Part shown: one piece after another, positions 1 through 64,000 of the stretch | Layout of the letters: each line of letters begins with the position of its first letter | How positions within the stretch are numbered: the first letter of the stretch is position 1 | Assembly (NCBI GenBank): GCA_951406725.2 | Contig: OX597819.1 | Span: 85,126,001-85,190,000 of the forward strand | Direction of reading: 5' to 3' | Length of the DNA: 64,000 nucleotides | DNA from: Octopus vulgaris | Lineage: Eukaryota | Position numbers and translations under genes: made by a program | Notes under the pieces: generated by a model | Seen by the model: only the letters and a program-made list of their open reading frames with translations | Told to the model about the DNA's origin: nothing | Databases searched by the model: none

Positions 1-290
1 ATTGGTATGAATATAAATTCATAGCCAGGATATAGAAGCTAGAGGTTTCTAAGCAGTTGTCCATAGATATCCACTTTTTCTTTGATTTTCAAAGAGATAT
101 TTATATCTGTAGGGCAGCTGACTTCTATGATGGTACATACCTTTGCCCCTCAATCCCAAACAACAATATCCGGCCAATTATGCTTACATTTGACAGAAGT
201 TTTGATGGGAATATTCCACCAGTATTCCTTGAGTTGGTGTTTATGAATGTATTCCGTAAGAAAGGAATTTTCTAAGTTAATTTCAGGAAG
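1..290 (-). mobile_element. R4/Dong-like non-LTR retrotransposon fragment (restriction-like endonuclease domain), decayed
   Basis: Minus-strand translation HNWPDIVVWD*GAKVCTIIEVSCPTDINISLKIKEKVDIY matches the PD..(D/E)..K-K-Y pattern of RLE endonucleases; in-frame stops. Confidence 0.75.
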
Positions 291-292
291 TC

Positions 293-312
293 TGTATGTA
301 TGTATGTATGTA

Positions 313-348
<36 letters not shown>

Positions 349-405
349 TGTATGTATGTATGTATGTATGTATGTATGTATGTATGTATGTATGTATGTA
401 TGTAT
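293..405. repeat. (TATG)n microsatellite
   Basis: Direct tandem repeat; explains the HTYI/MYVC ORFs. Confidence 0.97.
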
Positions 406-677
406 GAATGGATGGATGGATGCATGTATGCGTGTAAGCGCGCGCGCGTGTGTGTGTGTGCGAATGAATATGCACTTGAACTTATGAACAAGCGAAAACA
501 AGCACTCTATTCATAAAGTGCAGTTTGTTTATATTTCATACGAAGCTGAAAATTTCTACTGCTACTCTTCAAGTAATGTGCTTCCACTTGCATGAAGTGG
601 CCAAACGTGAAGCATATGAGCTAGGTGTTTCATCTTAGAATAATATTAAATAATATTAATAGCTTCAATATATACAT

Positions 678-726
<49 letters not shown>

Positions 727-806
727 TAATCCAAACATGAAAACACAAAGAGAAAATACAACAACGCGAGGACGTGGAACAAATATAGTATAGTAAAAGA
801 AGGAGG

Positions 807-841
807 GTTTAACGTTTCGAGCGGAGCTCTTCGTCAGAAAC
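807..841 (-). ncRNA. Minimal type-I hammerhead ribozyme-like motif in a Penelope pLTR-like remnant
   Basis: Minus strand: gttt-CTGACGA-a-gagc(tcc)gctc-GAAAC-GTT-aaac; stem I gttt/aaac, stem II gagc/gctc, palindromic AACGTT in place of stem III. Confidence 0.65.
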
Positions 842-1000
842 ATGGGAAAAGGAAAGATCCAATGAAGAGAAGACGGAGGAAAAAAATCGCCAACGGTACA
901 CACGCGGTCACATTTTGAATGTGTAGGTGTAAACACACCAGCATCGGTTGTCAAGCGATGTTGTGGGGATAAACACAGACACAAATACATATATACGTGT

Positions 1001-1812
<812 letters not shown>

Positions 1813-1818
1813 CATACT

Positions 1819-1902
<84 letters not shown>

Positions 1903-1903
<1 letters not shown>

Positions 1904-2309
1904 TCTCTCTTTACTCTTTTTACTCTTTTACTTGTTTCAGTCATTTGACTGCGGCCATGCTGGAGCACCGCCTTTAGTCGAGCAAATCGACCCCGGGACT
2001 TATTCTTTGTAAGCCCAGTACTTATTCTATCAGTCTCTTTTGCCGAACCGCGAAGTGACGGGGACGTAAACACACCAGCATCGGTTGTCAAGCAATGTTA
2101 GGGAGACAAACACATACACACACACCCATATATATATACATATATACGACAGGATTCTTTCAGTTTCCGTCTACCAAATCCACTCACAAGGCATTGGTCG
2201 GCCCGGGGCTATAGCAGGAGACACTTGCCCAAGGTGCCACGCAGTGGGACTGAACCCGGAACCATGTGGTTGGTTAGCAAGCTACTTACCACACAGCCAC
2301 TCCTGCGCC
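1903..2309 (-). mobile_element. tRNA-derived SINE, family A, full length
   Basis: Head ggcgcaggagtggctgtgtggtaag (A box) and ggttcagtccc (B box); (agtaaaag)n tail; near-identical copies elsewhere in the window. Confidence 0.9.
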
Positions 2310-2326
2310 TAATATATATATATATA

Positions 2327-2545
2327 TTCTTTTACTCTTTTACTTGTTTCAGTCATTTGACTGCGGCCATGCTGAAGCAAGGCCTTTAGTCGGGCAAATC
2401 GACCCCAGGACTTATTCTTTGTAAGCCTAGTACTTATTCTATCGGTTTATTTTGCCGAACCGCTAAGTTACGTGGGTTTAAACACACCAGCATCGGTTGT
2501 CAAGCGATGTTGGGGGGATAAACACAGACACACATACATATATAC

Positions 2546-2583
<38 letters not shown>

Positions 2584-2745
2584 GATAGGCTTCTTTGAGT
2601 TTCCGTCTACTAAATCTACTCACAAGGCTTTGGTCCGTCCGAGGCTCTAGTAGAAGACACTTTCCCAGGGTGTCACGCAGTGGGACTGAACCCGGAACCA
2701 TGTGGTTGGTAAGCAAGCTACTTACCACACACCCACTTCTGCCCC
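2327..2745 (-). mobile_element. tRNA-derived SINE, family A
   Basis: Second tandem copy, highly similar to 1903-2309. Confidence 0.9.
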
Positions 2746-3198
2746 ACATATATACTCACAGACTAGAGTGGGCTGAAAAGTTCATAAGCTAATTATGAAG
2801 GAGTGATACTAGAGCTGTGAAATCATGCATGCATTAATTTCAACTTTTCTTATTAATAACTACATTAATTATTATACAGAAATGCACATACACAAATGTT
2901 TGTGTGTAGAAAATGTGTAATGTAAGGTGTAATGAAAAGGAAGCGAAATGTTGACGCAATTTTACGAAAACTGTCAGAAGCAATTTTCTACTTTGAATAT
3001 TCATTCAACTGAGCATGCATCTCATATTGACACAAGCTGAAGAGAGAGTTACCTTCGAAGTTAATGTTCAGTTGTTGCAATGGATGAAAGCCTACTCGAA
3101 TAGGTTGTTCGTATGTGTGTGTGTGTGTGAGAGGGAGAGAGAGGTGTATGTGTGTGCGTATGTCTGTATGTGTATACATGCATAAATATATGTGTATA

Positions 3199-3254
<56 letters not shown>

Positions 3255-3263
<9 letters not shown>

Positions 3264-3470
3264 GGAGTTGAACGCAGATGTTATTAAAAAGAAGTAAAAG
3301 AATTTTAATAACACCTGCGTTCAACTCCATTTATTTACTGCACATTAACCCGGAATTTCTACCTTTGAATAGGTCGCTTCATCCGTGTTACTTCCGTGAA
3401 TTTTCCTACCCTGGTAACTGTTTATTGAATTTTCCATGTTAACGGTAAACAAAGGATAATTCATTCATCC
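3255..3470. mobile_element. Hairpin-headed pLTR-like remnant between (TA)n tracts
   Basis: 35-bp inverted arms at 3255-3289 and 3303-3337; tail resembles 1700-1812. Confidence 0.55.
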
Positions 3471-3504
<34 letters not shown>

Positions 3505-3512
<8 letters not shown>

Positions 3513-3809
3513 ATCACGTGACCGACCAGACCATCAGATGTTGTTACACATCGCTGGTCACAATGCGTTCGCATTGTTTTAGCCTTTGAATGACGCCACC
3601 CCGCTGGCTAAGCGAGCAGGCCAACAGAAGAAAGAGTGAGAGAAAGAGTGGTGAAAGAGTACAGCAGGGATCACCCCCCCCCTGCCGGAGCCTCGTGGAG
3701 CTTTTAGGTGTTTTCGCTTAACAAACACACACAACGCCCGGTCTGGGGATTCGAAACCGCGATCCTCCGACCGCGAGTCCGCTGCCCTAACCATTGGGCC
3801 ATTGCGCCT

Positions 3810-3811
<2 letters not shown>
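3505..3811 (-). mobile_element. tRNA-derived SINE, family D
   Basis: Head ggaggcgcaatggcccaatggttagggcagcggactcgc with B box ggtttcgaatccc; homologous to 61793-62088. Confidence 0.85.
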
Positions 3812-3861
<50 letters not shown>

Positions 3862-4548
3862 GTATGTATGTATATATATATGCATATGTGTATGTGTGAA
3901 TGCGCGTGCGTGTGTATATAATATTAATAATAATCAGAACATTTATGATTTTATCAAACAGTTATTTGCAGCAAAGCAAATGATAAACCATAATTAGATG
4001 TATACCTCGTGAAATAGAAAAGTTCTCCTTGAAAAGGTATAGAATGGTAAGCTTTCTAACGGTGACCTGTTTTAAGACTACATCTCACTCCACATACCAA
4101 ACTTAGCCAAGGTGAACCATAGGTCACTGAAAATACAACTATTTATAGTAACACCCACTCTTGCTAAAAACAATTTATTCATCCAACTTCCAGACTTCTT
4201 CCGCTTAACTTCGAATGGCAGTAAGAAATGACCCTGATGTGCAGTCGGTGTAGTCGAAACGTGCGTAGATTCACGAAAGGATGCTGTAAATAACTTTAAT
4301 ATAATCATAGATGTGGAAAAATCTCCATATTCCTGGTTATTATTAATGCTATTGCTTACTCTACGGAAACTATGCAGTCCTGAGTAGGATACTCAGATTT
4401 ACCTTTCGAGGAAGCTCACTAGAGCCTAGCAGTTTATTGCTAATTCGGGTATCACCAACATTCGCTGTGTTTAGTCGATTTAGGAGGGAAAACGGTAGTC
4501 GCCAGGATTATATTCACACACACGCACACACACACACACACACACACG

Positions 4549-4767
4549 TATTTCTTTATTGCCCACAGGAAGCTAAATATAGAGGGGACAAACAAAGGGA
4601 TTAAGTCGATTACATCGACCCCAGTGCGTAACTAGTACTTATTTAATCGACCCTGAAAGGATGAAAGGAAAAGTCGACTTCGGCGGATTTTGAACTCAGA
4701 ACGTAACGACAGACGAAATACCACTAAGTATTTCGTCCGGCGTAGTAACAAAATATGCCAGCTCGCC
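4549..4767 (-). mobile_element. SINE, family B monomer
   Basis: Contains ggcgagctggca and gagttcaaaatccgccgaagtcgacttttcctttcatcc, shared with many copies in the window. Confidence 0.85.
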
Positions 4768-5346
<579 letters not shown>

Positions 5347-5348
<2 letters not shown>

Positions 5349-5487
5349 CACAGTAGTGGCTGTGTGGTAAGTAGCTTTCTTACTAACCACATGGCTCTGG
5401 GTTCAGTCCCATTGAGTGGCAACTTGGGCAAGAGCCTCGGGCCAACCAAAGTATTGTGAGTGGATTTGGTGACAGAATCCCGTCGTG
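5347..5487 (+). mobile_element. SINE family A, 5' part
   Basis: Same head as 1903-2309. Confidence 0.8.
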
Positions 5488-5639
5488 TATATATATTTAT
5501 ATATATATATATGTATGTATACACACATACATGCACACACACACACATATATATACTAAGATAAGTTTCGGCCGGAATTGGCCTAAGTCATCCGGAAAAG
5601 AAGGTTTATGATGTTTCGTATTTGGTTACCATAGTCCAT

Positions 5640-5790
5640 TTCAGTAAAGAGTCATTCTTTGCAGAAATATATCCGGATGTAGATGATTTCTCTGGAATGT
5701 GTTTGAGATGTTCATCCAAGAACCGTTTGAATGTTATAAGATTTTTTTTCTTCTCTTAAGTGTCTTGATATGATATTAAAGAGAGCAGGG
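5640..5790 (-). mobile_element. CR1/L2-like LINE ORF2 C-terminal fragment
   Basis: Minus translation PALFNIISRHLR..TFKRFLDEHLKHIPEK resembles CR1-group C-termini. Confidence 0.45.
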
Positions 5791-6123
5791 TAAGATGAGG
5801 TGATGTGGCACACATATACATACGCAAATCTATGATAAAAAAGGTGAAATTTCTACTAATTTCTGAACATTTGAGTTAAAAATTGCATCATAAATCTTCT
5901 TAATCTAGATTGCTGAAATATGTTAGTTCTTGACCTGTCAGCTATGATCAAATATAAACTGAAACCTCCTTATACAATACTGGTCGTTTCTACACGACTT
6001 TTGATTTATATATCCAAACATTTGCCATAAAATTGTGGCTAGATGTCTTTTCTGATGAATCTTCACTTTGTTAATGAGTATATGAGATTTATTTAAATAT
6101 ATCATATCAAGAATGATATATGT

Positions 6124-6249
6124 CATTGACCCCGAACGGATGAAAATTAAAGTCGACCTCGGCCGCATTTGAACTCTGAACGTAAGGATGGAAGACATGT
6201 CGTTGAGCCTTTTTTCCAGCGCGGTAACGATTCTGCCAGCTCTCCGCCT
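6124..6249 (-). mobile_element. SINE family B fragment, diverged
   Basis: aagtcgacctcggccgcatttgaactc...ctgccagctctccgcc. Confidence 0.75.
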
Positions 6250-6433
6250 TATAATATGCCGGAACATTAAGAATAAATATGTACGTCATCGTTTTGATTC
6301 TCCAGGTTCTCCGTGCATATGATAATTTGATATCGGTTTGGAAGACGTCAAGATGTATCCGCAAATAATTTGCTTGCTAAATTGTATAAGCAGGAACCAC
6401 CATTTTTGTTTAGTTTCATTGATCCAAGGAAAA

Positions 6434-6480
6434 CTTCGACTGAAGAGACATAACCATGTCAAAACGCCGGTGTCTTCAAG
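6434..6480 (+). ncRNA. Degenerate type-I hammerhead-like motif (G12 changed to A)
   Basis: cttcga-CTGAAGA-gacat(aacc)atgtc-AAAAC-gccggt-GTC-ttcaag; stem II perfect, GAAA reads AAAA. Confidence 0.55.
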
Positions 6481-8283
6481 GTCCCGTTATGTCAATGAAT
6501 CAAGTGTGTTATGGACACACAACGTCTGAAAGGAGAAGTTGTTCCCTGAATACTACATACAACAACGATTTGAATAATTATGTTAAAATCTGCCAGAATA
6601 TATTAAGAATGAATATATACGTCATTGTAATATTTTTAACTCTCTGTAAAGCTGACTCCGTAGCTTTACATAGTCTAGATAGTCAAACTTCAAATTTCCT
6701 ATTCTTGTAATTAACATTCCTTGCCTATTTATAGTTTTTAGTCTTGCATAGTTTCTGTAATTTCAAATGAGCGGCTGGCTATTATTGCCTCTTATTTTAT
6801 GTTTGTTATTTTCCATGATGATGTCGTTATGGTCATGAATATCAATTCATTCTGTTATAGTTGTTTCATTAGTTATTATATACAAGCGAGCACTGATATA
6901 ATTGGTCAAACAGGATTTATTCCAGTCAGAGGTTATTGATATAGGAAAGAAATAGTATTGTCAATATAGAAAATTGCTGAGTCACAAATTGTAATTAGAT
7001 ATTACAACCAAACTTTGCAAGTTATTCTTCTTTGCTAAAGTTTTACAACAGAATATAAGCAGTCTCTTACTTGTAGGAAGAATCAATAGCAACAAAAAGT
7101 ACGGATTGAAATAGAAGCAGAAATTACAATATTTCTTCGTCTATAAAGAATGAACATACTCAAGATGTGTAAGTTAATTTATAAAGCAATTATGTATATG
7201 TAGAAAATATGGTTTATTCGTTTATTGAATTAGGAAAATAAATTTACATTTTGGACTATATAACAATTTATTCAAATTGAGTGAAATCTTAAAATATACT
7301 AACGCTAAAAGAAGGCAAATGTTATACATTAGAAAATATACTTACTCGTCTTTCTATACAATCTTGTTACACTAATCCAATAAAGGAGCTTCTACACGAC
7401 TCTACACTGCCAGAAACACTAACTGAATCTCTTTCAAATTATATCTCGTCTTAATACGGAAAAGACACATTGAATAATGTAGTCCCTGACATGCAAAGGG
7501 ATGGTTGGTCAGAACTTGAACACATTTGACCATACGCCTACTCGTACTGGTGTGTATTAAGAAGTTAGACCTCCAGGGTTGAAGAGATATAGGCAACAGG
7601 AAAGTACATCTCTGTAATAGTGGGACAGCTTATTAATGACTAAACGAGAATTTTGTTTTTAAGAATATTTTCATGAAATCAGTCATATAGCCAAGAAATG
7701 ATATACTTCTTTCTACAAAACTTCAGATTAAGAAGATTAGCTGATGGAATTCTAGGAAAAATCCATTTGACGAAAGTGATTATTACGTAGCGGACGAAGC
7801 ACATGAATTTAAAGCAGCCGCATAGTGAGAGACGGTGCTAAACTATTTCAAGCTCAGGCATTACGTCCAAAATAGGTCGGTAAATTTTTGGGTCGAAATA
7901 CCAAGACAACATCTTTCTAAGAAGTCTCTCTTCAAAGTCTACAAGCAGATGTTTTCGAATTCTGATTTAAAACTCATCAATCACTAAGCTTCAACTTTTC
8001 GAAAAGTGTGAACATTATAACATTCCAATTACCTTACTTTTATTAATAAACTCATATTTATTATATTACTGGTGTGATTATATGTATTTATTAGTCAGCA
8101 ACAGATGGAAACAGTATGTCTATACAATATGTTTTTGGATTGTTAGAGAGGTATACAATTGCTGACGAAGATTAGAAGAATCAAAACGTGTGAACACCTG
8201 TTCTTCTTCTCTCTGTCCACAAACATATATAGACGTATTGTTTACATTCGTCATCTCACACAGTATTAGCTGCAGATATGTTC

Positions 8284-9000
8284 TACAAGGGGTTCGGGTT
8301 AAATCTGACAGTTTGCTTAAAAGAAAAAGAAAATACAATACCCCATCCAAAAATCAAAGTATTTTGAATAATAAAAAATATCAACTAGATTATAGCTGGG
8401 AGATAAAAGTATCCACCCTCAGCTTTAACCATGGCCTCAAAACGGCTTCGGAACCTATCGCATGCGTTTCTCACTGTGTTTCCAGGAAGATCCTCGAACA
8501 TCTCTTTGATCTCGCCATTGGTGTTGCAGCCAGAGATGTTGGTGTCTTTCTCGATTGCACTCCGCACATAATAATCCATGGGATTACAGTCGGAGAATTA
8601 TGAGGCTAGAAATAAGGACTGGTGAAGTAGAAATCTGTGACAACCACTTCTGATTCTTTCCGGAGGTATGGCAAGGAACAGAATCCTGCTGCCACACATA
8701 GCCTTCTAGCAGTAATCATCTTCAGCTAAGTTTTGACCACAGTCTCCGTCAGCTTCACATAGCTATCTGAATTGAGCTTAATGTCTGTTCAAATATGTGG
8801 GGATGAATTCCGACGTCCGGTCTCAGTCAGGGCACCTGCTGTGTCCCTTCCTACTGACCTCGACTTCGTAGTCTTCATTTCAGCTGTTCATATCACGTTA
8901 GTCTGCTTTTACAGCGTTCACAGAGCATTGGACAACAGTCATGATGTCGGCAATTTAATACTCGGTGCGAGTAACTCTTTTCCAATATTCAGATGGCTTC
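8284..9000 (-). mobile_element. Tc1/mariner superfamily (maT/DD37D-like) transposase relic
   Basis: Minus-strand pieces QQDSVPCHTS and MDYYVRSAIEKDTN...ACDRFRSRFEAMVKAEGGYF match the C-terminus of ITm transposases; frameshifted; ends approximate. Confidence 0.75.
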
Positions 9001-9014
9001 CGGTTCTCTATGTC

Positions 9015-9215
9015 AGTTCTCAGGAAGATTCTGCATGATACAGAATATGACAAAGCTGGCCTTTTAAAATACAGCTGCTACTAAGTTTTGGCAGCTGAGA
9101 GAACTGGAGAAATGTGAAATAAAGTGTTTTGCTTAAGGACACAACGCGCTGCTGGGAATTGAACTCGCGACATTACGATCGTGAGCCGAATACCCTAACC
9201 ACTAAGCCACGCGCC
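9015..9215 (-). mobile_element. tRNA-derived SINE, family C
   Basis: Head ggcgcgtggcttagtggttagggtattcggctcacgatcgtaa...gagttcaattccc. Confidence 0.85.
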
Positions 9216-11689
9216 TTCACATGTGAATACTAAGTCTCAAAAAACAAAGCAAATTAAAAAGTAGCAATAAAGAGGTTTACATCTATGAATACTGATATCT
9301 AGAGTATTCCCTTATCTTCGTTGGCTTTAACTTTTGTAACAGTTGGTTTTTAACAAGGCAGTGTAGCCATCTAGGTTTGAGGTAATGTACTGAAATCTAG
9401 TCTGTGTCCTTCTTGGTGACCAGTTACTACGGACTAACAATTTCATGAGCTGAGTGTTTTGACTCTGAATTGTGAAAAAGATGACATACCCTGGCATATT
9501 TTATTTAAAAGATTAATATTTGCTAAGTTCCAACACACGTATTCATGAGAAAAGTAAGAAGCATCAGTCTCTATTATAAATGTGGGATTTTATGTAGTGG
9601 AAAAGTGGCAGTACAAGTATCTCTTCCAGTTCGTTATGATCATGGACAGACATCTCCAGCTCTTAATGTTGTTCGTTGCTAGTATGTTTTGTTTCATTTT
9701 ATCTTTCAAACACCTTTTCACTTGTACTCAAAGCAAGGAATAATCTGCAAGAGTGTTATTCTTATGGTTGTAACTGTGTCGATGTAAGAGACAGCTTTCT
9801 GACATTAAATATGTATTAAAAAGAAAAAATTCTCATAACTGTTGTAAACAGTTTTAAAATGTTGTCAAGCTTTGTTAAGTGCTCATCGGTCGTCATTATC
9901 AACTAATGCAACGCAACAGTGTCTTGACAGATTGATCACATCCACTCTTTATCTGTATAAAAATTATGTGTTTTGATACATGACTATTTCTACTTCAATA
10001 GTTGACGTTACATTTTTCTTCTGACATTTTATGAGGTTGAAATAAAATAAAGCGACTTTTGTGATATGATTTTCTTAGGATATACCTACGAATGCTTAAA
10101 ACGAAGTGTGCATGGTATATATGTTAACACTACAATTTACGCACAGGCAAATTTGACTATTCTCAAAGTTTAATCTATTATTTTTCCAAATGAAATTCTT
10201 GAAAACTGATTGAATTAATACGAAAAAACTAACTAATGCGGAAAATGAAGGTAATTTTGCTTATATCAATACATTATTTTTTATCATTCAAGTTATTTCT
10301 ATTAAGAATTTTTCTCAATGATATTCATTTCATAACATTTTGATTGCTGTTACTTTAATAGCAAAGTGACGGGAAAAGTCCTTTTATGTTAGTAAATATA
10401 TAATGCACTTGCTTTGTGGTTAAAGACTTTCTCAACAGAAATTCCTTTCTACTGTTCAATATTTCAAGTAATTATTTCTTATTATCTGATGTTAATCTAA
10501 AGAGCTTAAACAGAAGGACTAAATGAAAGGAGATGAAATGCCATAAGTATGGAATGATAGCAAACTGAATGACTGAAATCTAATTTGAAGTAACATATAT
10601 TCGATGTTCTTCAAGAAGGTGGGACATTTATTCCATGTATATGCAAAGAAGTTGCAATGATCAAGTAGACTAGATGCCGTTCCAGCGACAAAAGAGCCAG
10701 GAGTTAAGTATCATCCAGTTCTTATCACTATTTCTGTTAAGTCCCTTGAATAATTTCTACCCCGTTTGCATTTCTACAGAACAAGACATAACACACAACT
10801 CGATTGAGAAGTATCGGAAACAGCTAGGCAGTGGTGAGCAGAACATCCGATAGAAATTTTACAAGGGACAACATGACTACTTTCGAGGCCTCGGTTAAGA
10901 GAAACTTCGATAGACTAAATCTTTAGGGTCCAAATGAAACTTAAATTCTTAATAAACTCATTGCAATAAAGATAATTATATTAAATGAAATTTTAAAGTT
11001 TTAGTTTTCCTTCTTTGAAGAAAAATATGGTTTTGATAACATATGAGAAAAGTAAACAGATTCTGGTGAATGATAATTAAATCATAATTGAACATGAAAG
11101 CTTTTCTCAATCTACCCGAATTTTACTACAGGTAAACTTTCGCAAACGTTTTATTTCCTGTGCACAAGAATGACAAGATATATTTTATACAAAACGACGT
11201 CAAACCTAATGACGAAATCAAACTTTTCTGATCTCTGAAGCTATACTTGAATCAATACTCAGTTTTCTTAAATCCACAAAAGACGTCTGAGCCACGTTGG
11301 GCTTTAAAAAGATTTTTCCATATTTGAATTTGATAAAAACAAAAACAAAAGCAAAACAAAACTGAAAACATTCTGTTGCTGATATTGTAGCATTATTTTC
11401 AAACCTACACAAATGCTTAGAAAAACACACACAAGTTTGTAGTCAGTTAAATTCACTAATTCTCGAGATTTCTTTTCTGGTTTATCTGAATCTGCCTTAT
11501 GTTGTGACGGCAAATGCTATATTTATGCTGCAAAATCTTCATTGCTAAGGTCAGTGGGATATTGATGTACTGATCTATTTGGTTTCTATTTAATTCAATT
11601 GCAAATATTGTAAGATATTGTATGAGAAATAAAATTTCTCATCCAGCTGCTCAATATAGATAATTAAAACTTGCAGTTAACAGAGTTTG

Positions 11690-11760
<71 letters not shown>

Positions 11761-11836
11761 CATACATACATACTTACATACATACATGCATACATACATA
11801 CATACATACATACATACATGTATATATATACATATC

Positions 11837-11837
<1 letters not shown>

Positions 11838-11893
<56 letters not shown>
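11838..11893. repeat. (AAT)n microsatellite next to (TA)n and (CATA)n
   Basis: Direct tandem repeat. Confidence 0.95.
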
Positions 11894-11896
<3 letters not shown>

Positions 11897-12642
11897 TAAT
11901 TTATAAACTTTCGAAATAACGTGAAATACACCCCTACACACAATATATACGCGTGCGTGTATTGCTGTATGTCTATATTTGATACGAACATATTTTAATT
12001 TAGGTGTATTCAACTCTATAAAACATGTCTGCTATCTTTTTATATAATGATCCTCGTCTTTATTACACCTTTTTCCCTTTGATCCGTTATTTTAAACAAA
12101 AGTAATCTTTCAAATATATGCTTCAATTTCTTCCATAATACATTTATAAATGAGTGCTTTCCCTTATCTGTCTATCCCTCTCCTTATCACCATCTCCCCA
12201 ACTCCCTCTCCTCTGTCCAGTCCCTTCTCTTTCAGGTCTTCTCTCTCTATTTCGTTTATAACCTTTATTTTTACTATATTTTTACGTTTTATCGTATTGT
12301 TCTGAACTGTTATACTTTCATTCTATCTCTCTCTCTGTCTCTCTCTCCCACACTCTAACAACTATGTCATTTTCTCCCTCCCTTCTTTTTCTTTGTATAT
12401 TTCTCTCTCACTCTGTGTATGTGTATAACACTATTTACTCATTGCTTAAAGCGGCGAATTGGCAAAATCGTGAGCACTCCGGGCAAAATGCTTTGCAGTA
12501 TTTCGTCCGTCTGTACGTTCTGATTTGGGTTCAAATTCTGTCGAGGGTCATTTTATCTTTCAGTTAAAGACTGCATCAAATTTTGAAATTCGAGTGTTGA
12601 AGAAGCTCCGAAAGATCTGAAAGCAAGACTCAGTACTCCAAG

Positions 12643-12724
12643 CAAAGCATTATCAGAAAAAAGCATTATCAGCGAAAAACATTATTAGCGAAAAGTATCA
12701 TTAGCGAAAAGCATTATCAGCAAA
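12643..12724. repeat. 16-bp minisatellite, about 5 units
   Basis: Imperfect tandem copies of aaaagcattatcagcg. Confidence 0.8.
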
Positions 12725-12779
12725 ATAACAAGACTCAAGATCTCATCTTTGGAAACCAAAAAAAGAATTTTTCCGATTC

Positions 12780-15300
<2,521 letters not shown>

Positions 15301-16084
15301 AATTTACCTTACGTTCGTGTCAAGGACCGAAGTACTTACGACATCCAAGGTTCCTTGGCTCTGGGGTACTTTGACCACCCAGGAAGGTGCAGGTTGCAAA
15401 TGCAACAGTAGTACAGAAAGAAGCAGAGATCTATCCAAGAGCCATGATGTACATGCAACCTGGGTCTCTTACAGTGTAAGAAGTAAAAGGCCGAAACACT
15501 TGCATAAGGTGTGTGGGGTTTCTTCACAGGAAGCCTTCTACTGTTTAGCTCTCCTTGGAGTTTCTTACTACTTTATACATTAATATTTCACTAAGGCATA
15601 GCGATACTAATTATCTGATGTTAGAGCTCAATATACATATGCTTAAGAAAAAAAAAGCGTTAGTCAAGTACAGAATGTGATAAAAAGTTATATAAATGAC
15701 TAGGAAACAAAGAATGAACTTCATTTGCTAACAGCTGTTTCTGCTGTGAGATGCAGAATCAACTCAGATATGATTCTTATGTATCACCCTATAGCTTATT
15801 CGAAACTTCAAAAATGAAGTGCAATTTTATTTGGGAAAACATTTATCTCTATCGAAAGTATCACAATCGTGGTCAAATTTTATTTTACTTCATTTCGATG
15901 GTGATCTTTTCCACATGTATAAAAAGCTTTCCTAAATACAATTTGATTTCATTTTTGAAGTTCCGACGAAACTATTGGGTGAGACATAAAGACTCAAGTA
16001 TGAGCATATTGCATCTTATAGATATGCTTAAAACAGCTGTAAGCTAAGGAAGTTTATTACATAACTTCCTTGTCATTTATTTAA

Positions 16085-16132
<48 letters not shown>

Positions 16133-18187
16133 GGTGTAAAGTTACACAAGTTACTCAAAGATCAAAAATGTGCAATGCATGACAGCCCTGGAATCACTTA
16201 TGCAACTTTACAGCCAAATAAAAGATATATTGTCATAAGTAGTAAGTTCTATTTTTTCAAACACACACTTCCTGGAGGTATGTAAGTTTTGAATGCAAAA
16301 ACAATCTTAATGCAGCAAGAATGTATAAGTTTGTACGTACGTTTACGTGTGTATAGGCGAAGGTGTGCAAATTTTCCGTGTGCATGTGCTTGCATAATGT
16401 TTTCTGAAAATATAAAGCAACTAAGCCCAAATTTATCGATATACATTATATATTTCTGTGTATCTCGATATTTTTACTTCAGTACTCGTAAGAATAGAAC
16501 GGTATAGAATATAATAATCGCATATTTTCTTAAACATAGACAAATATACATGTATTTCACTAAGAGCTCAATAGCATTAGATTTATATATAAGTACATAC
16601 TGAAATGTCAGGTCACCCTGAACTAAACGCAAAAAATATTTTTACCGAGGAAATATTTTGTAACGTAATCAACAGTTATTCTATACGAAACCGAAAGGAA
16701 ACATATAAGAAAACACCACACATATAATTTACGATTATAAGTATTTGGACAGTCAAGCCATGTATCTGAATGTCTTAAGAGTATATAGCAGCTTGAATGA
16801 TTAAGCTGCATCTATAACTAGCAAACTTGGAAAAATATCTTGGACTTCACAACATATAAATTACCCAAACTCTAGCCTTTATGCCTAGAACGCTTAACGT
16901 AACCTAAATTTGTTCTAAAGTCGTATATGCACAATGTACTTTGAAATATTTGGTCTAAAGAGAGAAGAAATAAAATATTAGGTTGGTAAGTCCGGGAAAG
17001 CACCAGAAAAACTACGTTGGGGGATTCAAATATCGTCTTGTATTCTGCAAGAATAAAGAAAATAAGTTATAAAGTACTGAGATTTATTTAATTGACTATA
17101 CTTGCAATCCTATATTTATTTAACCAAAATATTTGTAATCCTATGTTGTAACGAAAGTGGAATAAACTGTCTCAACTGCATGTTAAACTATGGTCGCTGT
17201 CTGACTTCCGTTTGAATTATCTTAAAATTTGTATATCGTTTGAGTGAGTAGGGTATCAATGTTTGAAGGAAGTGAAGATTTATAGTAGTTTAAGTTGCAC
17301 CACGTGTAATCGTGGCCGGAAATTTAAAGAAAATATTGTCCTGGCGCTTTGCCAATTCTCTGAATTCATAGCTCTTACTGTCATACAATTGAATTATTTC
17401 GATTCAATAGTAAGCTCAGTTTGTTGTTGGAGACAAAATGAATACTGTCAATACAAGATAATTACTTGATCTTAGTTTAGCATCACCGGAAGGAAGAAAA
17501 GAAAATTCAGCCTTGAGGATAAAATTAAATAATTTAAGGAATTTAGTCTGATGTTCTCGTGTTTCTGTCAATACAATACCGTGTTGTAATGAAAATATTC
17601 ATTAAAAAAATGTTAGATCAAACAAAGAAATCTGAAAATAGCAACTCTATAATTTTTACAGAAATGTGTCGATAATAAAGTGTCTTCGAAATAAAAAAAA
17701 TTAAAAAAGCACTATAAAACCAAAAAGAAGGAAGCTCATATGTTTTATTTTAACAACTGCATTTTCCTTTCTCTTCTTATTTAAAAATTTTTGATAATTC
17801 TACAGAATTTTTTTGTTTAACATCAACAATTATTTTGAGTAGCATAAAGAGAAATCGTATTAAGCAAATAAGCCTACAACCATTACTTTAGCCAAAATAG
17901 CATATAAATAAAATACATTCTACATTCCACTAATATATTTTGATTTAACATTTGAATGCTTATTTGAATTTAGATTTCCAAAGTAACTCAGGCAGGTAAG
18001 AAAAAAAAATATATCAAAATAAAACATCATGTCTTATGTGAATTAAAGATTTTGCCTTTTTAAGTACGTTCCGAAGAAATAAAACCGTTTCTCGTTGTCA
18101 ATTACATTTCTAAAGGACATATCTAGCAAATTCATGTATTTTATTTATATATACATGAAAATATTTGTATGTATAAAATCGCGCACT

Positions 18188-18550
<363 letters not shown>

Positions 18551-18569
18551 TATATACACATATACTAAA

Positions 18570-18873
18570 GGCGCGTGAGTTAGTGGCCAGGATATTCAGC
18601 TCACGATCGTAAGGTCAGGGGTGCGTTGTGTCCTTGAGCAAGACACTTTATTTCACGTTGATCCAGCCCACTCAGCTGGGAAAACTAAGGAGTATCTGTA
18701 TTTCAAAGGTTCGACCTTGTCACATTCTGTGTCACCCTGAATCTCTGTGGGAACTACGTTAATGGTACGCGTGTCTGCGGAGTGTTCAGCCACTTGCACG
18801 TTGATTTCATGGGCAGGCTATTCCGCTGATCGGATCAACTGAAACCAACGTCGTCGTAATTGACGGATTACCA
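18570..18873 (+). mobile_element. SINE family C
   Basis: Homologous to 60441-60750 and 52759-53058. Confidence 0.85.
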
Positions 18874-18921
18874 ATGTTACACACACACACACATTTATAT
18901 ACATACGTACATATGTATATG

Positions 18922-19143
18922 AGGTGCAGGCGTGGCTTGTGTGGTAAGGAGCTTACTTCTCAACCATATGGTCTCGGGTTCAGTCCCACTGCGTGTCACC
19001 TTCGGCAAGTGTCATCTACTATAGCCTTGGGCCGACCAAAGCCTTGTGAGTGAATTTAGCATACGGAAACAGAATATATGTGTGTTTATGTGTGCAATGT
19101 GTTTGTGTCTTTTTTTTTCTCCAGCCATCGCTTGACAACCGAT
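18922..19143 (+). mobile_element. SINE family A
   Basis: Head ggtgcaggcgtggcttgtgtggtaag through catcgcttgacaaccgat. Confidence 0.8.
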
Positions 19144-19157
19144 ACATTCGTATATAT

Positions 19158-19265
<108 letters not shown>

Positions 19266-20030
19266 TATGCACACACACACAATGTATACACACACACACA
19301 CACACACATATATAATATTAGGGAATAAATTATTATTCCAACATTTCAGGTAAAATTCAGTATAATAATATTAGACCGAATTTCGTAATATACATATAAC
19401 ATACATATAATATATATATAATGTATACATAATATATGTATATAACTAATTTAGAGACGAACCACCATTCCATAAACTCAGTCAATGAAGAACCTGCCCA
19501 AAACCATGCTGTTTGACATATACCATTCAAAATACTAATCTAAAATTTTAATAATATATTATATTGAACAGTAAGATTAATACAATCATATAATATATAA
19601 AAGCAAATACTTTTAAAATCACAGTGAATACCATACAAAGAAACATTCATCATAAAAATATTAATCTAAAAGCAAATAAAGTATAAATTAAATAATAAAA
19701 AATAATACAATAATATAATGTATAACAGTAAGTACTTGTACATCGACTACGCGCGTTTCATGGCTGAATTAGGACTATACAAAATCATATAAAAAACCAT
19801 ATCCAAGTTCATTAGAATGGAAAAATGATTTTACTCCCAAAAGCAGTCGTGTGTACCTGTATGTGCGCGTGTGACGGTGTAAACGCGTGTGCGCTTGCGC
19901 GCTTGTATGTGCGTCTGCATGTATGTGCATATGTATGCGTACGTATATGCGTGTACGAATATATTTTTAGATGCGTGTGAGCATGCATCTATAGCTGTAT
20001 ATATATTTATATGTATGCGTATGCATCTGA

Positions 20031-20070
<40 letters not shown>

Positions 20071-20906
20071 GTGTTTGTGTATATATGCAGGTATATATGT
20101 ACGTGTGTGCGCGTACGTATGTCAATATACCTTCTTTCCTCCTCTCTGATATCTGTCACACTAACCTATCCTATCACATATCTCTATTTATAGAAATTTG
20201 ACATCTTTATATTCTTCCCTTCATTTTAAAACTACTACTCAGTTTAGTATCACTCCACCTATACTTTTTCTGTACCCATCCCTTAATGCAGCTCTACAAT
20301 ATCACCCTACTCATATATCTTACACTTATTCACTTCTTAACTTTAATCTCTTCCTATCCCTCCCCCTCTCCTCTCTCATCCTCCCCTCACATTATCTTGA
20401 CCACCAACTAACACTCCTTATCTCACTTCTTTCACCATTACTTCACATTTTTTGTTTTTTCATTTTTTCTTTTCTCTCTTTTTTTCTTTCTTTCTTTCTC
20501 TCATTTTCACTTCCTGTTTTCATTTTGATCTATCTTCTCATTCTAATCATACACATCTCTCCCCCCACTCTATCCACAAATACTACCAATACATTCTCAA
20601 ATTTTCATCCACACCACAAAACACTTTCGAATGAGCAACATAGAATCCAAGGCACCATACTTTGAAATGACTAAACATGAACTACTATTGGAACTTACAT
20701 ACCATGTACAGGAAACTTTTTTTTACCACTTCTATATACCACTTTCCTCGAATAATGGAACTGCAACTACAATAGCTTTATATATTTTATATTTTATTTC
20801 TACTTCCATCTTCTTATTTCCCTCTATATCCCCTGTATTTTCTTTTTCCATAATAATTCTTTATTTCGAACTGAAATATTTACCTTTATTTAACCACCTG
20901 ACATCA

Positions 20907-20952
20907 TCTCTGATGAAGGGATATTCATAATATCCCAGAAACAGCTGTAAGA
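20907..20952 (+). ncRNA. Type-I hammerhead ribozyme-like motif
   Basis: tct-CTGATGA-a-gggatatt(cat)aatatccc-a-GAAAC-agct-GTA-aga; 8-bp stem II, palindromic acagctgt stem III. Confidence 0.75.
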
Positions 20953-21017
20953 CTATATCTATATCTTTTTCTTATAAATTTCCTGAAAACTCTTCACAGC
21001 CTTGGCTTTGTTATCTC

Positions 21018-21066
<49 letters not shown>

Positions 21067-23770
21067 GCACACACATAAGTTCTTGATTTATTAGAATCAT
21101 CGAATTATTTTATCCTCTAGAGGATGTCATAATTATCAAATAGTAATTAAGACCTGCGCCATATCAGAACATGAGATAATCTCAAAACTTGATAAATTCT
21201 CCAAAGTTGTCATGTCATTAAGGAAAAGGACAAGTTTATTGACTGGAAGTTTAGACAATAATCTTGAACACATTTCTGCCTCAATACGTGTCATCAGCAC
21301 GACAATCTTCTTCAGTCATGTTCGGCATAAATCATGTGAGACAAACCCGATCATACACACACTCGCACAAACATATATATCGTGGCGTACCCGTGTGGTA
21401 TCCGACCATTACAATGAAAGTTTCATCAACTATTTGTTGCTCCAACATGTTCAGGTCTTTATTTGCACCGGGAAAAGGGAAAATACAAAGAGTACTGACG
21501 CCTCAAGCATTATAGTGTCAAACGCTTGGGTCACACAAGTGCCACACAAGTGCCACACAAGTGCCACTTTAAAAGTTTGAAGCTTTAAACTAGAGGCAAA
21601 AGCAGATAAAAGCAAGATGATCAGAAACTACAAACACAATAGATTTCATATCAGGCTACCTTCCTCTCATATGAATTTACGTATATATCGTAAATACGCA
21701 TATATCCGATATAGTGTATACGTGTACATACATATATGCACACATTAGTGGGTAGCTGTTAACATTCCTGAATTCATCTACCCTTTCATAGGCCTTGTGT
21801 TTCATTTTTGAATACCATTTGGTAATTTTCACCTTTAGAATTTCCTATTCTTACACCTCCCTCACATTTCCTTATCTTATATTTTGTGTTTGTGATGTCT
21901 TGGTTCAGTTTTTGTTGCTCAGTATTCTCTAGGTGTTCTAAGCGTTTGGATTCGTGGTGGTTTGTTATATCCATTATTATTTTAGCACTCTTTAAGTTTG
22001 TCTTCGACGTTTGTCTTATTTATATTTTGAGGAGATATTGTTTCTTTTAAATGTGGTATTTTAATTGCTGGTATGTTTTTGGTTTTGCAAATAACTCTGT
22101 TTAAATAAGCTAGTCTTTTCGGGATCCGGTAATATATTTAGTTCTAAGGTAATAAAATTTTTCAAAAAATCACAAATACACAAATAATAAACAGAAAACA
22201 ATAGCAGAAATAAAAACATTCAGAATGAAAATCTAAACTAGAATCCACTCAAATATTTCAACGATATGAACCCCCACCCAAAAAAACCCCAAAAAACAAA
22301 ACAAAAACAAAAAAACAATGCACTCAGGCATACACACGTTTTGCTAAATGAACAACCAGTGAAAAAATGACAGAGTCCTATTTTTAACGCTGCCAGTAAC
22401 AGATATGCAGATACTGAAAAACCATCGTGGAGAGAAAAAAATTGCTTGGCAGAACTTTGTGAAGAAGGGCACATTCACTGTCAAGGAATTTCATGATAAT
22501 GCGAGAGCTTTGAATGTTTCTCATCTCTGCATTGTCAAAATCTGAGCAGATTTCTATATGCGTTCAAAAGAGTAAAGATACCCCTGGCCGTCGTGTCCAG
22601 CTGAATCAAACATGAACGAAGTTCTTTTTAGAAGCAGACTGCGTGAAACATGGCTCACCATGTGATGGGCTGCACTACTAAAAAAATTTTCAAGGTGATT
22701 ATTCATTAGGCGTGCTATTCAGAAAGTCCCGCGAGCTGAAGTTGTCAATGACTAAGCTAAATTCCTCTAATGATCTGGGACTGCATGCTTCGTTCAACAC
22801 TAAGAATGCTGGAACGGAAAGCAGCCTGTATGGTAGAATGTCCTGATTAGGTTGTGGCTTCTTAGTTATATGTTAGCGTGTGTTGCCATCTTTAGTTTTG
22901 TATTTAATTTCTATTCCTTATATATTTATTTCCATAATACACACATTTTAATGATTTTGCATAATTAATGATAGCATATAGTGCATGATATCTGTGCTCC
23001 TTCCTCACATTTACCAGTACCTTTGTATACATTTTAATGTACTATTAAATGCAATAGGTCCTGGTGGGTCATTCATTTATACATGCAGTAATGATGATAA
23101 TAACAACAACAACAACAATAATAATGGTTTTAAATTTTTGCACGAAGTCAGCAATTTCAGGAAAGGGGGGATAGCGATTACATTGTCCCAAGTGCTCACC
23201 TGGTGCTTATTTTATCGACTCCGAAAGGATGAAAGCAATGTTGACCTCGGCGGAATTTGAAGTTAGAACGTAGAGACAGACGAAATGCTAATAAAATCGG
23301 AAAACTTTGAAGTGATTTGTAACTTGAAGAAAGTGAATCAATTCAAAGAACTGTGGGTGTTATTCTTTTAGTTTTTCGTCTTTTATGTGCTCCAACTGAA
23401 AGGCTGCGGTCATACTGGGACAATGCCATTATTAACTCTATTTTTTTTATTTGGTTTAAATGCTTACTCGTATTGTCAGAGGAGTCAGAAAGACATATAA
23501 ACGCAACAGAAAGAAATATAAGTGTGATAGATAGAGAAATAGATAAGTAGGTAGTTAGAAGTCGGCAGATCTACAGATATATCAATAGATATGCGGATAG
23601 ATAATAGAAATGAAAAAAAAAAGAAATGAAAATAATCTTTATTGACAAATAACCTGGACTGAGTCTCGTTGCTGTAATGTATAGTGGTGGTATCAGTAGG
23701 GATATTGCTTAGTGGGGGTAGCGGTGGAAATTGGACAGTGAAAAGTTTTTTGGTTTAATATCTTTATATT

Positions 23771-23820
23771 TTTGTCAGTGAACAGGTCGCGGATTTTAGC
23801 GACGAAAATATTTTGACAAA
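23771..23820 (+). ncRNA. Hammerhead-like motif with G3:C8 swapped core
   Basis: tttgtca-GTGAACA-g-gtcgc(ggatttta)gcgac-GAAAATATTT-tgacaaa; 7-bp stem I, 5-bp stem II, palindromic aaaatatttt; at the 5' end of a segment flanked by a 14-bp direct repeat. Confidence 0.6.
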
Positions 23821-24591
23821 TTAAACTTAAATGTTGAAGTGAATCGAACGGCTTTTGTGTGTTTCTTAAATGGCTTATAAACACCTTCCACGCTGCAATT
23901 GTTTTCGTTTCAGCACACGATCTCAGATCAAATTACTTGCTATGCGAGTACATCTCCGTAATATCTTTATATCGCCCATCGTTTAACTCATGCCCTTTAG
24001 TGCAATTAAGTATCGTCTACGAAGTTGAAATTTATATAAACATTACTGATGCCGCATACTTAATGTAAGTTTTGTTTATACGCTTATTAACTGTAGAATT
24101 TCGTCCAGGGAATGTCATCCCCAAAATACATTGAATACCTCAAAACCCGACGAAACGCATAAACAAAACGTATACATTAAGTATGGGACATCAATAATGC
24201 TTATATTATAAAAACAGCTTATAATTTTAAATTTAATTTTGTTTTATTTGTGCGGTGCTGTTAAGCATATCAGCAGATAAATTTTACACTATCTGCATAT
24301 ATACCTCAGACCAGCAATTCGAATTCGTTTTAAGGTATACGGAGCCGATGAACTGAAAAAGCAGTGAAATACCGATATCCACTAATCTCGTTCACTTCTG
24401 GGCAATTAGTTTTGTTAAGTTTTGAAATATTCAGTGTCTTATAACACTCCACGATTGAAAAGAATTTTCTTTGGACGAAATGCTGCAATTATTAAGTGCA
24501 TAAACAAAATAAAATCAGTAAATACAGAATATTAGTAATGCTTACATTATAAGAGCTGCTTTTAATTCAAAATTTTATTCTGAAACTTATA

Positions 24592-24812
24592 TATGTGGGG
24601 TGCTGAAGCGTTCCTGGCTTTCAGGGTGTCGCAAAAGGCCTGGTTGGAGACCCAACTTTCTGAGTTCTTTTACGGGGCTTAGAAAAACTGAAGGATCACT
24701 GCAACATGTGTGTGAATCGGAGACGGGAATATGTGGAATAAAATCGTAATTAACTGATCCTCTTTTATTTTCTTTTACCCAAAGCCAGGAACTTTTCAGC
24801 ACCACCTCGCAT
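24592..24812 (+). mobile_element. Mariner-derived MITE
   Basis: Imperfect TIRs ggggtgctgaagcgttcctggcttt / aaagccaggaacttttcagcaccacc; interior resembles a mariner C-terminus (..GEYVE*). Confidence 0.8.
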
Positions 24813-27775
24813 ATATTTTTTAAATGTGGACTTCACTAGACGACGCGAGCAGACAAAGGAAAGTATGGGAACATGTAAAGTACTGCATAGACAGTAGCAG
24901 AGAATTGAACAACTAGAACAAGCACGGGAGCAACATCATAGAAGAGAAAAAATTGAATGAAATCGAATGCAATGAATATTTACAATTGATGAAAGAAAGA
25001 GTTCAAGACTGATATAAAATAAAATTGAACGAGAACGACAAGGAAAAAAAAAAGCTCGAAAAAACATGGTTGAACGTTAGAAAATTGGTGACATATATGT
25101 TGCATGTAATCATAATGAAGCTCAAGCTTTAAGGATGTAGTTTTTAAAGATATTTATCTTTTTGAGACTGCAACTTCAATACTACCTATGTGAACTTTTA
25201 AACCATCTCAAGTCTCATATGCTTCAGAAAAAATATACAATTCCAGCTTACAATTTTCAAAATAACCATGGATTTTTCACGGGAACTGCTAGTTATTGAT
25301 ATCCCTGTGGGAAGGAAAAAGCATTATCATGATCATTTCAGGCAGGGATCTGGCAGAATCGTTAGCTCACAGGACAAAATACCTAGGCATTTCGTTTGTT
25401 GAGTTTAAATTTCGTCGAAGTCACTTTGCTTTCATGGTTTCGGGGAGATAAAATAAGTACTAGTTAATTACGGGATCGATGAAATCGTCTAGCCGATCAC
25501 CTAAAATTTCAGGTTTTGTATCTATAGTAAAAAGGATTATTATTATTGCCTCCATACTAGTGGCATGTATTTGAAAACTGTTCATAAGTTTGTTTATTTG
25601 TCTAGTTAGACAGTTTTGATCGTTATTTTTATGAATTTGTTGTGAAGCTAACCAGAACCTCAATTGGTTGGTCAGTTCCTTTACTTCTTGCCTCTTTAAT
25701 GTTAAAATTTGGAGAAAAATATTCTCGAAAATTTTGCTTTGAATAAACATTAAATGGAAGTTGGCATAATTTTCGACATCTAACCAACAAAGTAGGTGAT
25801 TTTGTGAAGAAAATGGAATCCGCCTCTGAATGTCTCTTCTTAACTCTGTCGGTGGATGAAAAATTTAAGAGTCCATAACGGTCGACAGCAACATTAACGA
25901 TAACGAAAACTACAACATGCTAAACGAAGAGAACAACTTATCAAACATCACTACTAGAAATATCATCATCATCATCACCAGATGATCGAAAGCAGTAACA
26001 GTTGCAGTACTAGCTCCTTCCCAAGAACTAGAACAAGATGATACTTGAGTTTGCATAAGAAATACCCTTTGGGATTCTTAGCGTGGCTGAATAGAAAATA
26101 TTGAAGACCGGTTTCAGAATATATAAATTTTAATTGTCGAGTTAATGTTGCTGTTGGATAATTATTCCTCCACATTGAATGAAAAAGGAGTTATATCAAA
26201 TCTAATTGTCACAAAATACTTGACTACAAATATTGCATTATCCCTAATTTAACCAATGGATCAAAGCATAATATCATTATGGAAGATTATCACGCGGCAC
26301 TTCTGAAAATTGTCAATTAACATGAATATTTGATAGTGTTTTTGAAAAAGTATATTTATGCCAAATGGAATGCAAAGGAAAACACTGTAATTATAATGTA
26401 GTATAACTGTTAGAAAATTTTGAAAACAATGGTTAAATGAATAATTGCAAAATGAATCGCGTGTGTAAGAAAGAATTTCAATATATGTGAAGTAGAATAT
26501 AGTCCCTTTAATTACAAAACAAAGAAAATACAAAGAAATAATATAAAGAGAAAGCTAATGAAGAATATCTGAGGCAAGGCACAGCGTTAAATTGATTTGG
26601 CCATCTTGGTTTAATATGGGAAAATTGCTTTAGATCTGACTGTCTAAAATTTGGTAACTTTTTAATTAGATACAAGTGTGTGTTTTGGAAAAAATACAAA
26701 AATGCCTGTTTACACACACACACATTCGCAAACACACATACACACACATGCATTCATACACACACATACACATACTTATGTATTTTAAAGAGCAGCTGTT
26801 TTTAGCTTATTGATAAATGAGAGAAAATTGTTTGTATTTAGGAAAAAGAACTTATATTTTGCCTAAGAAATTACATGTATTTTTAAAAAATAAAATACAA
26901 CTTTTCTTACTCTATTTCATCCCCACTCTCCCCCGCCCACAAAAACCCCCCGAAAAGAACGAATCAATGAAGAGATATATCCTCAAAATATTTGTGACAA
27001 AATTATCTTAAGTTTGCTTTTTTTAAAGAAAATATATAAATAAATCTAAGAAATACTTCCACATTTAAAGAACATTCACTATTATCTTTTTTTATAAATA
27101 TTTAAATATTTATAATTTAAAAAAAATCTCATATAGTTAATATAAAAACCAAACTGAATTTTGAAAATCAAAAGCAAACGTTATATTTTTCTTAGAACAC
27201 TTACATATTATGTTGGAGTAATATTGATAAAATTATTTTTCATAAGTTTGGAAGTGCGTTGGATCAAATGGAAAAGCACCGATTAAATATTAATGAGTAA
27301 TTCATTGCGTTACTTTTATATTATGAAAAAAAAAATCACTCTATGCTAAAACTTCGTATAATCCTAAAATTAGTCACTTCTGCATAAAAGAAAGATGAAA
27401 TTTTTTAATTCAACACTCGTCCAGTGCATTTTATTTGTACTTTACACAAAGTCAAATTTTTGGAGGCTCAGATATAGTTGAGAGAATAGATTCATGCATG
27501 TTATCGGTAGCTATTTATCAGCTGAAAGGTAAGAAATGCAAAGTTAGAATGTTGGAAGGTATTTTAGTCCGTCAGTCTATCGCTGCCTCGAACTCTGCAC
27601 CATCGTTTATCAACCTATAAGAGATTTTCATCATTAGCATAAAGTAAAACATTTGTAGCGAAGGATTTCCTCGATTCCATCAACATTGGTACATGCCGGG
27701 GTTATTTATTTAGTCGCCATGATAGATCGTTAGCCACTAAACACATTTTTCTCTCACCTTGTTTTTTCTGTGTCC

Positions 27776-27811
27776 CTTTCTGTAGAAGAGCGTAGGCTCG
27801 AAACATAAAAG
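27776..27811 (+). ncRNA. Non-canonical minimal hammerhead-like motif (A6U family)
   Basis: cttt-CTGTAGA-a-gagc(gtag)gctc-GAAAC-ATA-aaag; related copy at 51690-51725. Confidence 0.4.
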
Positions 27812-28255
27812 ACTTTTTCTATTCCTGAGCGTTATACTAATACATCTGTTTGTTTTGTACACCACCTGTCTTCGTCTTTTGATTTTTTCGTAAACTCTCC
27901 CCTTATTTATTTATTAATCATGGAAGAAGGAAAGCAAAGTCAATTTTGACAAGATTTAAACTCAGAATGAAGAGCATTTAGCTTTTCGATTTATCTCTTA
28001 CCCCAACATTCCTTAAAGTATTAACACTGTCTAAAAAGGAATAAAACTATCAGCTACCGCATATAGCTAACGTTATTAAGTAATTTTGCTACTGTCTCTA
28101 GGTTAGTCTCAATAGAGCAGACCTATAATCAGTGACTTTCTATCAATGAACATCTCCTCTTTTTACCGACACGGCATAGTAGAAAATACATTGTCTGTCC
28201 GATGTTCTTCCATTAGTAAGAAAGTTAGCTCTTATTTGAGAAAGGGAAACAGAGA

Positions 28256-28298
<43 letters not shown>

Positions 28299-29256
28299 TT
28301 CTTGCAAGTAGAGCGACATTGTACAACCACCTTTGTTGGACTCGTCAGGTGGCGTTTTGTTGTTGTTGGTGTTGAAGACTGCACTGAGTTAACCTTTGCT
28401 TATCTTGAAATTAAGTTGAAAAGAAAACGATAGCGTGATATTTTTCAAGAATATATTCTTCTAGTTCGTAGATTCTTCCAAAGCTTACTTTGTCATATCT
28501 ATTATCTGAGCCAAATTTCAGCCCTGATGAAAAACTGTTAAAACATTTGTGATTACATTTTGGCTACTTAAAATGTGTGTATGGCAAATAAAATGGTATT
28601 TAGTTGTCGAATTAAAAAAAAATTACCTTCAAATTACTTTTATTGGAAAACTTTTTTCTTGATAAAATTGGTATAAAGAGACAAATATAATCTTCAATAT
28701 AAGTAATTTTGCTTTAGATATGATCAGTAATATGCTATGTCTTGGTAATTTAATATGAAATAGAACTACAAACTTGATTACATATTTTCCAGGCTCCTTG
28801 GATAGCCATAGCGTTATAAATGGCCGGCGATAATTATTGTGACAATAACGATGAATATGAACATATATTATAATGATTATGAAGATATATTATAATGGTT
28901 ATAATTTACGATGATGATGATAAAAATTTACATTGAAATAAGTTTTATTTTCCGTTGTGGAAAATAAAAGTTTTCCTATTCTCATATGGAGAAATTACAA
29001 AAGCCGAAGGTTAATTACTTCGAATGGTTACTTCTTAAATATACTCTCTAAAATAATGAATTTGGAATATATGAGTTCATACTGATATGGAAATTATAAT
29101 TAGGTGCACAGAAATCGCAAATTTCGCAGTTACACAAGGCTTCTGTAAGTGAAATGTGTTCGTACATCCCTAGAACAGATATAATTATTTCATGAGAAAG
29201 TGGAATAGTGGTTGAAATTGTTGAAACCATGCATTAGAAATAATTAATCTGCATAC

Positions 29257-29288
29257 CTGATCCTTTATTGGTTCAATCTTTTCCCACT
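29257..29288 (-). CDS. Candidate 32-nt micro-exon, (x)WEKIEPIKDQ
   Basis: Acceptor ttttgctttccag and donor CAG|gtatgc; open frame, phase 1 to phase 0. No homology or expression support. Confidence 0.3.
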
Positions 29289-29702
29289 CTGGAAAGCAAA
29301 AGCACTTTCGATATTGAACAAATCAAGACAATCAAAATATAGAACGTAGAAACGCTCGAGATGAGGTTAAAAGTTCAGGAAATTTAATATCTCCTTTCAG
29401 ATATTTAGATATAAAAAGTGATAGAAAATGTCAGTACCTTTAACTTGGACAAGGAAGACAAATAACTAATGAATTATACCTAAAAACTGACAATATATCA
29501 TACAGAGTTTTGTTCTAACAATTGTAGAGATACAGTCAGCATCGACTAAATGTAATACAGCATTTTATTTTATCCATCTTCGATCTTAACTCAATTCATG
29601 GAAATCTTCCTTGCCATTTATATATACGGGATTGTCTAAGTAAATAATACACTAGAGAGAAGAAGAAGAAGAAGAAGAAGAAGAAGAAGAAGAAGAAGAA
29701 AA

Positions 29703-29744
<42 letters not shown>

Positions 29745-30111
29745 TAGAGCAGATGGGTCAATCGAAGGGTAAAAAACAAATATTCAGGAAACTAAAGGTT
29801 CGCATCCTGCCAAAGGCGTTGCATTGTATCTGTGAATAAGACACTTGTCTAAAAACATTGAATCATTGAATAATACTTGTGCTCGTTTATGTATGCATTT
29901 ATATATGTGTGTATGTGTGTATCTGTGTGTATGCATGCATATATGCATACACACATACAAATGTATTTGTGTGTGCGTTCGTATTGCATCTAATAAATAG
30001 CATAAAAGAGAAAGTTCTCAAGGAAGCTTCACATTGAGTATTACACAAATATATGGTTTAGTGTTGCATTATTCACAAATATCCTTTATGCAACTGAAAG
30101 GAAAATATTCT

Positions 30112-30507
30112 TTTCTACTCTAGGCACAAGGCCCGAAATTTTGGGGGAGGGGGCCAGTCGATTAGATCGAACCTAGTATGCAACTGGTACTTTATTTATC
30201 GAACCCGAAAGGATGAAAGGCAAAGTCGACCTCGGCAGAATTTGAATTCAGAACATAAAGACAGATGAAATACCGATTTCGTTACTACCCACATGGGGCT
30301 AAACACAGAGAGGACAAACAAGGGCAGACAAACGGATTAAGTCGATTATATCGACCCCAGTGCGTAACTGGTACTTATTTAATCGACCCCGAAAGGATGA
30401 AAGGCAAAGTCGATCTCGGCGGAATTTGAACTCAGAACGTAGTGGCAGACGAAATACTGCTAAGCATTTCACCCGGCGTGCTAACGTTTCTGCCAGCTCG
30501 CAGCCTT
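30112..30507 (-). mobile_element. Dimeric SINE family B with 19-bp TSD
   Basis: Two units; actgaaaggaaaatattct at 30093-30111 and 30508-30526. Confidence 0.9.
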
Positions 30508-30691
30508 ACTGAAAGGAAAATATTCTCTCATAAACACGTACAACAACAAGTCTACAAAGCTTTCTTTTTCAGTCAATTTATCTCGTGCTACTTTCTCTGA
30601 AATGAGCATAAATTAGTAGTATGCATAACATTCTCAGTAAATCTTTCAAGATATATCTATCTCCTTTTCTCTCATTGTCATTCTTAAGTAC

Positions 30692-30757
30692 CTACTGAGC
30701 TAAGGGGAGCAATAAGCAATGCAGTAAGGGAAATTTGACCTAATAATACACTAATAT
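30692..30757 (-). CDS. Candidate 66-nt hydrophobic exon, (x)ISVLLGQISLTALLIAPLSSV
   Basis: Acceptor ttgcttttgtttgtag, donor TAG|gtactt; phase 1 to phase 1, compatible with the 29257-29288 candidate. Confidence 0.28.
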
Positions 30758-31309
30758 CTACAAACAAAAGCAAGTAGAACTGATTCCAGTGCATTTTGTA
30801 TTTCAACAACAATAGAAGATGCAGATAAAATAAGTCACCACCATAGTATAGACAAGTGGAAGGCTTAAATTTTTTACATACACTATGATAGTGAATCAAG
30901 TAAAATAACTTAGATAATAGTTGATAATCCTTCCAAAAAATAAGAATGCTTTCTATATGTTAACGTAAGTATATCACGAACAATAAAAACGAACTCCAAA
31001 TTTTGGTATCTTAAAAATCACCGTTTGAAGTAACAGATTGAAATGCTACGGTATTGTGGAAAAAAAAAAGGAAACAAACAAGCAAATAAAATCCCGATCC
31101 TTTCAAAGTTACACCTTTGAAGATGGCGTACCCTTTGAAGCCAGGTAAAGTATTTGGAATTCAACTGAAAGCTGGGTACTTCGGTTTTATAATTATCATA
31201 GCTGAGATGAAAATGAAACACACACACATGCACACATACACGCGTGCGCACGCACAAACATACACACACACACACGTATATGGGGAGAGGGAGAAGAAGA
31301 GAGAGATAA

Positions 31310-31341
<32 letters not shown>

Positions 31342-31486
31342 AGACGGAGAGAGAGAGTCAATAGATGAAATCCAAAGATTTTCAACAGAAAATACTTAGC
31401 TCTCAACTGATTTTAACTCACATTCCGATATCTTTACCGGGCATCAAGTCCGAGGATCAAGTCTAGGTGAGCAGATACGGATACAA

Positions 31487-32031
31487 TTATGCGAAGAAAC
31501 AAATAAAACTGCTTGGGCTTGATGTACAAAATATATATATATATGTATACTTGTAAGAAAAGAGAAAGCAAAGTACAAATTTTCAGACGATGAATATTCA
31601 AACATAAATACAGATATATTTATAACTTAACAGAGTAAATTTACACAGAGGACATACGACACCTTTAAACTTTTCTCTATCACGATCAGAAAGGTCAGAT
31701 TTTTTTCCAAGCCTGAAGATAGAGGCTGGATTCATCCAATGTTTATTTGTATTTAATACTGGTTTGCATATTCTGGTGAACTACATCTGCCAACATTATG
31801 AAGGATCTCCAATCCTCCAGAAACAGTTGTCGGACTTCTAACACCATACCTTCTCCCCTTTAATTTTCCCTGTCGTTTGTTCTCTGTGTAAGTTTGCTAT
31901 ATTAATATATAAATATCTATATATTTATACTTGAATATTCATCGTCTGAAAATTTCAGCCTTTACTTTCTCTCTACTTACATGTAGACATGTATATCAAA
32001 CCCAAGCAGTCTTACTTGTTTGTTCGCATAA
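31487..32031. mobile_element. Penelope-like pLTR remnant: diverged inverted arms around a hammerhead-like motif
   Basis: About 31487-31662 vs 31870-32031 are inverted; CTGAAGA at 31713 and GAAAC-agtt-GTC at 31820-31831. Confidence 0.6.
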
Positions 32032-32045
32032 CTCCCCCCTCTCTC

Positions 32046-32086
<41 letters not shown>

Positions 32087-32208
32087 TATTAGAGAGTTAT
32101 CCACTATATGGATAACTCTAGTATAAAAATAGCTCGAAGCAACCATTAAATTAATATCGATTTTTCACCCTCATTTATAATAATTATATATATATATATA
32201 TATATATA

Positions 32209-32614
32209 TCTTTTAACTTTTACTTGTTTCAATCATTAGACTGCGGCTTTGCTGGGGCACCATTTTCAAGAATTTTTAGTGGAGTGTATCGACCCCAGTA
32301 CATAAGATTTAAAGCCTGGTATTTATCTTATCGGTCTCTTTTGCCGAACCTCTAAGTTACGGGGACGTAAACGCACCACCACCGGTTGTCAAGTGGTGGG
32401 GGGTACAAAACATACAAAAACACCCCACACACCCATACACATATATATATACCTTAAATACAACGGGATCTTTCAGTTTCTGTCAACCACATTCACTCAT
32501 AAGGTTTTGGTCGGCCCAGCACTATAGTAGAAGACATTTGCCCAAGGTGCCACGCAGTAGAACTGAACACAGAACCATGTGGTTGGGAAACAAGCTTTTT
32601 ATCACACAGCCACG
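32209..32614 (-). mobile_element. SINE family A, diverged
   Basis: Homologous to 1903-2309. Confidence 0.85.
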
Positions 32615-32654
32615 ATCCAGCATGTATATATATATATGTATGTATGTATGCATT

Positions 32655-32698
<44 letters not shown>

Positions 32699-32699
32699 A

Positions 32700-32734
<35 letters not shown>

Positions 32735-32735
32735 A

Positions 32736-32776
<41 letters not shown>

Positions 32777-32868
32777 AATGTATATATATATATATATATA
32801 CATAAATGCATACATTCGATTCGTTGGGTTTCGTTTAGTTTCTTCTTCTCTAAGCTGGTTTATATATA

Positions 32869-32912
<44 letters not shown>

Positions 32913-33252
32913 ACCTTAGAGAAGAAGAAGAAACGAAACGAAACCCAGCGAATCGAATCGAATCGACACGAAGGCGCTCTGTCATACAATAGTGCAACAA
33001 ACAAAACACATGCATACACACAAACACACATGCACGTACCTACATCCACATGCATACATACATGCATATATAAATATATATACGTGTGTACAGGACACCA
33101 CAAATAGACGTAGAACTCAACGAGAAACGAAAACGCAAAAACAGCACGGAACGGACCATTTTTTTAACAACGAAAAAAACAGAGTACAAGACAACCACAC
33201 AAGGAAAAATCCCCTTCATCAGCCGTCCCCAGCCCAACCCCAGCGTGCCTCG

Positions 33253-33344
<92 letters not shown>

Positions 33345-33402
33345 GTGTGTGGAAAAAAAAGTCAAGATAGAAAATGCTAAGATAATTTTATAAAAAACAT
33401 TT

Positions 33403-33438
33403 CAGTACCTGTTTCAGTCATTGAGACTTTTTCAACTG
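33403..33438 (-). ncRNA. Minimal hammerhead-like motif with U3:A8 core
   Basis: Minus strand: cag-TTGAAAA-agtc(tcaat)gact-GAAAC-ag-GTA-ctg. Confidence 0.5.
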
Positions 33439-33591
33439 TAACAATTAAATAATTAAATTTTAGAAAAATTAAAAGAAAGTTTTTTTTTTTAATATTTGTA
33501 TAGTGTTCAAATACAAGTGGCATTTTCCTTGTTTCTGCCTGTCTCTGTCTCTCTTATATGTATGCATTATGTTTGTATATATATGTGTGTA

Positions 33592-34110
33592 TATAATGCA
33601 AATAATGACAAAGAAATACTCTCGCACATTAAATACGCTTTAATGATCAGTTACAATTATTTCTGTAACAACTCTGCTTTAAATGCCAGTTTACGCAAAA
33701 GCTGAAAGTGTGAAATTATACGTAGTATTTGCGATTTTAGATATTAGAGTGGCACTTCAGACTTGCATCAAAAGTGAGCACTTCTTCATCATCTTCTTCT
33801 TCTTCTTCGTCTTTTTTTTCTCACATCTTTATACTAATTACTCATCCCCTTCCCATACTATTTATTTACTTTTATTTACTTTTCATTTTCTCCCAATACA
33901 AGCAAAAACGCAAAGTCTGGGAGACGCACGACGTAAGAGTGCACCTTTGACGCAACTGTGAAGTGCCACTCTAACCGCAAATATTACATAAATTTTTGGT
34001 CCGAACTTCTACGTAAACTGGAGTTGAAAGCAGAGTTAGTACAGAAACAAATGTAACTAATCATTAAAATGTGTTAGAGTATTCCTTTGACTTACTATCT
34101 GGATTATATT
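33592..34110. repeat. Diverged inverted repeat, pLTR-like
   Basis: ttagagtggcacttca / tgaagtgccactctaa and flanks are reverse complementary over about 150 bp. Confidence 0.65.
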
Positions 34111-34273
34111 TTACTCTTCTCTAAATCAATAAAACGGTTCTATCCTCGTGAAACCAGGGTTTTCTACACCTGAAATATTTCAGGCGTAGGATCCGACAGT
34201 GTTGATAATCGAGAACTCGGCTTGAGCGCTGCATTGGAAATACCCTATGTTTATATCTTATCAGGACTTTAGA

Positions 34274-34306
<33 letters not shown>

Positions 34307-34308
<2 letters not shown>

Positions 34309-34532
34309 CGCAGGAATGGCTGTGTGGTAAGTAGCTTGCTTACCGACCACATAGTTTCGGGTTCAGTCTCACTGAACAAGTATCTTCTACTATAGCCTCG
34401 GGCCGACCAAAGCTTTGTGAGTAGATTTGGTAGACGGAAACTGAAAGAAGCCTGTCGTATATATATATATATGTGTGTACGTGTGTGAGTGTGTGTATAC
34501 TTGTGTGTGTGTGTTTGTCCCCCACCATCGCT

Positions 34533-34535
<3 letters not shown>
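34307..34535 (+). mobile_element. SINE family A
   Basis: Head ggcgcaggaatggctgtgtggtaag. Confidence 0.85.
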
Positions 34536-34583
<48 letters not shown>

Positions 34584-34645
34584 TATATATATATTATGTT
34601 GTATTAAATTATATTATACACATACATATTATATTACATTACATT

Positions 34646-34677
<32 letters not shown>

Positions 34678-35287
34678 GTGTGTGTCTATGAATCTTACGC
34701 AATCAATTCATGAATATCCGATTGAGTTATGCGACTCATTGTCGTCTCCTGTAATATTCTTCTGCTACTATCTCTTCTGATTTTTTCTCCATCTTTTGCA
34801 CTGAGGAGAATAGTAGTACGTGATTAAATTGATTTAACGATAATTATAATTAATTTCATTTTTCCATGTTTTTTTTTTACATGTTGGTGTTATCATTTGA
34901 AACGAACGTGTGCATGGATTAAAATTTTATAAAGTTTTTAACATTTTCTCTTCTCCGTCTTTAATTGTTAGTCGAGTTTATATAGGATTATATCCTGTAA
35001 ATGCTCATAACACTTCTTATACTTGTTAAATTTTCATATTTTTTTTAATATATGTACTTACAATTTTAAGCTACAATTTTAATTATTAGAAATTTAACTT
35101 TGGACTCCCCCAAGCAAAAATGTTCTAATTGAACTCAACCTTTCTCTCTCACACACATGTATGTATGTATGCATGTATATATAAAGTAAGGAAGAAAATG
35201 AAAATATGTAATTGACAAACATCAGCAAGATCTATTTATTAATTACAATCATAGGAGTAAATATATAACTAAATACAATTCTACTAT

Positions 35288-35378
35288 TACAGCTGTTTCT
35301 ACTTTGGGGGGTCCAGCATGCCAAAGTTGACACATCATATAAAAATTATTCAAAAATTGAACCCCAAAGCTTCATCAG
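35288..35378 (-). ncRNA. Hammerhead-like motif in an inverted pLTR piece abutting a GIY-YIG fragment
   Basis: Minus strand: CTGATGA-a-gctttgggg...ccccaaagt-a-GAAAC-agct-GTA; 5' arm of stem I lost at the junction. Confidence 0.65.
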
Positions 35379-35379
35379 C

Positions 35380-35670
35380 GGGACTACCCAAAACTCTATG
35401 AAACGCAGATTGACTTACCACTTGTATACCGTTAGGAACAGAAATAAGAGCAATTCCACTGGTTTAAGTAAATATATATGGGAATTTAAGGATAAGAGAA
35501 TTAGTTATGACCTTGATTGGAAAATTCTAGCCTCGACTCCTGCATATAATTTAAAGAATAAGATATGTTATTTATGCGTAATTGAAATGTTCTTTGTGTT
35601 GAAAGCGAACCTATCTCTATTTAACAGTAAATAATAAAAGTTTTATGCCTTCATAAAGCTAAATACACCT
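35380..35670 (+). mobile_element. Penelope-like element GIY-YIG endonuclease C-terminal fragment
   Basis: GTTQNSMKRRLTYH...STGLSKYIWEFKDK..YDLDWKIL...CYLCVIE...LFN matches the R/H, E and N motifs of PLE endonucleases. Confidence 0.75.
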
Positions 35671-36294
35671 TCTCTAATTATTATTAATAATTATTATTAG
35701 TATCAGTGTTTCCATTGAAAATATCACCTTTTTGGGACTCGGTCCTCCGCAGTGTAAATCTTTCTACCTCTTTGCCTGATTAAATATTTATAGTTCATCT
35801 AAATCTATCCCTTTTATTTGTCACCAGTCACATTCCATAATCTTATTTTCTGTATTGTAATCATATCAACCCATAAGCATTATTGTCTGTGTTAGGCCCC
35901 TATAATTGTTATAGCAAATTACCATAGATGATATTATCTTTTCCTTATCCATTTCCCTAGTCTGAGCACTATCTATTGTATGATATTCTATTTTCCCTAT
36001 ACGTGTAATGTGACTTTATCTATTTTAAATACCATATATGTTTATTATACCAGTTCTCCCTAGGGTATTACTCCATAGATCTTGTTGGTGTTTGCCATTT
36101 AAATATCTTCTCCATTTTCTTCCTTGCTTTATAAATTCTGGCTAAACTTTTGTTTACCCCCACTTATACCTGTTATTCAATTGTACTATTGCCTTGCAAC
36201 AATGAGTATTTGGATATAAATACGTATACCTCCAGTAGTATATTGAATATTTATTATCCCTTAGATGGTTGTCTAACGTTTAACTCATATCTAC

Positions 36295-36348
<54 letters not shown>

Positions 36349-36456
36349 ATATTAAAATAACTAAGTCTAATATGGCGATAACTATTATATATATATATAT
36401 ATATATATATAGCAATAATAAATCTCTGAACGAGATGTAAACAGTAACCGCTCGAC

Positions 36457-36601
36457 AACGTAAAGTATACTAGCCATCTCAATATGGCTAACCACTAAGG
36501 GCGGGTGTTACTGTAGGGTGTGTGTGTGTGTGGGTTAAAAGCTACAGTAACACCCACCCTTAGTGGTTAGCCATATTAAAATGGCTAGTATACTTTACGT
36601 T
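36457..36601. repeat. 60-bp inverted repeat next to long (TA)n
   Basis: 36457-36516 vs 36542-36601 reverse complementary with few mismatches. Confidence 0.85.
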
Positions 36602-36607
36602 ATATAT

Positions 36608-36810
<203 letters not shown>

Positions 36811-37193
36811 ATAAATAAAATATATGCATACATACAAACATATATGTACGTACCTACATATACATGTATATATACATGCATATATAAATATATATACGTG
36901 AGTACAGGACACCACAACTAGACGTAGAACTCAACGAGAAACGAAAACGGAAAAGCCATTTTTTTATTACGGAAAAACAGAGACGTGGAACTGGACGAGA
37001 AACGAAAACGGGAAAAACATTTTTTTTACAACAGAAAAACAGAGTACAGGACATGCTACACAAGGAAAAATCCCCAATCATCAGCTGTCGCTAGTAGACT
37101 CAAGCGTGTACTATTGTACTATTGTCTGACAGCGCTTTCGCGTCGGGTTCGTTTCGATTTGTCGCTTCGTTCCGTTTCTTATCCTCCCAGTAT

Positions 37194-37238
<45 letters not shown>

Positions 37239-37677
37239 CATAAAATAATAAGGTAGTTAGAATGTTTGAAAGAAATTTTGTATTTGAATTAGGCAAGGTT
37301 TTAATTGAAAAACTAGATGTTGTCTTTTGACCAGTTCAAATGCAAAAATTATGTTCCCTTTCTCTTCTTTTTCCTCCCCCACATTAAAAGGCCACTAAAT
37401 ACTAAACAAACAACTCTGACCATATAAAAGCCACGCCTCTTTACCTTCCCCTTCTCAAAAAAACTTTTTCTTTCTTCTCTCTTGCTTGGCAAACCCCAGA
37501 AAATTCTTTATAAAAAGGCCAAGAAATCTAAATTTGAACCAGTTTTTGATAAATCCGATGTAATGTGTAAATAAGATGTAAATAAATAAAAAAATATATA
37601 TATATATATAATCATCCAGCATTCTGACTGCCTTATTATTCAAATATACAATATTTGTACATCACCTCAAACTCACT

Positions 37678-37779
<102 letters not shown>

Positions 37780-38986
37780 ACTATATATAATATTATATTA
37801 TATAATATTACATTATATTATATTATATATATTATATTATATTATATATATTATATATATATATATATATATGTAGAAGCAAAAGAATTACAAATGTGCA
37901 GCATTTTCAATTTCATTTCATTGATGACATATTCAATATTCTTCTCTTTTACCAAGTCTGAATGGACATATACCGTTTTCTGATGAAATGTGCATATAAA
38001 TGATTGCATAAATATAAACAAGAATGTTTTCAAAGATCAATTTGTTTTAAACAGAAAACCAAAACAATAGAAAATCATTTTAATAGAAAATGTCATGATT
38101 ATAAAAAAACCAAAACAATTAATTATCAGTTCAGATGATTATGGAAAGTTGAAAAGTGAAAGCGAGGGAAGTGTCAGAAGCCAAGTTTCCTATTAACTGG
38201 TTTAATATAATAATGTACAATATAATAATAATACAATATAATAATTCCATTCGCACCGCGTATATTTTATAAGAATATTAAATCGACCCCAGAATATTAA
38301 ATCGCTCCCCATCGTTCAATAGGAAATATATTGAACAACAGAATCATATACGTCCACTTCAGAAAATGAAACTGGCAGTCAACTTTCGTGATGAGGTAGA
38401 TTTAAGGATATATGTAATTGCATTTAGAAAATACCTAAAAGCTAGTTATGCACCATATGATGTTGCATTTCTGCCAAAACCATTCTACATTTTCCCCCTA
38501 CATATATCTAAAGAAGAAATCTTATCTCAAAATTATTCATATACCAAAAGACTAAATATTCTTTCTGCTATAAGAAAGAAGGTTTGAAATTTTAGGAAAG
38601 GAGCTAGCCGATTAAATCGATCCAGTGCTCTACTGATACCTATTTCATCTGCCCCGAAGGGATGAAAAGCAAAGTTGATCTCCGCGGTATTAGAACTAAG
38701 AATGCGAAAATGGACGAAATGCTGTGAAGCATTTTGTTCTGCGTGCTAACAATTCTGCCACGTTGCCGCCTTGACAAAAACCTAAATACAGGATGGCCCA
38801 AAAGTCACAAAGGTGTTAATAATTCAATTATGCTGTTTTAAATTTACGATAACGTACATATATGAGACAATGAGCAAACGTCTACGTGGTCGTTCTACGT
38901 GCTAAAAATAGTGGTCAAATAAACTTTAAAAAATTACCTTACTGCCTTAAAAATTGACATTTTAGAGAATGTAATCAGAGGTATAC

Positions 38987-39204
38987 TACGAGGGGGTGCC
39001 GAAACGTTCTTAACTTTTAGGGTATTGCGAAAGACCGGGTTGGAGGATCAATCTTCCGAATCATTTTACACGACCTTGAAAAACTTAAGGACCGCTGCAA
39101 TAAGTGTATGAATGTGAGGTGGGAATATATTTAAATAAAATCACAACTAACTGATCATCCTGCTTTTTCTTCTACCCAAAGCCAGGAACTTTTCAGTACC
39201 CATC

Positions 39205-39207
<3 letters not shown>
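38987..39207 (+). mobile_element. Mariner-derived MITE, same family as 24592-24812
   Basis: tacgagggggtgccgaaacgttc...gaacttttcagtacccatcgta; TA at both ends. Confidence 0.8.
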
Positions 39208-39242
<35 letters not shown>

Positions 39243-39245
39243 GTG

Positions 39246-39297
<52 letters not shown>

Positions 39298-39382
39298 CAC
39301 GGTGATCGCCATAAGCTTTAAGCTTATATGAAAATGCCATTATAATTATTATTTATTGGATTGTAAAATACGGCACCATATA

Positions 39383-39612
39383 TATTTCTTTACTGCCCAG
39401 AAGGGGCTAAACATAGAGAGGACAAACAAGGACAGACGAAGGGATTGAGTCGATTATATCGCTCCCAGTGCGAAACTGGTACTTTATTTATCGACCCCGA
39501 AAGGTTGAAAGGCAAAGTTGACCTCGGCGGAATTTGAACTCAGAACGTAACGACAGACGAAATACCGCTAAGCATTTCGCCCGGCGCGCTAACGTTTCTG
39601 CCACATTCGCAC
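39383..39612 (-). mobile_element. SINE family B monomer
   Basis: Homologous to 41438-41670. Confidence 0.85.
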
Positions 39613-39685
39613 CGAAAGCATAAATGGAAAGTTTGTTTACATAAAAAACAAATATGTTCTTAAATTTGACAGAAGACGGGAGGCT

Positions 39686-39753
39686 GGTTCGCTGGTGTAA
39701 AGGTAACACAGCCGCGTTAACAAAGGGATGTGGATTCGAGTCCCACGCGGATA
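39686..39753 (+). pseudogene. tRNA-like pseudogene or SINE head
   Basis: D arm gtgt/acac, T arm gtgga-ttcgagt-cccac, imperfect acceptor stem, downstream T-run; anticodon arm does not pair. Confidence 0.4.
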
Positions 39754-39923
39754 GGAAAGCCTTCTTTTTTTCTGTCGAGGGCTTATATGCCCCGTTATTA
39801 GACTGCTTTTCTTAGCCATTGCACGGTGATCGCCAAAAGCTTTAAGCATATATAAAAATACCATTATTATTATTTACAGGATTGTAAAATATGCCACCGT
39901 ATAACAAAACCATTCGCAACGAT

Positions 39924-39956
<33 letters not shown>

Positions 39957-39957
39957 A

Positions 39958-40143
<186 letters not shown>

Positions 40144-40158
40144 TATATATATATACAC

Positions 40159-40339
40159 ACAAGGGGATGCTGCTAAGTTCCTCGTGAAAGGCCCAATCCT
40201 CCGACTTATTTTACAGGACTTAGAAAAAATGAAGTGTGTGGATCTGAGAGGTGGAATATGTTTGAAGAAAATCATAATTAACTGATCTTCATGTATTTTC
40301 TTTTACTCAAGGTCAGGAAATGTTCAGCACCTTCTTGTA
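40159..40339 (+). mobile_element. Mariner-derived MITE, diverged third copy
   Basis: Shares aaaatcataattaactgatc and the right TIR with the other two copies. Confidence 0.7.
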
Positions 40340-41010
40340 TGGTTGGAGAAGAAGAAAAGTTAACCATTTCTAGAAAACACTCGATCATGTTTGTTTGATG
40401 AAAGGATATATAATAATTAACATATATAGAAACACCGAAGGATTGTTTGGATAACTCTCATAAGTAATTTTAGTTTAGCATGTAATCTTTTTTTTCTGAA
40501 TAAATACGAAAGGTTCAATTTAATCACATGAGATGTCGTAGATGATCTTTCTCTACCTGTACGAATACGCAGTAAACTGAACCGTACTACATGCACTTTT
40601 AATCTCATAAATGTATTATGAATAGTGTTGTAGCAGATGTTAATATTGTTTCAACTGAACTTACAAAATTTCTTCAATAGATTGAAATAGGTTATAAATT
40701 ACATTTACCTGCAGGGATAAAAATTTCTTATTATCTCTCAGCTTCAAATATTTTATGATTTATGTGGCATCACCAGCCTATAACTTTACGTGGCAACACC
40801 AGCCTACTGCTCTATTATTTATGTAATCTATCATTTATTTTCTTTACTCAATGCATGTACTTGTTGAAGATTTTTAAAGCTATAATAAAAGGGTACATAG
40901 TCTGGCAGCAGGCTCTTGATGAGCCAAGTATGCAAGTAGGTTTCACTTCAAGTTTGAAACCAACAGTATGCCATTGGAAAAGATGTGGAAGTATCATTAG
41001 ATCTAACCAT

Positions 41011-41835
41011 AAGGCGGCGAGCTGGCAGCAACGTTAGCACGCCGGACGAAATGCTCAGCGGTATTTCGTCTGCCGCTACGTTCTGAGTTCAAATTCGCCG
41101 ATGTCGACCTTGCCTTTCATCCTTTCAGGGTCGATAAATTAAGCACCAGTTACGCACTGGAGTCGATATAATCGACTTAATCTGTTTGTCTGTCCTTGTT
41201 TGTTCCCTCTGTGTTTAGCCCCTTGTGGGTAGTAAAGAAATAGGTATTTTGTCTGCCGCTACGTTCTGAGTTCAAATTCCGCCGAGGTCGACTTTGCCTT
41301 TCATCCTTTCGGTGTCGATTAAATAAGTACCAGTTACGCATTGGGGTCGATATAATCGATTTAATCCGTTTGTCTGTCCTTGTTTGTCCTCTCTGTGTTT
41401 AGCCCCTTGTGGGTAGTAAAGAAATAGGTATTTCAAAGGCGGCGAGCTGGCGGAAACGTTAGCACGCCGGGCGAAATGCTTAGCGGTATTTCGTCTGCCG
41501 CTACGTTCTGAGTTCAAATTCCGCCGAGGTCGACTTTGCCTTTCATCCTTTCGAGGTCGATTAAATAAGTACCAGTTACGCACTGGGGTCAATGTAATCA
41601 ACTTAATCCGTTTGTCTGTCCTTGTTTGTCCTCTCTGTGTTTAGCCCCTTGTGGGTAGTAAAGAAATAGGTATTTTACCAGTTTCTACGTTCTGAGTTCA
41701 AATTCCGCCGAGGTCGACTTTGCCTTTCATTCTTTCGGGGTCGATGAATTAAGTACAGTTAAGTAGCAGTGTCGATCTGATCAACTTACCCGCTCCCCAC
41801 AAATTTCATACCTTGTGCCTATATTAGAAAAGATT
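41011..41835 (+). mobile_element. Four-unit tandem or nested array of SINE family B
   Basis: Four copies of ttctgagttcaaatt..gtcgac..gcctttcat; heads at 41013 and 41438; flanked by attagatctaacc / attagaactaacc. Confidence 0.9.
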
Positions 41836-42949
41836 ATTAGAACTAACCTTTTGGGCTATTTCTAATAGTATTTAGATTAGGTTTCATGCTTATTTGAGTA
41901 CAGGAATAAAAAAATAGAACAGCTTGTCATATTTTCCCAACTTTGTTCAAATCCTTATAGTTACAAAGAGCTTGAAACTTTAAATTTGGATACAGCAGAC
42001 ATTGCCCCCTTAAGCTGTACATAACTATTCCACATTTCCTCCGATTTTAGCAACAGATATAATGATTAAAAAAAAAAAGAAGCAACCTAAAAATACAGCA
42101 GCATTTGCAATACTCATATCAAGAGCACGAAGATTATTATCATTGCGTATTGATTAGATCTCAATCTATAAATAATCTTGTACATAGATTAAATAACTAC
42201 AGTTTGTATACAAGTCTCACAATTAAAATAGCTCATGTCCAAGTGTTATATTTCAGTATAATATCATGCAGAAAACAGCAGAAACTACACCCTCATCTTC
42301 GCTTATTGTATGGCTGAATTGCTTTGTCCGTCTGAAAGTCTTTTCAGTCACCAAAGAACTTTCGTCTTTCCCCATTACTTTCTGCTATAAAATCAGAAAA
42401 AAGCAGAGGGAGGTGAGTTAACTTCGGTTTTCATCTTTAAGCTCTCTGTTAAAAGGCAGTTTATCAAAATGGATAACAGAGAGAAATTTCCGTTTTCCTG
42501 ATTTTGAGATTATTATAATGATATAATTATTTACTAATGTGAAGTTTGACTAATTTTTTTCTAATTTCTGTCCAATTCATTTTAAAATAATATAGTGAAA
42601 CCATAGTGTATTTAAATAATATAGAATTGTTAAGATATTGAGATTCTATATTTTCCCAACTACATCATTTAATTAGAGTAATTGGCTATTTGAAAAGTTT
42701 ACCGTTTTACTTAGGATCATAGAATTTTGTTTCTAATTTCCCTCCAATTAGAAAGACTTTACAGTAATTAATAGCCAAAATATCTCGGAAATTATGCAGG
42801 ATATAGAATTGCCAAGACATTAAAATTCTATTTTGGCAGCGACATCATTACCGTTAGAGTAGTCAATGACCTGAAAATAGTTCTATTTTAGTTAAAGCTA
42901 TAAGTCTTTGTATTTAATTGAAGAAAGTTGGTGTGCATCATATTTGGTG

Positions 42950-43900
42950 GAATCGGTGTGTCTATCGTTTGGTTTGAATTTGTCTAGATTGTTGATTTAG
43001 GAAGAAAAGGAGACGACAGGAGTGAGTTCCAGAGTATTGTAGTTCTGAGAATAAATTATAAGACAAAGTTTAGTGTAGAATTTGCTGAATATGACACAGT
43101 AGGGGTGACAAGTGCAGAAATATTTGATACTTTGGATAGTTTTCAACGGAAGTGTTATGTAGACCGCTAAGAGAATAAAGCTGTCAAAATAATTAAAGAA
43201 AATATAGACATGATAAATAGTTTGTCTGTTGTTTAGTATGTTCTTGACAGAATATTTGCCTGTAAGCTAGATATATTTTAGAGTAAGAAGTACTAATATA
43301 TCGTATTTGACCTTTGTAGATGATCAGCAACTAGTCTGAGCCGAAGTTTTTCCTCACAAAACAGGAAGTCTAAACTGTGATGCAACTCAGCTATATTATA
43401 TATGTTTAGTCATCATTGAAAGAACACCAGTGATTGTTAAGTGTAGAATTTAGTTGATTGTGTGCTATTCATGTATAAACGGAGGTTCAGTGCCAAACTG
43501 GTTCTTTGGCTTGAACAGCAATAGGCTATTTGTAGCGTCGTTGCAATCAGTAAACAGTTGAGTAAAAGCCTCCCAGATGGTAATGGTGGGGATTCAAGGT
43601 GTATGAGTAGTTCGGTAGAATCTTGTGAAGTTCGTAATTTTTTAAATTAGATTATGGTAAAACGACTCAGTGGCTATAGAGGTGATGAAAGTATTGATAT
43701 GTGAGTGTACAACGGTGAGTGTATGCATGTGGTAGTGGGTGAGTAAGAATGAATGGGAATAATGGATGAGATAGAAAGAGATCGGCGGCGTGTCAACCTG
43801 TGCATGTGCTGGTAATTCAAAATAGCAAACGATTCAGATGTATCCATATCGACGTTGACGGATTACCGGACCAAGAAGAGTTAAATGTATTGAAATCCAG
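42950..43900 (-). mobile_element. Highly decayed CR1/Jockey-group LINE remnant
   Basis: Minus-strand pieces LNPHH..W (APE-like) and TILWNSL...NNLDKFK (C-terminal); ends approximate. Confidence 0.4.
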
Positions 43901-46508
43901 AGATTGATGATTTTATATAGAGGTGAGTCGAATAAGAATTCATCAAGAAGATAGCAAGTGGAGTTCGAAGAGCAGTAGAGTCAGTAGGAATATGGAAAAG
44001 AAATATAGAAGAAAGTCTCTGAGCTAGACAAATTAAAAGCCTTTGTTGTTGATATGCAAGTGAGACGGTATGATATAGAAGGTAGACAGTACAACAGACA
44101 TTGAGCGTAAATACACTTCTATTTAAAATTTTGTCTTCCATCTTTTCACGCATTTCATAGATAATACAATGCAAGAGAAGACAATAAAAAATGATGAATA
44201 AATTGTTCAGGCGGATTGTAGCTTGAAATAACTATTTTATTGTAGAGATATTGAATTGATGTCTGGTAATAATAGTGGATAGTATGCTATATTATTATGC
44301 ATATTGAATATTAACGTTTACAAACTTAGACACGTTTCAAGAAGAGAGACACGACTTATCTCGGTTAACTTTTGTTGAATGCATTTTAATTAAATATTAA
44401 GTCGCAAATCGATTTTCTTTTTCTGTTTATTTTACCTCACTGTGTATTTTCAACGAACGTATAAACCAGATATCTAAGAAAACAAATGAAAATAAAAAAA
44501 AACAAAGAACAAGAAAGATAAAAGATTAAAGCGACCTATCCACCTCGAATATCAACTGACATTCCAAATTTCAATCTTCAAATTAAACAACTCAAAAAAA
44601 TATTCAATAACATTATTTTTTACCTTTTAAAATCTTTTTAAATAGCAACAACTTTTAATCGAAATACTTTCCGTATATACCTTCAGCGTAAGTATCTATT
44701 CAGTGGGGAATTTCGAACTTCCAGCCAACTTAATTATTACTAAAATAAATAGAATAAGACAACTAATACCAAAGGATTTAGTTTTAGGAATATACTGAGC
44801 AGACAGTTTATCTGAATATCTGTTTCATTAATTTTATGACATGCTGCCATTCTGATAGAATTCCTATTCTATATTGATTTAATATGCATTGGTACACCAA
44901 AGAGATATTTTATTCTGAATATTGACTGATGCGGCAACAGTAAACTGCCCACAAGAAAGTAATTGTTCGTAGTTACAGCTTTGCAAAACACCATACTGGT
45001 TTGTATGCGTCCTAAAGTTAATTTTTAAAACGAAAGGCTGGATGCTTTTTCGTGTGTGTAAATTTATTTTTGTATTCACGCTATGCTACGGAACCCGGGT
45101 TGCTTTTTCGTGCGCAACCCTGTACATACAACAGGAAGAAAATAAACGTATACTTAGGGTTTACAAACACATAGAATGGACAAAATAATATATTAAAATG
45201 AAATGAGGGATGAAATATATATCTTAAAATTCTAATTCTTATTCGAACTGAAATGCATAAAAGACCTTTGAGAATTAAAGTATTTCGATGTTCCTTACAA
45301 TTTGAAGCAACTATGGTTATTCTAATGCTAGTTGTTGATATCATTGTATTTTACCGTCAATAAATAACCGAAGATAGAGATATCACTTCACAGTCGGAGG
45401 TTATTGAGCAGCGTTGTGATTTAGAGCCAAGAAGGCAAGTTAATTTTTACTGAGCACTGGGTAATAGGTTATTTTTTTATAGAAATTATATGAAAAATTA
45501 TATCCAGCAAGGACACATGTAACTATGATCGATTGTTTTGTAATACTATTACTAAAAGTCAAGCAACCAAATATGAGACAAAAATATCGCAGATACTTGC
45601 TGAAGAGAGTATTCTAACTGTTAAAAATTTAGACCAGATCTAAGTAAGTTTAGAATACGAACACCAAGTCAGTATATAATAATTTCCTTTCTAACGTGGA
45701 ATGATGGTCAGAAATTTTTCGGGACTGGAATTGTTGATTATATCGAGCAGTATTTGAGTGTTACCCTTTTTATATCGATCTCCGAAAGGATGAAAGGCAA
45801 AGTTGATCTTTAAGGGCAAGCTGGATAATTTACAAATTCCTTTCTAGAATCAAAGGGAGGCTAGCTATATATGGCGCATTACAGAAGAAACGCCATACAA
45901 AATTAACTGAAATCGGCAAGGCAGACCTGGAAAATAACCAAATGAAAGTAGGCATCGCAACCTTTACTTGGCAGAAAGGAGAAGCATTAAAAAAAATGTA
46001 CACGATCAGGGGTTCTTCCTAAACTCAAAACGCGAAATATTTGGATGCTGTCCTCATCGAAAATTCGTTTTGACAACGCGACCTTCTACGCTTCTGGAAT
46101 AGAGAACGACATACATGTACACACGCACATAGTTTAACCGCGGCTGACATCAATTCATAGGAAGTAACTGCTTTTTCATTTCCGAAAAATGTTATAATTT
46201 TTACTAAGTTTCGTTTCGGTTCTTTTTACTTACACCGTGTCATCCAACGTCTATGTATACCTCCAGCATAAAAAAGGCTATGCACTTCGGGCAGCATGTC
46301 TAAAGGGTCATCAATATTGCTATGTACAATAGTCGGCGTGAAACAAACGGTAACATTCCGACCAGTTATATGCTGATCGATATGAAGATATATTTGCTAT
46401 ATTTCTCATATTGAGCGTGGTTTTTCCCCAGCTTTTGAACAACACACACAGATGCACACACGCACAGACACACACACAAACACACGCACACACTCACTCA
46501 TATATGTG

Positions 46509-46555
<47 letters not shown>

Positions 46556-48702
46556 ATGCTCGCAAAAAGAAGAGAACAGATTGGAATAGTATTTCAAACT
46601 TGTGAATTAAAACAATTTGAAAAACAAAGTTATCCGTAGCTTTTTTTTGTAGCTGTAGGCAAAATCCCTTTGTTTTCATAAGATATGGTAAACAGTTGAT
46701 CGGTATCGAAATTAATTACTGGAAATGGTTGAAGTGTCTCTCCAGACAGAATATCCTAATTTCAGTCGACAGAGTAACACAAAATCGGAGAGTTGCCACT
46801 CCAAGCAGCATCAACATTGATGAACTAACGAGAGGGCTGCTACATGTTCGATTAACTTCCAAGAAATAACAGCTAAATATTCTGTCAAAAAGAGTACTGT
46901 CTTAAAGAAGAAAAATTACTGAAGAAATACAGTCTTAGATACATGAGAAAAATAGAATGCCGTTTGAAGTTAGTCAGCTTGGAAGAAATTGGTTTGGAGA
47001 GCAACAACAACGACTATAGCAACCACAAGCCAATGAGAAAACCACTGCTCGATCTACAGGAAATAACAGCAATTTTCTCCTTGAAAAATCACTCTCTGCT
47101 GTCTTAAAAATGGAAGAACACTTTAGAGAATGTAGCTATGAATATTAATGGAAAACAGAACAAGATAGTTTCAGAAAGAATGAATTTGATCATAGTCAGA
47201 ACTGACCTGGAGTTAAGAATAACAACGACTTCATTAATATTGATTGACTACGATCCATCCTCGAAATCCTTATTTAAATATATCCGTGAACAGCTAACAA
47301 TAAATATCGGATTATGCACGATGTGGGATTCACAAACTGAGATTTCTTTAGTCGATATGGTACACCAATTAATTATATGTAAGCTTGTTATTTTTATTGA
47401 AGTTGTAGTATTATGATGGTGGATTGAAAGGAGCATGGCAATCACCGTCAGACAGAATACTTCTGTTGACGCAGAAACAACACAAACGTTTTATAACGCC
47501 GGTTACGAAGATTACAGGAAAACATGAAACTCTAGTTGTCAAGAAAAAATATCGAAAACACGGCGAAATAAACCAATATTAAGCAAATGGCATATACTGC
47601 ATATACTGAATGTACACTCATATTGAATGCATGTACGAAAATACTTCACTTGCTACACCACTTATGGGTTGACTACCGATGCTTTATCATGTGATGACAA
47701 GCAAAAACATCCTAACAAGTTAAAATACTACATATCCTTATACAATTAGTCCTTTCTAGACATAATTTAATATTATATTTGATTTTATAGCATCTAATGT
47801 TATTGTAGAGTTGGTAAAGCTGAAAGTAATTTTAATTAAAAATTGTCTGTTAGTTCATTGAATATATAAGAACTAGAAGACTTACACGCTATGACAGGTC
47901 TGAGAAATGACAGGAATGTGAATTGAATCAAGATCGTACACATCGAACCAACAGAATATGCACACATAGAAAAGAAATGTGAAATCATATTCTTATCAAT
48001 GATGTTGTATGCAACATATTCCATTTATTGAAGAAAAGGCAACGAGTATGCTTAATTATTACAATAAGTGCAGCAATTTTGACAGTGATGACTATCTCAA
48101 TAAAAGGAACCATGAAGTTATGCCTTAGCTTCTCTTCTGTTAGTTCTGGAGACTCTGATAGTCTTCTCATCGGCTTCCTTATTGAACAAGAAATGACCAT
48201 AAACAGCATAGGAAAAAAATCAAATTGATATAAAAACATGCGTAGAAAATGTCTGTACTCTCAAGGACATAGGTATGTAATACAAAAAAAGCGAATTCGT
48301 ATTTAGAATAATTATGATATTTACAGCCTATACGTACAGAGAAAATTGCAAACTTAGAACAGTGAAAAGTTAATCGATATGTTCTATAATTTAGTCATTA
48401 GCAAAAGGGATATGGTACTCCGGTTAATTATATAGAAGCTTGTTCTTTATATTGAAGTTGATAGTGGATTGGAAAGAGCATGTTAATCGTTATCAGAGGG
48501 AATACTATGATCCCTGTTAGCACAAAAACAACAGACTCTCCCAGGCTGGTGAACTGGAAGTGACTTACGCACAAAAGGACATCTGCAGAAGAAAAAAGTA
48601 TGTTTTTTTTCTGCATATATCATCTTGCTAGATTTTAAGCTTAGCCGACATGCTAAGGTTTACCGAGGCCGGAATGCATTAAGTGTTCTGGGTACAAGTT
48701 GA

Positions 48703-49472
48703 GGATCTTTTCCTTTTGAACGGCAGTTTTCAACACAATTTCTAGTCAACTAAACACTTTTAAACTTCGTATACTGGTAGAATGTGTCAAAATAAAACAT
48801 TTTTTTCTCTTGGCTTTCTTGAGAAAATTGTAATTTGTAAGTTTAACGTATTTTCGAATTTTAACCAATCCTATGACCTCTATTGAGCTAAAATCATTTG
48901 CTGCGTCTAAAACTGAGACAACATCCTGTTACTAACCCTAACTCTAACCCTAACCCTCACCCTAACCCTCACCCTAACCCTAAATTTTAGCCTTTCGTTT
49001 TTTTTCATAATTGTTAAATTAATTTAATTGTTACGCGTGTGTCTAAAATTATTCGTTTTGTTTTTGTTTTGAGTTTTTGCTTTCGTTTTTTTTCTTAATT
49101 GTTAAATTAAAATTATTTTCCATTGCTTTCGTTTTAGCCTTTCGTTTTTTTTTCTTAATTGTTATCCTTAAATTAATTTAACAATTAAGAAAAAAAAAAC
49201 GAAAGGCCAAAATTTAGGGTTAGGGTGAGGGTTAGAGTTAGTGACAGGATTTTGTCTGTTTTAGACGCAGCAAATGATTTTAGCTCAATAGAGGCCATAG
49301 GATTAGTTAAAATTCGAAAAATTAAACTACGTTAAACTTACAAATTACAATTTTCTCAAGAAAGCCAAGAGAAAAAATGTTCTATTTTGACACATTCTAC
49401 CAGTATACGAAGTTTAAGTGTTTAGTTAACTAGAAATTGTGTTGAAAACTGCCGTTCAAACGGAAAAGATCC
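48703..49472. mobile_element. Non-autonomous foldback DNA element with about 310-bp TIRs containing (TAACCC)n
   Basis: 48703-49027 is the reverse complement of about 49168-49472; GGATC..GATCC termini; flanks caagttga / caagttgt. Confidence 0.85.
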
Positions 49473-49545
49473 CAAGTTGTTATCGAGAAGAGAAATAGAC
49501 CTAAGGGAGTAATGAAGGTGATTGTTTACGATTGTTCCATGTGTA

Positions 49546-49594
<49 letters not shown>

Positions 49595-49893
49595 GTGTGT
49601 GTGTATAGTGTGCATGTCGGAGAAGGTGTTAGAAAAGGTTGGGTAGTGAATGAGGCTTTAACAACGTGATTTAAGAGGGTAAATTGAAACGCTGCTTTCT
49701 CAACGCCTAGAGTTCACGGATCCAGTGTCTAAGACAAAGAAAAATACCGAGATGCTGCAAGTAAGATGACAAATATTATCGTTTATATCTTCAGACAATA
49801 ATTTTACCTATCCAAAATTATTGTAGCATTTAGTGATAACGTATCGATCTCCTCTGTTATGCAAAATAAGCAGCGTTAATATTTTCTATTCCT

Positions 49894-50282
49894 CGGCCAG
49901 CTGGCAGAAACGTTAGCACGCCGGGCGAAATGCGTAGCCGTATTTCGTCTGCCGTTACGTTCTGAGTTCAAATTCCGCCGAGGTCGACTTTGCCTTTCAT
50001 CCTTTCGGGGGTCGATAAATTAAGTACCAGTTACGCACTGGGGTCGATGTAATCGGCTTAATCCGTTTGTCTGTCCTTGTTTGTCCTCTCTGTTTAGCCC
50101 CTTGTGGGTAATAAAGAAATAGGCATTTCTCCCGGCTTTACGATCTGAGTTCAAATTCCGCCGAGGTGACTTTGCCTTTCATTCTTTCGGGTCGATGAAA
50201 TAAGTTCCAGTTGTACACTCGTGTCAATGTAATCAACTTCCCCCACTCCCGAAGTTACTGGCTTTGTGCGAAAATTCGAAAC
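49894..50282 (+). mobile_element. Dimeric SINE family B with TSD
   Basis: Two units; taatattttctattcct (49877-49893) vs taatatttttttattcct (50283-50300). Confidence 0.88.
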
Positions 50283-51567
50283 TAATATTTTTTTATTCCT
50301 GGAATAATAAATAAAATAAAAAAGCAAAGATATTACTCAAAATTAGGCTGCGGCTACTGGTTCGAATTAGACTTCTCTGTTGTTCTGTTGTGGGTTACCC
50401 ACAAATTTGCTATAATTAAGCAGTTCTGTGATCAGAGACGTCCCACCCGTGACCAAAATTTTATTCTTTAAGCGTAGTTCAACTAGAACATGTTTAGACT
50501 TTCTCATTTATTGAATCTACAATATCTATTAACACAGTCCTGCATCTCCGGGTATGTTTCTATACATGTTTTGACGATATCTTTTTAGTGTTAGCTTCAA
50601 ATTAGGTTTGTATCTAGCAGTTTCTCTGTGTGTCTGTCCCCTCATTTCCTTATCGTTCTCTCTCTCTCTCTCACATATATACACACATACATAAATAAAT
50701 AAATAAATACATACATACGTACACACACATACATACACACACATACATATTCAATTAAAAAAGTATATATAAATTCAATTCCATTGTGCAATGACCCGAG
50801 CAGTTTTCTATTAAATCTAAATTTTAGATATTGGCAAATTTAATCTAATTTATGTCAAAAAGCCTTCTTCAATTACAGATTATTATCTATATTAAATTTC
50901 TGTCGAATATTTTGTCGTGTAGCATTAAAAAAACCCATTTAATTGCATTTTATGTCTTCATCTAAACTAATTTTTTCTGGTAATTATTTTGTTTTTAATA
51001 TAAATATTTTGTAGCCGTAGATATTCTATATAGGAACCTATAGAAAATGTATAATGTATAAAAATTAATAAAATATATATCGTAATTATAACAAATAAAT
51101 GGGAAATTATTCATCAGTATCACTGTTCTTCAGAGGCAGTGAACTCATAAGCAATTATTATTAGGAGTGGAGACAGAAACAAAATTATTGTGTACTTAAC
51201 ACCTTGAAGTTGCAAAGCAATCATTTAAGCAATTAGATATCCTAAGCAGCTTTGGAATATCTCAAATTATATATTATGTTTATCCTTTATATATAACACG
51301 AATACACACATGCTCACTTACTATAATTTCCGACCTATTTTTGTAGTCCCAAACTAAAATTACCCGATATCCAATTGTAAAGTTCTTTGTTGGATGTTTT
51401 ACGCAGTTCTTTCTCAGAATTCTCCACCACCACGAGAACTCTGATCCCGTGCATTTTCCTTTCGAACTATTAATTTGTAGCAATTACACCAACCATACTA
51501 GCCAGATCCAATTATTTATGTTCCTATATCACCCACCCATTTCTACATATGTACACATGTGTTCACA

Positions 51568-51606
<39 letters not shown>

Positions 51607-51689
51607 TCACCATGTTGAACTGTTAATCTCTATACATTTCTTTCTTTCTCTGTCTTTTTTCTTAATCTCTTCGTCTTTTCCCTTCAACC

Positions 51690-51725
51690 CTTACTGTCGA
51701 CGAGCGTAGGCTCGAAACGTCGAAG
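51690..51725 (+). ncRNA. Non-canonical minimal hammerhead-like motif (A6U family)
   Basis: ctta-CTGTCGA-c-gagc(gtag)gctc-GAAAC-GTC-gaag; downstream sequence homologous to 27812-27895. Confidence 0.4.
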
Positions 51726-52129
51726 ACGTTTCCATTTTTCCCAAGTGTCAAACTAATACAACTGCTTGTTGTTCCCTCACCTGTCTTCGTCTTTTGTTTT
51801 CTGTAAATTTGAATAATATATGTGTGTGTGAGTGCAAGGGAGAGGGAGAGGAGAGAGAGGAGGAGAGAGAGAGGGAGAGGTAGAGAGAAAGAGAAAGAGA
51901 GAGAAATGGACTATTCTGATCTAGTAATCGTGTTAGTCCGCAATTTTGTAAGAACGAATGTGGAACGCAAAGTCCTTTGTGAATAAGTTATTCATTATTC
52001 ATCTCTCACATGTCCAGCGGTGTTTCAGCATAGCAAATATTTCATAAGCCCCGTCAGAGAAGTCTTGTGACAGAAACTACAAATTGCGCCGTTCTGATTG
52101 GTTTTGATTGATTGATTGATTGATTGATT

Positions 52130-52164
<35 letters not shown>

Positions 52165-52758
52165 TGAGAGAGAAAGAGAGAGAGAGAGTGAGAGAGAAAG
52201 AGAGAGAGAGTCATGAGATATGCCAAGAGAGAAGTTTTTGAAGGAAAAGGCTAAATGAAACGATGGACAGAAGAAAAGAGGCTAAGGAAAGGATTGACTA
52301 GGATGGATAAAAGAGAGATAGGGATAAAGTAGAAAGAGCGTCGGTGGAGTCAAGGTTCAAAGTAATAGATATTATAGGAACGCGGGAGTTGTAAGGGGGA
52401 GAAGAGGAGAAAAAGAAGATTGAAAATTGATGATGGTGGAAGATGCGCCGAAGTAATTAAGTTGGAGGGAACAGGAAAAAATCAAAGTTTTGATACACAC
52501 ATGGATATTTGGAATAAATAATAACGTTAAGCGTTGTTATATTTTAAGACGGGATAAATTTTTACAAATCTAAAGGATGATAAATTATAGTAACTTACTG
52601 GAAATGTGTTATACAGGGAAAAACAATAGATAGAACACTGTTAATAATTCTAACCATAAAAATATATAAAAATGGACATTTTTAAGGTAGTTAACAAATG
52701 CTCATGATAAATATAATGGCAACAACAAAAAAGAATGCTAAAAAAATCAGCGAGTAAC

Positions 52759-53058
52759 TGGCACTCCGTGGGTTACGATGACCAGTGTTCCAGTTGGTCT
52801 GACCAATAGAACAGCCTGCACGTGATATTAACGTGCAAGTGTCTAGGTACTCCACAGACACGTATACCCTTAATGTAGTTCTCAGGGAAACTGAGAGATA
52901 AGAAACAGAAAGGTCTGGTCCTTTGAATTATAGGCACTACTCATTTTTGCCAGCTGAGTAGACTGGAGCAACGTGAAATAAAATGCCTTGCTCAAGGACA
53001 CAATACGCCACCAGGAATCGAAATCACAAGCATGATTATCCTAATCACTAAGCCATGT
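52759..53058 (-). mobile_element. SINE family C, diverged
   Basis: Homologous to 18570-18873. Confidence 0.8.
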
Positions 53059-53117
53059 GTATGATAATAAATAAAAGCGCAATACTAACCAAAAGGACAA
53101 TAGTGAACGTGATAAAA

Positions 53118-54308
53118 CCAGAAACCGTTACAGAGTGGGTTAGGAATGCCTTGGCTGATGATGCGCATGTATGCGCTGAGACTGAGCCACACCTCTGGCT
53201 CTACCTGGATCGTGAACGGGTGTGGTCACCATATGCCAAGTTCTTCCTGCCACAATTGATGTCCCTGCGAGACGTAGGTGCATGGATCACGCGGGGACCG
53301 AAAATGAGCGAATGACAGGAGTGCAGACATGGACTCGCTCTGTTCTCCTGTGTGAGCAATACTGGCAGCGGGGTTACCACTGCGGATTTTTATAGGGGGT
53401 TGGTAGAGCACATGTTCGACGACGTCCTAGTGGAGACTCTAGGCTTCGACGAAGAACAGCTTGTCAACCTGTTCGGAAGAACATTCGGGCCGAGGTATCT
53501 GGACAACTTCCAGAAATCCCTGACCTGGTTGTGTTACCGAGTGGCTTTGCCAGTTCGAGAGAGGTTGTCAAGGCATAGTGCTAGTATCCCACCCACATGC
53601 CCGAGGTGCGGGCGTGTCAGTGAAACTGTCAAGCACGCCTTCGTACATTTTGAGGAACTAAGGGGACTGATAATCTATGCTGAACAATTGGTGTCAGATA
53701 CGGAAAGAGCACGGTTATCGACTGAGTCTATCATCAGAATTGTGCCGCCTCCCTCCTTTAACAAGGAAAAGGAGGTTTCAGTTTTCTGCGTACTAGCCGT
53801 ATTGAAAGAGACTTTATGGGTGACGTGTGGAAGAAGAATTGAGACAGGCAACTTTATCTCCGAACACGGGTTGGTTAGATTTTTTTAACTACCACCTGTC
53901 CAGAAAGATCAGTCTGGAGAAAAGATGCCTACCTCGATGTCTCGAAGAGCGTTTGAGAAAAGATGGACAAATGTCGTAAGGAAGTTGAGAGTGAATGGGG
54001 CCGCGCTAGTGTAGCCGGTCTGAACAGAAAAAAAAGGAAAAAAAAAAAAAACCGAAGGAAAAATAATAAAAAAAGGATATTATAAAAAGTTAAAGAAAAA
54101 GGAAAAAACCGGCGGGTCGAACACGAACCCAAGCTATATATCAAAATATAATTTAAAAATTCATTTCGATCTCATTGTACTGTGTAAATTCATCCGATTT
54201 CATTATATTCGATTTTTCACTAAGGTATAACCCCAGCCCCCAAATGTTTTTGTTATGTCCTTGTGTTGTCCCCTCTGTGTTATGGCCTGTATGCCGAATA
54301 AAAGAAAT
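53118..54308 (+). mobile_element. 5'-truncated Tx1/L1-group LINE (zf-RVT end and 3' UTR) with 17-bp TSD
   Basis: ORF 53352-53888 has LTWLCYRVALPVRERL..CPRCGRVSETVKHAF; AATAAA near 54296; tagtgaacgtgataaaa at 53101-53117 and 54309-54325. Confidence 0.82.
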
Positions 54309-54739
54309 TAGTGAACGTGATAAAATGTCTAATCTTGGTTTTTTTACACGTCTCAGTTATGAGGTAACCGCTTCATAAGGCCGCCACCTTCAAGAGTTTA
54401 GTCGATCAAATCAACTTCGTACTAATTTTGAACCTGACACTTATTTTTGCCGAACAACTACGTTGCAGACATGTAAACGAACAAATAGCGGTTGTCAAGC
54501 GCCAAGAGAGAAACACAAGTAGAAAGACACCTCTCCTGCTCCCCGCATGATGATGTACACGATGTGGTGTTGAACCAAATTAAGGTATTTTCAAAATTCT
54601 ACTGCGAAGAACGAATGCTCGTTATATACTTTCTCTCACCAATGCCAATTTTTACTGGCAGCGCAGTTGAAAATAACACACACATACATATATATACACG
54701 TATGCATGCATACTTACATACTCTTTGTGGCTTCCTTCT

Positions 54740-55112
54740 GTCATTAATGACCATGAATGAAGGTTGTCTGCTCTACTGGAAGTATAGGGTGTCCGATAGG
54801 ATCGAAGCTTGGGCAGTATGATATGGGGGACAGGTTGTTGCCCATGTAAGGTGTCCCTCTCTACATCACTAATGGATGCAAAAGAACAACACGGCCATTA
54901 CTATTTGGCATCAGTTTCGTCGTAGGATGTGACATAACGAGGTTGTTGAACCGTCTCAGAGGCTCTGACTTCAATTTTTCAACCAGGGTTAACTTTCGAA
55001 GCCTTTACCATAGCTGAATATCACTGCCAGCTAGGGTAGGTTTGGAATCAAAGTTTTCCGTTCCTTAGATGGGTTGCCGTTCCACAGGATAACGAGATCC
55101 ATCTGCCCGACT
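54740..55112 (-). mobile_element. RTE-clade 5' UTR-like non-autonomous element
   Basis: Minus strand ggcagatggatctcgt...ggcaacccatctaaggaacggaaaactttgattccaaacc resembles the RTE 5' UTR motif as I recall it. Confidence 0.5.
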
Positions 55113-56719
55113 GACTTACTAATTAACCCATAGCTGGGAGCTTGACTGGTGCTACGACACTGGTTCAGAGTAGTTCTGGGAACAATAATGGCTAAGAAGT
55201 GATTCCACACTCTTCAGAACCCTGGAAATCCCTAGCCAGGACCCACTACTGGGTGTATTCAGGACCAATATACTTACATACATACATACGTGATTCTATA
55301 TATACATATACATACATACATACATGCATACATATAGATACATGCACATACATACACACATACATACACTACATATAATTACGATATCTCGGGCTATACC
55401 AATTGTTTTCATAACATTTTTAACGCTTTGAATTAAATGTGACCATTTTGCGTTGAGTCTGTAGTTTGAATCACTTTAACCAAATTTTAGCAAGCCGGAT
55501 TTTTGATCATCATGATACATCGCCAGCGACTCCCTGAAACTCTCCCCTGAAATCCCCGTTGAGAAATACTGATCTAAAAGAATAATTCAACAATGCAATT
55601 ATTTGATCAACAAAAATTTATGAAACGCTTCTACGTACTTCCTATTGAGGAAATGGAACACATAAGCGCAAAAATAGAGGGCATTAAATGCTTGATTTTA
55701 AAACCAAAATAATTGAATTTTGATTGAACTTCATCCAAGTTTGGCTTAATTCGCGCGTGCATAGAACGCACGAGCCGGGCAATACTGCTAGTTTATTCTA
55801 AAATAAAAAAAACAGAAAGACAGCAAAAAAAGAAAGAAAGAGAGAAACAACGTTTTGTTGAATTGTGGATTGCGTTGCATGGGTATTATCAGAGTCGTTA
55901 TTTTTCGGAATTCTACGGCCAGCAGGTTGCAAAAATACATGTGATGCAAGGAGGAAGCGGGATGCAAGGAGGAAGCGAAATGTTGGGAACTTAAGTAACA
56001 AAGAAGTAATATTCATGAGAGACAGCTTGAATACTGTTACTCATATTTAAATTTTGGGGGAGAAAACTGTCACTTGCATTGGTTTAGAAACTTGAAGGGA
56101 ACTTATTGTATCCACTATATCAGAGAGATGAAAGGGACTTCGACAGGATTATTACATAAAACGTAATATAAATGCTTGTCGGGAGTTTGTCCAGAGCCTA
56201 ACCAACTCAACCATCCGCCCCTTACATTGTCCACTCTTTCCATCCTTTTTTAATGCTAGCTCCTTTCCGAATCATATAGACTCATAGGGCCGGTTTCCCG
56301 AATTCTCTGGTGTATATATATATACTCTCCGCTAGACGGGACGCCGGTTTCTCGCAAGTATACTCATTTTTTCCATCTGAGACCTGGAGCAAAGTGAAAT
56401 GAAGTGTTTTACTCAAGAGCACCACGCATCACCTAATCCAAAAATTGAACTCATGTGTCATAGAACCCTAACCAGTAAGCCACTCGCCTCCACTTTAAAC
56501 GCTTGAATATGATTTGAAAGAATTTGATACTATTACTTGTTGGTACACTACTAGATTAGAATATAAAACAAAACCAGTAATAGGATATGAACTTACAACT
56601 AGTATCTTTATCCACTTGAAACATTCTTATTTTTATTTTCAAATATTCAGAATATCATGGAGTGGCAATGTCAGGGAGATGGAAATCAATATTATGTCTA
56701 GTTACATAGTTTTACAATG

Positions 56720-57190
56720 TACGTGACTATCTCGCCGGGTTTACTTAGCTTTATTGCCAATTCTTCAAGTTATAATGCAAGATTTTCTTCAAGTAATGCC
56801 TCAAGGAGCTTATCATCAAACTCAACTGAACGTCCTCTTCGATCTTCAACTTCAAGTTTGAAATCTTCACTTCTGAATTTTGCAAACCATCTTCTGCAAA
56901 TTCTTTCGTTCAAGCACTCTTTCCCAGTGTATGTTTCGAGTCGCTTCGGCGGCAGAGTTTCCTCTTTTGTTCCCATAAAGCATTATGTGCCTCAAATGCT
57001 GTTTGGATACTTCCATGTTAGAAAGGGTTTTAATCAAAGAAATTTTAATTCTATTATTCTGTAAATTAGTTTAAATGTACACAAATGCATAAAAGTAATT
57101 TTAAATTCCATTAGACATTCTAAAATACTATTAAATTTCATTCAATTTTAAAAAGGTAATATCGGACAGAACTTATGGGATGACCTAATA
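56720..57190 (-). mobile_element. Mariner relic: left TIR and HTH region
   Basis: TIR tattaggtcatcccataagttctgtccg; translation ERICRRWFAKFRSEDFKLEVEDRRGRSVEFDDKLLEALLEEN matches the mariner HTH and GRP region. Confidence 0.8.
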
Positions 57191-57584
57191 GGTGCATATT
57201 TAAAGAGCTTCTCAGTTGCAACGAAAAGAGTATCTTATCGGTTTCTGAGACTTATACCCTATCTCTCCATCTCTCCATTATTTCTGTCTCAAATTTCGTT
57301 GTTTAATGAATTTTTTACAATAATGAAAAGTTCAAAGGTATATCTAATCATCTAGCTTCCTACATCCGAAAACTAAAGCAAATGTGGGATCAGCTTCATG
57401 GTCTCTCATTCTGTGAGAAATAGTAACTAAATATTACTCTCATTTCACTCTACAGTCTTAAAAATACGAACACATTGGATAATATACTTACATAAACACT
57501 GTGGATGAAAAAAATAAACATTTATAGATATCCTTGTGAATAATCTTTATGACAACATTATAAATGAAGGCGCGTGGCTTAGTG

Positions 57585-60440
57585 CAGGGGTCTCCAAAGT
57601 ACGGCCCGCGGGCCGGATTCGGCCCGCAAAGGTTTTTAATCCGGCCCGCCGAGCTGTCCTCCAAAATTATAAAACAAATGTCGAAAAACAAGCCTTGCCG
57701 AAATCATACAAAAACAAATATACTTTACACCCCTTTTAATACGTTTGACACATATAGTACAGCAAATAGACGCAAGACGACGCTAATTGATTTGCCATCA
57801 ATTAATGTCTTTAAATTGCGCCGGCGAATTAAAAATTTATACACTAAACTTTAGTGTAAATATAGGTTCTTTTCCACTCCCCCGTTTTAACTGACCCATC
57901 AGAACCACCATAACATGAATTAACTTCGCTATGGAGCTACCTATCATTCATCTTAGATAATAGGCGATTGTCAGTGAGATGGATGGTGCTGCTTACAATG
58001 AAGCAGAGATTCAATTTCTAGCTTTATTGATGTCGCAGAAAAGTCAACCTATTCCGTCAACTGTCGAGAGAGCAGATACGACAAGTATGACGTTAATAAA
58101 AGTCCCGTGCCTAGTATAATAAAAGAAGACAAATATCGATTTATCGATGTTACCTACATCTCACGAGCGATGAATAGAGAGGGTTGAGCCTGACGTTGTG
58201 TGGTGGTTTCTAATCCTGGTGCAGTCGCCAATCAGCGTGGAGTAAAGTTCGATGCGCATTCCGTCAGTCAGCACAGACTTGGCGTTTTCGTTGTGCACAA
58301 GTGTGAGTCATTTGTCGTCGTCGCTGCCGAAGTGAATGCACGTATCGAGTGACCTGTGAATATTGTTTTTACTTGTTTCGTCCTTTTACATATATCGTCG
58401 AGCAAAATCTGTCGACCCATGGTAAAAATGTTAGCTCAAGGAAGAAAACGAAAAATCGACTCTGAGTGTAGAGTTTTTAAGGAACAATGGAACATAGACT
58501 ATTTTGTCATAGAGTCAAACAACAAGGCACTATGCGTTATATGCACCGACACAATTGCAGTACTTAAAGAGTACAACATTCGGAGACATTATGAAAAAAA
58601 GCATTCATCACAGTACTACCAATTCATTGGACAGCTACGTAAAGAGAAATTTGACAAATTAAAGAAGAATTTATCATCAATGCAGTTTGTTTTCAAGAAG
58701 AAGGCTGTAGAAAAAGAGAGAGCAACAAGAGCAAGCTTCCATGTTGCTAACCTTTTGGCGAAGAAAGGTAAGCCATTTACAGATGGTGAACTTATTAAAA
58801 AGTGCTTGAATGAGGTAGCTAAGGAAATGTGTCCAGAAAACGTAGATTTATTTTCCGCAATTAGTCTTTCTGCGAACACTGTTGCTCGTAGGGTTGAACA
58901 TATTGAAAGAAATATTAAATCACAGCTAAAAGACAAAGCCAGCAAGTTTGTATGCTTTTCTGTTGCACTTGATGAGTCAATTGATGTATCAGACACATCC
59001 CAATTGTTATTGTTCATCAGAGGAATAAATGCCAATTTTGAGATTACTGAGGAACTTGTATCTGTGCACAGCATGCATGGAACAACAACAGGCATAGATA
59101 TTTTTAGAGAAGTGGAAAAGTCAGTGGCTGAGTATAATTTGGAATGGAAAAAACTAAAATGCATAACAACAGATGGTGGCAGAAATATGTGTGGAACCAA
59201 AAAGGGCTTAGTTGGGCAAATTAACAAAGTAATTGAGAATTCCGGTGGATTGAAACCTTTGGTATTGCATTGTATTCTTCATCAGCAAGCACTGTGTGGA
59301 AAGCATCTTGATTTATCATCTGTATTAGATCCTGTGATTTCCACTGTTAACTACATAAGATCTCATGGACTCAAACATCGCAAATTTCGTGATTTCTTGG
59401 AGGAAATGAATGCTGAGTTTCCAGACCTACCTTACTATACTTCAGTAAGATGGCTTAGCTATGGAAAAATTCTGGCTAGATTTTTTGAGCTTCGAACTGA
59501 AATTGAAATATTTTTAAATGAGAAAAACCATTCACAGGTGTTGCTCAAAGACAGTGAATGGCTCTGGAAATTAGCATTTTCAGCCGATTTAACTACGCAT
59601 CTCAATGATTTCAACCTACGGATACAAGGTGAAACTTCACTCATCTGTGATTTGTACTCAAAGGTGAAAGCTTTTCGTAAGAAATTAATACTATTTGAAA
59701 GTCAGTTAACAAGAAGCTGCTTTACTCATTTTTCACGATGTGACAAATATAGACAGGAAGCTGCCACTCCATTTCCAAACTTGTTTGCTCAAGATGTCAT
59801 TTTAGCTTTGAAACAACAGTTTGAAGAACGTTTTTCTGATCTTGATGCATGTTCTTCAAAACTAAGAATTTTTGAAAATCCATTTAACTCTGTTATTGGA
59901 GACTTAACTTCTGAGTTACAAATGGAAGTTATTGATTTGCAATCCAATGACATCCTGAAGGACAAATATAAAGAGGGAAATTTGATTGAATTCTACAAAT
60001 GCCTTCCATCCGACCAATTTCTTCATTTAAGGAGGTTTGCCTGTGAATTCATTTCAGTTTTTGGCACCACATATTTGTGTGAGAAGACTTTTTCAAAGAT
60101 GAAATACACAAAATCCTGCTAAAGATCACAATTGTCTGATGAACATTTAAATGCATTGCTTGTTATTGGAACCACTCATTTTGAACCTCAGTTGGACAAA
60201 ATTTTGTCAGAAATGAAACAATTTCATGTTTCCCCTATTGATCAAAGTTAAAAAAAACATGTTAATTGTTACTGATATTATATACATTGTGATTATGTAC
60301 TGAATAAATAACCTTTTTTAATTATTAATTCACTATTTATTTATATTATTTTGGTAAAATAAATAATTTAGAACCTTGGCCCCCGTAGCTTTAAAAATTC
60401 AGCAATGTGGCCCTCCGCTGGAAAACTTTGGAGACCCCTG
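57585..60440 (+). mobile_element. Full-length hAT DNA transposon, Buster/Charlie/SPIN group
   Basis: Perfect 16-bp TIRs caggggtctccaaagt (57585-57600) / actttggagacccctg (60425-60440); 8-bp TSD gcttagtg (57577-57584, 60441-60448) with central TA. Confidence 0.97.
58419..60251 (+). pseudogene. hAT transposase (SPIN/GTF2IRD2-like) with one premature stop at 60120-60122
   Basis: BED finger CVIC..RRHYEKKH, ALDESIDVSD, TTDGG, CILH, RWLS, YLCEKTFS; after TAA the same frame continues RSQLSDEHL...PIDQS for 42 codons to 60251. Confidence 0.93.
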
Positions 60441-60750
60441 GCTTAGTGGTTAGCGTATTCGGATCACGATCGTAAGCTCGCGAGTTAAATTCTCGGCGAC
60501 GCGTTGAGTCCTTGAGCAAGACACTTTATTTCACGTTGCTCCAGTGCACTCACCAGGCAAGAATGAGTAGTACCTGTATTTCAAAGGGCCAGCCACGTCA
60601 CAATCTGTGTCACGCTGAATCTCCCTGAAAACTACGTTAAGAGTAAGGGTGTCTGTGGAGTGCTCAGCCACTTGCAATTTACTTTCCCGAGCAGGCTGTC
60701 CGTTGATTGGATCAACTGCGACCCTCGTCGTCGTAATCGATAGAGTGCCT
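60441..60750 (+). mobile_element. SINE family C, split by the hAT insertion (5' piece at 57569-57584)
   Basis: Removing the transposon and one TSD restores ggcgcgtggcttagtggttag, as at 9215. Confidence 0.92.
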
Positions 60751-61408
60751 GTTTTTTGCCCTCGCCATAATTTTTGCGAGCAACATTAGTATCTACTATT
60801 TTCTGCCATTTGCATATGTCATTCCATCAAGTAACACGAGTGTATAATTGAAAGAATAATAGCAAAACAATGCTACATTTGCAGCCTGTATTCAGTTTCT
60901 TTGTTTAAATCTTTTATCACGCAAACTTCGTTTACTTTTCGAAAATGAAAACAATTGCTGAAAATTTTTTCCTTCTTAAGAGAAGAAATTTTTCCATCAT
61001 ACATATTGCAAAACAATACTTCATAATCTATGCTGAAAATAATAAGTTCAAATATATTTTAACTATTGTTTTGTCAATCAATCTAATTTTAGGTTTTGTT
61101 CCTTCTTTTAAAAACTATTAATTGATTATTGATAAAAAAAACTTCCCATTGGAGAGAATCTTTATAGAAATGGGTAGGTTAAATATTGAGTAATTCTTTA
61201 TTGTTTTTAATATACTGACCTCGTTATTTTCCATTTTTTTATTGGTAATTCTGAGGAATACTGCGAGGGTCAGGAATAAATGGATGATTAAGATCAAAAG
61301 GAAAGTTAGCTGTATACTGCACGTTCGAATAAGTTTCAATTGTTATCGGTTAAAACTTGACGGGAAAATCTGAGTAAGAAGAGAGTTCGAATTCATACTT
61401 GTTTCTCC

Positions 61409-61451
<43 letters not shown>

Positions 61452-61681
61452 GGACACACAGACGGACAGACGGACAGACAGACAGACAGACACACACACA
61501 CACACACACAATCACTCGCTCACTCACCCAACCAAACATCCATACATTTTCCTTCTAACTAGCTTTCTGAAAAAAAGCCCAAACTTCAAACGTCAAAGAC
61601 ACTTCCACTTTTTTTTATCTCTCGTTGAGTATTGGACTAAGTCCATCTCTTCATTTTGTAATTTTCGTCGTTAATTTCGAA

Positions 61682-62160
<479 letters not shown>

Positions 62161-62559
62161 GTCTATCTGTCTGTCTGTCTGTCTGTCGGTCGGTCGGTCT
62201 CTCTGCCTGTTTATATATAGAAGGTGATCCAGGAATCCATTCCGTTCCTCATTAGGCAAATGTAGAATAGAAGCATATGTTTCGTACAAACTGAAAATTC
62301 AGGAAGTTTTCTTCAATTGCTGAGTATAAAATAAGCAAAAGATAGAAAAACTGATGCCACATTTATTCTTTGATTATAGTTCTTTCAAGAACATTTGGGC
62401 CGAAAAGAAAATCATTTAACAACATGAATATGCACAGTAATTATGGGGCACTAATTTTATATTCAGTATTATAAAGGATGGGCCAAAAGTCACACACCAA
62501 AACATTTGACATTATTATTGTTGCCTTTGCAAAGCTTCTAACGCTGGAGATGTACTACA

Positions 62560-63460
62560 GTGTCAGTTGTTCACTACCAGTGACCAAAGGTAAGGCCTCT
62601 TATTTTTTGAGCAACTTCCGGAGTATTCGAGCGGTTCCGAGCAGTGCTGTTTTCTGCACGTGCTCCACCCTTATTGCAGCCCCTTTTTTATTCCACGTAC
62701 CTCCCGGGACTTTTGCTCACTGTTCCCAGGGTTCCGACAGTTATTGGTACTACTGCTACTCTTTTCATCGACCACAACTGCTTAACTTCCCAAACTAACC
62801 TGTCATATCTCTCGACTTTTCTTTCTTCTTTATCGCATATCTTGTTGTCAGCTGGGCGTGCTATGTCTATGATCCAGCATAGTTTCCTATTCTCAATCTC
62901 ATGGTCGCATTGAATCATAAAATCTCATAGGATCTTTGCATTTCTATTTTCGACAATGCATTCAGGTTTGTGGTCGTACCAATTTTTTGCTCTGTCAAGT
63001 CCATACTTGTTGCAAAGTGTCCAATGGACAAGCCTGGCTATATTGTCGTGGCGTCTCTTATATTACTTCTGGACTAGTGGCGTACATTGGCTTTTAATAT
63101 GTCATACGGTTTCACCGTTTTGTCCACAGATTCTGCACATATCACTTTCTGATGTGCTGTCTATCCTGTATTTTATGTAGTTTGTTCTTAGTGCTTACTC
63201 TTGGGCAGCACATATCAGAGCCTCTGTTTCCGGTTTTAAATCACTTTTAGTCATCCACAGCCATCTTTTTTCTCTGTCTGTCTTATCTTCAACATCCCTG
63301 TGAAATTGACCATGCATTCTTTTCTTTACCCACCTATTTTCAATTTCATTCGTTTTCAATTTCATGTATAGTGCTTTGTCATTGCAATCTTTCATCTTAC
63401 ACAAGCCTGACCTTCCTACTTCTAATAATAGCAGTTCTGTGGCATTTTACATACCATGCT
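62560..63460 (-). mobile_element. R4/Dong-clade LINE 3' fragment (zinc knuckle and RLE endonuclease), decayed
   Basis: MHGQF..LKPETEALICAAQE*ALRTN..CRICGQNGETV*HIKSQC..YKRRHDNIAR..IIDIARPADNKI..KVERY..VVPITVGTLG. Confidence 0.88.
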
Positions 63461-63699
63461 ATGTTGTTTATCATCATCATCATCATCATCATCATTTATT
63501 CTGATCATCATATACAAGTACGTGTGTATTCATTATTATTTTATTTATTTTATTCAATTTTTGAAAAATTGAAACATGTTTTTGACAATTCCATACACAT
63601 CAAAAGTAAAACTAGAAATGCCTTGTAATACGATTTTATTTGTACGAGCAAATAAATCTTGTAGATTCAAAATTGTTGTAATAGTAAAGGCAGTAGCTT

Positions 63700-63985
63700 A
63701 AGTAATATTTTGGCGTGTATTTATTTACGAATAAGATATTCTTCTTTGGCTTTTCGAAAATGCTTATTTTCTGCCCATATTTTTAAACAATAGGAATATT
63801 TCGAATTTTCTTTTGCTACAGTTTTCAAAATGTTCATAACCTAATCTAATAGAGAGATTATGAATTCGCTGCTTATGTACCCTTACTCTCTCATACAATC
63901 CAATACTCGTCTTCCCAATATAGAATTTTTGCATTCTGGGAAAGTAGCACAGTAAATCATGTTTCTCGGTTTGCAACTTTAAAAT
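63700..63985 (-). mobile_element. Penelope-like element GIY-YIG endonuclease fragment
   Basis: SCKPRNMIYCATFPEC, then a frameshift to FYIGKTSIGLYERVRVH. Confidence 0.7.
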
Positions 63986-64000
63986 GGTAGTTTCTTCGTG

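What the first reader, a model, noticed from the sequence alone, without database searches (positions are those of the whole stretch)
23756..23972. Short insertion headed by a hammerhead-like fold with a G3:C8 compensatory core
Seen: taatatctttatat (14 bp) at 23756-23769 and 23959-23972 flanks 189 bp. Its first 50 nt fold as 7-bp stem I, GUGAACA-g, 5-bp stem II, GAAA and palindromic aaaauauuuu. Known: C3 and G8 form a tertiary Watson-Crick pair, and swapping both partly rescues activity. Inference: a rare natural G3:C8 hammerhead in a mobile non-autonomous retroelement, which canonical CUGANGA searches would miss.
Basis: partly seen in the sequence, partly recalled or inferred. Interest (0 to 1): 0.82.

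Follow-up and report, generated by a model that had tools for sequence, protein, structure and literature searches.

The report
Swapped-core hammerhead in octopus Penelope retroelement
This 200-base insertion is one of thousands of truncated copies of a protein-coding Penelope-like jumping gene, and it carries a hammerhead-ribozyme fold whose core C-G pair is naturally reversed to G-C, a swap we found in print only as a lab mutant; it likely still cuts itself weakly, but cutting is untested.

Summary
Observation confirmed: a 14-bp direct repeat flanks 189 bp that open with a type I hammerhead fold (z -4.0) with G3, C8, an extra G, a palindromic stem III and U17; Rfam misses it. It is neither rare nor a separate non-autonomous element. 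The core 20-mer occurs 5,777 times in G000. The unit is the 3' end (hammerhead plus first 31 codons) of a Penelope-like element encoding RT and GIY-YIG: 25 of 30 endonuclease loci carry it downstream. It shows the PLE hallmarks of two 3' ends, inverted pairs and AT-rich target duplications. Across 10 RT-linked relatives, positions 3:8 are always Watson-Crick (C:G 5, U:A 4, G:C 1), and all stems covary (0 of 500 shuffles). The closest family (54% protein identity) has C3:G8, so the swap is compensatory. Against strong activity: the predicted fold pairs G3 with U17, and 0 of 102 copies start at the cleavage site. Cleavage is untested. Eight literature searches found natural U3:A8 but no natural G3:C8; one key paper was unavailable. 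The scan's unchecked notes report similar swaps behind PLE RTs in other genomes. Verdict: new variant of a known kind.

The parts
23756..23769 (+). 5' copy of the 14-bp target-site duplication (last 2 nt also match the element leader)
23770..23962 (+). 5'-truncated copy of a Penelope-like element: pLTR end with hammerhead, plus ORF start and tail; lacks about 13 nt of the leader found in longer copies
23771..23820 (+). Minimal type I hammerhead motif: stem I 23771-77/23814-20, stem II 23786-90/23799-803, extra G 23785, GAAA 23804-07, palindromic stem III 23807-12, predicted cleavage after U17 at 23813
23778..23784 (+). Core 3-9 with G3 (23778) and C8 (23783) in place of C3 and G8
   Evidence: sequence; covariation; copy survey
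23870..23962 (+). First 31 codons of the element's RT-endonuclease ORF (start codon presumed)
23897..23962 (+). PLE 'tail' between the two common 3' ends (about 23897-23906 and 23952-23962), the inferred two reverse-transcription start sites
   Evidence: model from PMC11167929
23959..23972 (+). 3' copy of the target-site duplication (first 4 nt shared with the element's body)

Best explanation
The insertion is a 5'-truncated copy of the 3' end of a Penelope-like retrotransposon family that encodes RT and a GIY-YIG endonuclease, and it carries the family's minimal type I hammerhead with a naturally reversed G3:C8 core pair that likely keeps weak self-cleavage after U17. Shown: copy number, link to the coding element, ORF start inside the unit, two 3' ends, target duplications, and covariation of 3:8 and all stems across related families. 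Inferred from the PAc model: the endonuclease nicked the AT-rich target, the RT started inside the ORF at the second start site and copied about 190 nt of uncleaved RNA, and repair left the 14-bp duplication. Inferred: the ribozyme would work as a dimer through the 6-nt palindrome and/or with help from the element's protein, slowly enough that uncleaved RNA is the usual template.
For: 5,777 exact core 20-mers, control 0. The unit lies downstream of the GIY-YIG exon in the same orientation in 25 of 30 loci (one of the 25 partial). L128 runs hammerhead, ORF start, RT, endonuclease, pLTR, hammerhead, tail. [quoted passage not shown] 3' ends are bimodal: 44 of 102 at 141-150 and 55 of 102 at 196-209, and the sister family ends at homologous codons. 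Flank duplications of 9 nt or more in 7 of 18 single-arm copies versus 1 of 306 mismatched pairs. Ten RT-linked families: 3:8 = C:G 5, U:A 4, G:C 1; 96% of cells paired; 10 of 11 pairs changed on both sides; 0 of 500 shuffles; slid controls 24-45%. The sister family (SH-aLRT 100) has C3:G8 and a compensated stem II. Subfamily variation falls in loop II, the leader and a wobble-preserving stem I site, not in core 3-9. The C3G/G8C double mutant partly restores a PLE hammerhead while single mutants are dead (PMC11167929).
Against: No cleavage data. 0 of 102 copies begin within 2 nt of the predicted cleavage product; this fits PAc but gives no in-vivo trace of cutting. The MFE pairs G3 with U17, 1.3 kcal/mol below the open core, like the inactive C3-G17 trap (PMC3884650). 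The 6-nt palindromic duplex is only -0.2 kcal/mol, while a competing 10-nt duplex that sequesters A13, A14 and U17 is -3.8. The sister family and L204 have C9 instead of A9, and L202 has U15.1:A16.1, so the core of this clade is relaxed. G:C is one evolutionary event among related rows. Pfam did not call the RT. No single copy with a complete unbroken ORF was seen among the 20 stretches.
Confidence: 0.68

Rival explanations
1. Same element and same fold, but the motif no longer cleaves. It is kept as a hammerhead-shaped structure for dimerisation, protein binding or translation control just upstream of the ORF, with 3:8 pairing needed only for the fold.
For: No copy starts at the cleavage site (0 of 102). 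G3.U17 wobble and a competing 10-nt duplex. A9C in the two closest relatives that have a motif call. Hammerhead mutants do not affect PAc insertion in vitro (PMC11167929).
Against: U4, G5, A6, G12, A13, A14 and G10.1:C11.1 are invariant in 10 of 10 families. The 3:8 tertiary pair belongs to the catalytically competent conformation (established knowledge). Known PLE hammerheads do cleave weakly (PMC4209133).
Confidence: 0.22
2. The hammerhead is a dead passenger: two unrelated substitutions were fixed by drift in the master element and happen to be complementary.
For: G:C is seen in one lineage only. Within the family, conservation mostly reflects recent descent (single changes in 5 of 100).
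Against: 10 of 10 related families are Watson-Crick at 3:8, in three different ways. Subfamily changes avoid the core and keep the stems.
Confidence: 0.07
3. A self-standing non-autonomous retrozyme or SINE of about 200 nt that spreads through its own hammerhead-made circular RNA.
For: About a third of copies start at one sharp 5' boundary just before the leader. Short copies far outnumber endonuclease-bearing ones (5,777 versus 381 candidates). Retrozymes are reported to derive from PLE pLTRs (bioRxiv 10.64898/2026.07.22.740005).
Against: The window copy matches the ends of coding elements at 99-100% and includes the ORF start. Pairs are head-to-head inverted rather than tandem, and ends do not map to the cleavage site.
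Confidence: 0.03

Closest known systems
Minimal type I hammerheads (min-HHR) of metazoan Penelope-like elements (Cervera and de la Pena 2014, PMC4209133)
   Same: Sits in the pLTR; extra nucleotide between 9 and 10.1; G10.1-C11.1; palindromic positions from 15.2 to 16.2; U17 common in their alignment; thousands of single truncated copies; close pairs on opposite strands; natural 3:8 covariation (U3-A8).
   Different: G3:C8 instead of C3:G8 or U3:A8 (no G3 core in the text parts read or in the 4 word-start GUGA hits of supplement file 2); longer stem I (7 bp).
PAc (Poseidon of Anolis carolinensis; Frangieh et al. 2024, PMC11167929)
   Same: Hammerhead at the pLTR-ORF junction; tail between two RT start sites inside the ORF start; AT-rich (ATT) targets; uncleaved RNA as template; engineered C3G/G8C is partly active.
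   Different: PAc has natural C3:G8 and its ORF begins in stem II. Here the presumed ATG is 57 nt after U17, and the protein has a Zn-finger-like RT-EN linker that Penelope/Poseidon lack.
Nematis/Neptune clades of EN+ PLEs (Craig et al. 2021, PMC8557442)
   Same: C-terminal GIY-YIG with a CX2-5CxxC linker, (TA)n insertion bias, inverted 5'-truncated partner copies, tail at one end.
   Different: Linker spacing (CxxC-x7-C) looks like the Nematis rows, not the Neptune rows, of their Figure S2 (by eye); no tree with named references was built. The tail is about 57 nt rather than 30-40.
Natural core variants of hammerheads (Perreault et al. 2011, PMC3088659; PMC10085705)
   Same: Compensatory U3:A8, U15.1:A16.1 and position-9 variants are natural and can be active.
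   Different: G3:C8 is not among the natural variants in the sections read.

Membership tests
EN+ Penelope-like element | Single ORF with PLE-type RT and C-terminal GIY-YIG | tested here: met
   GIY-YIG above Pfam cut-off on P0001; RT motifs read in P0002; 136 homologues, some named reverse transcriptase. Pfam RVT_1 did not fire on P0002.
EN+ Penelope-like element | Partial tandem forming pLTRs; inverted 5'-truncated partner | tested here: met
   L128 tandem; L062, L125, L126 inverted; short inverted pairs
EN+ Penelope-like element | Optional 3' tail (two 3' ends) | tested here: met
   44 and 55 of 102 ends in two clusters; same in the sister family
EN+ Penelope-like element | AT-rich targets, variable target duplication | tested here: met
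   7 of 18 versus 1 of 306; 36 of 54 single-arm copies were set aside for microsatellite flanks
EN+ Penelope-like element | Intron retained in the pLTR | tested here: inconclusive
   A branch-point/pyrimidine/AG-like signal precedes the leader; no splice joint could be tested
Nematis versus Neptune clade | RT phylogeny with named references | not tested
   Only linker spacing compared by eye with Fig. S2 of PMC8557442
Hammerhead ribozyme (type I, minimal) | Stems I and II around the core, stem III as a palindrome | tested here: met
Hammerhead ribozyme (type I, minimal) | Literal CUGANGA consensus | tested here: not met
   G3 and C8; no Rfam hit at E<=10
Hammerhead ribozyme (type I, minimal) | Watson-Crick pair 3:8 plus U4, G5, A6, A9, G12, A13, A14, A15.1:U16.1, H17 | tested here: met
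   All present in the window; covariation
Hammerhead ribozyme (type I, minimal) | Self-cleavage after position 17 | not testable with these tools
   Only contigs were available; the genomic footprint is negative
Non-LTR retrozyme | Head-to-tail tandem non-coding units of 150-400 nt | tested here: not met
   No tandem array at the site; sampled pairs are inverted and the unit includes an ORF start

The most novel reading that the evidence does not exclude
The first natural, catalytically active G3:C8 hammerhead, fixed in a successful retroelement family with thousands of copies, inside a PLE clade that cycles through C:G, U:A and G:C at 3:8 and tolerates A9C. U17 may be kept to avoid a G3-C17 trap, and such attenuated cores may be tuned so that uncleaved RNA stays available as RT template. 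A whole set of ribozymes would then be hidden from CUGANGA and Rfam searches.
Probability: 0.4. Interest if true: 0.72.

Novelty: new variant of a known kind. Interest (0 to 1): 0.52.

Why it matters
The C3:G8 tertiary pair was established by an engineered swap; natural U3:A8 is known, and this adds the natural G:C swap with evolutionary covariation behind it. It offers a ready natural series (C:G, U:A, G:C, A9C in homologous elements) for asking how much cleavage PLEs need, which is an open question, and shows that consensus-based hammerhead surveys undercount high-copy families.

Tried and rejected
A DNA search of G000 with the 189-bp unit returned nothing because common words are skipped; patterns were used instead. 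GIY-YIG family search first led to a different PLE family with a U3:A8 motif, only about 22% identical to ours; it is not the partner. The continuation in L059 is a unique insertion into another PLE (1 match), not the body. L075 is a chance neighbour of that other family. One search used a mis-indexed structure string and is void; one search is the corrected count. Expression: no RNA holder on record was listed and all runs were contigs, so neither expression nor cleavage ends could be judged. The empty site could not be sought (no relatives for G000). The sharp 5' boundary may be a splice acceptor or a transcription start with a copied cap G; one clear extra G (L287) is too little to decide. 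The tree is the quick IQ-TREE version; the careful search did not finish. Rfam miRNA hits at 24032-24208 are far below their gathering scores and were dismissed. Lunse et al. (PMC5785218) was not held.

Full report
OBSERVATION. The 14-bp direct repeat is exact at 23756-23769 and 23959-23972 and occurs only there in the window. The first 53 nt inside fold as a long stem I with a 5-bp stem II (-15.4 kcal/mol, z -4.0). In hammerhead numbering: G3 23778, U4, G5, A6, A7, C8 23783, A9, an extra G, stem II, G12-A13-A14-A15.1, a 6-nt palindrome (23807-12), U17 at 23813, then stem I. A generic type I descriptor gave 4 hits in the 64 kb; this one has the G:C core. Rfam shows no hammerhead here at E<=10.

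A HIGH-COPY REPEAT. G000 has 2.8 Gb. A protein that its source labels Octopus vulgaris matches it at 100%, so the host is that species or very near. The core 20-mer occurs 5,777 times, reversed control 0. A 25-mer from the 3' half occurs 9,787 times, and 3,166 copies span two anchors outside the hammerhead. Copies often lie in head-to-head pairs and in (TA)n.

PART OF A CODING PENELOPE-LIKE ELEMENT. L062, one such pair 2.5 kb apart, holds a GIY-YIG C-terminus with a CxxxCxxC linker, about 1 kb of pLTR, then the same unit. Of the 30 loci returned for this endonuclease DNA (41 matches, 381 candidates), 25 carry the unit 0.5-1.2 kb downstream on the same strand, one only in part; two of the other five have it further out (L128, L131). 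L128 reads hammerhead, ORF start, RT, endonuclease, pLTR, hammerhead, tail; its ORF has a stop and a frameshift. L112 has 839 open codons to the C-terminus. The presumed ATG is window 23870, so 23870-23962 are the first 31 codons. RT motifs were read by eye (DKSG, YGLRKDHK, YVDD; labels recalled); Pfam RVT_1 did not fire. Linker spacing resembles the Nematis rows of Fig. S2 in PMC8557442 (by eye).

ENDS. Among 102 arms from contig C1 anchored on the ORF start (roughly the first 100 listed; about eight rows repeat a junction because they lie in larger duplications), 3' ends cluster at unit positions 141-150 (44) and 196-209 (55; 209 is the cap of the reference). 43 start calls fall at -5..+2 of the leader, of which 8 are artefacts of a near-palindrome. 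None starts at 56-60, where a cleaved RNA would begin. The sister family ends at +26 and +82-85 of its homologous ORF start. In single-arm copies, after setting aside 36 of 54 with microsatellite flanks, 7 of 18 share 9-13 nt between flanks versus 1 of 306 mismatched pairs. This matches the PAc mechanism: nicking of AT-rich DNA, two RT start sites within the ORF start, uncleaved RNA as template (PMC11167929, text parts 1-2 of 4 and passages).

IS G3:C8 COMPENSATORY? Within the family, 95 of the first 100 listed (6,024 total) are G3:C8, 5 have a single change and none is C3:G8. In 60 copies anchored outside the motif (a set I enriched for divergent copies) G3 is 56 and C8 55 of 60, similar to neighbouring columns. 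This is decay after insertion and says little either way. Shared subfamily variants lie in the leader, loop II and one stem I site that keeps a wobble; four contig sets show no variant at 5% or more in core 3-9. The informative test is across families. The closest relative (54% identity, SH-aLRT 100 in a quick tree) has C3:G8, C9 and a compensated stem II. Of 57 metagenome loci, L202-L236 were scanned without a constraint on 3:8. Six gave the same architecture on the coding strand (L203, L204, L205, L208, L218, L223), and I picked two more by eye (L202, L206). L231 looked degenerate, and L209, L210, L220, L221 and L227 showed none in the downstream sequence printed; these six were left out. 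On the 10 motifs, 3:8 is C:G 5, U:A 4, G:C 1; 96% of cells pair; 10 of 11 pairs change on both sides; 0 of 500 shuffles reach this and slid controls give 24-45%. Caveats: the motifs were chosen for their stems, so stem pairing is partly built in; the rows are related; G:C is one event.

AGAINST STRONG ACTIVITY. The MFE pairs G3 with U17 (1.3 kcal/mol better than the open core). The 6-nt dimer helix is -0.2 kcal/mol against -3.8 for a 10-nt duplex that buries A13, A14 and U17. PMC3884650 (passages) describes an analogous inactive 3-17 pairing and notes that a G3-C8 variant is less active with C17 than with G17. No copy starts at the cleavage site. Close relatives carry C9 or U15.1:A16.1. No RNA ends could be examined.

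LITERATURE. PMC4209133 (text parts 1-2 of 4; supplement file 2 searched, file 1 not searchable): min-HHRs of PLEs have the extra nucleotide, the palindrome, low dimer activity and natural U3-A8. PMC3088659 (passages and section 8): natural U3-A8, no G3-C8 named. PMC10085705 (passages and section 14): natural A9U and U15.1-A16.1. PMC8495972 (one passage): C3G partly rescues G8C. PMC8557442 (passages, supplement search and part 54): PLE structure. PMC6765202 (passages). bioRxiv 10.64898/2026.07.22.740005 (part 1 of 5; supplements closed). Eight searches found no natural G3:C8. Lunse et al., which covers many PLE hammerhead variants, was not held, and figures and unseen supplements may bear on novelty. 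The scan's own unchecked notes mention G3-C8 swaps with an extra nucleotide behind PLE RTs in two other windows; I did not test them.

VERDICT. A real feature: a truncated copy of a known kind of element carrying a hammerhead of a known kind, with a core pair not found in print as natural and here supported by cross-family covariation. It most likely works as a weak, dimer- or protein-dependent ribozyme (0.68 for the whole account); a non-cleaving structural role is the main rival (0.22). New variant of a known kind, interest 0.52.

Noticed in passing
window 24340-24384 (+), within about 24030-24600: A second, decayed canonical type I hammerhead (Rfam HH9 14.9 bits) in an old repeat family (40 matches, 69-85% identity apart from itself). 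Several relatives keep CUGAUGA, a 4-bp stem II and a palindromic stem III. Direct repeat spacing 341 nt and two copies about 350 nt apart in L325: retrozyme-like.
   Followed up: partly
L177:58 and 4646; L204:2497: The sister PLE family in G000 (young, open frames to 1,312 aa) and a metagenome relative have C at hammerhead position 9.
   Followed up: partly
L038-L059, L069, L070: A more distant, abundant PLE family (781-aa open frames) with a U3:A8 hammerhead motif and, in most copies, no extra nucleotide.
   Followed up: partly
L062:3575-3605; L115:7140-7170: A branch-point-like, pyrimidine-rich, AG-ending stretch lies right before the leader where about a third of short copies begin: either a splice acceptor or a transcription start.
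   Followed up: partly
L202:4965-5017: Relative with U15.1:A16.1 inversion and a fully palindromic stem III.
   Followed up: no
L011, L304, L305, L308, L309, L312: The same inverted-pair junction recurs at six places on C1, so one copy was spread inside a larger repeat.
   Followed up: no
window 58353-60122 (+) and 53316-53888 (+): 589-aa frame with Spin-doc zinc finger and weak DUF4371 (hAT-like transposase, label recalled), and a zf-RVT LINE fragment.
   Followed up: no
window about 830-865 (-); L065, L184: Another small CUGANGA minimal hammerhead motif with an extra A.
   Followed up: no
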